Assembly (NCBI GenBank): GCA_963666115.2
Contig: CAXXET010000007.1
Location: 224,001-288,000 of the forward strand
DNA: 64,000 nt
Origin: Dehalococcoidia bacterium
Lineage (GTDB): Bacteria; Chloroflexota; Dehalococcoidia; UBA6926
Direction: 5' to 3'
The notes under the pieces were generated by a model that did not search any database, was not told where the DNA came from, and saw only the letters and a list, made by a program, of their open reading frames with translations. Numbering within the stretch: the stretch's first letter is position 1; each line of letters starts with the position of its first letter. This document shows, in pieces, positions 1-64,000 of the stretch. The position numbers and the translations under genes were made by a program.

Positions 1-1
1 C

Positions 2-250
2 CTGGAGTCGCTGAAGCGTCTGTTCGTCACGTTCGTGCGTGTGCGGCGAGAGAACGGCACGCTTGAAGAGTTCCTAAACGCGGCGGGCGTTGAATGGTAC
101 CCGGAATCCGAGTATCCCTCCAACAAGGGCGACGTGGAGTACCTTGCTGGGCCGCCTGCGCCCAGCATGGACGCACGGGGCCTTTATGCCACCCTGATGA
201 AGGGGAACTGGAAGGCCACCGATAAGCACGCCCTACCCTTGGCAGCATAG
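2..250 (+). CDS. 5'-truncated ORF, possibly HicB-family antitoxin C-terminal part
   Basis: Frame is open from base 2 (LESLKRLFVTFVRVRRENGTLEEFL...), resembling the HicB helix; directly abuts the next ORF. Confidence 0.35.
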   Translation: MESLKRLFVTFVRVRRENGTLEEFLNAAGVEWYPESEYPSNKGDVEYLAGPPAPSMDARGLYATLMKGNWKATDKHALPLAA

Positions 251-550
251 ATGGAAATCCCCAAGGACTACGTCATTGAGGCGTACCGTCGCCTTGGGTA
301 TTCTTTGCGCCCCGACTCTGACGACCGCACTCAGCTGATCTTTGACGATGGTCAGGGGATGATGTTCTTCCACCCGCTGCTTGAGGGCGGCTTGGTGGAA
401 CTACAATTCGCTCTCATGGACATTCAAACCACTGAGGGCATCATGGGCATGGAAGCTGGTTGGGCGCACGATACGTGGTTGCCAAGCTTAGCTGAGGTCT
501 TGAAAGGGACCGAATTCGAGTTGGACGAGGGCGGCTCCCCCGAAGACTAA
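251..550 (+). CDS. Small hypothetical protein, weakly HicA-like
   Basis: PKDYVIEAYRRLGY...QLIFDD...FFHP resembles the HicA pattern but lacks the GSH motif; TAG-ATG junction with the upstream ORF. Confidence 0.4.
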   Translation: MEIPKDYVIEAYRRLGYSLRPDSDDRTQLIFDDGQGMMFFHPLLEGGLVELQFALMDIQTTEGIMGMEAGWAHDTWLPSLAEVLKGTEFELDEGGSPED

Positions 551-563
551 GCCGCCGGGTTTG

Positions 564-618
564 CCCCCGCCTACGCGGGGGATTCGGAAGGCGGATTCTT
601 CGCTGCGCTCAGAATGAC
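564..618. repeat. Pair of REP-like palindromes (CCCCCGC-CTAC-GCGGGGG; GATTCTTCGCTGCGCTCAGAATGAC)
   Basis: Inverted repeats seen directly; the second supplies the tsaD stop codon. Confidence 0.7.
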
Positions 619-1655
619 AGCGCGGTGTCCCTCGCCATTGTCATGCGGAGGTTGGGGGTGGCGTCCAGCGTGCCGTCGTCGGGTTGGGCGTTGTTTTCTA
701 TCACGAAGGCGGCGCGGGCGGCGATCATTACCCCATTGTCCGTGCAGAGGCCGGGGCGCGGACGCCATACGGGCATATCGGCTTTGCGGAGGACCTCTTC
801 GCCCAGCGCGCTGTTTGCCGCCACACCGCCGGACAGCATGACGGACTTCGCTTTCGCGGCTCGCGCCACCTCCAGCAGGCGGTCAGCCAGGCCGGTGACT
901 GCGATCTGCTGAAAGCCTGCGGCGATGTTGGCGACGTCCCCCTGGCTCAGCGCGTCCGTCCCGCCCCGTTCGTTCACCACGCGGAGCACCGCCGTCTTGA
1001 GGCCGCTGAAACTGAAATCCCATGAGTCCCTGATCAGCGGGCTGGGGAACCGGACGGGATCGGTCGCCTCTTTCGCGACGCGCTCGATGATCGGGCCGCC
1101 GGGATAGCCGAGGCCAAGCAGGCGCGCCACCTTGTCGAACGCCTCGCCCGCGGCATCGTCCCGCGTCTCGCTCAACAGCCGGTAGTTCCCGTGCTCCTCG
1201 ACCAGCACGATGTCCGTATGGCCGCCGGAGACGATGAGCGCGACGGACGGCAGCAGCGGATCGCCGCGCGCCTCACTGTCCCACTGCCCGTCCGCGATCC
1301 AGTTTGCGTAGACGTGGCCCTCCAAGTGGTGGATGCCGTAGAGCGGCAGATTCCACGCCATCGCCAGCGCCTTGGCGAAGTTGACGCCGACCAGCAGGGA
1401 GCCCGCGAGTCCGGGGCCGTACGTGACGGCAATGGCATCGAGGTTCAGGTCGCCGTCATGCCGCTGCATGACGTCACGCAAGAGCGTGGGGAATGTCAGC
1501 AGGTGCTGTCGTGACGCGATTTCCGGAACCACGCCGCCGAACCGCGCGTGGATGTCCGCCTGCGACGACAGGCCATGGACGATGACGCGCCGGCCATCGT
1601 CAACGATGGCGATGCCGGTCTCATCGCAGGACGATTCGATGCCAAGAACTCTCAT
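609..1655 (-). CDS. tsaD: tRNA N6-adenosine threonylcarbamoyltransferase TsaD
   Basis: LGIESSCDET, GGVVPEIASRQH, HHLEGH, SGGHT, DDAAGEAFDK, FSFSGLKT, CTDNGVMIA motifs. Confidence 0.97.
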   Translation of the reverse strand: MRVLGIESSCDETGIAIVDDGRRVIVHGLSSQADIHARFGGVVPEIASRQHLLTFPTLLRDVMQRHDGDLNLDAIAVTYGPGLAGSLLVGVNFAKALAMAWNLPLYGIHHLEGHVYANWIADGQWDSEARGDPLLPSVALIVSGGHTDIVLVEEHGNYRLLSETRDDAAGEAFDKVARLLGLGYPGGPIIERVAKEATDPVRFPSPLIRDSWDFSFSGLKTAVLRVVNERGGTDALSQGDVANIAAGFQQIAVTGLADRLLEVARAAKAKSVMLSGGVAANSALGEEVLRKADMPVWRPRPGLCTDNGVMIAARAAFVIENNAQPDDGTLDATPNLRMTMARDTALSF

Positions 1656-2287
1656 GCGAACTGGAGCATCAACATGGCGAATTCATTTTCCTCCGCCGCC
1701 ATGCGGTAGAGGGAGCGCATTGCGGGATCGATGCCGGACTTGATGATCGTCGAGATGTGATCCTCTTCGACGATTTCCGGCATGTGAGACCAGCCGATCA
1801 CGATGGTATCGCCTGCCTCAACCTGCTCGTTGGCGACGTAGATGGGCACCTCGCCCTCGTCTCCGAGCGCGCCGCTCACATTGTCCGGCGTCACGTATCC
1901 CGGATAGTAGAGCTGCTCGCTCGTCACGACCCAGGAGACGGCCGGCCCGGCCCACGCAAAGTAGACCTCATTCCCGGTGATGGCGGCCAGCGCTGCGCCG
2001 GCGCGCCACCCGCGCACCGAGTAGCCGCTGAGGGTCAACTGCGCGGCCTCGATGGCGTTCTGCAGATAGCGTGTCGTCGAGAGCCGCCGCTGCGCGCTCA
2101 GCGCGTCTTCAATCGCCTCCCAGACGATGTCAGAGACCGTCGTTACGGGGCCTGAGACGACCTCAACCAGGCCGTAGACGGCATCGAGCCCGTCTCGCCG
2201 GCCCTCATTCCAGACGCGGATATAGGGGGCAAGCGGCTGGGCCTCGCCGCCCGTGATGCTGAAACTGGCCGTCGTGTGTGCTGCCAT
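1652..2287 (-). CDS. Hypothetical protein, degenerate PP2C/SpoIIE-like fold
   Basis: VYFAWAGPA...GALG...VEAGDTIVI pattern; ATGA overlap with tsaD. Confidence 0.55.
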   Translation of the reverse strand: MAAHTTASFSITGGEAQPLAPYIRVWNEGRRDGLDAVYGLVEVVSGPVTTVSDIVWEAIEDALSAQRRLSTTRYLQNAIEAAQLTLSGYSVRGWRAGAALAAITGNEVYFAWAGPAVSWVVTSEQLYYPGYVTPDNVSGALGDEGEVPIYVANEQVEAGDTIVIGWSHMPEIVEEDHISTIIKSGIDPAMRSLYRMAAEENEFAMLMLQFA

Positions 2288-2438
2288 CCAAAAAGTCTCC
2301 GCGCTCGTGTGCCGGATTCCCCTTAATCATACCAGTGGGGTCTATTGGCGCAGACACAGGCAATCACCCGCCGCATGGGATGTAGAATAGTCACCTAGAG
2401 GGGCACACGGCTCCTATCGAGAGGAGAATCACGCGGAC

Positions 2439-3701
2439 ATGCAGGAAGTCGAAACCATTAGCCTTGTGCTATTGGGGCTTTCCTTTCTCTTTTCGGCAAT
2501 CTTCTCAGGCACGGAGGCGGCTTTCCTGGCGTCTCAACCACATCGCCTGAGGCACCGCGCCGAGAATGGTTCGCGGGGGGCGCGCATCGCGGCGCGGATG
2601 AAGGAGAGGCCGGAGCGGTTCCTCTCCACGCTGCTGGTCGGCAACAACCTCACCAACACGGCTGCAGCGGCCATCGCAACCAGCATCGCCCTGACGCTGC
2701 TCGATAATTCGGAGCAGGGTCTTGTCGCCGCCACGGTCATCACCACAATCGCCCTGCTTGTCTTCGCGGAAATCACGCCGAAGACAGTCGGCGCGCGCCA
2801 CGCGGAGCGCGTGATGGTGGTCGCCGCGCCGCCGTTCCGCGTGTTCTCGTTCGTTTTCGCGCCCGTGACGATCGTGTTCACGATGTTCGCGGGGTTCGTG
2901 GCGTGGGTGACGGGCGGGACGCGCCGCGCCGTGGTGGACACGCAGGAGTTCCGCGCAATGATCAGGGCCGGCGTGGAACAGGGCACCGTGGAGGAGCGGG
3001 AGGCGGAACTGGTTCAAAAGGTGTTCCAGTTCGGCGACCGCATGGTGCGGGAGATCATGACGCCGCGGACGGAGATCATCTGGGTGAGGAACGGAACGAC
3101 GCTTGCGGAGTTTCTTGAAATCTACGCCCGGCATTCTCATTCCCACTTCCCGGTCCAGGGCGATGAGCCGGACGGCGTCGCGGGAATCCTCTCCATCAAG
3201 AGCGTCCTCCACAAGCACGCCCAGGGTGAACTCACCATGAACAGCTCCGTCACAACAGACCTGCGCGAGACGCACTTCGTGCCGGAGACCAAGATGATCG
3301 ACGACCTCATGGACGAGATGCGCACGCAGCGGTCGCGGATGGTGATGGTCGTCGACGAGTTCGGCGACATCTCCGGCCTAGTGACGCTCAGCCGCGCCAT
3401 CGAGCTCATCGTCGGACGCGTCGATGACCCCGGCGATCCGCAGGCGTTCCAGGCGGTGGATGAGCGCACGGTGCGCGTGGACGGCATCATGCACATCGAC
3501 GAGCTGGCGGAGCAGCTTAACATCCACCTGCCGGACGGGGACGGCGAGTATGAGACCATCGCGGGCTTCGTGCTCAAGCAGCTTGGGCGGATTCCCGAAG
3601 AGGGAGAGGCCATCGTCCACGGCCCCTACGAAATCACAGTGGCGCAGATCCACGGCGCGCGCATCGACGAGGTCACCGTACGCACGGAGGACGCAGGGTG
3701 A
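2439..3701 (+). CDS. HlyC/CorC (CNNM-CBS-CorC) family transporter
   Basis: SAIFSGTEAA, LLVGNN, EITPK, MTPR, VVDEFG, YETIAGF motifs; GAGGAG RBS. Confidence 0.93.
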   Translation: MQEVETISLVLLGLSFLFSAIFSGTEAAFLASQPHRLRHRAENGSRGARIAARMKERPERFLSTLLVGNNLTNTAAAAIATSIALTLLDNSEQGLVAATVITTIALLVFAEITPKTVGARHAERVMVVAAPPFRVFSFVFAPVTIVFTMFAGFVAWVTGGTRRAVVDTQEFRAMIRAGVEQGTVEEREAELVQKVFQFGDRMVREIMTPRTEIIWVRNGTTLAEFLEIYARHSHSHFPVQGDEPDGVAGILSIKSVLHKHAQGELTMNSSVTTDLRETHFVPETKMIDDLMDEMRTQRSRMVMVVDEFGDISGLVTLSRAIELIVGRVDDPGDPQAFQAVDERTVRVDGIMHIDELAEQLNIHLPDGDGEYETIAGFVLKQLGRIPEEGEAIVHGPYEITVAQIHGARIDEVTVRTEDAG

Positions 3702-3732
3702 GGGGAATAGTGAACATTCTTGGAGGGGTTGG

Positions 3733-4809
3733 GTGGAAAACATCAAACTATGGGAACTAGCCGGAACTCAGGCCAAGCCGTTGGGTTCGAATGAGAAGTT
3801 GAAGTCCGAGAAGTCATTTGAAGATACCCTCGTCGAGAACCCGGAACTGCTGCTCGACGGCCTGACACTGGTGGGACGGCAGACTCCCACCGAAGGTGGA
3901 CGAGCGCTTGATCTGCTGGGTGTAGATTCGGACGGCAAGCTGGTCGTGTTCGAGTTGAAGCGCGACATGCTGTCGCGTGACGCCGTCGCGCAAATCATTG
4001 ATTACGCATCCTTTCTCGACAATCTGGATCTCGATGCCCTCGCCGAGCACATCTCGGAAAAGTCAGGCGCTCACGGCATTGCTAACATCGATAACTTTCA
4101 AGAGTGGTACAGCAGCGAGGGTTTCGAGGAGTTGGAGTCGCTGAAACCGCTGCGCTTGTTCCTGGTCGGGCTGGGGGCGGACGAGCGAACGGAGCGCATG
4201 GTGAGGTTCCTCGCCCAGAACAGCGGCATGGACATCTCGATGCTCACCTTTCACGCGTTCGACTACGACGGCAAGACCATCCTTGCCAAGCAAGTGGAGG
4301 TGGAAGCAGCCGCCGAACCCGATCGCCGCCCCAGAAAACGGCGGCGGACCCAAGAAGAGCTAAACCGGGACTTCGACGAGAAGATGGAAAAGTATGGGAC
4401 GCGTGATCTCGTCGATGCAGCTCACCGAATGTTCAACGAACATTGGCCGGGAGTGACAGGACGCCCAGACCGCTTTGGACTCCACATTAGATTTCCCCAT
4501 ACAGATCGCCGTAAAGGATATACGCCACATGCACGCATTGACGCCTGGAGAGACGAAACAATAAGCGTAGTCTTCTTCCGCCGTACCAAGGCACTGTGCC
4601 TGGATGAGTTCAGAGAACCCGTACAAGAGATTCCATATGCAACCTGGCCGAAAAATCGAGACCCTTTGGACGACCCCAGGGCAGAGATTCAGTTCCACCT
4701 GACCCTGCAAAGCTGGGACACTCACAAGGAACGCCTGACCGCTTTGCTGCAAGCCATCTACGCGGCATGGCAAAACGACAATCAGAATAATGGGGCGGAA
4801 TCGGACTAA
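3733..4809 (+). CDS. NucS-like (DUF91) PD-(D/E)xK endonuclease domain protein
   Basis: EKSFEDTL...GRQ...LDLLGVD..GKLVVFELKR...VAQIIDY; start revised to GTG 3733 after GGAGG. Confidence 0.8.
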   Translation: MENIKLWELAGTQAKPLGSNEKLKSEKSFEDTLVENPELLLDGLTLVGRQTPTEGGRALDLLGVDSDGKLVVFELKRDMLSRDAVAQIIDYASFLDNLDLDALAEHISEKSGAHGIANIDNFQEWYSSEGFEELESLKPLRLFLVGLGADERTERMVRFLAQNSGMDISMLTFHAFDYDGKTILAKQVEVEAAAEPDRRPRKRRRTQEELNRDFDEKMEKYGTRDLVDAAHRMFNEHWPGVTGRPDRFGLHIRFPHTDRRKGYTPHARIDAWRDETISVVFFRRTKALCLDEFREPVQEIPYATWPKNRDPLDDPRAEIQFHLTLQSWDTHKERLTALLQAIYAAWQNDNQNNGAESD

Positions 4810-5454
4810 ATGAACCTGTACCTGGTGCGGCATGGGGAGACGGAGTGGAACCGCGAGGGGCGCGCGCAGGGACGCGCCGACGTTCCGCTCAACGAGGCCG
4901 GTATCGCGCAGTCGCTGGCGCTGGCGGCCAACTTTGCCTCTCTGAACGTATCAGCAGTTATGTCGAGTTCTTCGCGGCGGGCAGTCCGTACCGCAGAGGC
5001 TATCGCTGCGCCGCACGATCTCGTCGTGACACCAAATGATGACCTTTTAGAGCTCAATTTCGGCGGGCTGGACGGCGCGCCCTTGCGGGATATGCGCGAG
5101 ATGTTCCCGGATTTCTTCGAGCATTGGACCCGTGATCCCGCCACGGCGCAGTTCCCGGACGGCGGCGAGACGCTCCAACAGCTCCAGGACAGGACCTGGG
5201 CCGTCGTAGAGGCGGTCGCGCGGTCGCGCGAGGCGCAGGACAACGTGATCATCGTGTCCCACGCCTTTGCCCTGTATTCAATCATGTGCCGCGCGCTGGG
5301 GATGCCGCTGTCCAACTACGGGCGGCTGCGAATCACGCCGGGTTCGTACAGCCTCCTCGTGTCGCGCGCGCTGAATGTCATTGGGCCTGCGGATGAGTTG
5401 CAGTGGGCGCTGACAAGCCTCAACGTCACGCCTGCCCCAACCGCGGCCAACTAG
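4810..5454 (+). CDS. Histidine phosphatase family protein (CobC/GpmB-like)
   Basis: LVRHGETEWN, RAVRTA, ELNFG, GGET, VSH motifs. Confidence 0.92.
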   Translation: MNLYLVRHGETEWNREGRAQGRADVPLNEAGIAQSLALAANFASLNVSAVMSSSSRRAVRTAEAIAAPHDLVVTPNDDLLELNFGGLDGAPLRDMREMFPDFFEHWTRDPATAQFPDGGETLQQLQDRTWAVVEAVARSREAQDNVIIVSHAFALYSIMCRALGMPLSNYGRLRITPGSYSLLVSRALNVIGPADELQWALTSLNVTPAPTAAN

Positions 5455-5461
5455 CTTCGCC

Positions 5462-6574
5462 ATGACGCCAATCAACGTGTCGGCAGAGTCGCACCTCGTT
5501 CGCAGCGTCCGCGACACGCTGGCGTCCGGCGGCTACGTTGCCCGTGGGGCACGGTTGCTGGTGGGGGTGTCCGGCGGGCCGGATTCAACCGCGCTGCTTT
5601 CGAGCCTCGTCGAGCTGCGCGAGGAGTGCCGGCTTGAACTTCACGTCGTCCACGTCGATCACGGGCTGCGCCCGGAGGCGCGCGGCGACGCGGCGTATGT
5701 GAGGCGTCTATGTGGGAAGTGGGAGGTGACGGCGGCCCTTAGGCAGGTGGATGTTCCCGCGCTGCGGAGGGCGGAGAGGCTGTCCGTGGAGGCGGCGGCG
5801 CGGCGGGCGCGACACCTTGCGCTGCTGGAGGAGGCGGCCGCATTCCAGGCGGACGGCATCGTTCTCGGACACACGGCGGACGACCAGATCGAGACCGTGC
5901 TGTTGAGCCTGCTGCGCGGGGCGGGGCTGCGCGGCCTGGCGGGTATGGCGGATGAGTCGGACTCGCCGTTCACGCTGCCCGCCGGAGAGCGCGTGCCAAT
6001 TCTCCGTCCCCTGCTTGGCGTGACACGGGCGGACGTCATTGACTATTTGAAAGAGCGCTGGCTGCGGCCCCGTCAGGACGCCTCCAACGCGGACCCGGCG
6101 CATCTCCGCAACCGCGTGCGGCATGAGTTGATTCCGCTGATGGAGCGCATCCGCGAGGGGGTGCAGGACGCCATCGGGCGGGCATCCGAGGATGCTCGCG
6201 CGGCACTGGAGTATATCGAGGGGCAGGCGGACGGGCTGTGGCGGGAGGCGTGTGAGGTTGCGGCAAATCGCGGGTCGGTTCGCATCGAACGCGACGTGAT
6301 GCGTCGGTCACACACCGCGCTGAGGCACGTAATCTACGAGCGGGCGGTGATTGCGCTGCTTAGGTCGACTGCGGGGTTTAACCGGCGAAACTACCGGGAT
6401 ATTGACGCGATGATCACCACGGGCCGTACTCGCTCGGAGATCGATCTGCCGAAAGGGCTGCGCCTTGCCTGTGTGGACAAGCACACGGCGATCCTGTCCA
6501 TGGACGGGCGGGGCAGGCGGCATCCGGGCGCGATTGGAGAGGACTCGACGGCAAAGGGTACTATTGAAGTATGA
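5462..6574 (+). CDS. tilS: tRNA(Ile)-lysidine synthetase
   Basis: VSGGPDS, HVDHGLR, GHTADDQIET, RPLL, DASN, RNRVR. Confidence 0.94.
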   Translation: MTPINVSAESHLVRSVRDTLASGGYVARGARLLVGVSGGPDSTALLSSLVELREECRLELHVVHVDHGLRPEARGDAAYVRRLCGKWEVTAALRQVDVPALRRAERLSVEAAARRARHLALLEEAAAFQADGIVLGHTADDQIETVLLSLLRGAGLRGLAGMADESDSPFTLPAGERVPILRPLLGVTRADVIDYLKERWLRPRQDASNADPAHLRNRVRHELIPLMERIREGVQDAIGRASEDARAALEYIEGQADGLWREACEVAANRGSVRIERDVMRRSHTALRHVIYERAVIALLRSTAGFNRRNYRDIDAMITTGRTRSEIDLPKGLRLACVDKHTAILSMDGRGRRHPGAIGEDSTAKGTIEV

Positions 6575-6900
6575 GCAGGAGACGAAACCAGACACCAAGG
6601 CCGGGGCGCGGCGGCGGGCGCGATGGGCGTGGCGGTCGAGGCGGCCAGCCAAACGCGGGCGGCAACCGGGCGGAACGGCGGTCGTTCCTGGAGCGGATTC
6701 GCGTGCGTGAAGACGTTGCGCCGGACGCGCCGGCGGGAATGCGGCGTGGACAACAGCGCCGAAACCGGTCACGCGGAGGAAACCGGCAGGGCTGGACATT
6801 CGGCCGCATCGCCGTGCTGTCTGTGATGGCATTCCTGGCGCTGGCGCTCGCGCTGAGCGGCCTAATCGCATTCCTCCCGCCGCCAGGGACGGCTGGGTAG
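6571..6900 (+). CDS. Arg/Gly-rich small protein with C-terminal TM helix
   Basis: ATGA overlap with tilS; basic low-complexity N-terminus and hydrophobic C-terminus. Confidence 0.65.
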   Translation: MSRRRNQTPRPGRGGGRDGRGGRGGQPNAGGNRAERRSFLERIRVREDVAPDAPAGMRRGQQRRNRSRGGNRQGWTFGRIAVLSVMAFLALALALSGLIAFLPPPGTAG

Positions 6901-6932
6901 ACTGGCGGGCGCCACCTAACGCAGGCCTCTCC

Positions 6933-7661
6933 TCACCCCACCTTTGGCCTGCCCTTGAACCTCAGCCGGGCCAGGCCCTTGATGTCTTCCCAGGCGGTGG
7001 AGACTATCTTGACGCGGGTGTCCGGGTCTTCTTCCCAGGCGACGGGAAAATCGGCGATGGGGTAGCTGTTCTTTTCGGCGATGAGCAGCAGTTCCGTATC
7101 GAAGAACCACGCGTTGTCCTTGATGAGGGGCAGGAGGTTGTCCGCTGCGCGGCGGCTGATGGCCTTGAAGCCGCACTGCGCGTCCGAGAACCCGCTCCAG
7201 AACACGGACTTGATCATCAGGTTGTAGGAGCGCGAGACGAACTCCCGCTTGAATGAGCGTGTGGTCTCTGCGCCGCGCTTGAGGCGGGAGCCGGTCGCGA
7301 CGTCATGGCCGTCCCTGACCGCGTCGAGCAAGTCCGGAATGCGGTTGATGTCAGTCGAGAGATCGACATCCATGTAGGCGCGGATATCGGCGTCGCTTTC
7401 GCCCCACGCCCGCTTGAGCGCCCTGCCGCGTCCCTTCTGCTCCAGGTGAACGACGCCCACTTCGCCCTCATACTGCGCTGACAAATCGTTCGCCACCTCA
7501 AGCGTGCCGTCGATGGAGCCGTTGTCCGCGATGACGACGCGCCAGTGATAGCCGGCCAGGTTCTCGCGGCAAAAGGGTAGCAGGCGCTCAAGGCAGACCG
7601 GCAGTGAGCGCTCCTCGTTGTAAACGGGGATAACAATGTCGGCGGAGAGGGTGTCCGTCAT
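6933..7661 (-). CDS. Family 2 glycosyltransferase (polyprenol-phosphate glycosyltransferase-like)
   Basis: IVIPVYNEE, ADNGSIDGT, YMDVDLS, DAQCGFKA, WFFDTELL. Confidence 0.92.
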   Translation of the reverse strand: MTDTLSADIVIPVYNEERSLPVCLERLLPFCRENLAGYHWRVVIADNGSIDGTLEVANDLSAQYEGEVGVVHLEQKGRGRALKRAWGESDADIRAYMDVDLSTDINRIPDLLDAVRDGHDVATGSRLKRGAETTRSFKREFVSRSYNLMIKSVFWSGFSDAQCGFKAISRRAADNLLPLIKDNAWFFDTELLLIAEKNSYPIADFPVAWEEDPDTRVKIVSTAWEDIKGLARLRFKGRPKVG

Positions 7662-7670
7662 GGCAGTATT

Positions 7671-9230
7671 CTAGTGGCGGAAGTGACGGACGCCGGTGAA
7701 CACCATGGCCGCGCCGGCGCTGTTGGCGGCGGCGATGACCTCATCGTCACGGACGGAGCCGCCGGGCTGCACCGCCGCCGTGACACCGCCCGCCAGCGCC
7801 ATCTCCAACCCGTCCGCGAACGGGAAGAAGGCATCCGACGCCACGACTCCGCCCTGCGCCTCGTCTCCGGCCAGTTTCAGGGCGAGTTCCACGCTGATGA
7901 GGCGATTCGGCTGCCCCGCGCCCATCCCACGCAGCGCGCCGTCCTTGACGATCACGATGGCGTTGGATTTGACGTGCCGCGCGGCTTTCCATGCGAAGCG
8001 TAAATCGGCAAGCTCCGCGTCCGTCGGCTCGCGCTCCGTGACCGTCCGCCACTCGCCCATTTCGCCCATGTCTGCGGCCTGCACGAGGAATCCGCCGCGC
8101 ACCGTGCGGATGTCCAAGGACGGCGTCGCGGCGGACGCGTCGTTCATCTCCAACAACCGCAGGTTGCGTTTCTGCGTGAGGACGGAAAGCGCGTCATCGT
8201 CGTAGGACGGGGCGATAACGATCTCATAGAATGCCTCGTTGATGGCCTCCGCAGTCGCCCTGTCCATCGGGCGGTTGGCGGCGATGATGCCGCCGAACGC
8301 GGAGACGGGGTCGCCCGCGAGGGCCCGCGTGAACGCGGTGACGAGCTCCGGCGCGGTGGCGAGGCCGCACGGGTTGCCGTGCTTGATGACGGCGACCGTT
8401 GGCGCGTCCGGAAAATCGCTCACGACGTTCCACGCGGCATCGGCGTCCAGGATGTTGTTGAAGGACATCTCACGGCCATGCACCTGGCGGGCGGAGGGGA
8501 TGCCCTGCGCGGGGCGGCCCGGATCGTTGATCGTATAGAGCGCGCCCGCCTGGTGGGGATTCTCACCATACCGCAGCGACTGAATGGATTGGAGGGGGAG
8601 GACGCGCTCAGCGGGGAGCGCGGCGGCCTCATCGTCCATGCCCGCTGCGCCCATGTCACGCCCAAGATAGCCGGCGATCACAGTGTCATAGGCGGAGACG
8701 TGCTCAAACGCCTTTCGGGCGAGGCGCCGGCGCTCGGCAACGGGCACGACGCCTGCGCGGAGCATCTCCAGAACGGGCGCATAGTCCGCAGGATCGATCA
8801 TCACGATCACAGCCGGAAAATTCTTGGCGGCGGCGCGGACCATCGTGGGGCCGCCGATGTCAATCTGCTCCAGCGCGTCCATGAGAGTCACGTCCGGCCT
8901 GGAAACGGTCTCCGCGAATGGGTAGAGGTTCACGGCAATGAGGTCGATTGTGCCGATGCCGTGCTTTTCCATCTGCGCCACGTGGTCCGGCTCCTCGCGC
9001 TTGGCGAGGATGCCGCCGTGGACGCGGGGATGGAGGGTCTTGACGCGGCCATCGAGTATCTCGGGGAAGCCGGTTAGGTCCTCGATGTGCTTGGCTTCGA
9101 CGCCCGCGCCGGTCAGGAAGCGGTGCGTGCCACCTGTCGCATAGACCTCCCAGCCGAGGCCGGTCAGCCCGTGCGCGAGTGTGTCCGCGCCGTCCTTGTT
9201 GGACGGGGCGATGATTGCCCGAAAAGTCAT
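7671..9230 (-). CDS. purH: Bifunctional AICAR transformylase/IMP cyclohydrolase
   Basis: GRVKTLHP, IDIGGP, LRYGENPHQ, KHGNPCG, SDAFFPF, RHFRH. Confidence 0.98.
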   Translation of the reverse strand: MTFRAIIAPSNKDGADTLAHGLTGLGWEVYATGGTHRFLTGAGVEAKHIEDLTGFPEILDGRVKTLHPRVHGGILAKREEPDHVAQMEKHGIGTIDLIAVNLYPFAETVSRPDVTLMDALEQIDIGGPTMVRAAAKNFPAVIVMIDPADYAPVLEMLRAGVVPVAERRRLARKAFEHVSAYDTVIAGYLGRDMGAAGMDDEAAALPAERVLPLQSIQSLRYGENPHQAGALYTINDPGRPAQGIPSARQVHGREMSFNNILDADAAWNVVSDFPDAPTVAVIKHGNPCGLATAPELVTAFTRALAGDPVSAFGGIIAANRPMDRATAEAINEAFYEIVIAPSYDDDALSVLTQKRNLRLLEMNDASAATPSLDIRTVRGGFLVQAADMGEMGEWRTVTEREPTDAELADLRFAWKAARHVKSNAIVIVKDGALRGMGAGQPNRLISVELALKLAGDEAQGGVVASDAFFPFADGLEMALAGGVTAAVQPGGSVRDDEVIAAANSAGAAMVFTGVRHFRH

Positions 9231-10267
9231 TCGCGCTCCATTCTCAGGATGATGCGCTCGCCGTCCGGCGGGCGTTCTTCAATTGTGCCGATCCGCGCGC
9301 TGCCCTGCATGGCGGACATGACCATTGGCGCGTCCTGCGGGCGCACGACGGCGATCATTCCCATGCCCATGTTGAACACGCCATACATCTCCGTCAGTGG
9401 GATTTCCCCGCGGCTGCCGATCAGCCGAAAGATGGGCGGCACATCCCACGCGCCGCAGTCGATGACGGCGCGCAGGCCGTCCGGCAGGACGCGCGGCACG
9501 TTCTCCGCATAGCCGCCGCCCGTGACATGCGCGAGGCCGCGGATACGCCGCCGCATCGGCTTCAGTTCTCGATAATAGGGCCGGTGGACGGCCAACAAGG
9601 CCTCCGCCAGCGTCTCGCCGCCGAGTTCAGACGGCCTTTCGTCAAGATTCTCCGGGTGTTCGTCCAGGTCAAAGACGCGGCGGGCCAGCGAGTAGCCGTT
9701 CGTGTGGAGGCCAGTTGACGGCAGGCCGACGAGGACATCGCCCGCGCGAATTCCCGTTCCGTCAATGAGGTCCCACCGCTCGACTGCGCCAACGATGAAT
9801 CCGGCAACGTCGTAATGGCCCTCCCGGTATGTGCCGGGCATCTCCGCAGTTTCGCCGCCGATGAGGGCAATGCCTGCCGCGCTGCACGCCTCCGCCATGC
9901 CGCGCACAATGTCGGCGGCGTCCTGCGGATTGAGGCTGTCGGCGGCGATATAGTCCAGAAAGAAGAGCGGATCGGCGCCCTGCACCCAGATATCGTTGAT
10001 GCAGTGGTTCACGAGGTCCGCGCCGATGCTTGCGAACGACCCAGCCTGCCTGGCGACGTTGATCTTCGTGCCGACACCGTCGGCGCTGGCAACGAGTATC
10101 GGCTCACGGTAGGAATCGAGTTTGAACAGGCCGCCAAAGCCGCCGATGTCACCCAGAACGCGGCTGTTGTACGTGGACTGCGCGAACGGGCGCATCAAGC
10201 GCACGGCCTCCTGCCCCGCGCCGATGTTCACACCGGCTGCCGCGTAGCTCGACTCCGACTCAGACAC
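9227..10267 (-). CDS. purM: Phosphoribosylformylglycinamidine cyclo-ligase
   Basis: YAAAGV, DGVGTK, PLFFLDY, GGETAEMPG, GLHTNGYSL, FNMGMG; start revised to GTG 10267 overlapping the purF stop. Confidence 0.96.
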   Translation of the reverse strand: MSESESSYAAAGVNIGAGQEAVRLMRPFAQSTYNSRVLGDIGGFGGLFKLDSYREPILVASADGVGTKINVARQAGSFASIGADLVNHCINDIWVQGADPLFFLDYIAADSLNPQDAADIVRGMAEACSAAGIALIGGETAEMPGTYREGHYDVAGFIVGAVERWDLIDGTGIRAGDVLVGLPSTGLHTNGYSLARRVFDLDEHPENLDERPSELGGETLAEALLAVHRPYYRELKPMRRRIRGLAHVTGGGYAENVPRVLPDGLRAVIDCGAWDVPPIFRLIGSRGEIPLTEMYGVFNMGMGMIAVVRPQDAPMVMSAMQGSARIGTIEERPPDGERIILRMERE

Positions 10268-11681
10268 GCAGGGGGAGCCGCTCCAGCGCAAATTTATCAA
10301 GCTCAACCTGGACGGGAACAGAGTATTCGCCCGTGAAACAGGCCGTGCAGAATCCCGGGCCCTCCTGGGCGACTGACTGGTACAGGCTCGGGACATCGAG
10401 GAATCCGAGGCTTTCAACACCGAGTTCGTCACGCACCTCTTCAACGCTGCGATCCGACGCGAGCAGCTCCGCCCGATTCGGCATGTCGATTCCGTAGTGG
10501 CAGGGATAGCGGATGGGAGGAGCGCAGACGCGGAGGTGTATCTCTTTCGCGCCCGCGCTGCGGAGAAGTTCGATCAGGTGGCGCGTGGTCGTGCCGCGCA
10601 CGATGCTGTCGTCCACGATCACAAGGCGCTTGCCCTCGATCACTTCGCGGAGCGGCGTCAGCTTCAGGCGCACGCCCTCGTCGCGCAACCGCTGATCCGG
10701 CTGGATGAACGTGCGGCCAACATAGCGGTTCTTGACCAGCGTCTCGTAGAAGGGGATGCCGGAGCCGTGCGCGTAGCCGATGCCGGCGGCGGTGGCGGAG
10801 TCCGGTACGGCGCTCACAATATCCGCTTCGACGGGGTGCATCCGGGCCAGTTCCTTGCCCATTGCCTCCCGGCTCAGGTAGACGCGCCGGCCTTCAAGGA
10901 CGGAGTCCGGGCGGGAGAAATAGATGTGCTCGAAGATGCAGAGTGATCGCGCCTCGCGGCGTCCGAACGTGGAATGGATGCCGGTTGAATCAATGCGGAC
11001 AATCTCGCCGGGCTCCACCTCGCGAACGAACTCCGCGCCGACGTTTTCCAGCGCGCACGTCTCGGACGCGGCCATCCAGCCGGACTCAGCGACGCGCCCG
11101 AGGCTCAGTGGGCGGAATCCGTGCGGGTCCCTGACGGCATAGACGGCGTCCTTTGTAAGAATGGTGAGGCTGTACGCGCCCTCCAGTCGGAGCATCGCCG
11201 CCATGATCTTCTCTTCCCACGTTGTGCCGGGGAGGACGGCAATGAGCTGGGCGACGACTTCCGAATCCGTCGTTGTCACGAATTGCGCGCCAAGTTCCAG
11301 CGCCTCCTCCCGCAGGAGTTCAGCGTTGACGACGTTGCCGTTGTGCGCGATGAGAACTTCGCCGAGAGGGCCGTTTGCCGGAATCGGCTGCGCATTGGCG
11401 AGGGTGGAACTGCCGGTGGTGGAGTACCGTGTGTGGCCGATGGCGAGGCTGCCTGGGATGACGTTCAGGGTGTGCTCATCAAAGACGCGGTTCACCAGTC
11501 CGAGGCCGCGATACAGGTGGAGCTCCTGGTTGTCGTCGGAGGCGGCGATACCGGCGCTTTCCTGGCCGCGGTGCTGGAGGGAGAAGATGCCGAAAAAGGC
11601 AGCCCGCGCGGCATCGCCGCCCGGTAGGTAGATGCCAACGACGCCGCAAGCGTCGTGCAACTTGTCGTCGTCCACTCTCAC
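10260..11681 (-). CDS. purF: Amidophosphoribosyltransferase
   Basis: Propeptide + CGVVG, QHRGQESAG, GHTRYST, CIFEHIYFSRPDS, VDDSIVRGTT. Confidence 0.98.
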   Translation of the reverse strand: MRVDDDKLHDACGVVGIYLPGGDAARAAFFGIFSLQHRGQESAGIAASDDNQELHLYRGLGLVNRVFDEHTLNVIPGSLAIGHTRYSTTGSSTLANAQPIPANGPLGEVLIAHNGNVVNAELLREEALELGAQFVTTTDSEVVAQLIAVLPGTTWEEKIMAAMLRLEGAYSLTILTKDAVYAVRDPHGFRPLSLGRVAESGWMAASETCALENVGAEFVREVEPGEIVRIDSTGIHSTFGRREARSLCIFEHIYFSRPDSVLEGRRVYLSREAMGKELARMHPVEADIVSAVPDSATAAGIGYAHGSGIPFYETLVKNRYVGRTFIQPDQRLRDEGVRLKLTPLREVIEGKRLVIVDDSIVRGTTTRHLIELLRSAGAKEIHLRVCAPPIRYPCHYGIDMPNRAELLASDRSVEEVRDELGVESLGFLDVPSLYQSVAQEGPGFCTACFTGEYSVPVQVELDKFALERLPLRV

Positions 11682-11789
11682 CTACCGGTGACCATCAGGC
11701 TAGACTCCCCGGTCATTGCCTCAGCGAAACAAAGGCTAGGATACCAAATCTCAGGCGGGAGCGCACGCCGAGAGGCAGGGGAACATCCG

Positions 11790-12986
11790 CTAGCCCGTCA
11801 CGGCGGCGATGGCGTCCTCCAGGATTGCGACGCCCTTGTCCATGTCCTCGTCTGAGAGCGTGAGGGGGGGCATGAGGCGGAGCGCGTTTGGGCGCACACG
11901 GTTGACCAACATGCCGCGCTCCAGGCAGGCCGCGAGCAAATCGCCCGCGATTTCCTCAGTGAATTGCACGGCCACGAGCAGGCCCATGCCGCGCACCTCA
12001 GCGATAGAAGATTGCCGGTCGGCCACCCCTTTGAGAGCGCCAAGCAGCCGCTCCCCGGACGCCTGGACACGCCCCGGTATGTCTTCCGCAAGAACGGTGC
12101 GGAGCACGGCGAGCGCGGCGGCAGTCGTCAGCACGTTTCCGCCGTACGTGGAACCGTGGTCGCCGTAGGTGAGCGCGTCCGCGTGGTCCTTGGTGAGAAA
12201 CGCCCCGATGGGCACGCCGCCGCCGAGTCCCTTCGCCAATGACATGACGTCCGGCTCTACTCCAAACGCCTCGTACCCGAAGAGATGGCCGAGTCTGCCG
12301 ACCCCTGTCTGCACTTCATCCAGGATTAGCAGCAGGTTGTTCTCATCGCACCATGCGCGAACACCGGGCAGGTAATCGGGATCGGGAACATTGACGCCGC
12401 CCTCGCCCTGCACCGGCTCCAGCATCACGGCCACGGTGCGCTCCGATGTCGCCTCGCGGATGGCGGCCATGTCATTGAACGGGACGTGGACGAATCCGGG
12501 GGTGAGCGGCTTGAAACCGTCCTGGTAGTGCGGCTGGCCTGTGGCCGCGACGGTCGTCATCGTCCGGCCATGAAACGATTCCAGGGCGGTGATGATCTCA
12601 TAGGCGCCGTCCTTGTGGAGCACGCCGTAGCGGCGGGCAACCTTGATCGCGCCCTCCACGGCCTCAGCGCCGCTGTTGCAGAAGAAGACGCGGTCCATGC
12701 AGGAATTGTCGATGAGAAGTTGCGCGAGCTCGATCTGCGGAACGGTGTAGAAGGCGTTGGACGTCTGAATCAGTGTCTCGGCCTGCTCGGCGATCGCTTT
12801 TGTCATGGCCGGGTGGGAGTGTCCCAGTGTGGCCGTTGCCCATCCGCCCACGAAGTCCAGGTACTCCTTCCCCTTGTCATCCCACACCGTGCTGTCCTTG
12901 CCCCGCACGAGGGTGACCGGAACGCGGCGCACCGTCTGCATGTAATAGTCGGACTCTACCTGCTGCCAGTCTTTCGACGTTGTCAT
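11790..12986 (-). CDS. argD: Acetylornithine aminotransferase
   Basis: NSGAEAVE, FHGRT, EPVQGEGG, DEVQTG, AKGLGGG; clustered with argB/argJ. Confidence 0.92.
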   Translation of the reverse strand: MTTSKDWQQVESDYYMQTVRRVPVTLVRGKDSTVWDDKGKEYLDFVGGWATATLGHSHPAMTKAIAEQAETLIQTSNAFYTVPQIELAQLLIDNSCMDRVFFCNSGAEAVEGAIKVARRYGVLHKDGAYEIITALESFHGRTMTTVAATGQPHYQDGFKPLTPGFVHVPFNDMAAIREATSERTVAVMLEPVQGEGGVNVPDPDYLPGVRAWCDENNLLLILDEVQTGVGRLGHLFGYEAFGVEPDVMSLAKGLGGGVPIGAFLTKDHADALTYGDHGSTYGGNVLTTAAALAVLRTVLAEDIPGRVQASGERLLGALKGVADRQSSIAEVRGMGLLVAVQFTEEIAGDLLAACLERGMLVNRVRPNALRLMPPLTLSDEDMDKGVAILEDAIAAVTG

Positions 12987-13049
12987 GTGATTCTCTCCAT
13001 TGCCGCCGGTGGATACAACGGAGGTTGAGAGTCGGCCAGCCGGTTAGCC

Positions 13050-15800
13050 TTACGCCGCTCTTTCCTCCTCTTCTTCCAGCGCTTCGTCTATCGTTCGGGC
13101 GATGTCCTCGATTTGTTGGGTGAGCTCCTCCGCAGAATCGCGCAGGCCGTCAAGCTCGGAGCGCAGCCGCTCGATGACAGTCAGCGGCGTTGTGCCGTCT
13201 TCGCCGGTTGGCTGAGGCCGCGTCTCGCGGATGGCGGTCGTGCCACCCTGCCTGGCGAGAAGGTTATTGAGCGACTGGCTCAACGACGGAAGCATCACGG
13301 GCTCCTCGCCCTGCTGGACGAGCACGACACGCGTCAACTGCGGATACTCAATGTCCTCGGCCTTGAGGTAGATTGGCTCCGCATAGATGATGTTGTCGCC
13401 GACCGGGATGACGAGCAGATTCCCGCGCAGGACGTTTGATCCGGCCTGGTCCCACAACGTGAATTGCTGGGAGATCTCGGGGTTGGTGGTGATGCGCGCC
13501 TCAACCTGTTGCGGGCCGTCTATCTGCCGCTCCTTCGGGAACGTGTAGGCGATGAGCGAGCCGTAGTTTTCGCCGTCGTTCCGGGCCGCCAGCCAGCCGA
13601 CAAGATTCGGCTTGCCGTCCGGCGTGAACGGCATGATCAGCACGAACTCCTCCTGCTCTTCACCCGGCAGGCCCATGATGAGGTAGTAGGGCTCCATGAC
13701 CTGCGCCTGGTCGCTGAAGAAGAGCTCCAGCGGGAAGTTCCACAGATCCTCCTGGTTGTAGAAAACCTGCGGGTCCGTCATGTGGAACTTGAGATATTTG
13801 TCCGCCTGGATGGTGAAGAAGTCCTCCGGGTAGCGCAGGTGGGAGCGCAGGGACTCCGGCATCTCGCTCATCGGCTTGAACAGGTCCGGGAACACGCTCC
13901 GGTACGTCCTGATGATTCCGTCCGATTCGTCCGCGATGTAGAGATCGACAGAGCCGTCATAGGCGTCGATCACCGCCTTGACGCTGTTGCGGATGTAGTT
14001 GAATCCCCTGGGCGCGGGCTCCGAATACGGGAAACGGTCACTGATCGTGTAAGCGTCCTGAACCCAGTAGAGCTTGCCGTCCGCAACGACGATGTATGGG
14101 TCGGAATCGAGTGCAAGGAACGGGGCAAGATGGCCGACGCGCTCCTGGATGTCCCGGAAGTACAGTATCTGGCTCTCGTCAGTGATTGCGCCTGTGATCA
14201 GGATGTTGAGATCAGTGAATCGCCACGCGAAGAGGATGCGGGACAGCAACCCGCTGATGGAGACACCGTCCCCCTCAAACGACTGGTAGACCGGCCCGGC
14301 GTCTGTTGGATGGTCAAATTCGGGCGTCGTACTTCGCACAATAACCCAATCGTCCGTCGCTTCCCCGAAATAGACCTGCGGGATGTCGACGCCCGGCGCG
14401 CCGGTGACGGGCTCCGGTGGAATGTCCTGCAAAAAGAACTCCGGCAGGCCGTCCTGTGTGAATTCCGTCACAGGGCTCATTGCCGCGCCGTACCCGTGCG
14501 TGTATTGAAGCCGCTGGTTGACCCACGTTTGGGCCTGCGGGTCCAACTGTGACTGCACCAGTTCCCGCGTGCCGACCATCACCTGGCGATAGTCGCCGTC
14601 AATGGTGTAGCGGTCGATATCGATGTCGAGGAACGAGTATTGCAGCCGGAAGAACTGGATCTGGTTATAGACATCACGGAGAGGCCGGTGATCCCAGAGG
14701 CGGATGTTCTCGAACGTGCCCGGGTTATCGTCCACGATCTCATGGGTGATGCTCTCCGGGCTTGAATCGTATGGCTGCTCTTCAATGCGATTGAGCGCAA
14801 ATCCTTCCCGTGTCATCTCGATGCTGCGCTCGATATAGGTTTGCTCGCGCTCAAACTCGTTCGGCTGAACCTGGAAACGCTGAACGGCGGCGGGCAGGAG
14901 TCCGGTGCCGACGGTCAGCGCCAGGAACCAGATGCCGATCGCCGCAAACGGCAGGCCCTGCCAGCGCAGGAACGAGTTGGCCGCAAGCAGGATGGCGACC
15001 AGGATGCTGATGACAATGAGAACGCGCAGCGCGGGCTGTCTGATGACGACATCCGTGTACGCCGCGCCGTATGCCGCGCCTCGCGCCGAGTACAGGAGCT
15101 CCTGCAGGCTGAGCCAGTAACCGATGGCAAGCAGCAGGAAGAATATGACACCCAGGGCGGAGAGATGGGCGCGGAGCGTCGGCGTCAGCTGGAACTGGAA
15201 GCCGCCAAGCGCGAAGTTGATGGCGTAAATGCCCACGGCAAAGAGAGCGTTGACGATGACCACACCCAGCGCCCACCCCTGCAGGAATCGATAGAAGGGG
15301 AGATCAAACAGGTATGCCGCGACATCGCGGTTGTAGAGCGGGTCGGTCAGGTTGAACATCTCCGCGTTTGTGAACCGCAGCGCCGTTTCCCAGTACCCGG
15401 ACGCCGCGGCGCCAAAGACGATCGACAGCAGGACGCCGGCGACGATGAGACCGATGACGACCAGCCGCCGCGCCCACGTGAGCGCCTCGAGCGGGATGTT
15501 GAGCGCCGCCTCTGGCGAGATCCCCTTCGGCGAATACCGCTGTGCCAGGTAAACGTTCGCCCCAAAGACGGCGGCGAAGACCAACGCGCCGACCACGAAC
15601 AGGGTGACGCGGGTCGTGAGGATTGTCGTGAAGACGGACAGATAGCCCAGATTGTCGAACCAGAGCCAATCGACGTAGATGTTGGCAGCTATCGAGCCGC
15701 CAATCCAGAGGAGAAGCAGCGCGCCGAGCGGAATCGCCCAGTTGAGAATCGATGAAAGGCGGGGCGGCTCTCGCCGCTCGAATTCGTCCAGAAAGCTCAC
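13050..15800 (-). CDS. UPF0182 family membrane protein
   Basis: YVDWLWF, NIRLWD, YTHGYG, NYIRNSVK, LRYPED, GNLLVIP motifs. Confidence 0.95.
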   Translation of the reverse strand: MSFLDEFERREPPRLSSILNWAIPLGALLLLWIGGSIAANIYVDWLWFDNLGYLSVFTTILTTRVTLFVVGALVFAAVFGANVYLAQRYSPKGISPEAALNIPLEALTWARRLVVIGLIVAGVLLSIVFGAAASGYWETALRFTNAEMFNLTDPLYNRDVAAYLFDLPFYRFLQGWALGVVIVNALFAVGIYAINFALGGFQFQLTPTLRAHLSALGVIFFLLLAIGYWLSLQELLYSARGAAYGAAYTDVVIRQPALRVLIVISILVAILLAANSFLRWQGLPFAAIGIWFLALTVGTGLLPAAVQRFQVQPNEFEREQTYIERSIEMTREGFALNRIEEQPYDSSPESITHEIVDDNPGTFENIRLWDHRPLRDVYNQIQFFRLQYSFLDIDIDRYTIDGDYRQVMVGTRELVQSQLDPQAQTWVNQRLQYTHGYGAAMSPVTEFTQDGLPEFFLQDIPPEPVTGAPGVDIPQVYFGEATDDWVIVRSTTPEFDHPTDAGPVYQSFEGDGVSISGLLSRILFAWRFTDLNILITGAITDESQILYFRDIQERVGHLAPFLALDSDPYIVVADGKLYWVQDAYTISDRFPYSEPAPRGFNYIRNSVKAVIDAYDGSVDLYIADESDGIIRTYRSVFPDLFKPMSEMPESLRSHLRYPEDFFTIQADKYLKFHMTDPQVFYNQEDLWNFPLELFFSDQAQVMEPYYLIMGLPGEEQEEFVLIMPFTPDGKPNLVGWLAARNDGENYGSLIAYTFPKERQIDGPQQVEARITTNPEISQQFTLWDQAGSNVLRGNLLVIPVGDNIIYAEPIYLKAEDIEYPQLTRVVLVQQGEEPVMLPSLSQSLNNLLARQGGTTAIRETRPQPTGEDGTTPLTVIERLRSELDGLRDSAEELTQQIEDIARTIDEALEEEEERAA

Positions 15801-16606
15801 GCCATTGCTCCTGCCGTTGCGGCCGGTTCAGTTTCCTTCACAATACTCGTGCCGGCGCCGTGCTCGAGCGCGTCACGCAGGGCATTCGGCACGCGGCCAT
15901 CGATAATCTGCGCAGTCCGGGCATGGGCAAGCGCATTCAGGCAGGCCGTCACCTTGGGAATCATGCCGCCGGTGATGACATTATCCCTGATCAGTTCCTG
16001 CACGCGCTCCTCCGTCAGGGTGGCCAACAGTTCCCCGTCCAAACCCAACACACCCGGAACGTCTGTCATGAAGATGACGCGGTCCGCCTCCAACGCGCCG
16101 GCGAGCGCGCCGGCCACGGAGTCCGCATTGACGTTCAGCAGCCTGCCCTTGTCATTCACGTCGACGGAGACGGGGGAAAAGACGGGGATGAAATCGTGAT
16201 GGAGGAGGCCGGTGATGAGGTCGGTTTGGATGGAGGCAACCTCGCCGACGCGGCCAAGCTCAGGGTCTCTCACTTCGGCGGCGATAACCGCGCCGTCCGC
16301 GCCCGTCAGGCCAACGCCTCGGCCGCCCGCCTCTCCAATAGCCGCCACGATGCGGGTGTTGACCAAGCCGCAGAGGACAGCGGTGACGACATCCAGGGCC
16401 TCATCACTCGTGACACGCAGTCCGCGCACGAAGGTCGATTCGACGCCCGCCTGGTCGAGCCACTTCGAGATTAGGGGGCCGCCGCCGTGGACGACGACAG
16501 GCGAGACGCCCTGACGTTGCACGGCGACCAGGTCCTGGAACGTGGTGTCCTCAGGGCCGAGGGCGTTTCCGCCGATCTTGACCACGATTCGCGCGTTTTC
16601 TGCCAT
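15797..16606 (-). CDS. argB: Acetylglutamate kinase
   Basis: VVKIGG, VHGGGP, GLRVT, NVNAD, TDVPG, GGMIPK. Confidence 0.97.
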   Translation of the reverse strand: MAENARIVVKIGGNALGPEDTTFQDLVAVQRQGVSPVVVHGGGPLISKWLDQAGVESTFVRGLRVTSDEALDVVTAVLCGLVNTRIVAAIGEAGGRGVGLTGADGAVIAAEVRDPELGRVGEVASIQTDLITGLLHHDFIPVFSPVSVDVNDKGRLLNVNADSVAGALAGALEADRVIFMTDVPGVLGLDGELLATLTEERVQELIRDNVITGGMIPKVTACLNALAHARTAQIIDGRVPNALRDALEHGAGTSIVKETEPAATAGAMA

Positions 16607-16693
16607 TATCCTTCCACGCCAGCCGCATCACGCGGCACCATTCAGACTACCAGAGTAGCGAATGCGGGGAACGCGCGCAGTACCGGCGCGCTC

Positions 16694-17905
16694 TCAGGTG
16701 GTGTATTCGCCGTTGATGCGGACGTATTCATAGGAGAAATCGCACGTCCACGCCGTGGCCGCGCCGCCGCCGAGGCCAAGTGCCACGTCAAATCGCACCT
16801 CTGGCTGCTTCATGCGCTCAACGGCGTCGTCCCTGTCAAAGGGCACAGCCTGCCCGTTCTCCAGCACACAGATGTCGTTGAAATGCAGCGTCACGCGGGA
16901 TTCCTGCATTTCGATGCCGCTGCGACCCAGCGCCATCATGACACGGCCCCAATTGGGATCATTGCCGAAGACGGCGGTCTTGACGAGCGGGGACGTGGAG
17001 ATGACGCGGGCGGCCTGCCTCGCGTCGTTGTCAGTGAGCGCGCCGGACACGGTGATTTCAATAAGCTTGGTTGCGCCTTCGCCGTCACGCACGATGGCCT
17101 TGGCCAACTCCATCGAAACGTAGGTGACGGCGTCCTCTATGAGCTTCTCATTTTCTCCGCCGTTAATCGCCTCGTTGCCCGCCGCGCCGTTGGCAATCAC
17201 GATCAGGGTGTCGTTCGTGGACGTGTCGCCATCCACGCTGATCATGTTGAAGGAGCGGTCGGTGGCGCGCGTGACGATCCTCTGCAGGCAACCCTGCTCC
17301 ACGGCAGCATCCGTCGTGATGAACGCGAGCATCGTCGCCATGTCCGGGTGGATCATGCCTGAGCCCTTTGTCGCGCCCGCAACAGTGATTGTTTGCCCGC
17401 CGATCTCCACCGTGACGGCGCTCTCCTTGGACGCAAGGTCCGTCGTCATGATTGCAAGCGCAAAGTTGTGGCCGGCATCATCCGCGAGTTCAACGGCATC
17501 TATGCCGCGGCGCATGACGTCCATGGGCATGGGCACGCCGATGACGCCGGTGCTGCAAACGAGGACCTCTTCCAGGCGCAGGCCCAGCTTGTCCGCCACC
17601 ATCTGCGCGGAGGCGCGGGCGTCCGTCATGCCCTGCTCTCCGACGGCAGCATTGGCGTTGCCGCTGTTGACGACGACGGCGCGGGGGGCGGCGCGTCCGA
17701 TATGCTCACGGCTGACAATGACGGGCGCGGCCGTGACCTTGTTCTTCGTAAAGACAGCCGCGCCGGTCGTCTCGCCATCCGCGGCGAGGATGGTGACGTC
17801 CATGACGTCCTCCGGCGTATCCGAGCGGATGCCGGCGTGAACCGCCCCTGCGCGGAAGCCGCGCGGCGAGGTGACGGAGCCGTTTTCAATGGGAGTAAGA
17901 GCCAT
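16694..17905 (-). CDS. argJ: Bifunctional ornithine acetyltransferase/N-acetylglutamate synthase
   Basis: NSGNANA, STGVIG, IMTTD, KGSGMIHPDMATML, DGDTSTND, DGEGATK, DPNWGR. Confidence 0.98.
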   Translation of the reverse strand: MALTPIENGSVTSPRGFRAGAVHAGIRSDTPEDVMDVTILAADGETTGAAVFTKNKVTAAPVIVSREHIGRAAPRAVVVNSGNANAAVGEQGMTDARASAQMVADKLGLRLEEVLVCSTGVIGVPMPMDVMRRGIDAVELADDAGHNFALAIMTTDLASKESAVTVEIGGQTITVAGATKGSGMIHPDMATMLAFITTDAAVEQGCLQRIVTRATDRSFNMISVDGDTSTNDTLIVIANGAAGNEAINGGENEKLIEDAVTYVSMELAKAIVRDGEGATKLIEITVSGALTDNDARQAARVISTSPLVKTAVFGNDPNWGRVMMALGRSGIEMQESRVTLHFNDICVLENGQAVPFDRDDAVERMKQPEVRFDVALGLGGGAATAWTCDFSYEYVRINGEYTT

Positions 17906-17999
17906 GGTCGTGACCTACAGAACCTTGTCCAGTCATGCTAGTGAAAGACTAATCCTATAGCATTGAAGGGGATTCGGGATAGCGGTCACCGGAGAGCAG

Positions 18000-19070
18000 T
18001 TGATGACAACTGGCAGCGGTTGGAGGGAAGTCGTGGGGCGGCGCGTTTTGCGGCGCGCCGGAGTCCTGCTGGCGTTTGGCGCGTTGATGTTGGCGATGGC
18101 GTGCGACGCGAGCGAGACGGAGAGCACGGCGTCATGCACCGGCGGGACGCCCCTGGGCTTCAGCTTCTACGCGCTGTACGAGCCCGTCAGTTACTCGGAA
18201 GACCCCGACCCGGATTCAGCGGGCTTCCTGACGCACAGGGGCTACGAGGCCGACTTGCTGACGGCCCTCGAGGCGATGGAAGGAGCGGAACTCCGGTTCG
18301 AGCGCTCCCCTGTCACGGAATGGGCTGACAACTGGCTTCTTTCAGGAGGGCCGGATTTCGACGTGTCCGGCGGCGGCATCACAATTCGGGAATCACGCGA
18401 ACAGGACGCGGACGGCAATGATCGCGTCCGATTCACTGACGGACACATCGCCTTCCGGCAGTCACTGCTGGTTCGAGAGGCTGACGCGAATCGGATTAAC
18501 TCGTTCGACGCGCTGACGGGCGACGTTCGGGTTGGGGTTTTCGTCGCCACCACCGGCGAGGCGCGCCTCTTGCAGCTAACGGGCCTGGCGGATGACGACG
18601 GTACGTTGGCAGCCGGGACGATGGTGACGACGCCTGCGGGAGTCGTTACGGCGGACGGGACGCCCGCGTACGCGATTACGGCAGCGGGCGCAACGCCCAA
18701 TCTCGATGGACGCAGCAGAATCGCCCCGCCGTCCGCGGACATCCCTGAGCTGGTTTACCTGGACGACGCACAGGGCGGAGAGGCGGAGCTCATAGCGGCG
18801 CTCTATAACAAGGAGGTTGACGCCGTGGCAGGAGACGGCCTGGGCAACATCGACGCGGCGGCGAACGCGCCGGAGGGCGGGCTTGTCGTCTCGGCTTACG
18901 ATCCCGAGGTGGAGTACGGCGGCTTTACCGTGTCCGCCGCAGAGCCGGAACTGCTGTCGTGCCTGAACGACACGATCAACTATCTGACGGACAATCGCGC
19001 GATTGGCTACAAGGACTGGCAGGCGGACCCGGACGTTTTTCTGGACAGGGCGCGGCGCTGGGAGCCGTAG
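18000..19070 (+). CDS. Orphan substrate-binding lipoprotein (PBP family 3-like)
   Basis: Lipobox LAMA-C, GYEADLL, GGITIRESR; no permease nearby; start uncertain. Confidence 0.75.
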   Translation: MMTTGSGWREVVGRRVLRRAGVLLAFGALMLAMACDASETESTASCTGGTPLGFSFYALYEPVSYSEDPDPDSAGFLTHRGYEADLLTALEAMEGAELRFERSPVTEWADNWLLSGGPDFDVSGGGITIRESREQDADGNDRVRFTDGHIAFRQSLLVREADANRINSFDALTGDVRVGVFVATTGEARLLQLTGLADDDGTLAAGTMVTTPAGVVTADGTPAYAITAAGATPNLDGRSRIAPPSADIPELVYLDDAQGGEAELIAALYNKEVDAVAGDGLGNIDAAANAPEGGLVVSAYDPEVEYGGFTVSAAEPELLSCLNDTINYLTDNRAIGYKDWQADPDVFLDRARRWEP

Positions 19071-19089
19071 ACGGTAAAGGACAACCTAG

Positions 19090-21387
19090 ATGACCCAGAC
19101 TCAGCAGGAACCCACACGCATCGTCGGGCGCGGCGTTCAGCGGGTTGACAGCCCGGAACGGCTGACCGGCGAGGCCGTTTTCGGCGCGGACCACACCACC
19201 GACGGCACACTGTACGCCAAGCTCGTCCGCAGCCCGCACGCCAACGCGCGCGTCCTGAGCATCGACGTATCGAAGGCGGTTGCCCTGCCCGGCGTCCGCG
19301 CAGTCGTCACCTCGGCGGATTTCCCCTACATCGCCATGAGCAACCAGGCAGTCGGCGGCGAGATCACCATGACGCCGCGCGACCAGCGCCGGATGCAGAT
19401 GGCGGAGGATCGCATCTTCTACCACTGGCAGGCGGTGGCGGCCATTGCCGCGGACGACGCGACGATTGCCGAGGAGGCCGCCGCGCTCGTCGAGGTGGAA
19501 TACCAGCCGATTGAGCCTGTCGTCGACGTGGAGCGCGCCGTTCGGCCCGATTCGTCGCTCGTGCATGACGATCTCTATACGTGGGAGTTCGCCGGCGGGC
19601 CGTCGGACAAGCCGAGCAACATTGCCCGCCGCGTGGAGTTGAGCCGGGGCGACATCCAAAAGGGCTTCGCGGAATCGGACATCGTCATCGAGCGGTCGTT
19701 CCGCGGCGGCACGGTTCACCAGGGCTACCTGGAGCCGCAGGCGTGCACGGTGGACGTGGGTGATGACGGCCATCTGACCGTCTATTCCTCAAGCCAGATC
19801 AGCTTCAACCTGCGTGACACCCTCTCCATCATCCTCGGCCTGCCGCAGGACAAGATTACCGTCGTGCCGCTGGAGATCGGCGGCGGGTTCGGCGGCAAGG
19901 CGGGGCTGGGCATCGAGTTCGTGACGGCGCTGCTGGCCATGAAGGCGCGGCAGCCGGTCAAGCTGGTGCTTGCGCGGGAGGAGGTCTTCCGCGCCTCCGG
20001 CCCCACGTGCGCCCACGTCATTAATCTCCGCATCGGCGCGATGCGCGACGGCACAGTGACGGCATTCGAGGGACGCTATCTGCTGGACACGGGCGCGATG
20101 ACGGGATTCACCCACTCCGCCACCGCCGCCCTGACCGGAGCGTCGCATTACCGATTCCCGCACCTCTACGTGGACGCCTATGACGTGGTGACCAACAAGC
20201 CCGTCGCGATGGCGTACCGCGCGCCAAGCGGCCCCATCGGCAACTATCCCACGGAGGTCGTGATGGATGAGCTTGCCGAGGAATTGGACATGGACCCCAT
20301 CGACCTGCGGCTCATGAACGTAACGGAAGAGGGCGATCCGCTCCCGAACGGCCTCAACATGCCCGTGTGGGGACTCAAGAAAATCCTGCTCGCCGCCAAG
20401 GAGCATCCGGCATGGACTGATCCTGTGCCGGAGGGGCATGGTCGCGGCTTTGCGGCGGCGTATTGGGGAGGTGCGACGCTCACCTCCAGCGCGGAAATCC
20501 TGATCAATCCTGATGCCACGTTTGAGGTGACGACGGGCTCCGTGGACTTGACCGGCACGCGCACCACGATGGCGCAGTTTGCCGCAGAGGAACTCGGCGT
20601 GGAGATGGAACAGGTCAGCGTCCGCAGCGGCGATACTGATTCCGTCGGCCACACGGACGGCTCATTCGGCAGCCGTACGACGTTGACGACGGGCACGGCC
20701 GTCCTGCTTGCAGGCCGCGATGCGTTGGAAAAGCTGCGCGCCACAGCGGCGGAGATGCTGCGCGTCGAGCCTCAGTTCGTAGACTATGAGAATCAGACTT
20801 TCATCGCTCGTGACTCGGATCGCTCTGTGAGCCTGGCCGACGCCTGCAAGGCCGCTGTCGACGCAAACGAGGACGATGAGTTGAAGGGCATCGGCATGGC
20901 GACGGGGCTCCCCGCCGCGCCAACGTCCGCCGCATCCATTGCTGAGGTTGCCGTCGATAAGGATACGGGGCGCACGGCGATCACGCGGTTCACGATCTTC
21001 CAGGACCCCGGCAACGCGATCAACCCGCTCGCCGTGGAGGGGCAGATGCAAGGGGGCGCGGCGCAGGGCATCGGCTGGGCGCTGTGGGAGGTGTACGACG
21101 TCGACGTGGCGACGGGTATGATTCGCAATCCCAATTTCCTGGACTACCGGATGCCGACGACCGTTGACGTGCCGATGATCGAGCCGGTCATCGTATCCAC
21201 CCCGAACCCAAGCGGCCCGCACGGCGCGCGCGGCGTCGGCGAAATCCCGCTCGTGACGCCGGTAGGCGCAATCGGCAACGCCATCTACCACGCAACAGGC
21301 GTCCGCCTGCACCAGACCCCATTCACGCCGGAGCGGGTGCTATGGGGGCTAAAGGGGCTGGCGGGGGTGGAGGGGGATGCGGAGTAA
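19090..21387 (+). CDS. Xanthine dehydrogenase family molybdopterin-binding large subunit
   Basis: RSPHANA, HQGYLEP, IGGGFGGK, AYRAPSG, INPLAVEGQMQGG, GVGE. Confidence 0.93.
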   Translation: MTQTQQEPTRIVGRGVQRVDSPERLTGEAVFGADHTTDGTLYAKLVRSPHANARVLSIDVSKAVALPGVRAVVTSADFPYIAMSNQAVGGEITMTPRDQRRMQMAEDRIFYHWQAVAAIAADDATIAEEAAALVEVEYQPIEPVVDVERAVRPDSSLVHDDLYTWEFAGGPSDKPSNIARRVELSRGDIQKGFAESDIVIERSFRGGTVHQGYLEPQACTVDVGDDGHLTVYSSSQISFNLRDTLSIILGLPQDKITVVPLEIGGGFGGKAGLGIEFVTALLAMKARQPVKLVLAREEVFRASGPTCAHVINLRIGAMRDGTVTAFEGRYLLDTGAMTGFTHSATAALTGASHYRFPHLYVDAYDVVTNKPVAMAYRAPSGPIGNYPTEVVMDELAEELDMDPIDLRLMNVTEEGDPLPNGLNMPVWGLKKILLAAKEHPAWTDPVPEGHGRGFAAAYWGGATLTSSAEILINPDATFEVTTGSVDLTGTRTTMAQFAAEELGVEMEQVSVRSGDTDSVGHTDGSFGSRTTLTTGTAVLLAGRDALEKLRATAAEMLRVEPQFVDYENQTFIARDSDRSVSLADACKAAVDANEDDELKGIGMATGLPAAPTSAASIAEVAVDKDTGRTAITRFTIFQDPGNAINPLAVEGQMQGGAAQGIGWALWEVYDVDVATGMIRNPNFLDYRMPTTVDVPMIEPVIVSTPNPSGPHGARGVGEIPLVTPVGAIGNAIYHATGVRLHQTPFTPERVLWGLKGLAGVEGDAE

Positions 21388-21435
21388 GGGCGTGTATGCT
21401 GGATACGTTGGGGTGGGAAACAAGGCAAGCCGGCG

Positions 21436-22776
21436 ATGAATGAAATCACACTCAAGAACTTCCGCTGTTTCCGTGAGGAGCAGACGGCACGTTTGGCGCC
21501 GTTGACGCTGCTCGTCGGCGAGAACAGCACCGGCAAAACCTCCTTCCTGGCGCTGATACGCGCGTTGTGGGACATCGCGAAAGACAACCGGATTCCCGAT
21601 TTCAAGGAGGCTCCGTACGACCTTGGCAGCTTCGATGAGATCGTTCACCACCGTGGAGTGCGCAACGGGCGGTCGGATTCATTCGAGGCCGGGTTTAGCG
21701 AGTCTGGACGTCGAACCAGAAGCAGCGTCGAATTGCGCGCTACCTTCGGACGCTCCCGAACAATCCCAGTGCCAGTCAGGAGGCGTGTTTCTTCGGCGCA
21801 TGCGTGGCTGGAAGAATCGTCAGCGCTTAGCGAATCAAACGTCGTGCGAGTTGGAACGTCGAGGGGGACGTGGGAAATCATCGATAGGGATGGGGAGCGA
21901 GCCCGGGTATCTGCCGATGACGAACGAATCGCGTCCATTCTGAGTTTGTTGCGGCAGTCCCTCTTCATCGCGAAGAACGAACCGTCGCGCTTTAAGCCGA
22001 TAGACGGCAGTCCCCCCATCGACCCTGGCGATTTGGGTTCGCTCGACGACGTGGCGCGATCGTTCGTCGGGATACGCTCCGCTGACCGGAGACCGTTTGC
22101 GAGCGCCCCAGTTCGCTCCAGCCCCCGGCGGACCTATGACCCGGCCCGGCCCATACCGGAATCCGAAGGGCAGTACATACCGATGCTCCTTGCGGATATG
22201 TACGATCGCGACAAAAAGGCATGGAACCGGTTACAACAGGGGTTGATTCAATTCGGCAAGCAGGCCGGCCTCTTCGACGAAATATCCATCAAGCAGTTGG
22301 GCAGGTCCGGGAGCGACCCGTTCCAGGTTCAAGTGCGCAAATTTGACGGCGCGCGCAAGGGCCCGTGGCGCAACCTCATCGACGTTGGTTACGGCGTAAG
22401 CCAGGCGCTGCCGGTGATAACGGAACTCTTGCACCACACGCAGAGGTCACTGTTCTTGCTCCAGCAGCCGGAGGTTCACCTGCATCCGATGGCCCAGGCT
22501 GCGCTCGGCAGCCTGTTTTGCCAGGTCGCCACGGCTCGCCGGCAACTGATCGTTGAGACCCACAGCGATCACCTGATTGACCGCATCCGCATGGACGTTC
22601 GTGACGGCGTATCGAGCCTGAAACCGGAGGATGTTTCAATCCTCTACTTTGAGCGGCGCGACATGGACGTCACCATCCACTCGATTCAGATCGACAAACT
22701 TGGCAATGTCGTAGGCGCGCCGCCCAGCTACGGGCGTTTCTTCATGGATGAAACGGCGCGATCTCTCCGGTTGTAA
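21436..22776 (+). CDS. ABC/AAA_21-type ATPase with DUF3696-like C-terminus
   Basis: LKNFRCF, Walker A GENSTGKT, DVGYGVSQ, QQPEVHLHP, ETHSDH. Confidence 0.88.
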   Translation: MNEITLKNFRCFREEQTARLAPLTLLVGENSTGKTSFLALIRALWDIAKDNRIPDFKEAPYDLGSFDEIVHHRGVRNGRSDSFEAGFSESGRRTRSSVELRATFGRSRTIPVPVRRRVSSAHAWLEESSALSESNVVRVGTSRGTWEIIDRDGERARVSADDERIASILSLLRQSLFIAKNEPSRFKPIDGSPPIDPGDLGSLDDVARSFVGIRSADRRPFASAPVRSSPRRTYDPARPIPESEGQYIPMLLADMYDRDKKAWNRLQQGLIQFGKQAGLFDEISIKQLGRSGSDPFQVQVRKFDGARKGPWRNLIDVGYGVSQALPVITELLHHTQRSLFLLQQPEVHLHPMAQAALGSLFCQVATARRQLIVETHSDHLIDRIRMDVRDGVSSLKPEDVSILYFERRDMDVTIHSIQIDKLGNVVGAPPSYGRFFMDETARSLRL

Positions 22777-22779
22777 GGC

Positions 22780-23256
22780 ATGTGCGCGATTCTGGATGCG
22801 AACGCAGTGTCGGAAGTGTTCGGAGAGAACCGTCCAAGCGCCGGGACCAGGTTCCGTGAATGGATAGACAGCGGACGGGGGCGTCTCGTGACGGGCGGCA
22901 AGGCCCGCGAGGAATTGTACAGGGCATCGGAGCAGTTCAGGTTCTGGGCCAGAGCCGCTATCCGATATGGCCGACTGAAAGAGGAAAGTGACGACCGTGT
23001 CAACGCTCGGACTGCGGTGGTTGTTGAGGCGGGATTACACGAGTCGAACGACCCTCACATCCTTGCCCTCGCGATTGTCAGCGGAGTCCGATTGTTGTAC
23101 TCGAACGACAGGATGCTCCAGCGCGATTTCAGAAACAAGAGCTTGATTGACAGGCCGCGCGGCCATGTCTATACGACGCTTGTGAACAGGGATTTCACTC
23201 GTACACATGAACAGCTTCTCCGCCGGAAGGACTTGTGCGGCGAGCCGCAGGGTTGA
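22780..23256 (+). CDS. PIN-like domain protein
   Basis: ILDANA N-terminal strand, NDPHILALA, LYSND motifs; 3 bp after the ATPase. Confidence 0.75.
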   Translation: MCAILDANAVSEVFGENRPSAGTRFREWIDSGRGRLVTGGKAREELYRASEQFRFWARAAIRYGRLKEESDDRVNARTAVVVEAGLHESNDPHILALAIVSGVRLLYSNDRMLQRDFRNKSLIDRPRGHVYTTLVNRDFTRTHEQLLRRKDLCGEPQG

Positions 23257-23298
23257 GGGGCAACCCCTCCCGTTCATACTGGAGACTCAACTCAAGAA

Positions 23299-24435
23299 AT
23301 GGGACGCATACCTGATCCGTCACTGCCCGACCCCGGGCAATTCGAACCAACACCGTCTACAACATCTTGGGAGGGGGTTCCGATCAATCCAGCGGACGCG
23401 CCGCCCGGATACCGTCGACCAACGCTACAACCACCGGAGCCGCCAAGTGACGATCCACCCTCCGACGATGAGCCAGAGGGCGGCGGTCATCGCCCTGAAA
23501 AGGGGGGCAAGGGAGGCTGCATTGGGTCCATCGCAAAGTTCCTGCTCTACGTCTTGGCCATAGTGTTCATACTTGAGTTGATTGACAGTGCATTCAGCGA
23601 CGACCTCTGGGAAACAACTCTAGCTAGGCAACTACCTCCTCTACAGGCAATCGTTGAAGGTGAATTGCTCTTTTATATTGATCCCGTCCCCCAATATGCC
23701 GCTGAAGGTGTCAAAGAAGCTGTCGACGACATCGTCACTGATCTCGAATCGCAAAAGCCTTACGGCGCTGAAGTTCGCCGAACTGTCCAGCCGAGCCAAG
23801 CCGACATCCACATTAGTTGGATTCGCGATTTTGGTGGCGACCACTTGGGTACAGAAATAAGTACTCATATCCATGTCGGACTGGGGACCACGAATTGCCA
23901 AGATGATTGGCAAGCCTTCGATGCCGACACGGTAGCGCATACTTTATGGCATGAAATTGGTCACGCATTTGGGTACGGACACAGCCCAGATCCCAAGAAC
24001 GTCATGTACAGGAGTCTGAACTCGAGATTCGAGGTTGATCACGACATTAGACAAGTGTTGCCACAGGATTGGTATATGGGTACACCGATATGCGAGTCTG
24101 GTAAATACACAATAGAATTGGTTTCCCTCGACAATGGCGGTTCATTCGATCTCTCTATATTGCCCGCTGGAACCGAACCAGAGGACGTATTGGAAGGAAT
24201 CGTAACGCCGTCCACGGTTTGCTCTTCCGGCTCCTTTCAGACAATTGAAGAGGAATGCCAATTGAGAATTGGGGACAACATCTTGATTTACAACGGGAGC
24301 GACGATACTATAGAAATCGAAGGCAGCATAGTCTCCACTACTCCGCAGGAGCCCACTGACATGCAATGGGATCAGGCCGCGTTTCAAATCGACCAGGATC
24401 TGATTGACTATTTCCTAGACAAGTACGGCGACTAA
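23299..24435 (+). CDS. Membrane-anchored matrixin-family (metzincin) metalloprotease
   Basis: HEIGHAFGYGH + NVMY Met-turn; Pro-rich N-terminus, one TM helix; lower GC than flanks. Confidence 0.85.
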   Translation: MGRIPDPSLPDPGQFEPTPSTTSWEGVPINPADAPPGYRRPTLQPPEPPSDDPPSDDEPEGGGHRPEKGGKGGCIGSIAKFLLYVLAIVFILELIDSAFSDDLWETTLARQLPPLQAIVEGELLFYIDPVPQYAAEGVKEAVDDIVTDLESQKPYGAEVRRTVQPSQADIHISWIRDFGGDHLGTEISTHIHVGLGTTNCQDDWQAFDADTVAHTLWHEIGHAFGYGHSPDPKNVMYRSLNSRFEVDHDIRQVLPQDWYMGTPICESGKYTIELVSLDNGGSFDLSILPAGTEPEDVLEGIVTPSTVCSSGSFQTIEEECQLRIGDNILIYNGSDDTIEIEGSIVSTTPQEPTDMQWDQAAFQIDQDLIDYFLDKYGD

Positions 24436-24509
24436 ACACTGGATTATTACCGCGAGTTTTTCGCGGAGGAGTAGGCACAAAGCCTGTCATGGACAGCTAA
24501 GGGCTTCTA

Positions 24510-24533
24510 GATTCCCGCTTTCGCGGGAATGAC
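24510..24533. repeat. REP-like palindrome GATTCCCGCTTTCGCGGGAATGAC
   Basis: ATTCCCGC-TTTC-GCGGGAAT perfect inverted repeat between convergent genes. Confidence 0.8.
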
Positions 24534-24564
24534 GGACTGGGTGGAAAATAACGGAGCGGGGAGC

Positions 24565-27366
24565 CTAGTCGTCTTCCTCCACGTCATCACCGTCTTCGAG
24601 GATTTCTGCGTCTGTGTCCTCACCCTCAAGCGGGGCGTCATCGTCCGGCACGATTTCGACGATGTCCTCAGAAGACTCGACGATTTCGGCGGTTGATTCT
24701 TCGGTGGCCTCTGCCTCTGCAGCCTTTGCCCTGCCGTTCCTGCGGCTCCTGGCGGTTGCTTTCGTCTTTGCGCCGGCTTTGGCCTTTGCCTTTGCGCCGT
24801 TCTTCTTGCCTGAGCCGTTCTTTGCCTCCGGCTTGGGGAGTTCCTCTTCCGGCTCCGGGAATTGGGCTATCGCGACGACTACATCATCCTGCTCAAGACG
24901 CATGACCTGGACACCGCTGGTGTCTCGGCCCTTTGGGCGCACGTTGTCGAGAGTAGTGCGTATCACGATGCCCTTTCGTGAAATGAGCATGATTTCTTCG
25001 TCACGCGTAGCGGCAGCGACTCCCACAATCAGACCAGTTCTCTTATGCCGGTCATCCCGCACTTTGAAGGTCGCCACGCCTTTACCTTTTCGATTCCGTG
25101 TTGGATAGCCGTCAGTCTTGGGCCCTTGTGGTGTCTCGACGGTTTCTCCTGTACCCATACGAGTGCTCTTGCCGTAGCCGTGCGCAGAGATGACGAAAAG
25201 GTATTTCTCCGGGTCCGCGATGACGGCACTGACGACATTGTCTTCCGTTCCCCGCTTGCCGAATGTGATGCCGCGCACGCCGCCAGACGTTGCTGACGCT
25301 GCCCTAAGTGGGCTTATGAGAAAACGAATAGCAAGACCTTGCTCGGTGACGAGGATCACCTGGTCCTCTTCCTTCGCGAGAATCACGCTGACCAGATCAT
25401 CGCCGTCCTCAAGGTTCATCGCCTTCTTGCCCGTGCTTCGCACCCTCACGAACCGCTCCAATGGAGTTCGCTTTACGATGCCCTTTTGCGTGGCAAATAC
25501 GAGGTAATCGTGTTCAGAGAGATCAGACGCAGCCATCACCGTCGTCACGCGCTCATTTGGCGCGAGCGCGCTACCCTGGAACAGGTTGGCGACGGGGATG
25601 CCGCGCGCCGTCCTGGATGCCTCCGCCGGCAGGTCGAAGCACCTGAGCGTGGTCACGCGGCCCCGGTTGGTGAAGAACAGCAGCGTGTCATGCGTGTCAC
25701 ACACGAGGAGATGCTGGACGATATCCTCTTCGCGCGTCGTCACACCGGTCACGCCCCGCCCTCCGCGGTGCTGCCGCCGGTACGCGGACGCCAGCACGCG
25801 CTTGATGTAGCCGCGCTGGCTGATGGTGACTACGACTTCGTTATGCGGGATCAGGTCTTCGCGGCGCACCGCGCCGAGCTCGTTCTCGTCGATCTCGGTG
25901 CGCCGTTCGTCGCCATGCTTCTCCTTGAGTTCCTCGATCTCCTCACGGACGACAGACGTGATGCGCGTGGGGTCGCCGAGGATGGATTCGAGTTCAGCGA
26001 TGCGGGAGCGGAGCTCTTCGAGTTCGTCCACGATGGCCTGGCTCTCCAGCGCGGCCAGGCGGCGAAGCTGCATATCGAGGATCGCCTGCGCCTGCCGCTG
26101 CGACAGGGTGTAGCGCTCGATTAGGGTGATGCGGGCGGCGTCTGCGGACTCAGCCCCGCGAATGACCTCGATGACCGCATCGAGGTTGTCCAGCGCGACG
26201 CGCAGCCCCTCCAACACGTGGGCGCGATCCTGCGCGCGCCGCAGTTCATAGCGCGTGCGGTTGATGACGACATCACGCCGGAAGCGGATGAAGTGGTGGA
26301 TGATCTGGCGCAGCGGGAGAACCTGCGGCTCCCCGTCCACCAGCGCAAGCGCGTTGATGGAGAAGGACGAGCGCATGGCCGTGTGCTCAAAGAGGTTGTT
26401 GAGCACGATGTGGGCTGCGGCGTCACGCCGCAGCTCGATGACGACGCGCAGGCCGTCGCGGTCCGACTCGTCTCGAATCTCGCTGATGCCGTCCAGCCGC
26501 TTGCTGCGAACCAGGTCGGCCATCTTTTCGACGAGCGCCGCCTTGTTCACCTGGTACGGCAGTTCCGTGACGACGATCTGCGGACGCTGCCCACGCGTCT
26601 CGCTGTCCTGGATCTCCGCGCGGGCCTCGACGATCACCCGGCCGCGCCCTGTGGCGTATGCGCTGCGGATGCCCTCTGTGCCGCGGATGATGCCCTCAGT
26701 GGGGAAGTCCGGCCCCTTGATGAACCGGTGCAGATCATCGAGTGTCGCGTCGGACTCGCCGCCGTCCGGCGTCTCCTGCCAGCGGCTGATGGCGAACAGG
26801 ATGGCATCGCACACCTCGGTCAGGTTGTGCGGCAGCATGCTGGTGGCCATGCCCACGGCGATGCCGTCCGTGCCGTTGACCAGCAGGTTGGGGAGGCGCG
26901 AGGGGAGGACGACCGGCTCACGCTCTGAGCCGTCAAAGTTCTCCGCGAACGCGACGGTCTGCCTGTCGATATCGGTGAGCATCTCCTCCGCGATGGCGGC
27001 CAGCCGCGCCTCCGTATAGCGCATGGCGGCGGGCGGGTCCTTATCGACGGAGCCGAAGTTTCCCTGGCCGTCGACGAGCGGATAGCGCAGAGAGAACGGC
27101 TGCGCCAGGCGGACAAGGGCGTCATAGACGGGGGAGTCGCCGTGCGGGTGGTACTTGGCGATCACGTCACCCACCACTCGGGCGCTCTTGCGGTAGGCGG
27201 TGTTGCTGCGCATCCCCTGCTCATACATGGCGTAGAGGACGCGCCGCTGGACGGGCTTGAGACCGTCGCGCACGTCCGGCAGGGCGCGCGAGACGATGAC
27301 GCTCATCGCGTAGTCCAGGTACGCCTCGCGCATCTGGCGCTCAAGAGCAACGGAACGTTCAACCAT
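24565..27366 (-). CDS. gyrA: DNA gyrase subunit A
   Basis: [32 protein letters not shown], GyrA-box QHRGGRG, acidic tail. Confidence 0.98.
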
Positions 27367-27556
27367 GAAGCATCGCCTCCATCCCGGGCCGACGGGCAGT
27401 CAGGCGCTAAGAACCATCGGGAAACCTCTGTGATTCGTACGCCCAGTCTAGCATTTTAGGCGGGGGAATGCACGGCATGTATGGGTTGGGGGGAGCCCAC
27501 CACTCGCCTTGCGCGGGGGCGGCGCAACAGAGGACAATGCGGCGCAGGGTGACGGC

Positions 27557-29344
27557 ATGAGAGACCACAGTGTGGGTGTCGACGATGCGCGGCCCGTGCC
27601 GAACGCAGGCGCGGAGGATTTCCGACGCCGTGCCGCGTCCGCCCTCACGCATCCGGTCACGATTGCCGCGCTTGGCCTGCTCCTCGTCAACGATCTGCTC
27701 CTGAAGTCGCTGTGGCCCGGCTCGTGGGTGACCGGCAAGCTGAGCGATTTTGCCTGGCTGGTATTCGCTATGCCGCTGTTGGCGTGGCTGCTGTCATTGG
27801 CGTCCACACGGGCGCGCTACCGGCGCTGGGCATTCGCGGTCTCCTACGCGGGACTGCCGCTACTCTACTTCCTCTACAACACGTTCACGCCCGTCTACCG
27901 GTTGCTCATCGACGGTGCCAGCCTGGTCTTCCGCTACACGCCGAGCTCTCCCCAGGACGCGACCGATTCGCTTGTCATTCCGTTCGCGGTGATGCTGGCC
28001 CTTTGGGTCTGGAGACGCGCGAGCGTTGAGCGCAACGTCCTGCGCCGCCGGTGGACGCTGCTCATTGCAAGCCTCGCAGTACTCGCCAGCATTGCGACAT
28101 CGCCGGCGGAACCTGAGCAGGGCGTAAGAGAGGTTGGCGTTGACCAGGAAGGAGGCATCTATGCCGCAACCGGCGGACTGATATACAGAGTGTCTGATGC
28201 GTACGCGAGCGCCGACGGGGGCTTCACCTGGAGCGAAACGTCCCGTGTGGACTCAGGGATCGTATCGGGCGACGCTGAGACATCAACGCCCCGAGGTCTG
28301 TATTCGCTTGACGGAGCAGACGTGATGCTGACGACTCCGGATGGTCAGACTCGCCAAGTCTATTCGACCGCGTTCTTGGAACATGCGGGAAATAGTTGGC
28401 TTCAAGGGCGGGAGACCGCCGATCTTGGCTACCGGATTCTCGCGACCAAGCCAAAATCGATTGTGCACGACGAGGCGAGCGGCAACGTCATCTTGGCGCT
28501 GGGGCTGGAGGGGGTAGTCATCGGAACGCCAGACGACCAATGGCACAGGGTTGGCGTGGGGCCGTACACACCAACCGATTTCTCGTTTGAGTCGAAGCTG
28601 AGAGAACTCCTGAGTCTGCCTTCTTTTTGGTTCGCATCACTCACACTATCGTTTACAGTAGCGCTGAGCGCACTCATCATTGCCGGAATTCCCAAGCGTG
28701 AAGGGAACTCCGCTACGGAAATCATCCTCAGCATCTTTATCCAAGCCACCACCGGAGTGGGCTGCCTAGCCATATACGGCTTCCTGTACGCGGCTTTCAT
28801 ATTACTCAGCGCAGGAATCGCATCGGCAGTCAATTGGAGTTCGGACGCGCTTGTCGTTCCCACCATTGTATGCGTTTCGCTCTTCATTTCGATTGGGTTG
28901 CCGCTCACATTGAGACTGCGCTGGCCAGCGTCACTGTTTCGTCGAATAGTCGCATACGCTCAGAGTGGAGCGATACTCGTCGCGGCTTTCTGGGCACTAT
29001 TGGTTTTCGATGATACCGGTGTTAATCCCCTCACTCTAACGTGGTTGCTCAACAGTGACGAAATCAGCATCTTGGCAATGCCATTCCTGGCCGCCATTGC
29101 CCCTGGTGCTTTCATCCTGACGTGGCGGCGATGGCGGCACGCGCCGGTTGTCGTGGGTTTCCTCCTAGCAACGAACGTAATGTTCCTGCTGGCGCACATA
29201 ATCTGGCTGCAGGCGGGTATCCCGCGAGTGATTATGACGCTCTGCGCCGTCGGCATTGCCGCCGGCCTCGGCTTTGCGCTCGCCCAATACCTGCGGGATA
29301 GGCCTGGTGAAGAGGGCACTGAAATGGACTTGCCATTTAGGTGA
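27557..29344 (+). CDS. Multi-pass membrane protein with extracellular BNR-like segment
   Basis: LLVND.LLK..WPG.WVTGKLSDFAWL N-terminal TM domain, SADGGFTW Asp-box, many C-terminal TM helices; start at ATG 27557 assumed. Confidence 0.7.
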   Translation: MRDHSVGVDDARPVPNAGAEDFRRRAASALTHPVTIAALGLLLVNDLLLKSLWPGSWVTGKLSDFAWLVFAMPLLAWLLSLASTRARYRRWAFAVSYAGLPLLYFLYNTFTPVYRLLIDGASLVFRYTPSSPQDATDSLVIPFAVMLALWVWRRASVERNVLRRRWTLLIASLAVLASIATSPAEPEQGVREVGVDQEGGIYAATGGLIYRVSDAYASADGGFTWSETSRVDSGIVSGDAETSTPRGLYSLDGADVMLTTPDGQTRQVYSTAFLEHAGNSWLQGRETADLGYRILATKPKSIVHDEASGNVILALGLEGVVIGTPDDQWHRVGVGPYTPTDFSFESKLRELLSLPSFWFASLTLSFTVALSALIIAGIPKREGNSATEIILSIFIQATTGVGCLAIYGFLYAAFILLSAGIASAVNWSSDALVVPTIVCVSLFISIGLPLTLRLRWPASLFRRIVAYAQSGAILVAAFWALLVFDDTGVNPLTLTWLLNSDEISILAMPFLAAIAPGAFILTWRRWRHAPVVVGFLLATNVMFLLAHIIWLQAGIPRVIMTLCAVGIAAGLGFALAQYLRDRPGEEGTEMDLPFR

Positions 29345-29374
29345 CGGTGATTGGCGTGCCGCTGTCCCGGAGAT

Positions 29375-29403
29375 TTGACACGGCACAATGCCCTCCGTAG
29401 GCT
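29375..29403 (+). promoter_or_regulatory. Sigma70-like promoter (TTGACA-17bp-TAGGCT), copy 1
   Basis: Perfect -35, 17-bp spacer, near-consensus -10. Confidence 0.65.
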
Positions 29404-29409
29404 GTATGT

Positions 29410-29466
29410 ACTTCCTCCCCGTCCGCTGGATGCGGCCTATGCCAAATCCCCGGGCGGGTGTTTTTT
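29410..29466 (+). ncRNA. Candidate ~57-nt small RNA ending in an intrinsic terminator
   Basis: Follows the promoter; CCCGTCCG(29418-25)/CGGGCGGG(29451-58) stem then TGTTTTTT; starts with CTTCCTCCC. Confidence 0.35.
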
Positions 29467-29497
29467 GCGCGAATTGGTGAACGGCAGGGAAGAAGAT

Positions 29498-29598
29498 TCA
29501 GGGGGTTCTTAGGAGGGCGACGAAGCCCGCCTGCTCGAAATCCCGGTCATATGCCAGCGCCTGGGTCAATCCCTGCTGCTCCATGACAGCGTCGGCAT
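29498..29598 (-). pseudogene. VapC/PIN toxin remnant (internal deletion)
   Basis: ATG overlapping the antitoxin TGA (MPTL...) joined out of frame to a PIN C-terminus VMEQQGLTQALAYDRDFEQAGF. Confidence 0.8.
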
Positions 29599-29885
29599 CA
29601 GGTCCCTTCTTTGGGATGGCCATTGAGATAGTGCTTCTTGTTCCTGGCGCCGTCAGTGGGCAGGTTTCCCCATATCTCCGGCGGCATGGAATTCTGAGCA
29701 TCTCTCACTCTCTCCGCGATGCCGAGAAGCCCTTTCGGGCGGGTATCGTCAGGACGCGCGGATTTTGGCGCGTTCTCAACCGACACCATGACCTCAGCGC
29801 CGTCCCTGATTTCCAGAGGCTCCAGCGGCGTCAGGACGCCCTTTTCGTATCGTGCTCGCACGGTTGCCACGATGATGACTCCCAT
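29598..29885 (-). CDS. DUF104/AF2212-like antitoxin
   Basis: VRARYEKGVLTPLEPLEIRDGAEV; C-terminal LPTDGARN..HYL.G; true start may be GTG 29870; TATAAT on minus strand at 29909-29914. Confidence 0.85.
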   Translation of the reverse strand: MGVIIVATVRARYEKGVLTPLEPLEIRDGAEVMVSVENAPKSARPDDTRPKGLLGIAERVRDAQNSMPPEIWGNLPTDGARNKKHYLNGHPKEGT

Positions 29886-29925
29886 GGGGTTTGGCCCTGC
29901 CTTTGGGCATTATAGCGCGGGAGGG

Positions 29926-29987
29926 GTTCACCCTTCGACAGGCTCAGGGTGAACTGTCCCGATGGATTCCGGCTTTCGCCGGAATGA
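29926..29987. repeat. Tandem REP-like palindromes (GTTCACCCTTCGACAGGCTCAGGGTGAAC; GATTCCGGCTTTCGCCGGAATGA)
   Basis: Two inverted repeats; the first shares 24 identical nt with 49494-49517, the second is a covariant of 24510-24533. Confidence 0.8.
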
Positions 29988-30015
29988 GGGGAGGATACGC
30001 GCCTGCCCCAGAAGT

Positions 30016-30044
30016 TTGACACGGCATAATGCCCTGCCTACACT
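30016..30044 (+). promoter_or_regulatory. Sigma70-like promoter (TTGACA-17bp-TACACT), copy 2
   Basis: Diverged direct repeat of 29375-29403 with conserved spacing. Confidence 0.65.
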
Positions 30045-30280
30045 GCACATGCTTCCACCCCGCCCGCTGAACACGTCCTGACATTTCGTAGAGCTAGCGA
30101 TGGGACGTTGAGCATGCTGATCGCGCCGTTCACGAGCAGAGCGATTGACGAGGCTGTGGAAGACGTAGCAGCTTGGTTGGGATTCGGCGTGAACATGAGT
30201 TCCTATTTCCGCGTGTTGGGGTGGGAAGACGCACAGGTCATTGAGCAGGTGCAATACATAGGAGGGCCGGGGAGAGGATC

Positions 30281-30772
30281 ATGCCTCTGGAAAACAGGGA
30301 TTACTATCGTGATCTATCGGGTCAAAGGACGCGGCGCGCTTATTCGGAAGAAGAGGATGTACCCCTCGCCGCCGCAGAGGCATTGAATGAGCAGGAGCAA
30401 CTAGACGCGGAGACGCGTCGCTGGGCGAAGGTTTGCCCGAATTGTAAAGGCGCGGGCAAGATGATGGGCGGGCAAGCTCATTATCTGGGTGGTCGGGTTA
30501 TGCCATGCAACGTCTGTGATGGCGCTGGCATTGTGCGGAAGACAGAGGGCGAGCGATCAATGGATGTTGATCCCGTCGCAGTTGCCGAAAAGGAAGAACT
30601 CCGCGAAACCGTCCATGTCTCCCGCAATGCCCCGCCCGTATCCGATCAGCCGAAGGCGCAGGCTGGCAGCGGCAAGCGCGTGATGGTGGCATTCGCGCAA
30701 ATCCTCATGTCCGCTCTCGCGCTCGGGGTACTCTTCTTCGTCGCCATGTATATGGCTTCACAAAGTAGCTAA
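30281..30772 (+). CDS. Hypothetical protein with two CxxCxGxG (DnaJ-type Zn finger) repeats and C-terminal TM
   Basis: CPNCKGAG, CNVCDGAG; hydrophobic C-terminus; GGAGAGG RBS. Confidence 0.75.
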   Translation: MPLENRDYYRDLSGQRTRRAYSEEEDVPLAAAEALNEQEQLDAETRRWAKVCPNCKGAGKMMGGQAHYLGGRVMPCNVCDGAGIVRKTEGERSMDVDPVAVAEKEELRETVHVSRNAPPVSDQPKAQAGSGKRVMVAFAQILMSALALGVLFFVAMYMASQSS

Positions 30773-30808
30773 GGATGCAGATTCTTGAACGACCCTACCC
30801 CGCCTCAA

Positions 30809-32140
30809 TCACTCCCCCGCGTAAATCTCCGTCTCCGGCTTGAAGGCGGCCCAGAGGAACCAGAGGGCGTTGTGGGCGTTGACGGGGGTTAGCTGCTCGC
30901 CGTTTAGTTCACCCTGGTCGGCGGCGCCCAGGAGGGTCCATTGAGTGCCGGTTTCTGTGTCTCGGAAGAATTGCCCCGACGGTTCAAATTCGAGGACGCG
31001 GTCGCCGAGCCGCCTGCTGAACGCGGCGGCGGAGCCGGTGTCATGCGCTTCCGCGATGCTCTCTTCATCCAGCGCGGAACGAGTGCCGGACTTCCAGAAA
31101 ACGACCACCGGCTCGCCGCCAATCTCCGTATTGACGACCTGCGCCTGCCTGAGCCGGGCGAACGGATACGCGATGACGTCACCGCCGATCTCCAGGCCAA
31201 GCACGCGCTCCGTGGGGCTGAGCCGCCCGTCCGGCTGGCCGATGAAAAACTCAGGCGGATTGTTGGGCGAATCATAGCCGAAGTACTGCGAGCCTCCGTA
31301 AACGGACCAGAACTCCGGGCTGCCGCTCGCCGCCGACAAGACCCTGCCATCAGGATACGTGCGGACAAACTCCGCGAAAGACGTGATGTAGGCGGGGATG
31401 TTTTCGAGCCGCCGGCCCGCCGCCTCCCCGACGATGCCTCGCCCCTCCGCCTGCTGCCACCACGATTCTGTGTCATCGTCCCACATCACCGTGTTTGAGA
31501 GCCGCACGTTGCCCGTCGTGCCGAAGTTCAGTTCGACGTCGTCCACCACGCGGCTATAGGCCATTGCCGTGTAGCCCAGCGGAGAATACGCGACCACCAC
31601 CGGCCTGCCGTCGATGACGTCATTCACAATCTCATGGAAGGTCAGGATGCCGAGCGGGTAGGCGCGCGCGTCGCCATTGACCTCCACGACAACGACGGGG
31701 TGATCGGCCGCGAGCCAGTTCAGCATAGCGATGTCGCGGAACGTGTCCTCGAGCGAGCGCATCTGGGGCTGGTAGATGGGTGTGATCCCGTTTCGGCCCG
31801 CGCCTACGGAGATGATCTCGTCCGGGTCTACAGTCCAGCGGCGGAAATCCGTCTCCCGCCACTGGCTAATGTTCACGCTGAGCGGCGGAATCTCCGCATA
31901 GACGTTGACGCCGTCGATGACCTCAAACGAGCCGGCCCCCGGCGTGTTGGTCGTCACGGCGGGCGGCAGCGTGGAACGCGGCGTCGGACTCGCGCCGGGA
32001 ATCAGGCCGCGGTCGCCCGCTGCGGAGGTTCCGTTGCACGCGGCGGCGAGGACGGCAAGGAGGGCGAGCGCGGCGATGATGCTGCCGCGCACGCGCATCC
32101 GTCCCGTTGATTGCGTGAAATGGCGGTGTCGTCTGGTCAT
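30809..32140 (-). CDS. DUF3179 family lipoprotein
   Basis: Lipobox LAAA-C, ARAYPL.ILTFHEIVND, FGTTG, TESWWQQ, WFLWAAFKPET. Confidence 0.88.
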   Translation of the reverse strand: MTRRHRHFTQSTGRMRVRGSIIAALALLAVLAAACNGTSAAGDRGLIPGASPTPRSTLPPAVTTNTPGAGSFEVIDGVNVYAEIPPLSVNISQWRETDFRRWTVDPDEIISVGAGRNGITPIYQPQMRSLEDTFRDIAMLNWLAADHPVVVVEVNGDARAYPLGILTFHEIVNDVIDGRPVVVAYSPLGYTAMAYSRVVDDVELNFGTTGNVRLSNTVMWDDDTESWWQQAEGRGIVGEAAGRRLENIPAYITSFAEFVRTYPDGRVLSAASGSPEFWSVYGGSQYFGYDSPNNPPEFFIGQPDGRLSPTERVLGLEIGGDVIAYPFARLRQAQVVNTEIGGEPVVVFWKSGTRSALDEESIAEAHDTGSAAAFSRRLGDRVLEFEPSGQFFRDTETGTQWTLLGAADQGELNGEQLTPVNAHNALWFLWAAFKPETEIYAGE

Positions 32141-32293
32141 GTCTGCCTATGCGCGTGAACGCGCCGGGGCGCGCCTGTGCAGTATCCAGTATGTCACGGG
32201 GAGAGGCATTGTGAGAGGGCGAGGCCGGATCGGTCGCTTCTCCCGCCCGTTTCGCTTGCGGGAATAGATGGGCGAACGATAGACTTGTCTATT

Positions 32294-33691
32294 GTGACAT
32301 CCACTTCCCAGGGGCTTGTCCTCATCAGCGGCGGGCGGGTCATCGACCCGTGGCAGAATCTGGACGCCACGGGCGACGTTCTACTTCAGGATGGCCGCGT
32401 CGTGTGGACGCGTGTCGGACAGGATGATAGCCCTGACGTTCCCGTAGAAACACAGCAGATCGACGCCGCAGGCATGATCGTCAGCCCCGGGTTTATCGAC
32501 CTGCACGCCCACCTCCGTGAGCCTGGGCAGGAACACAAGGAAACCATTGAGAGCGGCGCGCGGGCAGCGGCGCGCGGCGGGTTCACCACCGTCTGCGCCA
32601 TGCCCAATACAGAGCCGCCCCTCGACTCGCCTGAGCTGATCGAATTCGTGAAACGCACGGCGGCGGCCACAGCGAGCGTCCGCGTGCTGCCCATCGGAAC
32701 GATCACGGTTGGGCGGGCAGGACGGGAGCTTGCGAACCTGGGCGAACTCGCGGCGGCAGGGGCCGTCATGTTGAGCGACGACGGCTCAGCCGTTGCGGAC
32801 GACGAAATCATGCGGGCGGCGCTGCGCGAATCGGCGCGGCTTGGGCTGTCGCTGAGCCAGCACTCCGAGGACCCGGAGGTGATTGGCAGCGCGGTGGCGC
32901 ACGCGGGCGAGGCGGCAGCGGAGCTGGGACTGCCGTCCGCGCCTGCCGAAGCCGAAACGAATGTTGTCGGACGTGATTTGCGGCTGTTGGCAGAGACGGG
33001 AGGGCTTTTGCACGTGGCGCATGCCTCAACGGCCGGCGCGGTTGCGCTGCTGCGCGAGGCGCGGGAGCGCGGCCTGCCGGTAACGTCCGAGGTGACCCCG
33101 CACCACCTGGCGCTCGCAGACCGCGCATTGGTGGGCGAACGAGGGCCACAGCACGGGTGGCCGAACGGCCCTGTCGGTGACACGTCGCTGCGCGTCAATC
33201 CGCCGCTGCGGCCGGAAGAGCATGTGCACGCGCTGGTGGACGCGCTGCGCGAGGGTGTAATCGACGCCGTCGCGACGGATCACGCGCCCCACTCGGCGCA
33301 GGACAAGGCTGGTAAATTTGTGGACGCGGCGCCGGGCATATCCGGCTTCGAGACGGCTTTCGGACTGCTGATGACGGCGCTTGTCCACACGGGGCGGCTG
33401 GATTTGCCAACCCTCATAGCAAGGCTGACCATTGGCCCAGCCGCGATAATCGGCGCGGCTGCCAACACGCTGGGGTTGCGCGGCCTGACGCCGGGCGCGG
33501 CGGCGGACGTTGTCGTGCTCGATCCTGATCGGGCGTGGACGGTCCGGGCGGAGGATTTTTTGTCGCTCGGCAAGAACACCCCGCTTGAGGGATGCGAGTT
33601 GCGCGGGATGGTGACCCACACGTTTGTCGGGGGACGGCTCGTGTACTCGGCTGCGCCGGCATTGGCCGGGCAAGGGGCGGCGCGGTCATGA
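32294..33691 (+). CDS. pyrC: Dihydroorotase
   Basis: PGFIDLHAHLREPG, MPNT, EVTPHH, VNPPLR, ATDHAPH; start revised to GTG 32294. Confidence 0.95.
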   Translation: MTSTSQGLVLISGGRVIDPWQNLDATGDVLLQDGRVVWTRVGQDDSPDVPVETQQIDAAGMIVSPGFIDLHAHLREPGQEHKETIESGARAAARGGFTTVCAMPNTEPPLDSPELIEFVKRTAAATASVRVLPIGTITVGRAGRELANLGELAAAGAVMLSDDGSAVADDEIMRAALRESARLGLSLSQHSEDPEVIGSAVAHAGEAAAELGLPSAPAEAETNVVGRDLRLLAETGGLLHVAHASTAGAVALLREARERGLPVTSEVTPHHLALADRALVGERGPQHGWPNGPVGDTSLRVNPPLRPEEHVHALVDALREGVIDAVATDHAPHSAQDKAGKFVDAAPGISGFETAFGLLMTALVHTGRLDLPTLIARLTIGPAAIIGAAANTLGLRGLTPGAAADVVVLDPDRAWTVRAEDFLSLGKNTPLEGCELRGMVTHTFVGGRLVYSAAPALAGQGAARS

Positions 33692-34809
33692 CGCTCGTCG
33701 GCAGAACCGAAGAGAAAGAGTCGTTTCTCGTCCTAGAGGACGGGAGCGTCCACCGCGGCTACGCATTTGGCGCCGCCGGCGCGGAGGCCATCGGCGAGGT
33801 CGTTTTCAACACGTCGATGGTCGGCTACCAGGAGATGCTGACCGACCCGTCATACGGCGGGCAGATCCTCGTGCCAACGTACCCGTTGCAGGGCAACTAC
33901 GGCATCAATGACCGTGACGTCGAATCCTCGCGGATTCAGGTTCGCGGCTTTGTCGTCCGGGAGGCGTGCGACTTGCCCAGCAACCGGCTCTCGACACGCA
34001 CGCTGGACGATTTCCTGCGGGATGAGGGCGTGCCCGGCATCTATGGGGTGGACACGCGCGCGCTCACGCGCAGAATCCGCATGGCCGGCGTCATGATGGG
34101 CATCATCACCACCGGGGGATCGCCTGAAGAGGCGCTCACGCGGCTCCGTGACGCCCCGGACTACGGCAGTCTTGACCTGGTCAGCGAGGTTATCGCGGCA
34201 TCCTCGTACGAATGGACGGAGGGAACGGGCGAGTTGCCGCCGGACGCGCCGCGCGTCGTCGTGATGGATGAGGGGCTGAAGTACAACATCCTGCGGCTCT
34301 TGCGGCGGCGAGGATGCGCGGTGACTGTGGTCCCCAGCTCAACCCCGCTGGATGACGTAATGGCTCTCCGTCCGTCCGGGGTGCTCCTGTCGCCGGGGCC
34401 GGGTGATCCGGCGCTGTTGGAAGGAGTGGTGCAGACCGCGGGCGGCTTGCTCGGTCGTTTGCCGGTCATGGGCATCTGCCTCGGCCACCAGGTTGTCGCC
34501 CGGGCGTTGGGCGGGCAGACGTACAAGCTGAAGTTTGGACACCGGGGCGGAAATCATCCCGTCAAGGATCTCGCCACGGATCTCGTGACGATCACGGCGC
34601 AGAATCACGGCTACGCGGTAGACTCGGACGGGCTGCCGCCGGGGCTGGAGGTAAGCCACATCAACCTGAACGACCATACGGTTGAGGGGCTGACGCACCG
34701 CGACATGCCGCTGCTGACAATCCAGTATCACTCGGAGGCGTCGCCCGGGCCGCTGGACAACGAGTATCTTTTTGACCGGTTCTTAGACTTGATTCGAGAA
34801 TACAGGTAG
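33688..34809 (+). CDS. carA: Carbamoyl-phosphate synthase small subunit
   Basis: GEVVFNT, LTDPSY, SPGPGDP, GICLGHQ, QNHGY, QYHSEASPGP. Confidence 0.97.
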   Translation: MTLVGRTEEKESFLVLEDGSVHRGYAFGAAGAEAIGEVVFNTSMVGYQEMLTDPSYGGQILVPTYPLQGNYGINDRDVESSRIQVRGFVVREACDLPSNRLSTRTLDDFLRDEGVPGIYGVDTRALTRRIRMAGVMMGIITTGGSPEEALTRLRDAPDYGSLDLVSEVIAASSYEWTEGTGELPPDAPRVVVMDEGLKYNILRLLRRRGCAVTVVPSSTPLDDVMALRPSGVLLSPGPGDPALLEGVVQTAGGLLGRLPVMGICLGHQVVARALGGQTYKLKFGHRGGNHPVKDLATDLVTITAQNHGYAVDSDGLPPGLEVSHINLNDHTVEGLTHRDMPLLTIQYHSEASPGPLDNEYLFDRFLDLIREYR

Positions 34810-34891
34810 GGTATAGTGTCGCGAAGCGCGGGTAAAGCGGAATTGGTTTGCGGACTCTTGTCGCGCGCTGCGGCAGAGGGTCTGGAAGGAG

Positions 34892-35497
34892 GTGTCTATG
34901 GTGCTGGAAATGGAAGCGCCACTGGACCGGGGCATATCGCCCACGCCCACCGAGCCCCAGCGACGGCAGTCGCAGTTGGTGGAGTACGAGATTCTGGACT
35001 CCTACTGGATGCATCACCATCAATGGATGTGGTTGTCCGGCCTTGTGCTGATTGGCCTTTCGATGTTCGGCATGGCCGTGCTGCCCATGGGGCTGGCCGG
35101 TCACGAGCTGCGCACGGAAATCATCAGCTTCGTGTCGGTCATTTCAATAGCGCTCACGCTCATCTGGTGGGGAATGCTGCGGCACATGCTGAATGCGTTA
35201 TCGGTGGTGCAGCATCGCAAGCGGGAGATCGAACGCAACCTCGGAATGAGGATGGAGTTCTACCTCGCGGCATCGCGCGCGCCGCGCAAGCGGGAGCGTA
35301 TCCGCGAGTTCGCGCAGCAGGAGGCGGGGGACGACCCGGAACTGCGGGCGGATCTGTCCGATTTCCTGCGGTCAATGACAGTCCGGCAGAGCTTCCTGCC
35401 CGGCGAGCAGGCAGCGTGGGGAATCATCCCGCTCCTCTTCATGGGCGCGTGGATTCTCTTCTGGGCCATCATGGCCGGCCCGGCACTCTTCGGCTAG
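34892..35497 (+). CDS. Hypothetical 3-TM membrane protein
   Basis: Three hydrophobic segments with a charged coiled region; RBS GGAAGGAGG. Confidence 0.7.
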   Translation: MSMVLEMEAPLDRGISPTPTEPQRRQSQLVEYEILDSYWMHHHQWMWLSGLVLIGLSMFGMAVLPMGLAGHELRTEIISFVSVISIALTLIWWGMLRHMLNALSVVQHRKREIERNLGMRMEFYLAASRAPRKRERIREFAQQEAGDDPELRADLSDFLRSMTVRQSFLPGEQAAWGIIPLLFMGAWILFWAIMAGPALFG

Positions 35498-35603
35498 GGC
35501 CAAGCGCTAACCGTACACACACGCCGCGCGTCCCGGTTCACCATGCCGGGGCACGTGGCTTTGTGTCTCCGGCGCTCCCGGTGGTTCAGCGCGGGAGGGC
35601 GGC

Positions 35604-38600
35604 ATGACGACCGCGCCGGAACGCCCATCCCGCGTGCTCGTGCTCGGCAGCGGCCCAATCGTCATCGGCCAGGCCGCCGAGTTTGATTACGCGGGCACGC
35701 AGGCCTGCCGCGCGCTCCGCGAAGAGGGTGTCACGTCCATCCTCGTCAACTCCAACCCCGCCACGATCATGACCGACCACGAAATCGCAGACGTAGTCTA
35801 CATCGAACCGCTGACCGTCGAGGCAGTGACACGTGTCATCGAACGGGAGCAGCCCGACGGGCTGCTGCCAACGCTCGGCGGGCAGACCGGCCTCAATCTC
35901 GCCGTTGACCTGGCGGAGGCGGGAGTCCTTGAGAAGTACAACGTCCGTCTTCTTGGGACGCCACTGGATGCGATACGCACTGCGGAGGACCGCAACCTCT
36001 TCCGGCAAATGCTGGACAAGATCGGCGAGCCCGTGCCGGAGAACGAAGTCGTCACGACGGTCGAGGACGCCCGACGGGTGGCAGAACGCCTCGGCCTGCC
36101 CGTGGTGATCCGCCCCGCGTACACGCTCGGCGGCACGGGCGGCGGAATTGCGTACACCCCGGAGCAACTTGATGAGCAGGTCCGCACCGGACTCTCGTAC
36201 AGCCCCATCGGTCAGGTGCTGGTTGAACGCAGCCTGATCGGCTGGAAAGAGATCGAATACGAGGTCATGCGCGACAGCGCGGATACGACCATCACCGTCT
36301 GCAACATGGAGAACCTGGACGCGATGGGCGTTCACACCGGCGACAGCATCGTCGTCGCGCCCAGCCAGACGTTGACGGACAAGGAGTACCAGATGCTCCG
36401 CTCCGCCAGCCTGAAGATCATTTCCGCGTTGGGGATCGAGGGCGGCTGCAACGTCCAGCTTGCGCTGGAGCCACACCCGACGGTGGCCGGCAATGGGCAG
36501 AATGCGGGCTATTCCGAATCACCCTATTACGTGATTGAGGTGAACCCGCGCGTCAGTCGCTCCTCCGCGCTGGCGTCCAAGGCAACCGGCTATCCCATCG
36601 CGCGCGTGGCAGCCAAGATCGCTGTGGGCAAGCGGCTGGACGAGATTCCCAACGCGGTCACGCAGGTCACCACCGCCGCATTTGAACCGGCGCTCGATTA
36701 TTGCGTGGCCAAGATTCCGCGCTGGCCGTTCGACAAGTTCCCGTCCGGCGACCGCTCATTGGGGACGCAGATGAAGGCCACCGGCGAGGTGATGGCCATC
36801 GACCGCTCGTTTGAGGCCGCGCTGCAAAAGGCCGTGCGGTCACTCGAAGTGGCAGGGGACAGCCTGCTATGGGAGCACGGCTCATGGAGCGCAGTTGCCG
36901 ACCCTCTCGAAGAACTGCCGCTCCACCCGAATGACCAGAGGTTGTGGGCGCTGATGGCCGCGCTGCGCCGCGGCGTTTCGCTTGAGGACCTGTCCGTCAA
37001 GACCGGTGTTGACCCGTGGTTCCTGTACAAGCTGAATGCCATTGTCGGCATGGAGAACAAGCTGCTGGCGGAGCCGCTGACGCCGCGCCTGCTGCGTGAC
37101 GCAAAACGCATCGGATTCTCCGACACACAAATCAGCACGCTGGCGGACCGGCTCCCGGAGCAGGTGCATGAACTGCGGCAGGAATGGGACATCCGCCCCG
37201 TGTACAAGATGGTGGACACGTGCGCGGCGGAGTTTGAGGCGGCCACGCCTTATTTCTACTCGACGTACGAGGAGGAGAACGAAGCCCTGCCGCTGGAGGG
37301 ACGCTCAGCGGTCGTCATCGGCAGCGGGCCAATCCGCATCGGGCAGGGAATCGAGTTCGACTACTGCTCCGTTCACGCCGCCTGGGCTTTGCAGGATGAG
37401 GGCGCGGCCAGCATCATCATCAATTCCAACCCGGAAACAGTGTCAACTGACTTCGACACGTCCAGCCGCCTCTATTTTGAGCCGCTTGACGAGGAGGGCG
37501 TCGCCTGCGTCCTGGAGAACGAGCGCGTCATGCAGGGAGAACAGGAGGTGTTCCCCCGCACGGCAGCGCAATTCGGAGGGCAGACGGCCATCAATTTGAT
37601 CAGCCCGTTGAGCAGGCGCGCCTTTACGATCCTGGGCACTCAACCGGCGACCGTCGATCAGGCAGAAGACCGCCAACGGTTCGACGAATTCGTCACCACG
37701 CTCGGCATCCCGCGCCCACCCGGCGCCGGCGTGACGTCCATCGAGGAGGGGCTGGCCGTTGCCAACTCCATCGGCTATCCGATTGTCGTGCGGCCGAGTT
37801 TCGTGCTCGGGGGCCGCGCAATGGAGATCGTCCACACGCCGGCGGAGTTCACCCGCTACGTGATGACCGCCATGGAGGAGGTCGGGGATAACCGCCCAAT
37901 CCAGGTGGACAAGTTCCTGGAGGGCATGGAGGTGGAGGTGGATGCCGTCAGCGACGGCGAGGACGTGCTGATTCCCGGGATCATGGAGCACATCGAGCGG
38001 GCAGGCGTCCACAGCGGGGATTCCATGGCCGTCTACCCCGCCCCCTCGTTGTCGGAGGGCGATGAGCGGCAAATCGTCGACTATACGATCCAGCTTGGCC
38101 GCGCGTTCGGCATCATCGGCCTGATGAACATCCAGTTCGTCGTTGTCCAGAACGAGAACCAGGACGGGACGCCCGCGCCGTCCACCGTCTATGTGCTTGA
38201 GGTCAACGTTCGCTCCAGCCGGACGGTGCCGTTCATCTCCAAGGTGACGGAGGTGCCGATGGTCAGTCTCGCAACGCGCGTCATCATGGGGCGCACGCTC
38301 AAGGAGATGGGCCATGGGAGCGGGCTGTGGCCGAAAAAGCCGCTCGTGGCAGTCAAAGCGCCAGTCTCGTCCATGTCCAAGCTGATGGGCGTCGATACGT
38401 ACCTTGGACCTGAGATGAAATCCACGGGCGAGGTCATGGGCATCGACACTTCTCTCGCCCCTGCGCTGACAAAGGCGTTGCAGGCGGCGCGGCTCATGCT
38501 GCCGCACTCCGGCGGCATCCTCATCAGCGTGTCCGACCGCGACAAGACGGAGACGGTGCCGATTGCCCGCCGCCTGGCCGCGCACGGCTACGAAGTCTAC

Positions 38601-38948
38601 GCAACGGAGGGCACCGCAACAATCCTGCGCGCCGTGGGCATTGAGGTTGCAGGCGTCCCCGCCAAAGTCAGCGAGGGCGGCGACGGCTCGGGCACGACCA
38701 CTGATCTAATCCGGGACGGCCGCGTGCATGCCGTCGTCAACACCATGTCCGGCAACCGCGTGCCCTTGAGAGACGGCTTTGAGATCCGCAGAGCCGCCAC
38801 GGAGCAGGGCATTCCCTGCTATACGAGCCTGGACACGTTCCGGGTTGCCGTCGATTCCGTGACGGGCGGCGCGGAGGCGGGCGAGTACAGCATCATGCGC
38901 CTCGATGAATATGTAAACGGCGGGCCTGCGGAGACTCACGGCGCATGA
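35604..38948 (+). CDS. carB: Carbamoyl-phosphate synthase large subunit
   Basis: [17 protein letters not shown], duplicated ATP-grasp halves, C-terminal MGS domain. Confidence 0.98.
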
Positions 38949-39766
38949 ACACCGTCTTCGTCCCGGCGGAGCATCGCGCCCGGATAATCGGGGTGGAGGA
39001 GGTGGCGCAGGAAATGTTCCTGCTGCGCCTCCATGCGCCGGATCTGGCGGCGTCCGCGAAACCGGGTCAATTCGTGATGGCGCGCGCAACGGACAGCCCG
39101 GCCGGGAGCTACCTGCCCTATCTCCATCGCCCGCTCGCCCTGCACGGCATCCGACCGTCCGAGGGCGAGGTCTCCCTGCTCTTCCAGGTCATCGGCATCG
39201 GCACGCGCAATCTCTCACTCGCTCGGAGCGACCGCCACCTGGACGTGTTGGGTCCCCTGGGAAAGCCGGTCACGCTTCCCGAGGACGCGCGGCACATCGC
39301 CTTCGTGGCGGGCGGTCTTGGCATCGCGTCCCTGACGGCGCTCATCGACGAAGCGCTGGAACACGGCTCGCGGGTCACACTGCTGGCAGGCGCGCGGACG
39401 GCGTGGCGGCTCTACCCCTCACGCCTGCTCCCGGACACAGTGCGGGAGATGACGGCGACGGACGACGGATCAGCCGGCGTGCGCGCCCCCGTCACCCATC
39501 TTTTGCAGCAAGTTCAGCATGAGGCGGACCTAGTAGTCGCCTGCGGTCCGACGCCGATGCTGGCAGCCCTGGCCAGGATGCGCGCCGATGCGCTGCTGGC
39601 CGCACCGACAATCCTGTTGCTGGAATCACGCATGGCCTGCGGTTTCGGAATATGCCACAGCTGCGTTGTCACCACTTACGAAGGATCCCGGCTCATCTGC
39701 ATGGACGGCCCGGCGTTTGACTTGGACGAGGTTGACTGGGACGCGCAACCAGCAGAGGGCAGTTAA
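38945..39766 (+). CDS. pyrK: Dihydroorotate dehydrogenase electron transfer subunit
   Basis: [34 protein letters not shown]...CMDGP. Confidence 0.9.
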
Positions 39767-39767
39767 G

Positions 39768-40787
39768 CTAGCGCACCGGCAACTCGACGGTCGCGTTCCC
39801 ATTGACGCACGGCCTGCCTCCGTTGCCCTCGCTCCATAGCTCAAGCGCGACGAGGGCCGCGCCGCCATCGTCGCGCCATTTCCGTGAGACGCGGCCGTAG
39901 TGCATGATTGTCTCGCCGATGAACTCCGGGGAGCGAACTTCTCCGCGAAAGCACCGCAGGATGCCGCGCCGCCCCATCCATCGTGTCGCCGTTTGGCACA
40001 GCATGTCCCCCGAAAGATCACCCTGGGCAATCCGCTCCGGCAGGCCCTCCACCTGGGCATAGGCGCGGTCGTAGTGAATCAAATGGCTATTCGTCTTGAC
40101 GAGGCCGTAGAAAAAGACCTGAACGGTTGAGATGAAACGTGGCAGCGGTGTTAGCTCGTCGCCCTCGTGAACGTCATCCCATACCGGCTCGTCTGTCCAC
40201 TGCGGCGGCTCGGCGGGCCGCGCCTGCGCGCCATCCCCAAGTTCGAGCATGCCCCATTCACGCCCTGCGCCATCCTGCGATGACGGCTGCAGCACGATGG
40301 CCGTCGTGGTGCGGTCGATCATCACCGTGCGCCCATGCTGGTTCGTGATAGTCATTTCCTTGGTGGTGAAGATCATTGTACCCGAGCGTCCCTGCTTCTC
40401 CTCAACGTCCGTGACCGTTGATTGGCGCGTCAGCACGTCGCCCGGCCTGATGGGCTCAATAAGAGTCACGTCCGTGCCGGTGTACCGCGACTGCACGCCG
40501 GGGATACGCAGTTGGAGGGGGTCATTGCGCGTATCCGGGAGGCCGTCAGGACGCAAGTCGGCGATGGCCGTCGGCGGGAAGTTGGTGAAGCCGGTGAACA
40601 GCGGTGGCGCAACAATGCCGCCGTAAGGACCGTCTTTGGAGCGCTCCGCGTCAACATACGAAGGGCGCACGTCATCAACGGCGTAGGCATAGCGGGCAAT
40701 CTCATCAAAGGTGACGGGCGGCCGTGTCTCCGGCTCGGATGTCCGTCCGAGCAACTCCCGCGTTGCTTGCAGCGCCTTGCTTGTCAT
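39768..40787 (-). CDS. Double hot-dog MaoC-family dehydratase
   Basis: YGGIVAPP, PIRPGD.L, KQGRSG, IHYD.AYA..EGLP. Confidence 0.87.
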   Translation of the reverse strand: MTSKALQATRELLGRTSEPETRPPVTFDEIARYAYAVDDVRPSYVDAERSKDGPYGGIVAPPLFTGFTNFPPTAIADLRPDGLPDTRNDPLQLRIPGVQSRYTGTDVTLIEPIRPGDVLTRQSTVTDVEEKQGRSGTMIFTTKEMTITNQHGRTVMIDRTTTAIVLQPSSQDGAGREWGMLELGDGAQARPAEPPQWTDEPVWDDVHEGDELTPLPRFISTVQVFFYGLVKTNSHLIHYDRAYAQVEGLPERIAQGDLSGDMLCQTATRWMGRRGILRCFRGEVRSPEFIGETIMHYGRVSRKWRDDGGAALVALELWSEGNGGRPCVNGNATVELPVR

Positions 40788-40897
40788 ATGTGTCCGCCTC
40801 GATGACTTCTGTGAGTACCAAGCAAGGATACGCCACCTTCATGTTCATGCTGTCAAAGCGTTGCGTGAATCACGGCAAAGATGGCACAGTGAGCGCC

Positions 40898-43306
40898 ATG
40901 ATGACTACGAATGATGACGGCACGGCGCTTGGGCATCTGAAGGTTGTTGAGCTTGGCGAGGGCAGCGGCGCGGCGGCCATGGCGGGCCGCCTGCTTGGCG
41001 ATATGGGCGCGGAGGTTGTGCTCGTTGAACCGCCCGGCGGTGTTGGCGCGCGGCGTATTGGCCCGTTTGCCAACGACATTGAAAACCCCGACCGTAGCCT
41101 GACGTTCCTGGACCACAACCTCAACAAGCGATCCGTCGTTATTGACCTCGACACCCTAGATGGGCAGGAATCCGCGCGACGCCTAGCAGCCTGGGCGGAC
41201 GTTCTCATCGAGTCGTGCGCGCCCGGCTACCTTGCCGAGCGCGGGCTTGGCTACGACGACCTAGCAGAAATCAACCCCGGCCTTGTCTACGGCTCCCTCA
41301 CCCCGTTCGGGCAGGACGGGCCGTATGCGAACTACGCCTCCACAGAACTCATCATCCAGTCGCTGGCGGGTGATCCGTGGGTCTACGGCGATGATGAGCG
41401 AGCGCCGGCGATGGTGCCGGGCGACGCGACCGCCCGCATCGGCTCCATGCACCTGGTCTACGGCATCCTGCTGGCGCTGCGCGAGCGGCGGTGGTCCACG
41501 CGCGGCCAGCACGTGGACGTGTCGCGTCAGGACATCGGCGTCTGGCAGTTGGTGAGCGGCAGCATCTCACGTGTCGGGCTCCGCAATGAGGTGTTCCGCC
41601 GCCCCGGCAAGGCGTCCACCGGCATCGGCAGCATCTACCACTGCGCAGACGGCGTGATCCAATTCTTCCCGTCCACCAACGCGCAGTTCCGCGGCCTGGT
41701 CACGGGATGGATGCAGGACTCCACGTTCGACGATGAGGCGTGGGACGACACCAATTTCCGCCGCGACAACTACGACATCATCGACGTCCGCATGAGAGAG
41801 TTCATGGGTACACTGACGGCGGCGGAGATCGAGGAGCAGGCGGCAATCCACGACGTGCCGATGGCGCGGATGTCCACGATGGCGGAGTTCGTTGAGCACC
41901 CCCATACCATCGCCCGTGAGTTTGTGGTCGATGCCACCCACCCCGTCATTGGCCACTACCGCGCGCCCGGCCCGCCGTACCGGTTCAGCAAGACGCCGTG
42001 GGCCATCCATCGCCCCGCGCCGCGCATCGATGAGCACGGCGGCGAACTCCGCGCGATGATTGAGGGGCTGTCGTCCGCGCCGCCCGACTCCGCGCAGTAC
42101 GTGGCGCGTCGGCATGACCGCCGCAAGCAGCCGCTGGAGGGCGTGCGAATTGCCGATCTGAGCCGCGTGTTTGCTGGGCCGTTCGGCACAATGCTGCTCG
42201 GTTTCCACGGCGCGGAGGTCATCCGCATCGAATCCGAAGACCTGCCCGCCTTTCGGATGCCGATGCAGCCGAACTACCCGGAACTTAATCGCAACAAGCT
42301 CTGCGTCACCATCGACATGCGCTCCCAAAAGGGGCAGAACCTTATCAAGGACATCGTCGCGCAATCGGACGTCGTCTTTGAGAACTTCCGCCCGACGGTG
42401 ATGGAGCGCATGGGGCTTTCTTACGAGGAGCTGCGCAAGGTCAGGCCGAATGTGATCATGGCATCTATGTCAGGGTACGGTATGTCTGGGCCGATGCGCG
42501 ACCGCCCTGCGTTCGGCCAGCTTCTAATGGCGTTCGGCGGCCTGTCCTACATGTGGGGGCATCCGGAGAGCGACATCGACACGCGCCCCAAGAATGCGTA
42601 TTCGGACTTCGTGCTGGGCGCGCAGGCGGCGATGGCCGTGATGATCGCGCTGGAGCGCCGCGACCAAACCGGCGAGGGACAGCACATCGAGAGTTCCCAC
42701 GTGGAGGGACTCGCAGCCCTACTCGGCCCGGAGATGCTGAGCTATTTGATCAACGGCGTCAGCCCGCAGCCGCGCGGCAACGCGAGCGACGTGTACGCCC
42801 CGCACGGCGTCTATCCCACGCTCGGCCACGACGCGTGGGTATCCATCGCGGTGGAGAACGATGAGCAGTGGGGACGGCTGGCTACGGCAATGGACAGCCC
42901 AACGTGGGCGACGGATGGCAAATACGCCACGCAGGAGGCGCGGCTGACCAATCGGACGGAGTTGGACGCGCGGCTGGGCGAGTGGACATCAACGCGCTGG
43001 GCGGGACAGATTCAGGTTGCGCTGCAAGCCGTCGGCGTGCCGTGCGGCGCGGTGCAGAACCCGCTGGATTTGCTGGCCGATCCGCAGCTTCGCCACCGCG
43101 GAACCATCGTCACCGCGCACCACGATCCGGACTGGTGGGGAACGATGCAGCACCCCGGCGTCTCCGTCCGGTTGAGCGCCACGCCTGGCTGGGCGACGGA
43201 TTCCACGCCGGGCCTGGGCCAGGACAATGACCGCGTGTTCAAGCAACTCCTGGGGCTGACGACGGCGGAGATAGAGGGGCTAACGGGGGAGGGAGTGCTG
43301 CGGTAA
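40898..43306 (+). CDS. Tandem-domain CaiB/BaiF family III CoA-transferase
   Basis: Two CaiB domains (LGDMGAEVVLVEPPGG...NKRS; DLSRVFAGP...NRNK...ENFRP); start revised to ATG 40898. Confidence 0.92.
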   Translation: MMTTNDDGTALGHLKVVELGEGSGAAAMAGRLLGDMGAEVVLVEPPGGVGARRIGPFANDIENPDRSLTFLDHNLNKRSVVIDLDTLDGQESARRLAAWADVLIESCAPGYLAERGLGYDDLAEINPGLVYGSLTPFGQDGPYANYASTELIIQSLAGDPWVYGDDERAPAMVPGDATARIGSMHLVYGILLALRERRWSTRGQHVDVSRQDIGVWQLVSGSISRVGLRNEVFRRPGKASTGIGSIYHCADGVIQFFPSTNAQFRGLVTGWMQDSTFDDEAWDDTNFRRDNYDIIDVRMREFMGTLTAAEIEEQAAIHDVPMARMSTMAEFVEHPHTIAREFVVDATHPVIGHYRAPGPPYRFSKTPWAIHRPAPRIDEHGGELRAMIEGLSSAPPDSAQYVARRHDRRKQPLEGVRIADLSRVFAGPFGTMLLGFHGAEVIRIESEDLPAFRMPMQPNYPELNRNKLCVTIDMRSQKGQNLIKDIVAQSDVVFENFRPTVMERMGLSYEELRKVRPNVIMASMSGYGMSGPMRDRPAFGQLLMAFGGLSYMWGHPESDIDTRPKNAYSDFVLGAQAAMAVMIALERRDQTGEGQHIESSHVEGLAALLGPEMLSYLINGVSPQPRGNASDVYAPHGVYPTLGHDAWVSIAVENDEQWGRLATAMDSPTWATDGKYATQEARLTNRTELDARLGEWTSTRWAGQIQVALQAVGVPCGAVQNPLDLLADPQLRHRGTIVTAHHDPDWWGTMQHPGVSVRLSATPGWATDSTPGLGQDNDRVFKQLLGLTTAEIEGLTGEGVLR

Positions 43307-43336
43307 GATGAGCAGGCAAGGAGGAGGCAGAGGCAA

Positions 43337-44218
43337 ATGATGAGTTCTCAGCAGGCTCAATTTCGTGGCTTTGTAATGCAGATTCACGTTCCATCTGGAG
43401 TTCCCGACAGCCTAAGAGTGGTGTCAAAGGACAACTGGAACGGCGAAGGTGCCTTCTTCTCGCGTACGTCTTATTCGGAAGTCAGGACCGGCGGATCGTT
43501 TGATTTCGAACGAACAGGAGTCTACGTTCTCTGGGGACCAGCCGACGAAAGCGATTTACTGCGGGTATATGTGGGGGAGGCTGATCACTTGCGCAATAGG
43601 CTCAATGAACAATTCGTGCAACTGGACTTCTGGACAAACGCCGTCGCCTTTTGCTCCAGTAACCAGAACCTGAACAAGGCGCATGTGCGCCACATCGAAG
43701 CTAGACTGATCGCGTTGGCTGACGAGGCGAAGCGGTGTCTACTTGAGAATGCTAACGCTCCTAGAATTCCACACCTGTCTCCCGGTGACAGAGATACGGC
43801 TGAGAATTACCTCTCGGATATGTTACTGTGCTTACCCGTGCTAGGGGTAAACTTCTTTGAGAGGACAAGGCCACGCGACATAAGTCTTAAGGATCTCACT
43901 ATCAACTCAACAGCTTTACGCGCGACGGGGTACGAGGATGTATCGGGGTTTGTAGTAAGGGAAGGCTCTCAGACGGCCAAAAATGAAACCAAGACTATAC
44001 GTCCAACGATGTCGGACTTACGAGCCGACTTGCTGAAAAAGGGGGTTCTCGTGGACAAAAATGACGCCTACGAGTTCACTCAAGATTACTCGTTTAGTGC
44101 ACCAACCACGGCAGCTAATGCCATCTTGGGCTCGTCATCAACCGGTCTTGACATCTGGAAAGGCGCTGATGGGCGCACGCTTAAGCAGATCCGTGAAGAA
44201 CAGAGTCGCTCAGAATAA
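43337..44218 (+). CDS. GIY-YIG nuclease with DUF4357 domain
   Basis: GVYVLWG...VYVGEA...RL, LNKAHVRHIE, FTQDYSFSAPTTAA, WK.ADGRTL. Confidence 0.88.
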   Translation: MMSSQQAQFRGFVMQIHVPSGVPDSLRVVSKDNWNGEGAFFSRTSYSEVRTGGSFDFERTGVYVLWGPADESDLLRVYVGEADHLRNRLNEQFVQLDFWTNAVAFCSSNQNLNKAHVRHIEARLIALADEAKRCLLENANAPRIPHLSPGDRDTAENYLSDMLLCLPVLGVNFFERTRPRDISLKDLTINSTALRATGYEDVSGFVVREGSQTAKNETKTIRPTMSDLRADLLKKGVLVDKNDAYEFTQDYSFSAPTTAANAILGSSSTGLDIWKGADGRTLKQIREEQSRSE

Positions 44219-44289
44219 TCCGATGGTCGCCTTGAGGTACATGGCTTCCACGCGACATCCGCGCCTGGATGGCCTACGCTCATACAAAT

Positions 44290-44589
44290 TTAGTCTCCAA
44301 TTGATCCAGGGAAGCGTCGGCTGCTGTGCCGGATATGAAGAAGCTCCACACCATCTTCGATCGGCCGGTAGAAGGTCACGTACGGAGTTGAGGGCGCGGC
44401 GAACGTCCGAATACCAAGGCCTGACTCCGGACGTGATGCGCCCATGCGTGGTTGATCGGCCAGACGAAAGCAAAGGGCTTCCAGGCGGTCAACCAGCCTG
44501 TGAGCGTTGGCTACGCTGTCATCGGCTACGTAGTCGGTAATCTGCTGAAGATCGCGGAGTGATCGCTGGGAAAAGACGCAACGGCTCAT
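44290..44589 (-). CDS. ParE/RelE family toxin
   Basis: RDLQQITDYVADDS..NA, LADQPRMGASRPE, YVTFYR, ELLHIRHSSR. Confidence 0.9.
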   Translation of the reverse strand: MSRCVFSQRSLRDLQQITDYVADDSVANAHRLVDRLEALCFRLADQPRMGASRPESGLGIRTFAAPSTPYVTFYRPIEDGVELLHIRHSSRRFPGSIGD

Positions 44590-44852
44590 TCGACGTGCTG
44601 CTCTGTTTCCCGAATCCGCTCCCGCACATCGGCGAAGACCTCTTCGGCGGTGTACACCTCGCCGCGGGCGATCTGGTCGATGCTGGTCTGGATCTTCTCG
44701 CGGATGTCCGCGAGTTCCTCTTCGTAGCCCTCGTCGCCCGGCCTCAGGAGGCCCATCTCATCGCCGAATCCGTCGTCAGACGCGCCGTTCCGGCCGGGCT
44801 CAGCGGGAGCGCCGGCGGAGGCCTTGGTCTCGTCTCTGTCAGAGATGTCCAT
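44586..44852 (-). CDS. ParD-like antitoxin (acidic, no obvious RHH domain)
   Basis: LADIREKIQTSIDQIARGEVYTAEEVFADVR; ATGA overlap with the toxin. Confidence 0.75.
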   Translation of the reverse strand: MDISDRDETKASAGAPAEPGRNGASDDGFGDEMGLLRPGDEGYEEELADIREKIQTSIDQIARGEVYTAEEVFADVRERIRETEQHVE

Positions 44853-44964
44853 GCGCCAAGGCTACTCCGTTGGACAATCTGTGGCAACCGGCGGCGCCCT
44901 TACGCAGGCGGGTCATCATGAGTATCATGACAACAGGACGCCGAAGAGCAGGAGACCATATCCC

Positions 44965-45315
44965 ATGCCAAACATTGAGTTCTATCATTGGACGACTTGA
45001 AACACCTGCAAGACAGCGAAAGCGGCGCTTTCGCAAGCGGGTCACGAGTTCGCGGAGCGCGACTTCTTCAAGGAGCGCATGACGCGGGAGGAGATTGTCG
45101 CGCTGCTGGGCGACTCGCCGCCCAGCGCGTTGTTCAATCCCAGGTCGCAGGCGCTCAAGAAGGCAGGAATCGATGTCGCGTCACTGAGCGAGGATCAGAT
45201 GCTTGACCTGCTCGTCGAGGAGCCGCGCTACTGGCGGCGTCCGGTGGCGGTCATCGATGGCAAGCTGGTGGCGGGAGCAAACGCCAAGACGCTGGCAGCG
45301 GAACTGGGACTGTAG
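44965..45315 (+). CDS. ArsC/Spx-family selenoprotein (116 aa, Sec at codon 12, UxxC)
   Basis: MPNIEFYHWTT-TGA-NTCKTAKAAL...ERDFFKERMTREE...LFNPRS...EPRYWRRPV; TGA 44998-45000 in frame; RBS CAGGAG. Confidence 0.88.
45004..45042 (+). promoter_or_regulatory. Bacterial SECIS-like hairpin
   Basis: Upper stem GCGAAAGC/GCTTTCGC with GGC loop 23 nt after UGA; lower stem ACCTGC/GCGGGT. Confidence 0.75.
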
Positions 45316-45320
45316 CGGCG

Positions 45321-45764
45321 CTATTTCTTGGTCGGTAGCTCTACCGTCGCCGCGCCGGGGGTGACCTTTTCGCCTTTCTGGTTGGTGATCAACATCTCAA
45401 GATCAACGACGTTCCGGCCTTCATCATCCACGCGCTTATCCGTCACGCGGCCCGTGCACGTCAGCATGTCGTTCTTGAAATTGATGCCGCGCAGTTGGGC
45501 ATTCAGCGTCAGGATCACGCCCTCTTCGCCGATCCACTTGCGGACCAGCGTGTGCAGGTAGGAAACACGGATGCGCCCCTGCCCGATGACCGCCGGCTGG
45601 CCGTTCTCCTTCGCCCCCTCATCGTCCATGTGGTACGGCACGAACTCATCGTACGTGGCAGCCCAGCGATTCCAGTTCATCAAGTCCGTCACGCGCTCAA
45701 ACGGCGGCAACTCCTGACCGACCTCAACATCGTCCCAATAAAGCGTTGCTTCTTGCGTCGTCAT
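45321..45764 (-). CDS. MaoC-family dehydratase
   Basis: YWDDVEVGQELP, YHMD, LTCTGRVT, NQKGE. Confidence 0.87.
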   Translation of the reverse strand: MTTQEATLYWDDVEVGQELPPFERVTDLMNWNRWAATYDEFVPYHMDDEGAKENGQPAVIGQGRIRVSYLHTLVRKWIGEEGVILTLNAQLRGINFKNDMLTCTGRVTDKRVDDEGRNVVDLEMLITNQKGEKVTPGAATVELPTKK

Positions 45765-45783
45765 ATCATCGTCCCCGTTGCTG

Positions 45784-46323
45784 TCACCACGCGATATTCG
45801 TCGTGCGCGTTGTCTTGACCACCGCGCCGTCCTGCTTTGTCCAGGTTTCCTCCGTGATGTAGAAGAGCATGGGGCCGAGACGGCCGCTGCGCTCGTAGAG
45901 GTCCGTCGCGGTGATCACACTGGTAATCTCATCGCCCGGCCGCATCCGTTCGTGGTAGACAGTGTCCACGCCCCCAAACAGGAAATTCGGCGGCGCGCCG
46001 GGCGGGCGCAGGTTGCGGGCCTCTTCCAACTCAGACTGAGCCGTGTCCAGGCGATCAGGCTGCGGGCCGACATGGGCGCGGCCAATCATCCACGCGAACG
46101 GGTTGAACTCCTCCGGCGCGATGATGCCGCCCCACCGCGTTTGCGCGGCGTGCTCCGCGTCCCAATAGACGCGCGGCGGCACCTCCGGCCAATAGATGGA
46201 GATAGCGGCGCGGCGGATATCGCTCTCGGAGATCGGCGGCGATGTCAACGGCGGCGCAGTTGAACCAACCCATGCGCGCATCGCATCGGTAATCAGGGGC
46301 TGTCCGTCGCCGCCGGAGGTCAC
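45784..46323 (-). CDS. MaoC-family (FAS1-like) dehydratase N-terminal domain protein
   Basis: DIRRAA, WGGIIAP, MRPGDEI, ERSGRLG. Confidence 0.85.
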   Translation of the reverse strand: MTSGGDGQPLITDAMRAWVGSTAPPLTSPPISESDIRRAAISIYWPEVPPRVYWDAEHAAQTRWGGIIAPEEFNPFAWMIGRAHVGPQPDRLDTAQSELEEARNLRPPGAPPNFLFGGVDTVYHERMRPGDEITSVITATDLYERSGRLGPMLFYITEETWTKQDGAVVKTTRTTNIAW

Positions 46324-46343
46324 AGGCTCACCTCACTGTCAGC

Positions 46344-46787
46344 CTACTTCTTCAACTCCTTTTCGAGGTTCTTGATGAAGTCTTTCATCTGGGAGTTGGC
46401 CTTGGAGCGGATGAACGGCTGCCCCATCGTGCCCAGCTTGCCCATGAACTGGATGTCCGTTGCGACGGTGAGGGTCGAACTGTCCGCGCCCGCCTCGGCG
46501 ATGGCCGCGTCGACGATGACGCGCAGCCCGCCGCCCGCAAGCGCCTTCGCGTTGCCCTCGATGCGCCACGTATAGTCCTCGGCGTTCTGCGTGGTCGTCA
46601 ACTCTCCGTCGAGGCTGATCTTCATCGGGCCGACGCGCGTCTCCATTTTCCCGGAATACGTGTCCGGGCCTGTTTCGGCGACGTCCCTGACGCCGGGAAT
46701 CAACCCCGCCGCGCGGGGGACGTCCTGCAACAGCGCCCACACGTCCTCACGCGACGCGCCCACCTGCGATTCCTGTTCGATCTTCAT
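46344..46787 (-). CDS. CoxG/SRPBCC family protein
   Basis: VWALLQDV....LIPG, RVGPM, GKLGTMGQ. Confidence 0.88.
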   Translation of the reverse strand: MKIEQESQVGASREDVWALLQDVPRAAGLIPGVRDVAETGPDTYSGKMETRVGPMKISLDGELTTTQNAEDYTWRIEGNAKALAGGGLRVIVDAAIAEAGADSSTLTVATDIQFMGKLGTMGQPFIRSKANSQMKDFIKNLEKELKK

Positions 46788-46824
46788 TCCCTGTGATTGT
46801 CCTTTCGCCGGTGATGGCCGGCTG

Positions 46825-47685
46825 CTATTCGAGTCCCAGCACGCGCGTCAGCGCCCGCCGCGTGAACACCACCGCCATGTCCGTCTTGTACTCCGCGGAG
46901 CCTCGGAAGTCCGGCGTCGGCGCGCACAGATCGCGCACCGTCTCCGCCGCCTCACGCACCAGGTCTGCCGTCGGGGCCTTGCCCACCAGCACGCCCGCGA
47001 CGCTCTCCGCGTACACGGCTGTCGAATTGACCGCGCCCAAGCCGACGCGCGCGTCCGTCACCACGCCGCCGTCAACCACCCCGAGCGCGGAGACCGCGAC
47101 CGTCGGATAATCGTCTGCCGTGCGTGGCAGGAACTTGATGTACGTGGTCTTCGCATTCGCCGGAGCCGCCGGAACGGTGATGCCCGTCACAATCTCGCCC
47201 TCTTCAACGCCCGTCGTGTAGTAGTCAACGAACCAGTCGTCTCGAACCTTGACCGTCCGCTCCCCGTCCTTCGATGCCACGTGAACGCTCGCGTCGAGCA
47301 CGAGGAGCGTGGGGGGCGGGTCCTGCGCCGGGTCGCCGTGGGCGACGCCGCCGCCGACCGTCGCCGCGTTGCGCACGCGCACCGTCGCGACCTCGCCATA
47401 GGTCTCGGTCAGGAGCGGGACATTCTCATGGACGACGCTCGACGTCGCCATCTCCTGCTGCGTCGTGCGGCCTCCCACCTGCAGGCCCTCGCCCGTCATG
47501 CGGATGTAGTCGAGGCCGTCGACGTTCTGGAGGCTGACCAGGTGGTCAACGTAGATGAGGTCTTGCTTCATCATGTTGATCAAGCCGGTGCCGCCGGAAA
47601 TGACGCGCGCCTCCTCGCCGTAGTCGCTCAGCAGGCTGTGGGCCTCCGCCAGCGTGGAGGGCGTGTGGAACTGGAAGTCTCTCAT
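46825..47685 (-). CDS. Xanthine dehydrogenase family FAD-binding subunit (CoxM-like)
   Basis: FQFHTPSTL.EA, SGGTGL, VRNAATVGG, DPAQD, DFRGSAEYK; start revised to ATG 47685. Confidence 0.92.
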   Translation of the reverse strand: MRDFQFHTPSTLAEAHSLLSDYGEEARVISGGTGLINMMKQDLIYVDHLVSLQNVDGLDYIRMTGEGLQVGGRTTQQEMATSSVVHENVPLLTETYGEVATVRVRNAATVGGGVAHGDPAQDPPPTLLVLDASVHVASKDGERTVKVRDDWFVDYYTTGVEEGEIVTGITVPAAPANAKTTYIKFLPRTADDYPTVAVSALGVVDGGVVTDARVGLGAVNSTAVYAESVAGVLVGKAPTADLVREAAETVRDLCAPTPDFRGSAEYKTDMAVVFTRRALTRVLGLE

Positions 47686-47696
47686 GTCGCCCTCCC

Positions 47697-48191
47697 CTAG
47701 TTGCCCAGCCGGATCATTTCGCCGGCCTTCTGGATGGATTCGATAATCTTGTAGTAGCCCGTGCAGCGGCACAGGTTGCCCATCATCCAGTCCTTGATCT
47801 CGTCCTCCGTGGGATCGGGATTCTGCTGGAGCAGGGCGCGCGAGGCCATGATCTGGCCGGGCGTGCAGATGCCGCACTGGAACCCGCCGTAGTTCATGAA
47901 TGCCTCTTGCAGCGGGTGCAGCTTGTCGCCGTCCGCCACGCCCTCGATGGTCGTGAGATTCGCGCCGTTGGCCTGGACGGCGAGCAGGATGCAGGACGAG
48001 ACGATCACACCGTCCATCTCCACCGTGCAGATGCCGCACACGCCGACGCTGCAGGCCTCCTTGGTGCCCGTCAGGCCTAGGTCATACCGGATGAAATCGA
48101 CGAGCGTTCGTCGAGGCGGAACCTCCGCCGAATACTCCGTGCCGTTGATGGTGACCGTCACCGGCACGCGGGCCACTGTGTCTGTCGTCAT
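47697..48191 (-). CDS. Xanthine dehydrogenase family 2Fe-2S subunit (CoxS-like)
   Basis: [31 protein letters not shown]. Confidence 0.95.
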
Positions 48192-48329
48192 AGATTCCTA
48201 CCCCTCCCCACCAATGATTGCGTTAGGCGCAGCACACGTTGATTATAGCAGTGCGTGCATTGGCGTGCCGCACTGTGTTACAACTCAAACAGCGGTTTCG
48301 CGCAGCGCCGGGCAAGAAGGGAGCAGGTC

Positions 48330-48617
48330 ATGTCCGCCTATCTGATCGCCGATGTTGAGGTTACGGATGAAAGCCTCTTTACGCAGTTTCGCGAGCGGAT
48401 GACGCCCGCCATCGAATCCTACGGCGGCAGGTTCATTGAGCGAGGGGGCGAGATCGAGGTCATCGAGGGCTCCTGGGCGCCGAAGCGCCTCGCCATTGTC
48501 CGGTTCGACAGCATGGAGCAGGCCCGCGCATGGCTGGACTCGTCCGAGAACCACGCGCTCGATGATATTCGACACAGGTCGTCCAACATCAACATCGTGC
48601 TCGTCCAGGGCGTCTAG
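48330..48617 (+). CDS. DUF1330 family protein
   Basis: MSAYLIADVEV, YGGRFIERGG, EGSW.PKR, FDSMEQARAW.DS. Confidence 0.9.
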   Translation: MSAYLIADVEVTDESLFTQFRERMTPAIESYGGRFIERGGEIEVIEGSWAPKRLAIVRFDSMEQARAWLDSSENHALDDIRHRSSNINIVLVQGV

Positions 48618-48735
48618 CGAACCTCGTACGCCCACATCTCGTGCCAGGCGTCCGGCTCGCCGTTGCCAGCATCCCCGGCGTCCAGAGTTTACCGCACGAA
48701 CCACGCCCATACCCTGCTACACTGAATAGACAGGA

Positions 48736-49035
48736 GTGCCTACGATGACTACCAAAAAGAAGAGACTCAGCCTGGATGTGGACGCCGATTTTCAGCAGCG
48801 TCTGAAGGACGTCGCCGCAAGCAAGGGCGTCAGCATGCGCCGGTATTGCGAGGACGCCATAGACAATGCCCTTGCGCAAGACGAGGCGAAAGGCAAGAGG
48901 GACAAACGTCCCGCCCATGAAGTGTTCGCAGAGTTGCGGCAGAAGTACTTTGGCGACAAGATTCTACCCGGAAATTCCGCCGATATGATCCGCGAGGCGC
49001 GTGCGATCAGAGACGCCCAAATGGCCGAATGGTGA
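48736..49035 (+). CDS. VapB-like antitoxin (RHH-like)
   Basis: KRLSLDV...RLK.VAASKGVSM, NSADMIREAR; overlaps the PIN gene; extended -10 TGcTACACT at 48715-48723. Confidence 0.8.
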   Translation: MPTMTTKKKRLSLDVDADFQQRLKDVAASKGVSMRRYCEDAIDNALAQDEAKGKRDKRPAHEVFAELRQKYFGDKILPGNSADMIREARAIRDAQMAEW

Positions 49036-49475
49036 TGCCCGGGGTCGTTGTCGTTGACGCGAGCTTGGTAGTTAAGTGGCTGATTAGGGAAGAGGACTCC
49101 GACAAGGCCCACGCTCTCCTCCAGTCCTGGAAAGATCAGGGAATACGGCTGGCTGCCCCGTACCTCATGCCTTTTGAGGTAACCAACGCTCTTCACCAGC
49201 GAGTTATACAAGGCGAGCTAAGCGTTGCAGGGGCTGGCGATATGGTTGAGAATCTCCTGTCGTCAGGGCCTGAACTACATCAGACAGCGGGCCTCCACGC
49301 ACGGGCACTGGAATTAGCCAGTGAACTCCGGCAGGGCGCGTCCTACGATGCCCATTACCTCGCGCTGGCCGAAGAGTTCGGCTGCGAACTGTGGACTGCC
49401 GACCGTCGGTTCCACCGTGCCGCAGAGCAGGCCGGCAACGTCCACCTGATCGCCGACTGGGTCACGCCGCAGTAG
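49029..49475 (+). CDS. VapC-family PIN toxin
   Basis: VVDASLVVKW, EVTNAL, YDAHYLALAE, LWTADRRF. Confidence 0.92.
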   Translation: MVMPGVVVVDASLVVKWLIREEDSDKAHALLQSWKDQGIRLAAPYLMPFEVTNALHQRVIQGELSVAGAGDMVENLLSSGPELHQTAGLHARALELASELRQGASYDAHYLALAEEFGCELWTADRRFHRAAEQAGNVHLIADWVTPQ

Positions 49476-49480
49476 AGGTC

Positions 49481-49517
49481 CCCCTCACCCTAGCCCTTCG
49501 ACAGGCTCAGGGTGAAC
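49481..49517. repeat. REP-like element (CCCCTCACCCTAG + CCCTTCGACAGGCTCAGGGTGAAC)
   Basis: 24 nt identical to 29931-29954; lies between convergent genes. Confidence 0.75.
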
Positions 49518-49549
49518 GGGGGGGCGCAGGGCGCACGGTGGGGGGTGGG

Positions 49550-52500
49550 CTACTGGATGCGGTGCCAGCCGCTCCAACTGCCCCAGATTAGGTTGAATGC
49601 CCTTACGCGGAAGTAGTTGCCGTTGTTGGAGTAGTGGTTGCAGTGCTGGTTGCCGCCCACGTACTTGCTCGTGGTGGTGGACTCGCCCGCGTCGCTAACT
49701 GCTATGGCCCGCTTGCACTGCACGTTGTACTTGGTGATGCCGGTTTGGCCGTTGCCGGTATTGGAGGGCGCGGTCCAGTGGACGTTATTCTTGTCTCCGC
49801 CCAAGCCCGTCGCCGTGCCCGGGGCGGCGAGGGCCGGGAGGGATGACGACTGCACCCAGGCGCTGTTGTTGCCGGTGCCGTAGACGGCCCGGATGCGGAT
49901 TATGTAGGAGTTGCCTTTGTGCAGGCCCGTGATCGTGCGGCTTGTGGCCGTGGCGGCTATCGCCGTGCTGTCGGAGGTCCAGTTTGTGCCGCTGTCCGTG
50001 CTGTACGCCGTCTCATAGGCAGTGATGCCCGTTCCGTCCGGCGCAGTCCACGAGAGCTCGACGCTGTCGCTGTTGTCCGATCCGCTGTACGTCCGCGTCG
50101 CGGTGAAGCTCGTCGGCGCGGGCGCGGTCTTGAACGAGGTGGCCAGTCCGAGCGCGGTGGAGCAGGCGGAATCGCTGTACGCGGTGTAGGTATACGTCGT
50201 GTTCGCGGTCAGCCCCGTCAGCGTCGCGGTGGACGTTCCCGCGCTCACCACCGACGAGCAGGACGTGTGCGGGCCGGTGGTGGCCTTGTAGCGCCAGGCC
50301 GCCGGGTGCCGGATGATGGTCAGCGTCGCGCCCGTGCCGGAGATGTTGGACACGCTCAGCGCGGGCCGCTGTTCGGCGGCAGGCAGGTAGTCGCCGTACT
50401 CCAGGATCGGATACTGGTTCGCCGTGCCGAAGTCCCAGGGGTCATCGTTGCCCGTCACGTCGTCCACGTTCACGTTCCAGGTCGCGTAGATGCCGGTGTA
50501 GCCCGTCGGCGTCTGGAGCTCCGAGGTGGTCTTGGCCGTGCCCGCAGGGCTGCTGGACTTGCCGGAGGTGGTGGTGTCCCAGTAGCTGGTCGTAACCGTG
50601 CTGCTGCCCTCGTTTGTGCCGACCAGACCGCCCCTGTTCTTGTTCGCGCCGCTGCTAGATCCGACGGTGCCGGTGGAGTAACTGGCGGTGATGGTTCCGT
50701 TGTTGTTTCTGCCAACCAGGCCGCCGTCCCATGCGCGGGTTGCATTGGAGCTGACGTTGCCCGTTGCGTAGGAGGCGATGATAGTACCGCCGTTGTTGAT
50801 TGCCACCAGCCCGCCGGCGCGGCTATTGCCGAGGGCCTGGTTGGTAACGCTGGTCTCGGCGCGCACGCTGCCGGAGGCGTAGCTCGCGGCTATGGTTCCC
50901 TTGTTCACTGCGACCAGCCCGGCGGCGCGCGCGTCGCCGTTGGCCGAAACACCCCGGCTGGTAACGGCTGCGGTGGAGTAGCTGGCGCCGATGGTGCCCT
51001 CGTACGCGGTGGCGCCGGAGCCGCCCTTGTCGTTCACACCAACCAGTCCGCCCACCTGGATCCAGGTGGTCGAGGACGTCCGCTGCGAACTTCCCGTCAC
51101 GCTGCCGCTGGACCAGACGCCGATGATGGCTCCCCGGTTGTCCGCCGCGAGAGCGCCGGCGAAAATCTCATCCTCCAGCGTGCTGCTGACGGTGACGGAC
51201 ACGTTCTCCAGGCCGAGGTTAATGACCGCGCCGCCGCTGCCGATGCCCGCGAAGAGCCCGCCGACGTCGGGCGTGGCGTCCTCGGCGGTGGTGCTGGCAT
51301 TTATGTGGAGGTTGGAGAGGGTGAAGCCGCCGCCATCGAAGGTTGCGGTGAAGACGTTGGAGGTATCGCCGATGGGCGTCCAGCCCGCGCCGCTGTTCCA
51401 GTACGTGTCGCCGGAGTCCGCCGTGCCGCTGCCATTGGTATCGAAGTCCAGGTTGGCGGTGAGTTCATAGCCCGTGCACGCGGACGGAGTGGACTCATCG
51501 TCGTTGCAGCCCATGTTGGACTTGGCGTCGGGGAAGGCCGTGGCGTAGGTGGTCGTGTTGCCGCCGGAGGCCGTGCCGTTGCCGTCCAGGTCCCAGCGCA
51601 TGGCGTTCAACTGCGCCAGGCTGCCGACCTCAATCAGCCCGTCGTCGTCCGCGTCGAAGTCGGTGACGGCCAGGAACGACGACGCCGTGGCGAGCAGGTT
51701 CGTATCGGCGCACCCGCTCGCGCTGTAGGCCTTATAGGTGTAGGTGGTGTTGGCGGTCAGGCCGGTCACGGACTCGGTTGACGTGCCGGAGGCGACGGGG
51801 CCCTGGCAGGTGGAGTCTGGCCCGGTATTGGCCTTGTACCACCACTGCCCTGTGTGTCCTGTGATGGTGAGCGTCGCGCTCGTCGCGGTGACGTCGGAGA
51901 CCGTGAGTGTCGCGGCCGTCGTGAACGTCGCCGTGCCCAGCAGGTTGGCGGTCGTGCAGGCGGAATCGCTGTACGCCTTGTAGGTATAGGCCGTGCCGGG
52001 CGAGAGTCCGGTCAGTGTCTCGGTGGTCGCGCTGACCGCGCTCGAGCATGAGGTGTCCGGCCCTGTGTCGGCCTGGTAGTGCCAGTTGCCCGTGTGTCCG
52101 GCAAGGTTGAGGGTCGCGCCGGTGGCGGTGACGCCGGACGCGGTGAGGGCGGCGTCGGTGGTGAAGGCCGCCGCGGCGGCCAGGGCGGTGACGCAGGAGG
52201 AGTCCTTGTAGACGGTGTAGGTGTAGGACGTGCCGGGCGTCAGTCCCGTCAGCGTTTCGGTCGTACCGCTGACCGCGCTCGAGCACGTGGTGTGTGGCGC
52301 GGCATTGGCCTTGTAGTGCCAACTCCCGGTGTGGCCGGAGATGGTGAGGGTCGCGCCGGTGGCGGTGACGCTGCCGGATGTGAGCGTGCGCGCGCTGGGA
52401 ATGCCGAAGGCGGAAGCGGACCACTGACCGTCGCCGCGCGCGTTCTTGGCGCGGACCTGCACCTCGTATTCGGTGTTGTTGGTGAGGCCGCTGAGGGTGT

Positions 52501-55500
52501 AGCTGGTGGCGGTGGTGGCGAGGTCGATGGCCACGTCCATGCTGCGCGTGGAGAAGTGCTGCGAGCGGTCAGGCGTGACCCAGAAGTAGTGGCCGGCGGT
52601 AATAGAGCCGTAGAACGCGTACGGGAAGTCAAAGCGTTTGTTTGCCCCAGACGTGTTTGTGAGGCTGGCCAGCTGCGTGCCGGCGGTGTGGATGTTGCTG
52701 GACGGCTTTGTGCTGTGCGTCCGCAGGCTGACGATGGTGTCGCCGCCCAGGTTGACCGTGTAGGCGGCGACGTGTATCCGCGCCTCGTCGATGGCGCTGC
52801 TGCCGAACTTGTAGAAGCCGTTGCTCTCATTGGTGAGGGGGGAGACGGTTCCGAAGTTGATCGGGTCGCCGCCCGGCCCGTTGCCCAACTCGGAAGTGAA
52901 GGAGCTTCGAATGCCGGAACTCCCGCCGTCGTAGATTCGCACCCAGCTTGACGAAGTGGTCTGGCGGTAGCGCACGTCGTAGTCCGTGATGGCGGAGCCG
53001 TTGATCGCGGGTGCCGTCCAGGAGATGGCGAGCTGCTGGCTGCTGGGAGTGAGTGTGACGACGGGCTGCTGCGGCGCGCCCGCCGTGCCTGTCGCCGTTG
53101 CGGACCATGCGCCGTCGCCATGGGTGTTGGTGGCGAGCACCTGGAAATCGTAGCTCGTATTGAGGGTGAGACTGGCGACGGCGGTCTGTCTCGTCGTGCC
53201 ATCCGAGGTGAACGTATGCGTGGACCACGTTGAACTCGACGAGGCCTTGTACCGGACCTTGAAGCCGGTGATCGACGCGCCGCCGTTGTACGGGGCCGTC
53301 CATTGCACGGTGATCTGGTTCGTGCTGAGCAGGAGCGTGGGGGTGTCGGGCGCGTTGGGGAGGCCGGCGTTGGTCGCGAGTGAGGCTGCGGGCGACCACC
53401 CGCCCTCGCCTGCCGCGCTCTTCGCCCGCACGCGCGCCTCGTAGGTGGCGGCGCCTTCGAGGCCTGTGATGGTGGCGGTGACGGCTGTGCCGGTGTGCGC
53501 CCACTCAGACCAGCCGGTCGCCCCGGACTTGCGGTACTGCACGTCATAGTCCGTGATGGCAGAGCCGTTGGGGGTTGGGGCGGTCCACGTGACGGTCAAC
53601 TGCCGCGTCCCGGCGGTGAGGGTGGGCGCGGTCATGGCGGGCGGGCGTCCGGGCTTGTCCGTTGTGGATGCGGACCACGGCCCGGTCGCGCTTGAGTTCG
53701 TGGCGCGCACCCGCACGCGGTATGCGGTGTTGTTGGTGAGGCCGGTGATGGTTGCAGTGCGCGTGGCGAACGTGATGCTGACGTTTGCGGACGACCACGT
53801 CGTGCCGTCGGTGGAGTACTCCACGCCGTAGGAGGTGATGGCGCGTCCGTTGTCCGCAGGCGCAGTCCACGTGGCGGTCAGCGTGGCATTGCCGGAGGCG
53901 AGAGTTGGGGCGGCAGGCGCGTCTGGGCGTCCGGGTTTGACGGATGCGGAGGACGGCGACCAGAGGCCGTCGCCGTGGGTGTTCGTGGCGCGCACCTGCG
54001 CCACATACGCCGTGTGGTTGGTGAGACCAGTGATGGTTGTCGAAGTCGTCGTGCTCGTGTTGGACGGGTTGAACTCGGTCCAGGTGACGCCGGCGTCTGA
54101 CGAGTAGCGGATGTCATAGTCGGAGATGGCCGAGCCGTTGCCGGAGGTGGCAGCCCAACTCGCGGCCAGATCACCGTCGCCGGACACGAGCGTGGGGGCG
54201 GCGGAGACGGCGGGGAGCCCGGCCTTGAGCGTGCCGGAGGGGGACCACGCGCCGCGTCCAATGGCGCTGAAGGCGCGCACCTGGACGTTGTAGCTCGTGC
54301 CGTTGGTCAGGCCGGTGATGGTGAGGGAGCGAGACGCGGCGGACGCGTCGATCTCGGCGTCAACGCGCGGGAAGAAGCTGTCGGTGCTGCCGCTGCTCGT
54401 GGTCGTGATCCAGAAGTGGGTGTTGGCGGGGAGGACGCCCGTCCAGGCATCGCCGGTGATAGAGGCGGCCTCGCTAGCCGTCTGCTCCCACAGGAGCGTG
54501 CCGTGGGTGTTCATGTTGCTTGTCGTTGGCGCGGTCGAAGCGTAGCGCGCCCGGTACGTGAGAGCGCCTTGGCCAGCGTTATTGGCATTCCGCGCGTCCA
54601 GCTTCAGGCGCAATCGATAGACGGGCTCGGCGATCTTGTAGACGTTGGAGATGCCGCCCGTGCTGACCTTTGAAATGGTCAGGCCGGAGAGGCTGACGCT
54701 GCCCAGGTCAAACGCGCTGCCCGCTGAGCCGTCGCTGGTCTTGATTCCGACAAGCTGGCCGGGGTTGTAGCTGGGGAACAGCGCGGGCGGGACGCTCCAC
54801 CCGGAGGCGCTGGCGGCCTGGTATCGGACGTTGTAGCCGGTAATCGCTGAGCCCCCGTCCGCCGGGGCCGTCCACGCCACGCCAAGCTGTGCGTTGCCGG
54901 TGGTGAGCGCCGGGGCTGCCGGGGCGACGGGGACGAGCTGCGGACTTGCGGAGGCTGAGGAGGGCGACCAGAGGCCGTCGCCGTGGGTGTTTCCGGCGCG
55001 CACCTGCACGATGTAGGCGGTTCCGTTGTCGAGCCCGGTGATGGACGCGGTGGTGTCGGTGGACGTAGTGTCCGTCACCACCGTCCACGTTGCGCCGCTG
55101 TCTGAGGAGTAGCGCAGGTCGTAGTCGGTTATGGCGGAGCCGTTGCCGGAGGGCGGGGTCCAGGAGACCGTGATCTGCTGATTGCCAGCGGCGAGGGTGG
55201 GCGCGGCGGGCCGGGCGGGCAAGCCGGGCTTCAGGGTGACGGGGTCAGACCACTCGCCGTCGCCGACGGAGTTGCCTGCGCGCACGGAGACCTGGTAGGC
55301 CGTGCCGTTGGTGAGGCCGGTGATGGTGTACGCGGTGGCGGTGGAGGCCAGGTCCATGTGGTATATGGCGTGGAAGCGAGTGGCATACGTCGACGAGCCG
55401 GTGGTGGGAGACGCCCAGAAGTAGCCGTTCGCAGCGATGGGGCCAACCCATTCCCGGAACTTGTTCGTTGGCGTCGTCGTCGCTGAGGATGCCAGGACTG

Positions 55501-57307
55501 TGCCCGTGTTGAGGGCAGAGGGCTTGGAATTCGCCGTCCGCATGGTGAAGTTGGCGCCGTTGTTGGCCTGCAGGTAAATCTCCATCTCGTCGATGGCGCT
55601 GGAAACCTTGTAGAGGCCCTGGTGGCTGCCCAGCGACTCGCGGGTTATCCCCGCGCCGATGTTGCCGAAGTCGATCGGGTCCGTGCTGCTGGCGGTGTCG
55701 CTGCCGCCAGCGGGGGTCGTTCCGACGGTGCCGCCGTCAGAGACGCGCGTCCAGTCGGTTGTTCCGACCTGACGGTAGCGGAGATCGTAGTCGTTGATGG
55801 CGGAACCTCCGTTAGACGGAGCGGTCCACTGCGCCGCAAGCTGCGCGTTGCCGGTAGTGAGGGCGGGGGCTGCCGGGGCGGCGGGCGCGGTAGGCCCGGT
55901 CGTGGTGAAGGACGTCCCCGCCAGTTCCGTCGAGCACGACGAGTCGTGGTAGGCGCTGTAGGAGTAGGAGGTGTTGTTAGAGAGGCTCCCAAAGGTGTGC
56001 GTCGCGCCGCTGATGGCGGATGAGCACGTTCCGGCGGGGGCGGGCGCAGTCTTCTTCACGTGCCAGGCGCCGCTGTGCCCGGCGAGGGTCAGGGTCGCCT
56101 CGGCTCCGGTGATGCTGCCGGCAGTGAGCCAGCCGGGGACGGGCGCGTTGCGCCACTGGCTTGTCGCGCCGCCGTTGGTGGCCTGGACGGCGACGGTGGC
56201 TGCGGCGGTTGAGGTGACGGTATGGGTGTGGGTGGTTGTCGAATGGTCGGTGGCGATGCGCTGCCACTGGCCGCCGTCCGCGCGGTAGTTGACGTTGTAG
56301 GCGTTAGCACCCTGGCCGGCGTTCCACGTTGTGGTGACTGTGCCGCCGTCCGTGCCGTGCGTGGTGGAGGTGACGGCACGGAGGCCGGAGACCGCGCAGA
56401 CGGACGGCGGCGGGACGGTGGCGGAGTTGGTCCAACCGCTTTCACCGGCAGCGTTGCGGGCGCGGACGGCCAGGGTGTAGGTCTTGTTCTTGCTCCACTT
56501 GGCGAAGTTCCAGGACGTGTACGTCACGTTGCTAAGGGCGCGCTTCCAGGTCTTGCGCTTGTTGGTGCTGACGTTCACGTCGTAGCCGGTTGCGCCGGAC
56601 ACGGGCGTCCAACTGACCGACATCGCTTCACAGGCGCGGCTGAGAGAGACGTTGGCGGGCGCGGACGGTGGCGGATCGGCAGGAACCCAGGGGGCGCTCG
56701 CCGGGGAGTTGCGCCAGTTGCCCCACAGCGTGTTGCCGCCGTCGGTCTTCCCTGCGCGGACGCCGACGACGTAGGGATACTGGTTATCGACGTTGATGGT
56801 GATGCTGGTGGACGAGTGGGCAAAGGCGGCAAGGCTCCAACTCTTCTTGCCGTCCGAACTGTAGGTGACGTGGTACTTGTCCGCGCCAACGACGGCGGGC
56901 CAGGAGGCGGTTATCGAGCCGTCGCTGCGGCTGATCAAGACATAGCTGACGCGAGCGGGCGGGCCGCTGGGATTGTTGGAGGCGGAGTTCCGCCACTGGC
57001 CCCAGCCGTGCTCGTTGCCAGCGCGGACGCCGACGACGTAGGCCTTCGACGTGTCGATGCCGGTGATGTCGATGGATGTTGTGGCGTGGTCGTAGGCGGC
57101 GAGGCTCCAGCTCTTCTTGTTGTCGGAGCTATAGGTGACGTGGTACTTGGTGGCGCCGGCAGGGGCGTCCCACGATGCGGTGAGGGTCGTGTTGGCGCGG
57201 GTGACGGTGACGCTCGCCACCTGGCCGGGGGCTGATTGGGCGACGGCGGGCGAGGCGGCCACTGCCATGGCTGCCACGAGGATAGCCAGAGCGATAATGC
57301 TACGCAT
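49550..57307 (-). CDS. Giant secreted FN3-repeat protein (2585 aa) with two-Cys repeats and a GLUG-type beta-helix region
   Basis: Signal peptide (AVA-Q), many FN3 repeats (W..P...Y.V.VRA.N..G.G.WS), ~80-aa two-Cys repeats, [10 protein letters not shown]...GGLVG.N region; no anchor. Confidence 0.9.
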
Positions 57308-60300
57308 CCGTTTCCTCCGTGGTCGTGGCCCGGCGCGCGCGCCTGCGGCGGCGCAGAATGATGAACAGGATCAGGGCGAGGAGCAGCAGGCCCGCGCCGG
57401 CGATCACGAAAGGCGCGTAGTCACTCGCGGCTATATCGTCCACCACGTCAGGCAGCGAGACGGCGGTCGCCACGGGAACGGCCGTCGCGGACTCGTCCAC
57501 GGGCGCCGGCATGACGACGAGCGCGTAGACACTGAAGCGCGTGAGCACGGAGACCGTCCAGGAATTGCCTGAGCCGTCGACGGCGCAATCGTGCCGCACG
57601 CGCCCCCATCCCTCCGCCTCCACGCGGTACACCCGGGCGCGGTTGTCCGTGCAGGCGGACTGGTCGTTCTCCGGCAGCTTGAACCACAACTCCACGCCCT
57701 TCAGCCACGTGGTCGGCGCGAGAATATCCGTCCCCGCGATATACGTGTTCACCTCGACCGCCAGGTTGACGAGATTATCCGCAACAGGCGCCTCGCTCTC
57801 GAGGGAGCCGGTGTCCAGCGTCCACATCCGGACTTCAAGGAGTTCCGGCGCGGCCCCCGCCGGGATGATCAGCCGCGCCCGGCCGTCCGGCGTCTCGATC
57901 ACCGTCGCGCTGTCCGGCCACACAAGGTCTCCTCCCTCGGACACCTCAGGCAGCGGCGTGGGCGTTGGCGTGGGCGTCGGCGACGGTCCCGGCGTGGGCA
58001 ACGGCAGAGGTGTTGGCGTGGGCGTCGGCTCCGGCGGCGGCTCCGGTGTTGGGGTGGGCGTCGGAAGCGGTGTCGGCTCCGGCTCGGGCTCCGGCGTGGC
58101 TGCGGGCGGCGGTGCAGGCGTCGGCGCAGGCGTCGGCGTTGCCTGCGCGGCAGGCGCGGCGGTGGGCGGAGGCGGCAGGACCCTGATCCTCACGACGTCC
58201 GTGGCGTAGCGGCCCGCCTCGACGTGTATGCCCACGGTCTGGACACGCAGCTCGAAGTGCAGCACGATGGCGTTTTCCACCGTCGGCGCGAGGAACGTGG
58301 CCGTCAGGGACGACGCGTTGTTGATGGTGACGGTGGCGGGCGGGTTGTCCCCGGTCTGCGTCCACGTGTATTCCAGCGACAGGCCGGGCTTCGTGTCGAC
58401 GCCCGGATAGTTGGCCTGGCCTGACAGCCTCACCGTGTCGCCGCTGTACTCGGACCGGTTGTTGCCCGCATCGACGAAGGGGCGCGGGTTGACGACGACC
58501 CGATTGATGGCGATGCCGTGGTAGCCGGGGTCATGGCTGTACGCGGTGTGGGCCATGATGACTTCGCCGTGAGAGCCGTCGCGGTTCCGTCCCGCCGTCA
58601 CGGTGACGGTCTGCGCCGTATCCCAGTTGCTGGGCGTGAACGTGAGCGTCGCCGGACTGACCGTGATGTCCGGATCGCCCGTCTTCACGACCCTGACAAC
58701 CACGTCGCTCTCCGGCGCATGCGTTGCCAGGACGACCGTATACGTGGTCGACTCGCCCTCTTCGAGATTGTCGATGCTCGACTTGGAGACGACAGTGCCG
58801 CGCGTCCTGACCATGGCCGGCCCCGCCGCCGTGCTCTCGCCCGCGGCGTTGACGGCGCGGAGTTGGAAGGCATAAGTGGACAGCGGATCGAGGCCGGTGA
58901 GCGTGAAGCCGCGCGCGCCTGAACCGCCGGAGATCGTCGTCCACGTCGCGGACGCAAAGTCGAAGCTGTCGCAGTCGGTCGCGTCGCATCCTGTCCCCTT
59001 GGCCTGCAGGTACTCCCACCGGCTGATGACGGAGTCCGCCGGAACCGGATCATCCCACGTGAACCTGGCCATGCCCCACTTGGGCAGCGTGAACGCGAAG
59101 TTCCTGGGCGCGGCGGGCCTGATGAGGGCGGTGTTGTCCGTCGTCAACTGGTTCAGCGTCGGCTCGCCGTTCCCTGCCGCGTTCACCGCCCGCAGTTGGA
59201 AGCTGTAGGACATGCCCTTCTTGAGGCCGGTCACCGTGTAGCTGGTGCGGACGAAGACGGCCCGCACCTGGAAGTCATAGGTCGTGCCGGACGTGAGATT
59301 GTCCACCTGGTGGCTCGTCTTGTCGACGCACGTGCTGTCGTCGGCGGCTGTGCAGATGTCCACCCACGCGCCGTACTCGGTCGCCGTGCTCTCCTTCATC
59401 CGGTACTGCCACTTGAGGAAATGGGTGGTGTCGGCGGGCGTGCTCCACGTCAGCGTGACGCTGCTGCTGGCCGTCGCGCTGCCGTCAAACGCGGACGTGC
59501 CGACGGTGGATGACACGTTCTTCCAACCCGTGTTCGTGGGAGGCGTGGCCGTCGCCTCGTCCAGCGCCGGATGAACCACCGGGCGAATCTCAAAGTCGCA
59601 GAACGCGCCCGCGGGCGAGCACGTCGCCGTGTACGACGTCGTCGTATCGCCGCTGTTCGATATATCCGTCCAGCCGAACGGGTCGGTCGCCGGCCAGTCA
59701 TCCGCCGCCGCCTTCGTCCGGTACTGGTACTTGACGATGGTGTTGTCCTTCGGATCAGTCCACGAGAGCGTCTCCTCGTGGTTGGTGTCGGAGAACGTCG
59801 TGAAGTTCCACGTCTTGTACACGACGAGCGGGAGGACATAGCTCAGCCCGTCCTGGATCACCGGCGCAACCTGGAAAACGTAGTCCGTATCGACGGTCAG
59901 GCCGGTCGCGGTGTAGGACGTGGTGGTCGCGCTGCTGCCGGCGATGTCCGTCCACGCGCCAAAGCTCCCCGTCCCCGACTTCTGCCGGTACTGCCACTTG
60001 ATGATCCGGGCGTTCTGCGGGTCGCTCCACGCCAGCGCGATCTGGTTGGCGCTGCCGATGTTGGCCAGGCTCCAGCTGCCCACCGCGTCGAGCGTGACCT
60101 GCATCGCATCGTTCGGCTTGAACGCGCGCGCCTGGAAGGTGTACTCCGTGTTGTTGGTCAGGCCCGTCACCCGGTACTGCGTGGTGGTTGCCGTGCTGTC
60201 CGGGATGTCCGTCCAGCTTCCGTAGGCGCCCGTGCTCTTCTGCCGGTACTGCCACTTGGTGATCGCGCTGTCATTGGGATCGGCCCACTTCAGGAGAACC

Positions 60301-63300
60301 GCCTTGTCCTCGGCGAGGGCGACCAGGCTGCCCTCCATCGTCCGGTACTGGTAGGTCGTGATGGACGGGTCGTTCGGGTTATTCCACGTCAGCGTGGCAT
60401 TGCTGATGTCCACCACCACGTTGGCCGTGAACTGGTCGGGCATCTCCGGTATCAGGACGATCTCCACCGCGTCAGACGGCACGCCTCCGTCCACGGCGCT
60501 GCTCGCCACGTTCGCCGCGCGCACCTGGAAGCGGTACACGTCATTGGCCAGGCTCGTCCTGACGTACGACCTGGTATCGCCGTCGCTGCTGGGAACAGCC
60601 CGCCACTCCGCCGCGTTCAGCATGGTCGTCCATTCCGTCTCCGTCGTGTCCGTGTCGCCGCTCGCGGCGCGCCAGTCCCATGACGTGATGGACGGATCCG
60701 CCGGGGATGGCGGCGCCCACGTGAGCGTCACGTTGAAGTCGTTTGTGCGCGCCACGTACGTATCGCTGAGGGTCAGGCTGGCGGGCTTGCCCGGCGTGAG
60801 CGTGACGGTGGCGGTGGCGGACGCCGCGCCCTTGCCGGACGAGTTGACCGCGCGCACCTGGAACTGGTAGCCGCCGGGGCCGGTGACGCCGAAGGGGATG
60901 GTGTAGCTGCGGGTGTTGTTCTTGCTGCCGGGGATGGCCGTCCAACCGGCGCTGTTGAGGTCCTGACGCTCGGAGGTCGCGCGGTACTCCCAACTCAGGA
61001 TGGAGGAGTCGGCAGGCGAAACCGTCCAGGCGACCGAGACCTGGAAGTTGTTGGTGGCCTGGAGGTACGCCTTGCTGGCGGTCAGCGTTGCGGGCGCGGC
61101 AGGCTTCGCGGGCAGCGAACTCGTCGCGGTGGCCGACGCGGGGCTGATGCCGGCCGGGTTCACCGACCGGATCTGGAACTTGTACGCGGTGTCGTCGCTC
61201 AGGCCGGTTGCCTCATACGACGTGGCGGACGCGCTCGCGCTGATGGTCGTCCACGCCTTCACGCCCGACGCCGTGTGGTTGGCGCCGGGTCTTCACGCCC
61301 TCAACCTGGTAGGTGAACGACGCGCCGCTGGTCAGATTCTTTGTGAATGTATGCGAGTTGAGCGTTCCGACGGCGCAGGGCGACGCGCAGGTGATATTCG
61401 TCCACGCGGAGCCGTCCGTGCTGTACCGCCAGCCGGTGATGCCGCTGTCATTGGGATTCGTCCACTCCAGCGTGATCTCCTGCGTGGCGACGCCCTTGCC
61501 GACGATGAAGTCCGCATTGCTGCCCGTCCAATGCCGCATCTGCCACTTGGTGATGGACGGGTAGTTCGGGCTTGTCCAGGAGAGCGTCGCCTTCTGCTGC
61601 CCCGCCGCCGAGCTCAGTCCCTTCGGTTGGAGAGGCGTGGTGGCGGTGGAGGCGACGTCCGAGCCCGGCCCATACACGTTGTTGGAGTTCTTGGCGCGCA
61701 CCCGGAACGAGTATGTCGTGCCGGTGTTCAGCCCAGACGTAATGCTGTGCGAGTTGGTGTTGGCGCCGCTGTTGGAAATGGGCCGTCCAATTGCCCCAGT
61801 TGCCGCTGCCCTTCCTCTGGCGGAACTCCCAACCCGTGATGTTGTTGCCGGTGGTCGGTATTGCCGTCCACGACAGGCTGACGTTCGTGCCGGTTGCGGT
61901 GGCGGTTAGGTCCTGAGGCTGCGGCGGGACGGCTCTCGGCGTCTGCGACACGCTATCAGTCGCAACGCCGGTTCCCGTCCCGTTGACGGCGCGAATTTGG
62001 AAGTTGTACGGCGTGTTGTTGGTGAGCTGCGTCACCGTGTACGAGGTCGTGGTCGCCTTGCTGTTCGAAATGGTAGACCAGTTCGATCCGCCATCCTTGC
62101 TGTACTGGTAGCCGGTGATGGATGAGTCGTCCGGGTCGTCCCACGTGAGAACCACCCGCCGGTCTCCCGGCTCGGCCGTCAGGCCCGTCGGCTTGGCCGG
62201 ATACAGCGTGGGCGAGGACGCGTCCGATGCCGCGCCGTTCCCCGTCGCGTTGACCGCCCGGATTTGGAACGTGTACGCCGTGCCGTTGTCGAGGCTGCTT
62301 ACCGTGTAGGTGGTGGTGGACGCGCTCGTGCTCATTTGCGTCCAACTGCCGTAGGTGCCCGTGGTCTTCTTCCGGTACTGCCACTTGGTGATGCTGGAGT
62401 TGTCCGGGTTGTCCCAGCCAAGCGTCGCCTGCCCGTTGCCGCCCGTTGCCGTGAAGTTGGTGGGCTTGGCCGGATACTGGACGAACTTGGACGACGTGGC
62501 GGCATCGCCGACGCCATTCGGCCTGGCGTTGTTCACCGCGCGCAGCTGCGCCTTGTACGACTTCCCGTTGGCGACAGATGTGATGGTGTGAGTCGTGCTG
62601 TTATGGTTGCTGCCGGAAATACTCTTCCAGCCCTCGCTCGTCGATGGCGTGGTCGTCACGGTGTCCAGCGCCGACCCGGCGCCGGTCGTATAGGGCCGCA
62701 CCTCGAATTGGTGCGACGCGCCGTTCGTCAGGCTCGTCACCGTGTGGGTCGTCGTGGTCGCGCTGCTGCTGGAAATGTCCGCCCACGATTCCCAATTCTC
62801 CGTGCCCTCCTTGTAGCGGTACTGCCACTTGGTGATGTTGGAATTGTTGGGATCGGTCCAGTTCAGCACAACCTGCGCGTTGCCCGGCACGGCCTCCAGT
62901 CCGCCCTCGCCGGCCTCCCAGTAGCGGTACTGGTAGCGGTAGCCGGTGGTGCTGGTGTCGGTGGTCTTCGTCCAACGGAGCGTCGCCTGGCCGTCGCCGC
63001 CCGTTGCCGTGAGGCCGGACGGCGTGGACGGCCGGGCCAGCGGAATGACCGTGGCCGTATCGGAAATGGGGCTGGCACCCGCGTCGTTCTTTGACCGAAC
63101 CTGGAACGTGTACGTCGTGTTGTTGGTCAGGGAACCGACAGTGTGCGTCGTGTAGCCGGGCGTCTGCTCGGTGTTGACGGTAACCCAGTCGCCGTAGCTG
63201 CCGCCGGACTTGTAGCGGTACTCCCAGCTATGGAAGTACTTGTGGCCGGTGTTGAACCAGCGGAGGAGCGCGCTCCCGTCACGCGAGGTCGCGTTCAATT

Positions 63301-64000
63301 GCGTCGGCTTGTTGGGCGCGCTCGCCACCGGAACGGCAGTCGCGGAGTCCGACGCCGGGCCCGCGCCGCTGACGTTCACCGCGCGAATCTGGAACCGTAC
63401 CTTGGAGCTGTTGTCCAGCCCCGTCACCGTGTGGCTCGTTGTGGTCGCGCTGCTGGCGATCGCCCGCCACTGGCCCCACGATGCCGACGGATGCCCATAG
63501 CGCAGCTCGTAGCGGGCAATCGAGGCGTTGTTCGGGTTCGTCCACGACAGGCTAACCTGCGTGTTGCCGCCCGTCGCCGTCAGTCCGGTTGGCTTGCCCG
63601 GCAGCGCGCGCGGCGTCGCCGACTTCGCATCGGACTGCGTGCCGTTGCCGGTGCCGTTCACCGCGCGAATCCTGAACGTGTACTCCGTGTCGTTGGTGAG
63701 GCTGCCAATGGTGTACGTCGTGGTGGACGCGCCGCTGCTCGGTATCGTCGTCCAGTTGCCCGTGTCCTGCTTGTACTCCCAGCTCGTAATCGAGGAGTTG
63801 TTCGGATTCGTCCACGTCAGCTTCACCTTTTGGACGTTCGGCGTCGCCCTGAAGCCCGTCGGCTTGGCGGGCGCGGCCACCGGGGTCGCCGTCTTCGCAT
63901 CGGACGACGCGCCGTTGCCGCTGATATTCACGGCGCGGAGCCTGAACGTATACGTCGTGTTGTTCGTGAGGCTCGGGACGGTGTACGTCCTGGTGGTCGA
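57300..64000 (-). CDS. Giant membrane-anchored FN3-repeat protein, 5'-truncated by the window and interrupted by two +1 frameshifts
   Basis: ORFs 61448-63931, 61213-61701 and 57300-61262 join into continuous FN3 repeats if one extra C is removed at 61780-82 and at 61287-89; C-terminal Calx/PKD-like domains, Pro-Thr linker, TM helix, poly-Arg. Confidence 0.85.
57950..58175 (-). repeat. Pro-Thr/Pro-Glu low-complexity linker coding repeat
   Basis: [31 protein letters not shown]... Confidence 0.85.

Follow-up and report, generated by a model that had tools for sequence, protein, structure and literature searches.

FN3 domains nested within FN3 domains in a giant, putatively surface-located protein of a Dehalococcoidia bacterium

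Introduction

FN3 and Ig-like arrays are the textbook 'beads on a string', and a canonical FN3 domain has its two ends at opposite poles. Linear FN3 arrays of this kind, as in titin, fibronectin, contactins and most bacterial FN3 proteins, are built from the same domain family as the giant protein analysed here. A domain that is inserted into another one normally requires close N- and C-termini (PMC2490766). From the literature searched, FN3-in-FN3 nesting appears to be a new form of domain insertion, whose closest precedents are RrgA, the pilus tip adhesin of Streptococcus pneumoniae, and the insert of the insulin-receptor domain FnIII-2. The innermost guest of RrgA belongs to the vWA type and has adjacent ends, and the hosts are CnaB-type. 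In this adhesin, D3 is inserted into D2 and D2/D3 into D1, and the hosts are described as stabilised by isopeptide bonds (PMC5333627). RrgA is like the giant protein in displaying Ig-like domains nested two levels deep at the bacterial surface. However, each RrgA molecule contains a single nest and ends in a cell-wall sorting signal, whereas the giant protein has eight nests and a membrane helix without LPXTG; in the latter, moreover, guest and host are of the same fold and the cargo varies between orthologues. In the insulin and IGF-1 receptors, the FnIII-2 insert sits in the C-C' loop. It is described as a nonglobular insertion of ~110 a.a. in Fn2 (PMC4381924). What these receptors share with the nests is an FN3 broken by a long insertion; they differ in that their insert is non-globular and eukaryotic, while the nest inserts are predicted to be folded FN3s, nested units or propellers. 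A third group, GL5/I27 and barnase-ubiquitin, comprises engineered proteins in which a host protects its guest or else is in competition with it (PMC5133956). Like the nests, they are reported there to place an Ig-like domain in the loop of another domain, but they are artificial, combine different folds and are in conflict by design, whereas the nests are natural, conserved and predicted to co-fold.

The window, i.e., the whole stretch of DNA that was analysed, comprises 64,000 nucleotides of the genome of a Dehalococcoidia bacterium. A first-pass annotation, made from the sequence alone, had proposed that three FN3 hosts in this window carry complete FN3 guests and that such an architecture is undescribed. 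The second part of this proposal holds in a narrower form: no description of FN3-in-FN3 nesting as a branched-fibre design was found in the literature searched, but RrgA already provides a case of nesting among Ig-like domains.

The giant gene and its product

The three nests of the window lie in the 3' part of one giant gene; this part occupies positions 57300..64000 of the minus strand, with the stop codon at 57300-57302, and the gene extends past the window to ~C7 313,096 (window-equivalent ~89,096), its product having ~10,600 aa. Because the N-terminus of this product is signal-peptide-like and its C-terminus contains a membrane helix (57342..57410, minus strand) followed by RRRRRARR, the protein is predicted to be secreted, surface-located and membrane-anchored by its C-terminus. 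No LPXTG motif precedes the membrane helix at this end. A Pro/Thr-rich spacer (PTPTPEP...; 57945..58175, minus strand) may cross the cell envelope. Most domains of the protein are head-to-tail FN3s, and eight FN3 hosts hold 13 complete FN3 guests. Against Pfam PF00041 (fn3; gathering score 25 bits), P0001 and P0002 score 134.6 and 200.9 bits, respectively. The organism has a small, high-GC genome of 2.07 Mb, and the sequence is present in marine and sponge metagenomes. Among the codon differences to strain X1 that were listed, with one divergent patch excluded, 12 are synonymous and 3 non-synonymous.

The gene is highly repetitive and contains three homopolymer frameshifts in the present assembly, which could suggest that metagenomic assembly created the nests by falsely joining FN3 repeats that have diverged. 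The first-pass annotation had rightly called for frameshift correction: CCC runs at ~61780 and ~61287 each contain a single extra C. The base at 61780, in a CCC run of the coding (minus) strand within an ordinary FN3, is absent from the contigs of runs X1 and X6, and one base at 61287 is absent from that of X3; since contigs of other runs lack the extra bases, both window frameshifts are errors of the present assembly and not real. The nests themselves are another matter, as contigs from runs X1, X2, X3 and X6, which represent three studies, span every junction of nests A, B and C, DNA repeats in the region share just 60-88% identity, and at least 23 other contigs carry homologous nests. Barring a systematic error common to all these assemblies, the probability that the nests are artefacts of assembly is thus close to nil.

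Anatomy of the nests

The first-pass annotation described hosts that stop after strand C, are followed by one or more complete guests and then resume, at three places. All three nests are present in the minus-strand translation, and an HMM trained solely on 20 uninterrupted FN3s from the giant protein splits each region into an N-half, one or several full-length guests and a C-half. It is therefore confirmed that FN3 domains are nested within FN3 hosts at 59118-63031 of the window, on the minus strand (as are all features below). In nest A, the host N-half (62903..63031) provides strands A, B and C (AF2 strands E5-11, E15-21 and E30-37), a guest with complete strands A-G occupies the host C-C' loop (62642..62902; Pfam fn3 34.9 bits), and the host C-half (62474..62641), delimited by the HMM and by AF2 superposition, provides C', E, F and G. 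Nest B consists of a host N-half (61492..61635), a type-B guest with a CxxxC loop (61269..61491), inside which lies the spurious extra base near 61287, and a host C-half (61104..61268), both halves being placed by the HMM parse.

Nest C has the composite order that had been claimed for it. Its host N-half (60327..60449, HMM parse) is followed by three serial guests in the C-C' loop (60066-60326, 59799-60065 and 59532-59798), a host fragment TGWKNVSST corresponding to strand C' (59505..59531), a fourth guest, this one in the C'-E loop of the host (59256..59504), and the E-F-G part of the host (59118..59255, HMM parse). Pfam fn3 recognises four stretches in this nest, and its joined host scores 65.8 bits with TGWKNVSST versus 50.1 bits without it. 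In the fourth guest the G strand is missing, and the F strand (..DFQVRAV) passes directly into the host E strand.

Over the whole giant protein, N-half and C-half elements balance like brackets in all eight nests. The hosts are cut in the C-C' loop, except for one that is cut in the C'-E loop instead and one that is cut in both. The protein contains a single two-level nest, which lies just beyond the window. When the same HMM parse was run on the 150 top-ranking FN3 proteins from a library of 1.84 billion proteins, 135 had no nest, so the pattern is no product of the method or of chance.

Integrity of the interrupted hosts

When the guests are deleted in silico, each of the eight hosts becomes one full-length FN3 match, covering HMM positions 1-84..94 with 62-100 bits, as compared with 76-125 bits for the training domains; these joined-host scores come from our own FN3 HMM, the Pfam score of 34.9 bits in nest A belonging to the guest. 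For every joined host (8/8), the best database match (55-103 bits) is to an FN3 without interruption, the alignment continuing through the junction. In 16 aligned nests the core residues W20, W58, W83, W135 and R164 are invariant. These observations bear on the alternative that the protein is an ordinary head-to-tail FN3 array, in which host halves are half-domains that arose by out-of-register recombination, decayed and are now long unfolded linkers. Recombination of this type can produce partial repeats in repeat genes, mean pairwise identity is somewhat lower in the host halves (32% and 38%) than in the guests (44%), and database proteins contain unpaired matches (35 N-halves and 58 C-halves). 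However, the halves retain all FN3 core residues, they invariably occur in matched N...C pairs in the giant protein, once joined they score as full FN3s, they are 60-76% identical to uninterrupted orthologues, and AF2 assembles them into a canonical FN3. Decay of the halves is accordingly considered improbable.

A different question is which halves belong together. Because all four halves of a nest are FN3 halves, the HMM alone is blind to their pairing, and the host N-half could in principle pair with the C-half of the guest and, conversely, the host C-half with the N-half of the guest, yielding two intertwined FN3s. Against this arrangement, orthologues without a guest correspond to the two host halves combined and not to mixed pairs, and correlations of pairwise identities favour the pairing of each host half with the other and of each guest half with its own: the host halves co-vary more with each other (0.43, 0.51) than with the guests (0.25-0.36). 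In the AF2 model of nest A, moreover, the contiguous segment 43..131 constitutes one FN3 and 1..186 the other. Swapped pairing is thus a very remote prospect, and the discontinuous host pieces are best read as one domain that would enclose a contiguous guest, a reading on which sequence comparison and modelling agree.

Predicted structures and loop geometry

Structure prediction for nest A and the double nest bears out the expectation that hosts can be rebuilt from their separated halves, from shallow input alignments of 16 and 6 rows, respectively. The AF2 model of nest A (pLDDT 92.1, pTM 0.72, zero residues <50) has host and guest folded together, with pLDDT 86-97 including the junctions. 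Single solved FN3 domains superpose on its host (model 1..186) over 84-95 residues with Z 12-12.7, e.g., 6tpw_A (Z 12.7, rmsd 1.5 A, 87 aligned) and the 99-aa 4n68_A (Z 12.5, rmsd 1.9, 92 aligned), and other solved FN3s fit the guest (model 43..131) with Z 11.1-11.4, the top fit having an rmsd of 2.0 A over 82 aligned residues. The double nest is modelled with a pLDDT of 78.5, two of its five models being below 60; a single FN3 fits its outer host (1..278) with Z 12.2 over 95 residues, and its inner host (52..222) is matched with Z 9.7-10.4 and rmsd 1.5-2.1 over 82-86 residues. The innermost guest (94-164) had no separate match among the 50 matches listed. At Z ~12, rmsd values of solved single FN3s on modelled hosts range from 1.5 to 2.2 A. 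For the hosts of both nests and the guest of nest A, the models thus predict the FN3 fold, a beta sandwich of seven strands onto which solved FN3s can be superposed. No solved chain was found to share the overall nest arrangement (best Foldseek TMq 0.36-0.41), and of the 82 PDB matches to a nest profile, none in the best 60 extends over host, guest and host.

Guests in the C-C' loop keep strands A-G, and the slack estimated from residue spacings is ~8 residues on the N side and 0-9 residues on the C side. Since FN3 ends are far apart and linkers short, host and guest might not both be folded, and a nest might be a natural switch that toggles between mutually exclusive states, e.g., under force. 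The principle is known from the engineered GL5/I27 and barnase-ubiquitin (PMC5133956), inserts normally want close termini (PMC2490766), and type-B nests appear tight, with guest R73 and host W44 only 17 residues apart in 13 of 45 nests. Yet AF2 folds host and guest of nest A together, although prediction is blind to strain and equilibrium, and in the double model the type-B inner nest and both hosts are likewise folded at once. In addition, the guests in C'-E loops have lost their G strand, so that their ends would sit at one pole; evolution thus appears to remove the folding conflict rather than use it. A switch is accordingly thought unlikely, and the co-folded nest is retained as the preferred reading.

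Nests and their cargo in relatives

The same nesting is present elsewhere: 23 of 211 related metagenomic proteins contain 52 nests, and the remainder are plain tandem arrays. The N-half ends at HMM positions 35-40 in 39 of these 52 nests and the C-half starts at 36-43 in 44. The two-level nest recurs in P0014 with 55% identity. All nested homologues are single-member metagenomic clusters, and no match spanning a whole nest was found in 40 relatives or in 300 genomes of the class. The uninterrupted FN3 at P0039 1098-1200 is 63% identical to the host of P0080 and 60% to that of P0042, the guest being an indel of ~85 aa; its N-part shares 76% identity with the host N-half versus 48% with the guest, and its C-part 68% with the host C-half versus 52% with the guest. 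By these comparisons, nests are inherited units that other organisms have conserved as well.

The cargo of orthologous hosts varies among relatives between none, a type-A guest, a type-B guest, a nested unit, and one versus two guests. In nearest-neighbour comparisons, guests are closest to guests in 40 of 54 cases and hosts to hosts in 39 of 46. The outer-host lineage, for instance, is uninterrupted in P0157, P0023 and P0037, is occupied by a type-A guest in P0039 and accommodates a nested unit in both the giant protein and P0014, while another orthologous nest has two guests in the giant protein versus one in P0149. Furthermore, in G022, G264 and G131, 12 FN3s are split at the same C-C' loop by inserts of 378-426 aa. 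The four of these that were scanned with Pfam are all FG-GAP_2 repeat arrays (E 1e-76 to 1e-108), with seven repeats at L017:4140-5423 (E 1e-98), L038:7558-8757 and L042:6155-7411 and six at L038:3847-5064. FG-GAP inserts are confined to relatives, the window's own gene having none.

Conclusions and outlook

The region is probably part of a branched FN3 stalk in one giant secreted protein anchored in the membrane by its C-terminus. Sequence and models indicate that one to three complete FN3 guests, or a whole nested unit, interrupt the C-C' loop or, less often, the C'-E loop of a host, whose two or three pieces are still predicted to form one canonical FN3 sandwich. The load-bearing axis of such a fibre would run through the hosts, in by strand A and out by strand G, and the guests would depart from the host C-terminal pole as side loops that add surface or struts with the axis length unchanged and that may experience no tension as long as the host stays folded. 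Cargo could be gained, lost or exchanged via recombination among repeats at the C-C' loop, which would act as a permissive 'port', and the fibre would most likely provide adhesion or spacing for the cell surface, with a sponge host as a possible target. A wider and decidedly tentative reading is that the C-C' loop is a general cargo port for single FN3s, FN3 chains, nested FN3 units and 7-bladed FG-GAP propellers, inserted, lost and swapped through recombination between repeats and strains. The surface fibre would then be both branched and combinatorial, and each host would protect its side branches from mechanical load. If true, this would be a natural cassette system that varies the adhesin with stalk length and strength unchanged.

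In the nests, a domain with ends at opposite poles is placed in its own kind, an arrangement that recurs, reaches a depth of two levels and is evolutionarily kept. They thus represent a natural test case for the folding of such a topology during secretion and a natural counterpart to engineered host-guest proteins for the study of mechanical hierarchy, and the FN3 C-C' loop may serve as a permissive insertion site in monobody engineering. Annotation in terms of contiguous domains mis-describes these giant proteins. For the organisms themselves, the differing cargo of orthologous hosts suggests a way in which marine or sponge-associated bacteria could vary their surface.

A Giant FN3 Protein Encoded in a Single Frame

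The nests, i.e., FN3 hosts split into an N-half and a C-half around complete guest FN3 domains, are encoded by a gene that occupies positions 57300-64000 of the window on the minus strand and extends far past it. In this genome of 2.07 Mb in 9 contigs, the gene continues upstream of the window's first break as an open frame of 9,124 codons, and upstream of that frame, in a different one, lies a signal-peptide-like start (..RVRRTNLLVVAAVALLLLAASPSFA..). With the breaks read through, the product has ~10,600 residues (numbering p1). About eight repeats of ~660 aa make up its first 5,800 residues; every repeat includes a single FN3 and matches GLUG weakly. What follows is an FN3 array. The C-terminus consists of a Pro/Thr-rich spacer, a hydrophobic helix and an Arg-rich tail, and a search of it for LPXTG found none. 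The giant protein is a secreted, C-terminally tethered FN3 fibre that carries side-inserted FN3 cargo.

Both breaks in the window, at ~61780 and ~61287, consist of one surplus C in a CCC run. Contigs from other sequencing runs have one base fewer at 61780 (X1 and X6, the latter 979 nt long and otherwise identical) and at 61287 (X3). Because these contigs lack the surplus bases, both breaks are assembly errors and the gene is a single frame, which bears out the caveat of the first-pass annotation that the segments needed frameshift correction. A third break of like kind occurs near the N-terminus (contig CAXXET010000007.1, ~312640), which brings the single-base homopolymer frameshifts in this gene to three; other genes of the genome may carry similar errors.

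An assembly artefact as the origin of the nests is ruled out, since the junctions of nests A, B and C are each bridged by contigs with at least 31 nt on either side, from runs of three studies (several of these contigs being 2-6% different from the window), DNA repeats within the region are only 60-88% identical, and homologous nests sit on many independent metagenomic contigs. Contig joints and loose ends considered as alternative arrangements were set aside because of their short sides and low likeness. At window 61424-61473, in the guest of nest B, strain X1 shows dense substitutions and a compensating indel pair. Nine of ten codon changes there are non-synonymous, in contrast to the remainder of the contig, for which the listed subset of codon differences comprises 12 synonymous and 3 non-synonymous changes. 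This patch resembles the product of gene conversion by another repeat.

Over the same region, plus-strand ORFs matched no Pfam family, scans for Rfam families and tRNAs were negative, and the promoter/terminator scan gave terminator scores no higher than shuffled sequence. The DNA encoding the spacer (window 57954-58138), which precedes the C-terminal domain and membrane helix, contains short imperfect tandem repeats with periods of 12-48.

Split Hosts and Complete Guests

Parsing with an HMM of 95 positions, built from 20 uninterrupted FN3s of the giant protein, recovered the three nests A, B and C of the first-pass annotation exactly as described there and added five outside the window, so that the whole protein contains 8 hosts and 13 guests. 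In window coordinates, nest A (186 aa) spans 62474-63031, nest B 61104-61635 and nest C 59118-60449. Those outside the window include one with three guests, one with two and one with its guest in the C'-E loop. Also among them is a two-level nest at p1 7853-8131 (the double nest; contig CAXXET010000007.1, 288430-289266), which has the order N-half, N-half, guest, C-half, C-half, and throughout the protein N-halves and C-halves are always balanced in the manner of brackets. In a control parse of the best 150 matches from a search of 1.84 billion proteins, plain arrays accounted for 135 and nests for 15.

Several lines of evidence indicate that the two halves of a host belong together. Deletion of the guests in silico, a check suggested at the outset, turned all eight hosts into single full-length FN3 matches of 62-100 bits, and the best database match of every joined host was an uninterrupted FN3 aligned straight over the junction. 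The short host fragment that had been noticed between guests of nest C also proved to be host sequence, as adding TGWKNVSST lifts the host score from 50.1 to 65.8 bits. A guest-less orthologue is available as well. Three related proteins, P0039, P0042 and P0080, align collinearly with the giant protein's C-terminal part. The nests that P0042 and P0080 carry at one position correspond in P0039 to an uninterrupted FN3, the guest being an indel of ~85 residues. This FN3 shares 63% and 60% identity with the two nest hosts; its halves are 76% and 68% identical to the host halves, versus 48% and 52% to the guest halves. Pairwise identities of N- and C-halves correlate at 0.43 for hosts and 0.51 for guests, versus 0.25-0.36 for mixed pairs.

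Structure prediction, proposed earlier as a check, completes this evidence, with the hosts of nest A and of the double nest rebuilt from separate pieces in the predicted models. Nest A was folded with AlphaFold2 from a shallow alignment (A3) of 16 rows with nests from 15 different proteins, giving a pLDDT of 92.1 and a pTM of 0.72. When the model was compared with 48,161 solved chains, single FN3 domains could be superposed on the host with 84-95 aligned residues distributed across model positions 1..186 (Z up to 12.7, rmsd 1.5 Å). Matches of this length identify a host made of two halves, because the halves, of 43 and 56 residues, are too short singly. Other solved FN3s fit the guest (model 43..131) at a Z of about 11. 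In the double nest model (6-row alignment, pLDDT 78.5), single FN3s match the outer host over 1..278 at Z 12.2 and the inner host over 52..222 at Z 9.7-10.4. The models cover these two nests. Alignments A1, A2 and A4 of multi-guest nests, such as nest C, were too far out of register to be used in folding. No solved chain showed the overall nest arrangement in a Foldseek search (best TMq 0.41).

Nest Conservation and Cargo Variation

The same nesting, which the first-pass annotation had suggested looking for in related sequences, occurs in 23 of 211 related proteins, all metagenomic. These carry 52 nests, of which 47 hold a single guest, 4 hold two and 1 holds three. The host sequence breaks off after HMM position 35-40 in 39 of the 52 and resumes at 36-43 in 44 of them, i.e., at the C-C' loop. 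Guests and hosts form distinct FN3 lineages. In the tree, 40 of 54 guests have another guest as nearest neighbor and 39 of 46 hosts have another host, counts that are inflated by relatedness.

The cargo of a given host varies. One orthologous host position is empty or holds a type-A or a type-B guest (the two guest FN3 kinds) depending on the relative, and a second orthologous nest has two guests in one case and one in another. The outer host of the double nest is empty in P0157, P0023 and P0037, contains a single type-A guest in P0039, and holds the whole nested unit in the giant protein and in P0014 (the two share 55% identity across 276 residues). Among other genera and families belonging to the class, inserts 378-426 aa long occupy the same loop in 12 cases within the fetched loci, e.g., the propeller-type inserts of hosts L017:4035-5582, L038:7456-8913 and L042:6041-7546 (genomes G022, G264 and G131, respectively). 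Pfam scans of four of these inserts showed arrays of FG-GAP_2 repeats, 7 in each of three inserts and 6 in the fourth, and their hosts have no special kinship to FN3-bearing hosts. Varied cargo at orthologous hosts, together with FG-GAP_2 inserts at the same loop, indicates that the C-C' loop behaves as a permissive port.

Neither the protein search in 40 relatives nor the profile search, which covered 300 genomes from the class, gave a host-guest-host match spanning a whole nest. On inspection, the partial matches in G162, G264, G246, G194 and G131 proved to be plain arrays or propeller inserts and were rejected. A single-protein search of genome contigs gave one irrelevant match of 20 residues, and a PDB sequence search with the FN3-propeller unit returned nothing beyond FN3.

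Other interrupted FN3s were seen nearby. Three further hosts (L024:6829-7365, L024:3478-4014 and p1 7217-7392, all outside the window) are interrupted after strand C' by one or two non-FN3 modules that share the motif 'LTFT..NW...QTV.V', which also occurs in the C-terminal region at window ~58200-58760; these inserts matched no Pfam family at E <= 0.1. The neighboring gene (window 49550-57307, minus strand), which overlaps the giant gene's stop by 8 bases, encodes a secreted FN3 protein of 2,585 aa with 13 fn3 stretches, a GLUG-like region and repeated two-cysteine modules of ~65 aa ('GH.G.WHYK...C...C'). Three of its FN3s are broken after strand C' by ~125 aa, for which no Pfam match was found and a PDB sequence search gave nothing beyond FN3. 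The genome has 25 stop-to-stop ORFs with FN3 matches (~40,000 codons summed from listed lengths, roughly 6% of 2.07 Mb), and among these FN3-in-FN3 nests are confined to the giant gene.

Accommodation of Guests in Host Loops

In a canonical FN3 domain, the chain ends lie at opposite poles. An insert is expected to have its two ends close together (PMC2490766), and two accommodations are visible in the sequences: guests without a G strand in the C'-E loop, and full guests with glycine hinges in the C-C' loop. The first kind is found at p1 7494-7664, in guest 4 of nest C, and in P0014 (2092-2270) and P0037 (382-562). In these guests the F strand leads into the host E strand within 2-4 residues, and without the G strand the two ends of the guest chain would both lie at its N-terminal pole. 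In the C'-E loop nest at p1 7494-7667 (L024:1822-2343), an E-strand-like motif flanks the guest ('KLTTHLNAYKT' before and 'VTTLTSHIVTGL' after), which may be a duplication from the insertion event. C-C' loop guests retain all strands from A to G, with conserved glycine hinges on either side, GG|L before and G|W after the guest. The spacing is tightly constrained: the median distance between host Y33 and guest W20 is 24 residues (IQR 22-25), and guest R73 is separated from host W44 by 17 or by 23-27 residues. As host and guest fold jointly in the AlphaFold2 model and the junctions are confident, the co-folded state is predicted to be geometrically possible.

Precedents and Proposed Role

Domain insertion as such is common. 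Two-level nesting is already known for the Ig-like domains of RrgA (PMC5333627), and FN3 domains carrying a large insert are known from the insulin and IGF-1 receptors (PMC4381924). No report of natural FN3-in-FN3 or FG-GAP-in-FN3 was found in the literature searched, which consisted of openly available sources. The first-pass annotation had not recognized the architecture as described. This holds in that literature for the combination of FN3-in-FN3 many times per chain, a conserved two-level form, G-less guests and exchangeable cargo, but not for two-level nesting itself, given RrgA.

Judging from the topology, the chain would enter each host at strand A and leave at strand G, and the fibre axis and tension would run through the hosts. 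Guests would hang off the C-terminal pole of the host as a side loop (one guest), a hairpin (two) or a closed loop (three) and, by analogy with engineered host-guest constructs (PMC5133956), would carry no load before the host unfolds. They would supply binding surface or lateral struts and leave the stalk length unchanged. Metagenome runs from marine and sponge sources contain the window sequence, Candidatus Poriferisocius (Acidimicrobiia) is the source of some named but weaker homologues, and fn3 genes have been reported as enriched in sponge-associated Actinobacteriota (PMC11706023). A role of the fibre in attachment to host matrix is plausible.
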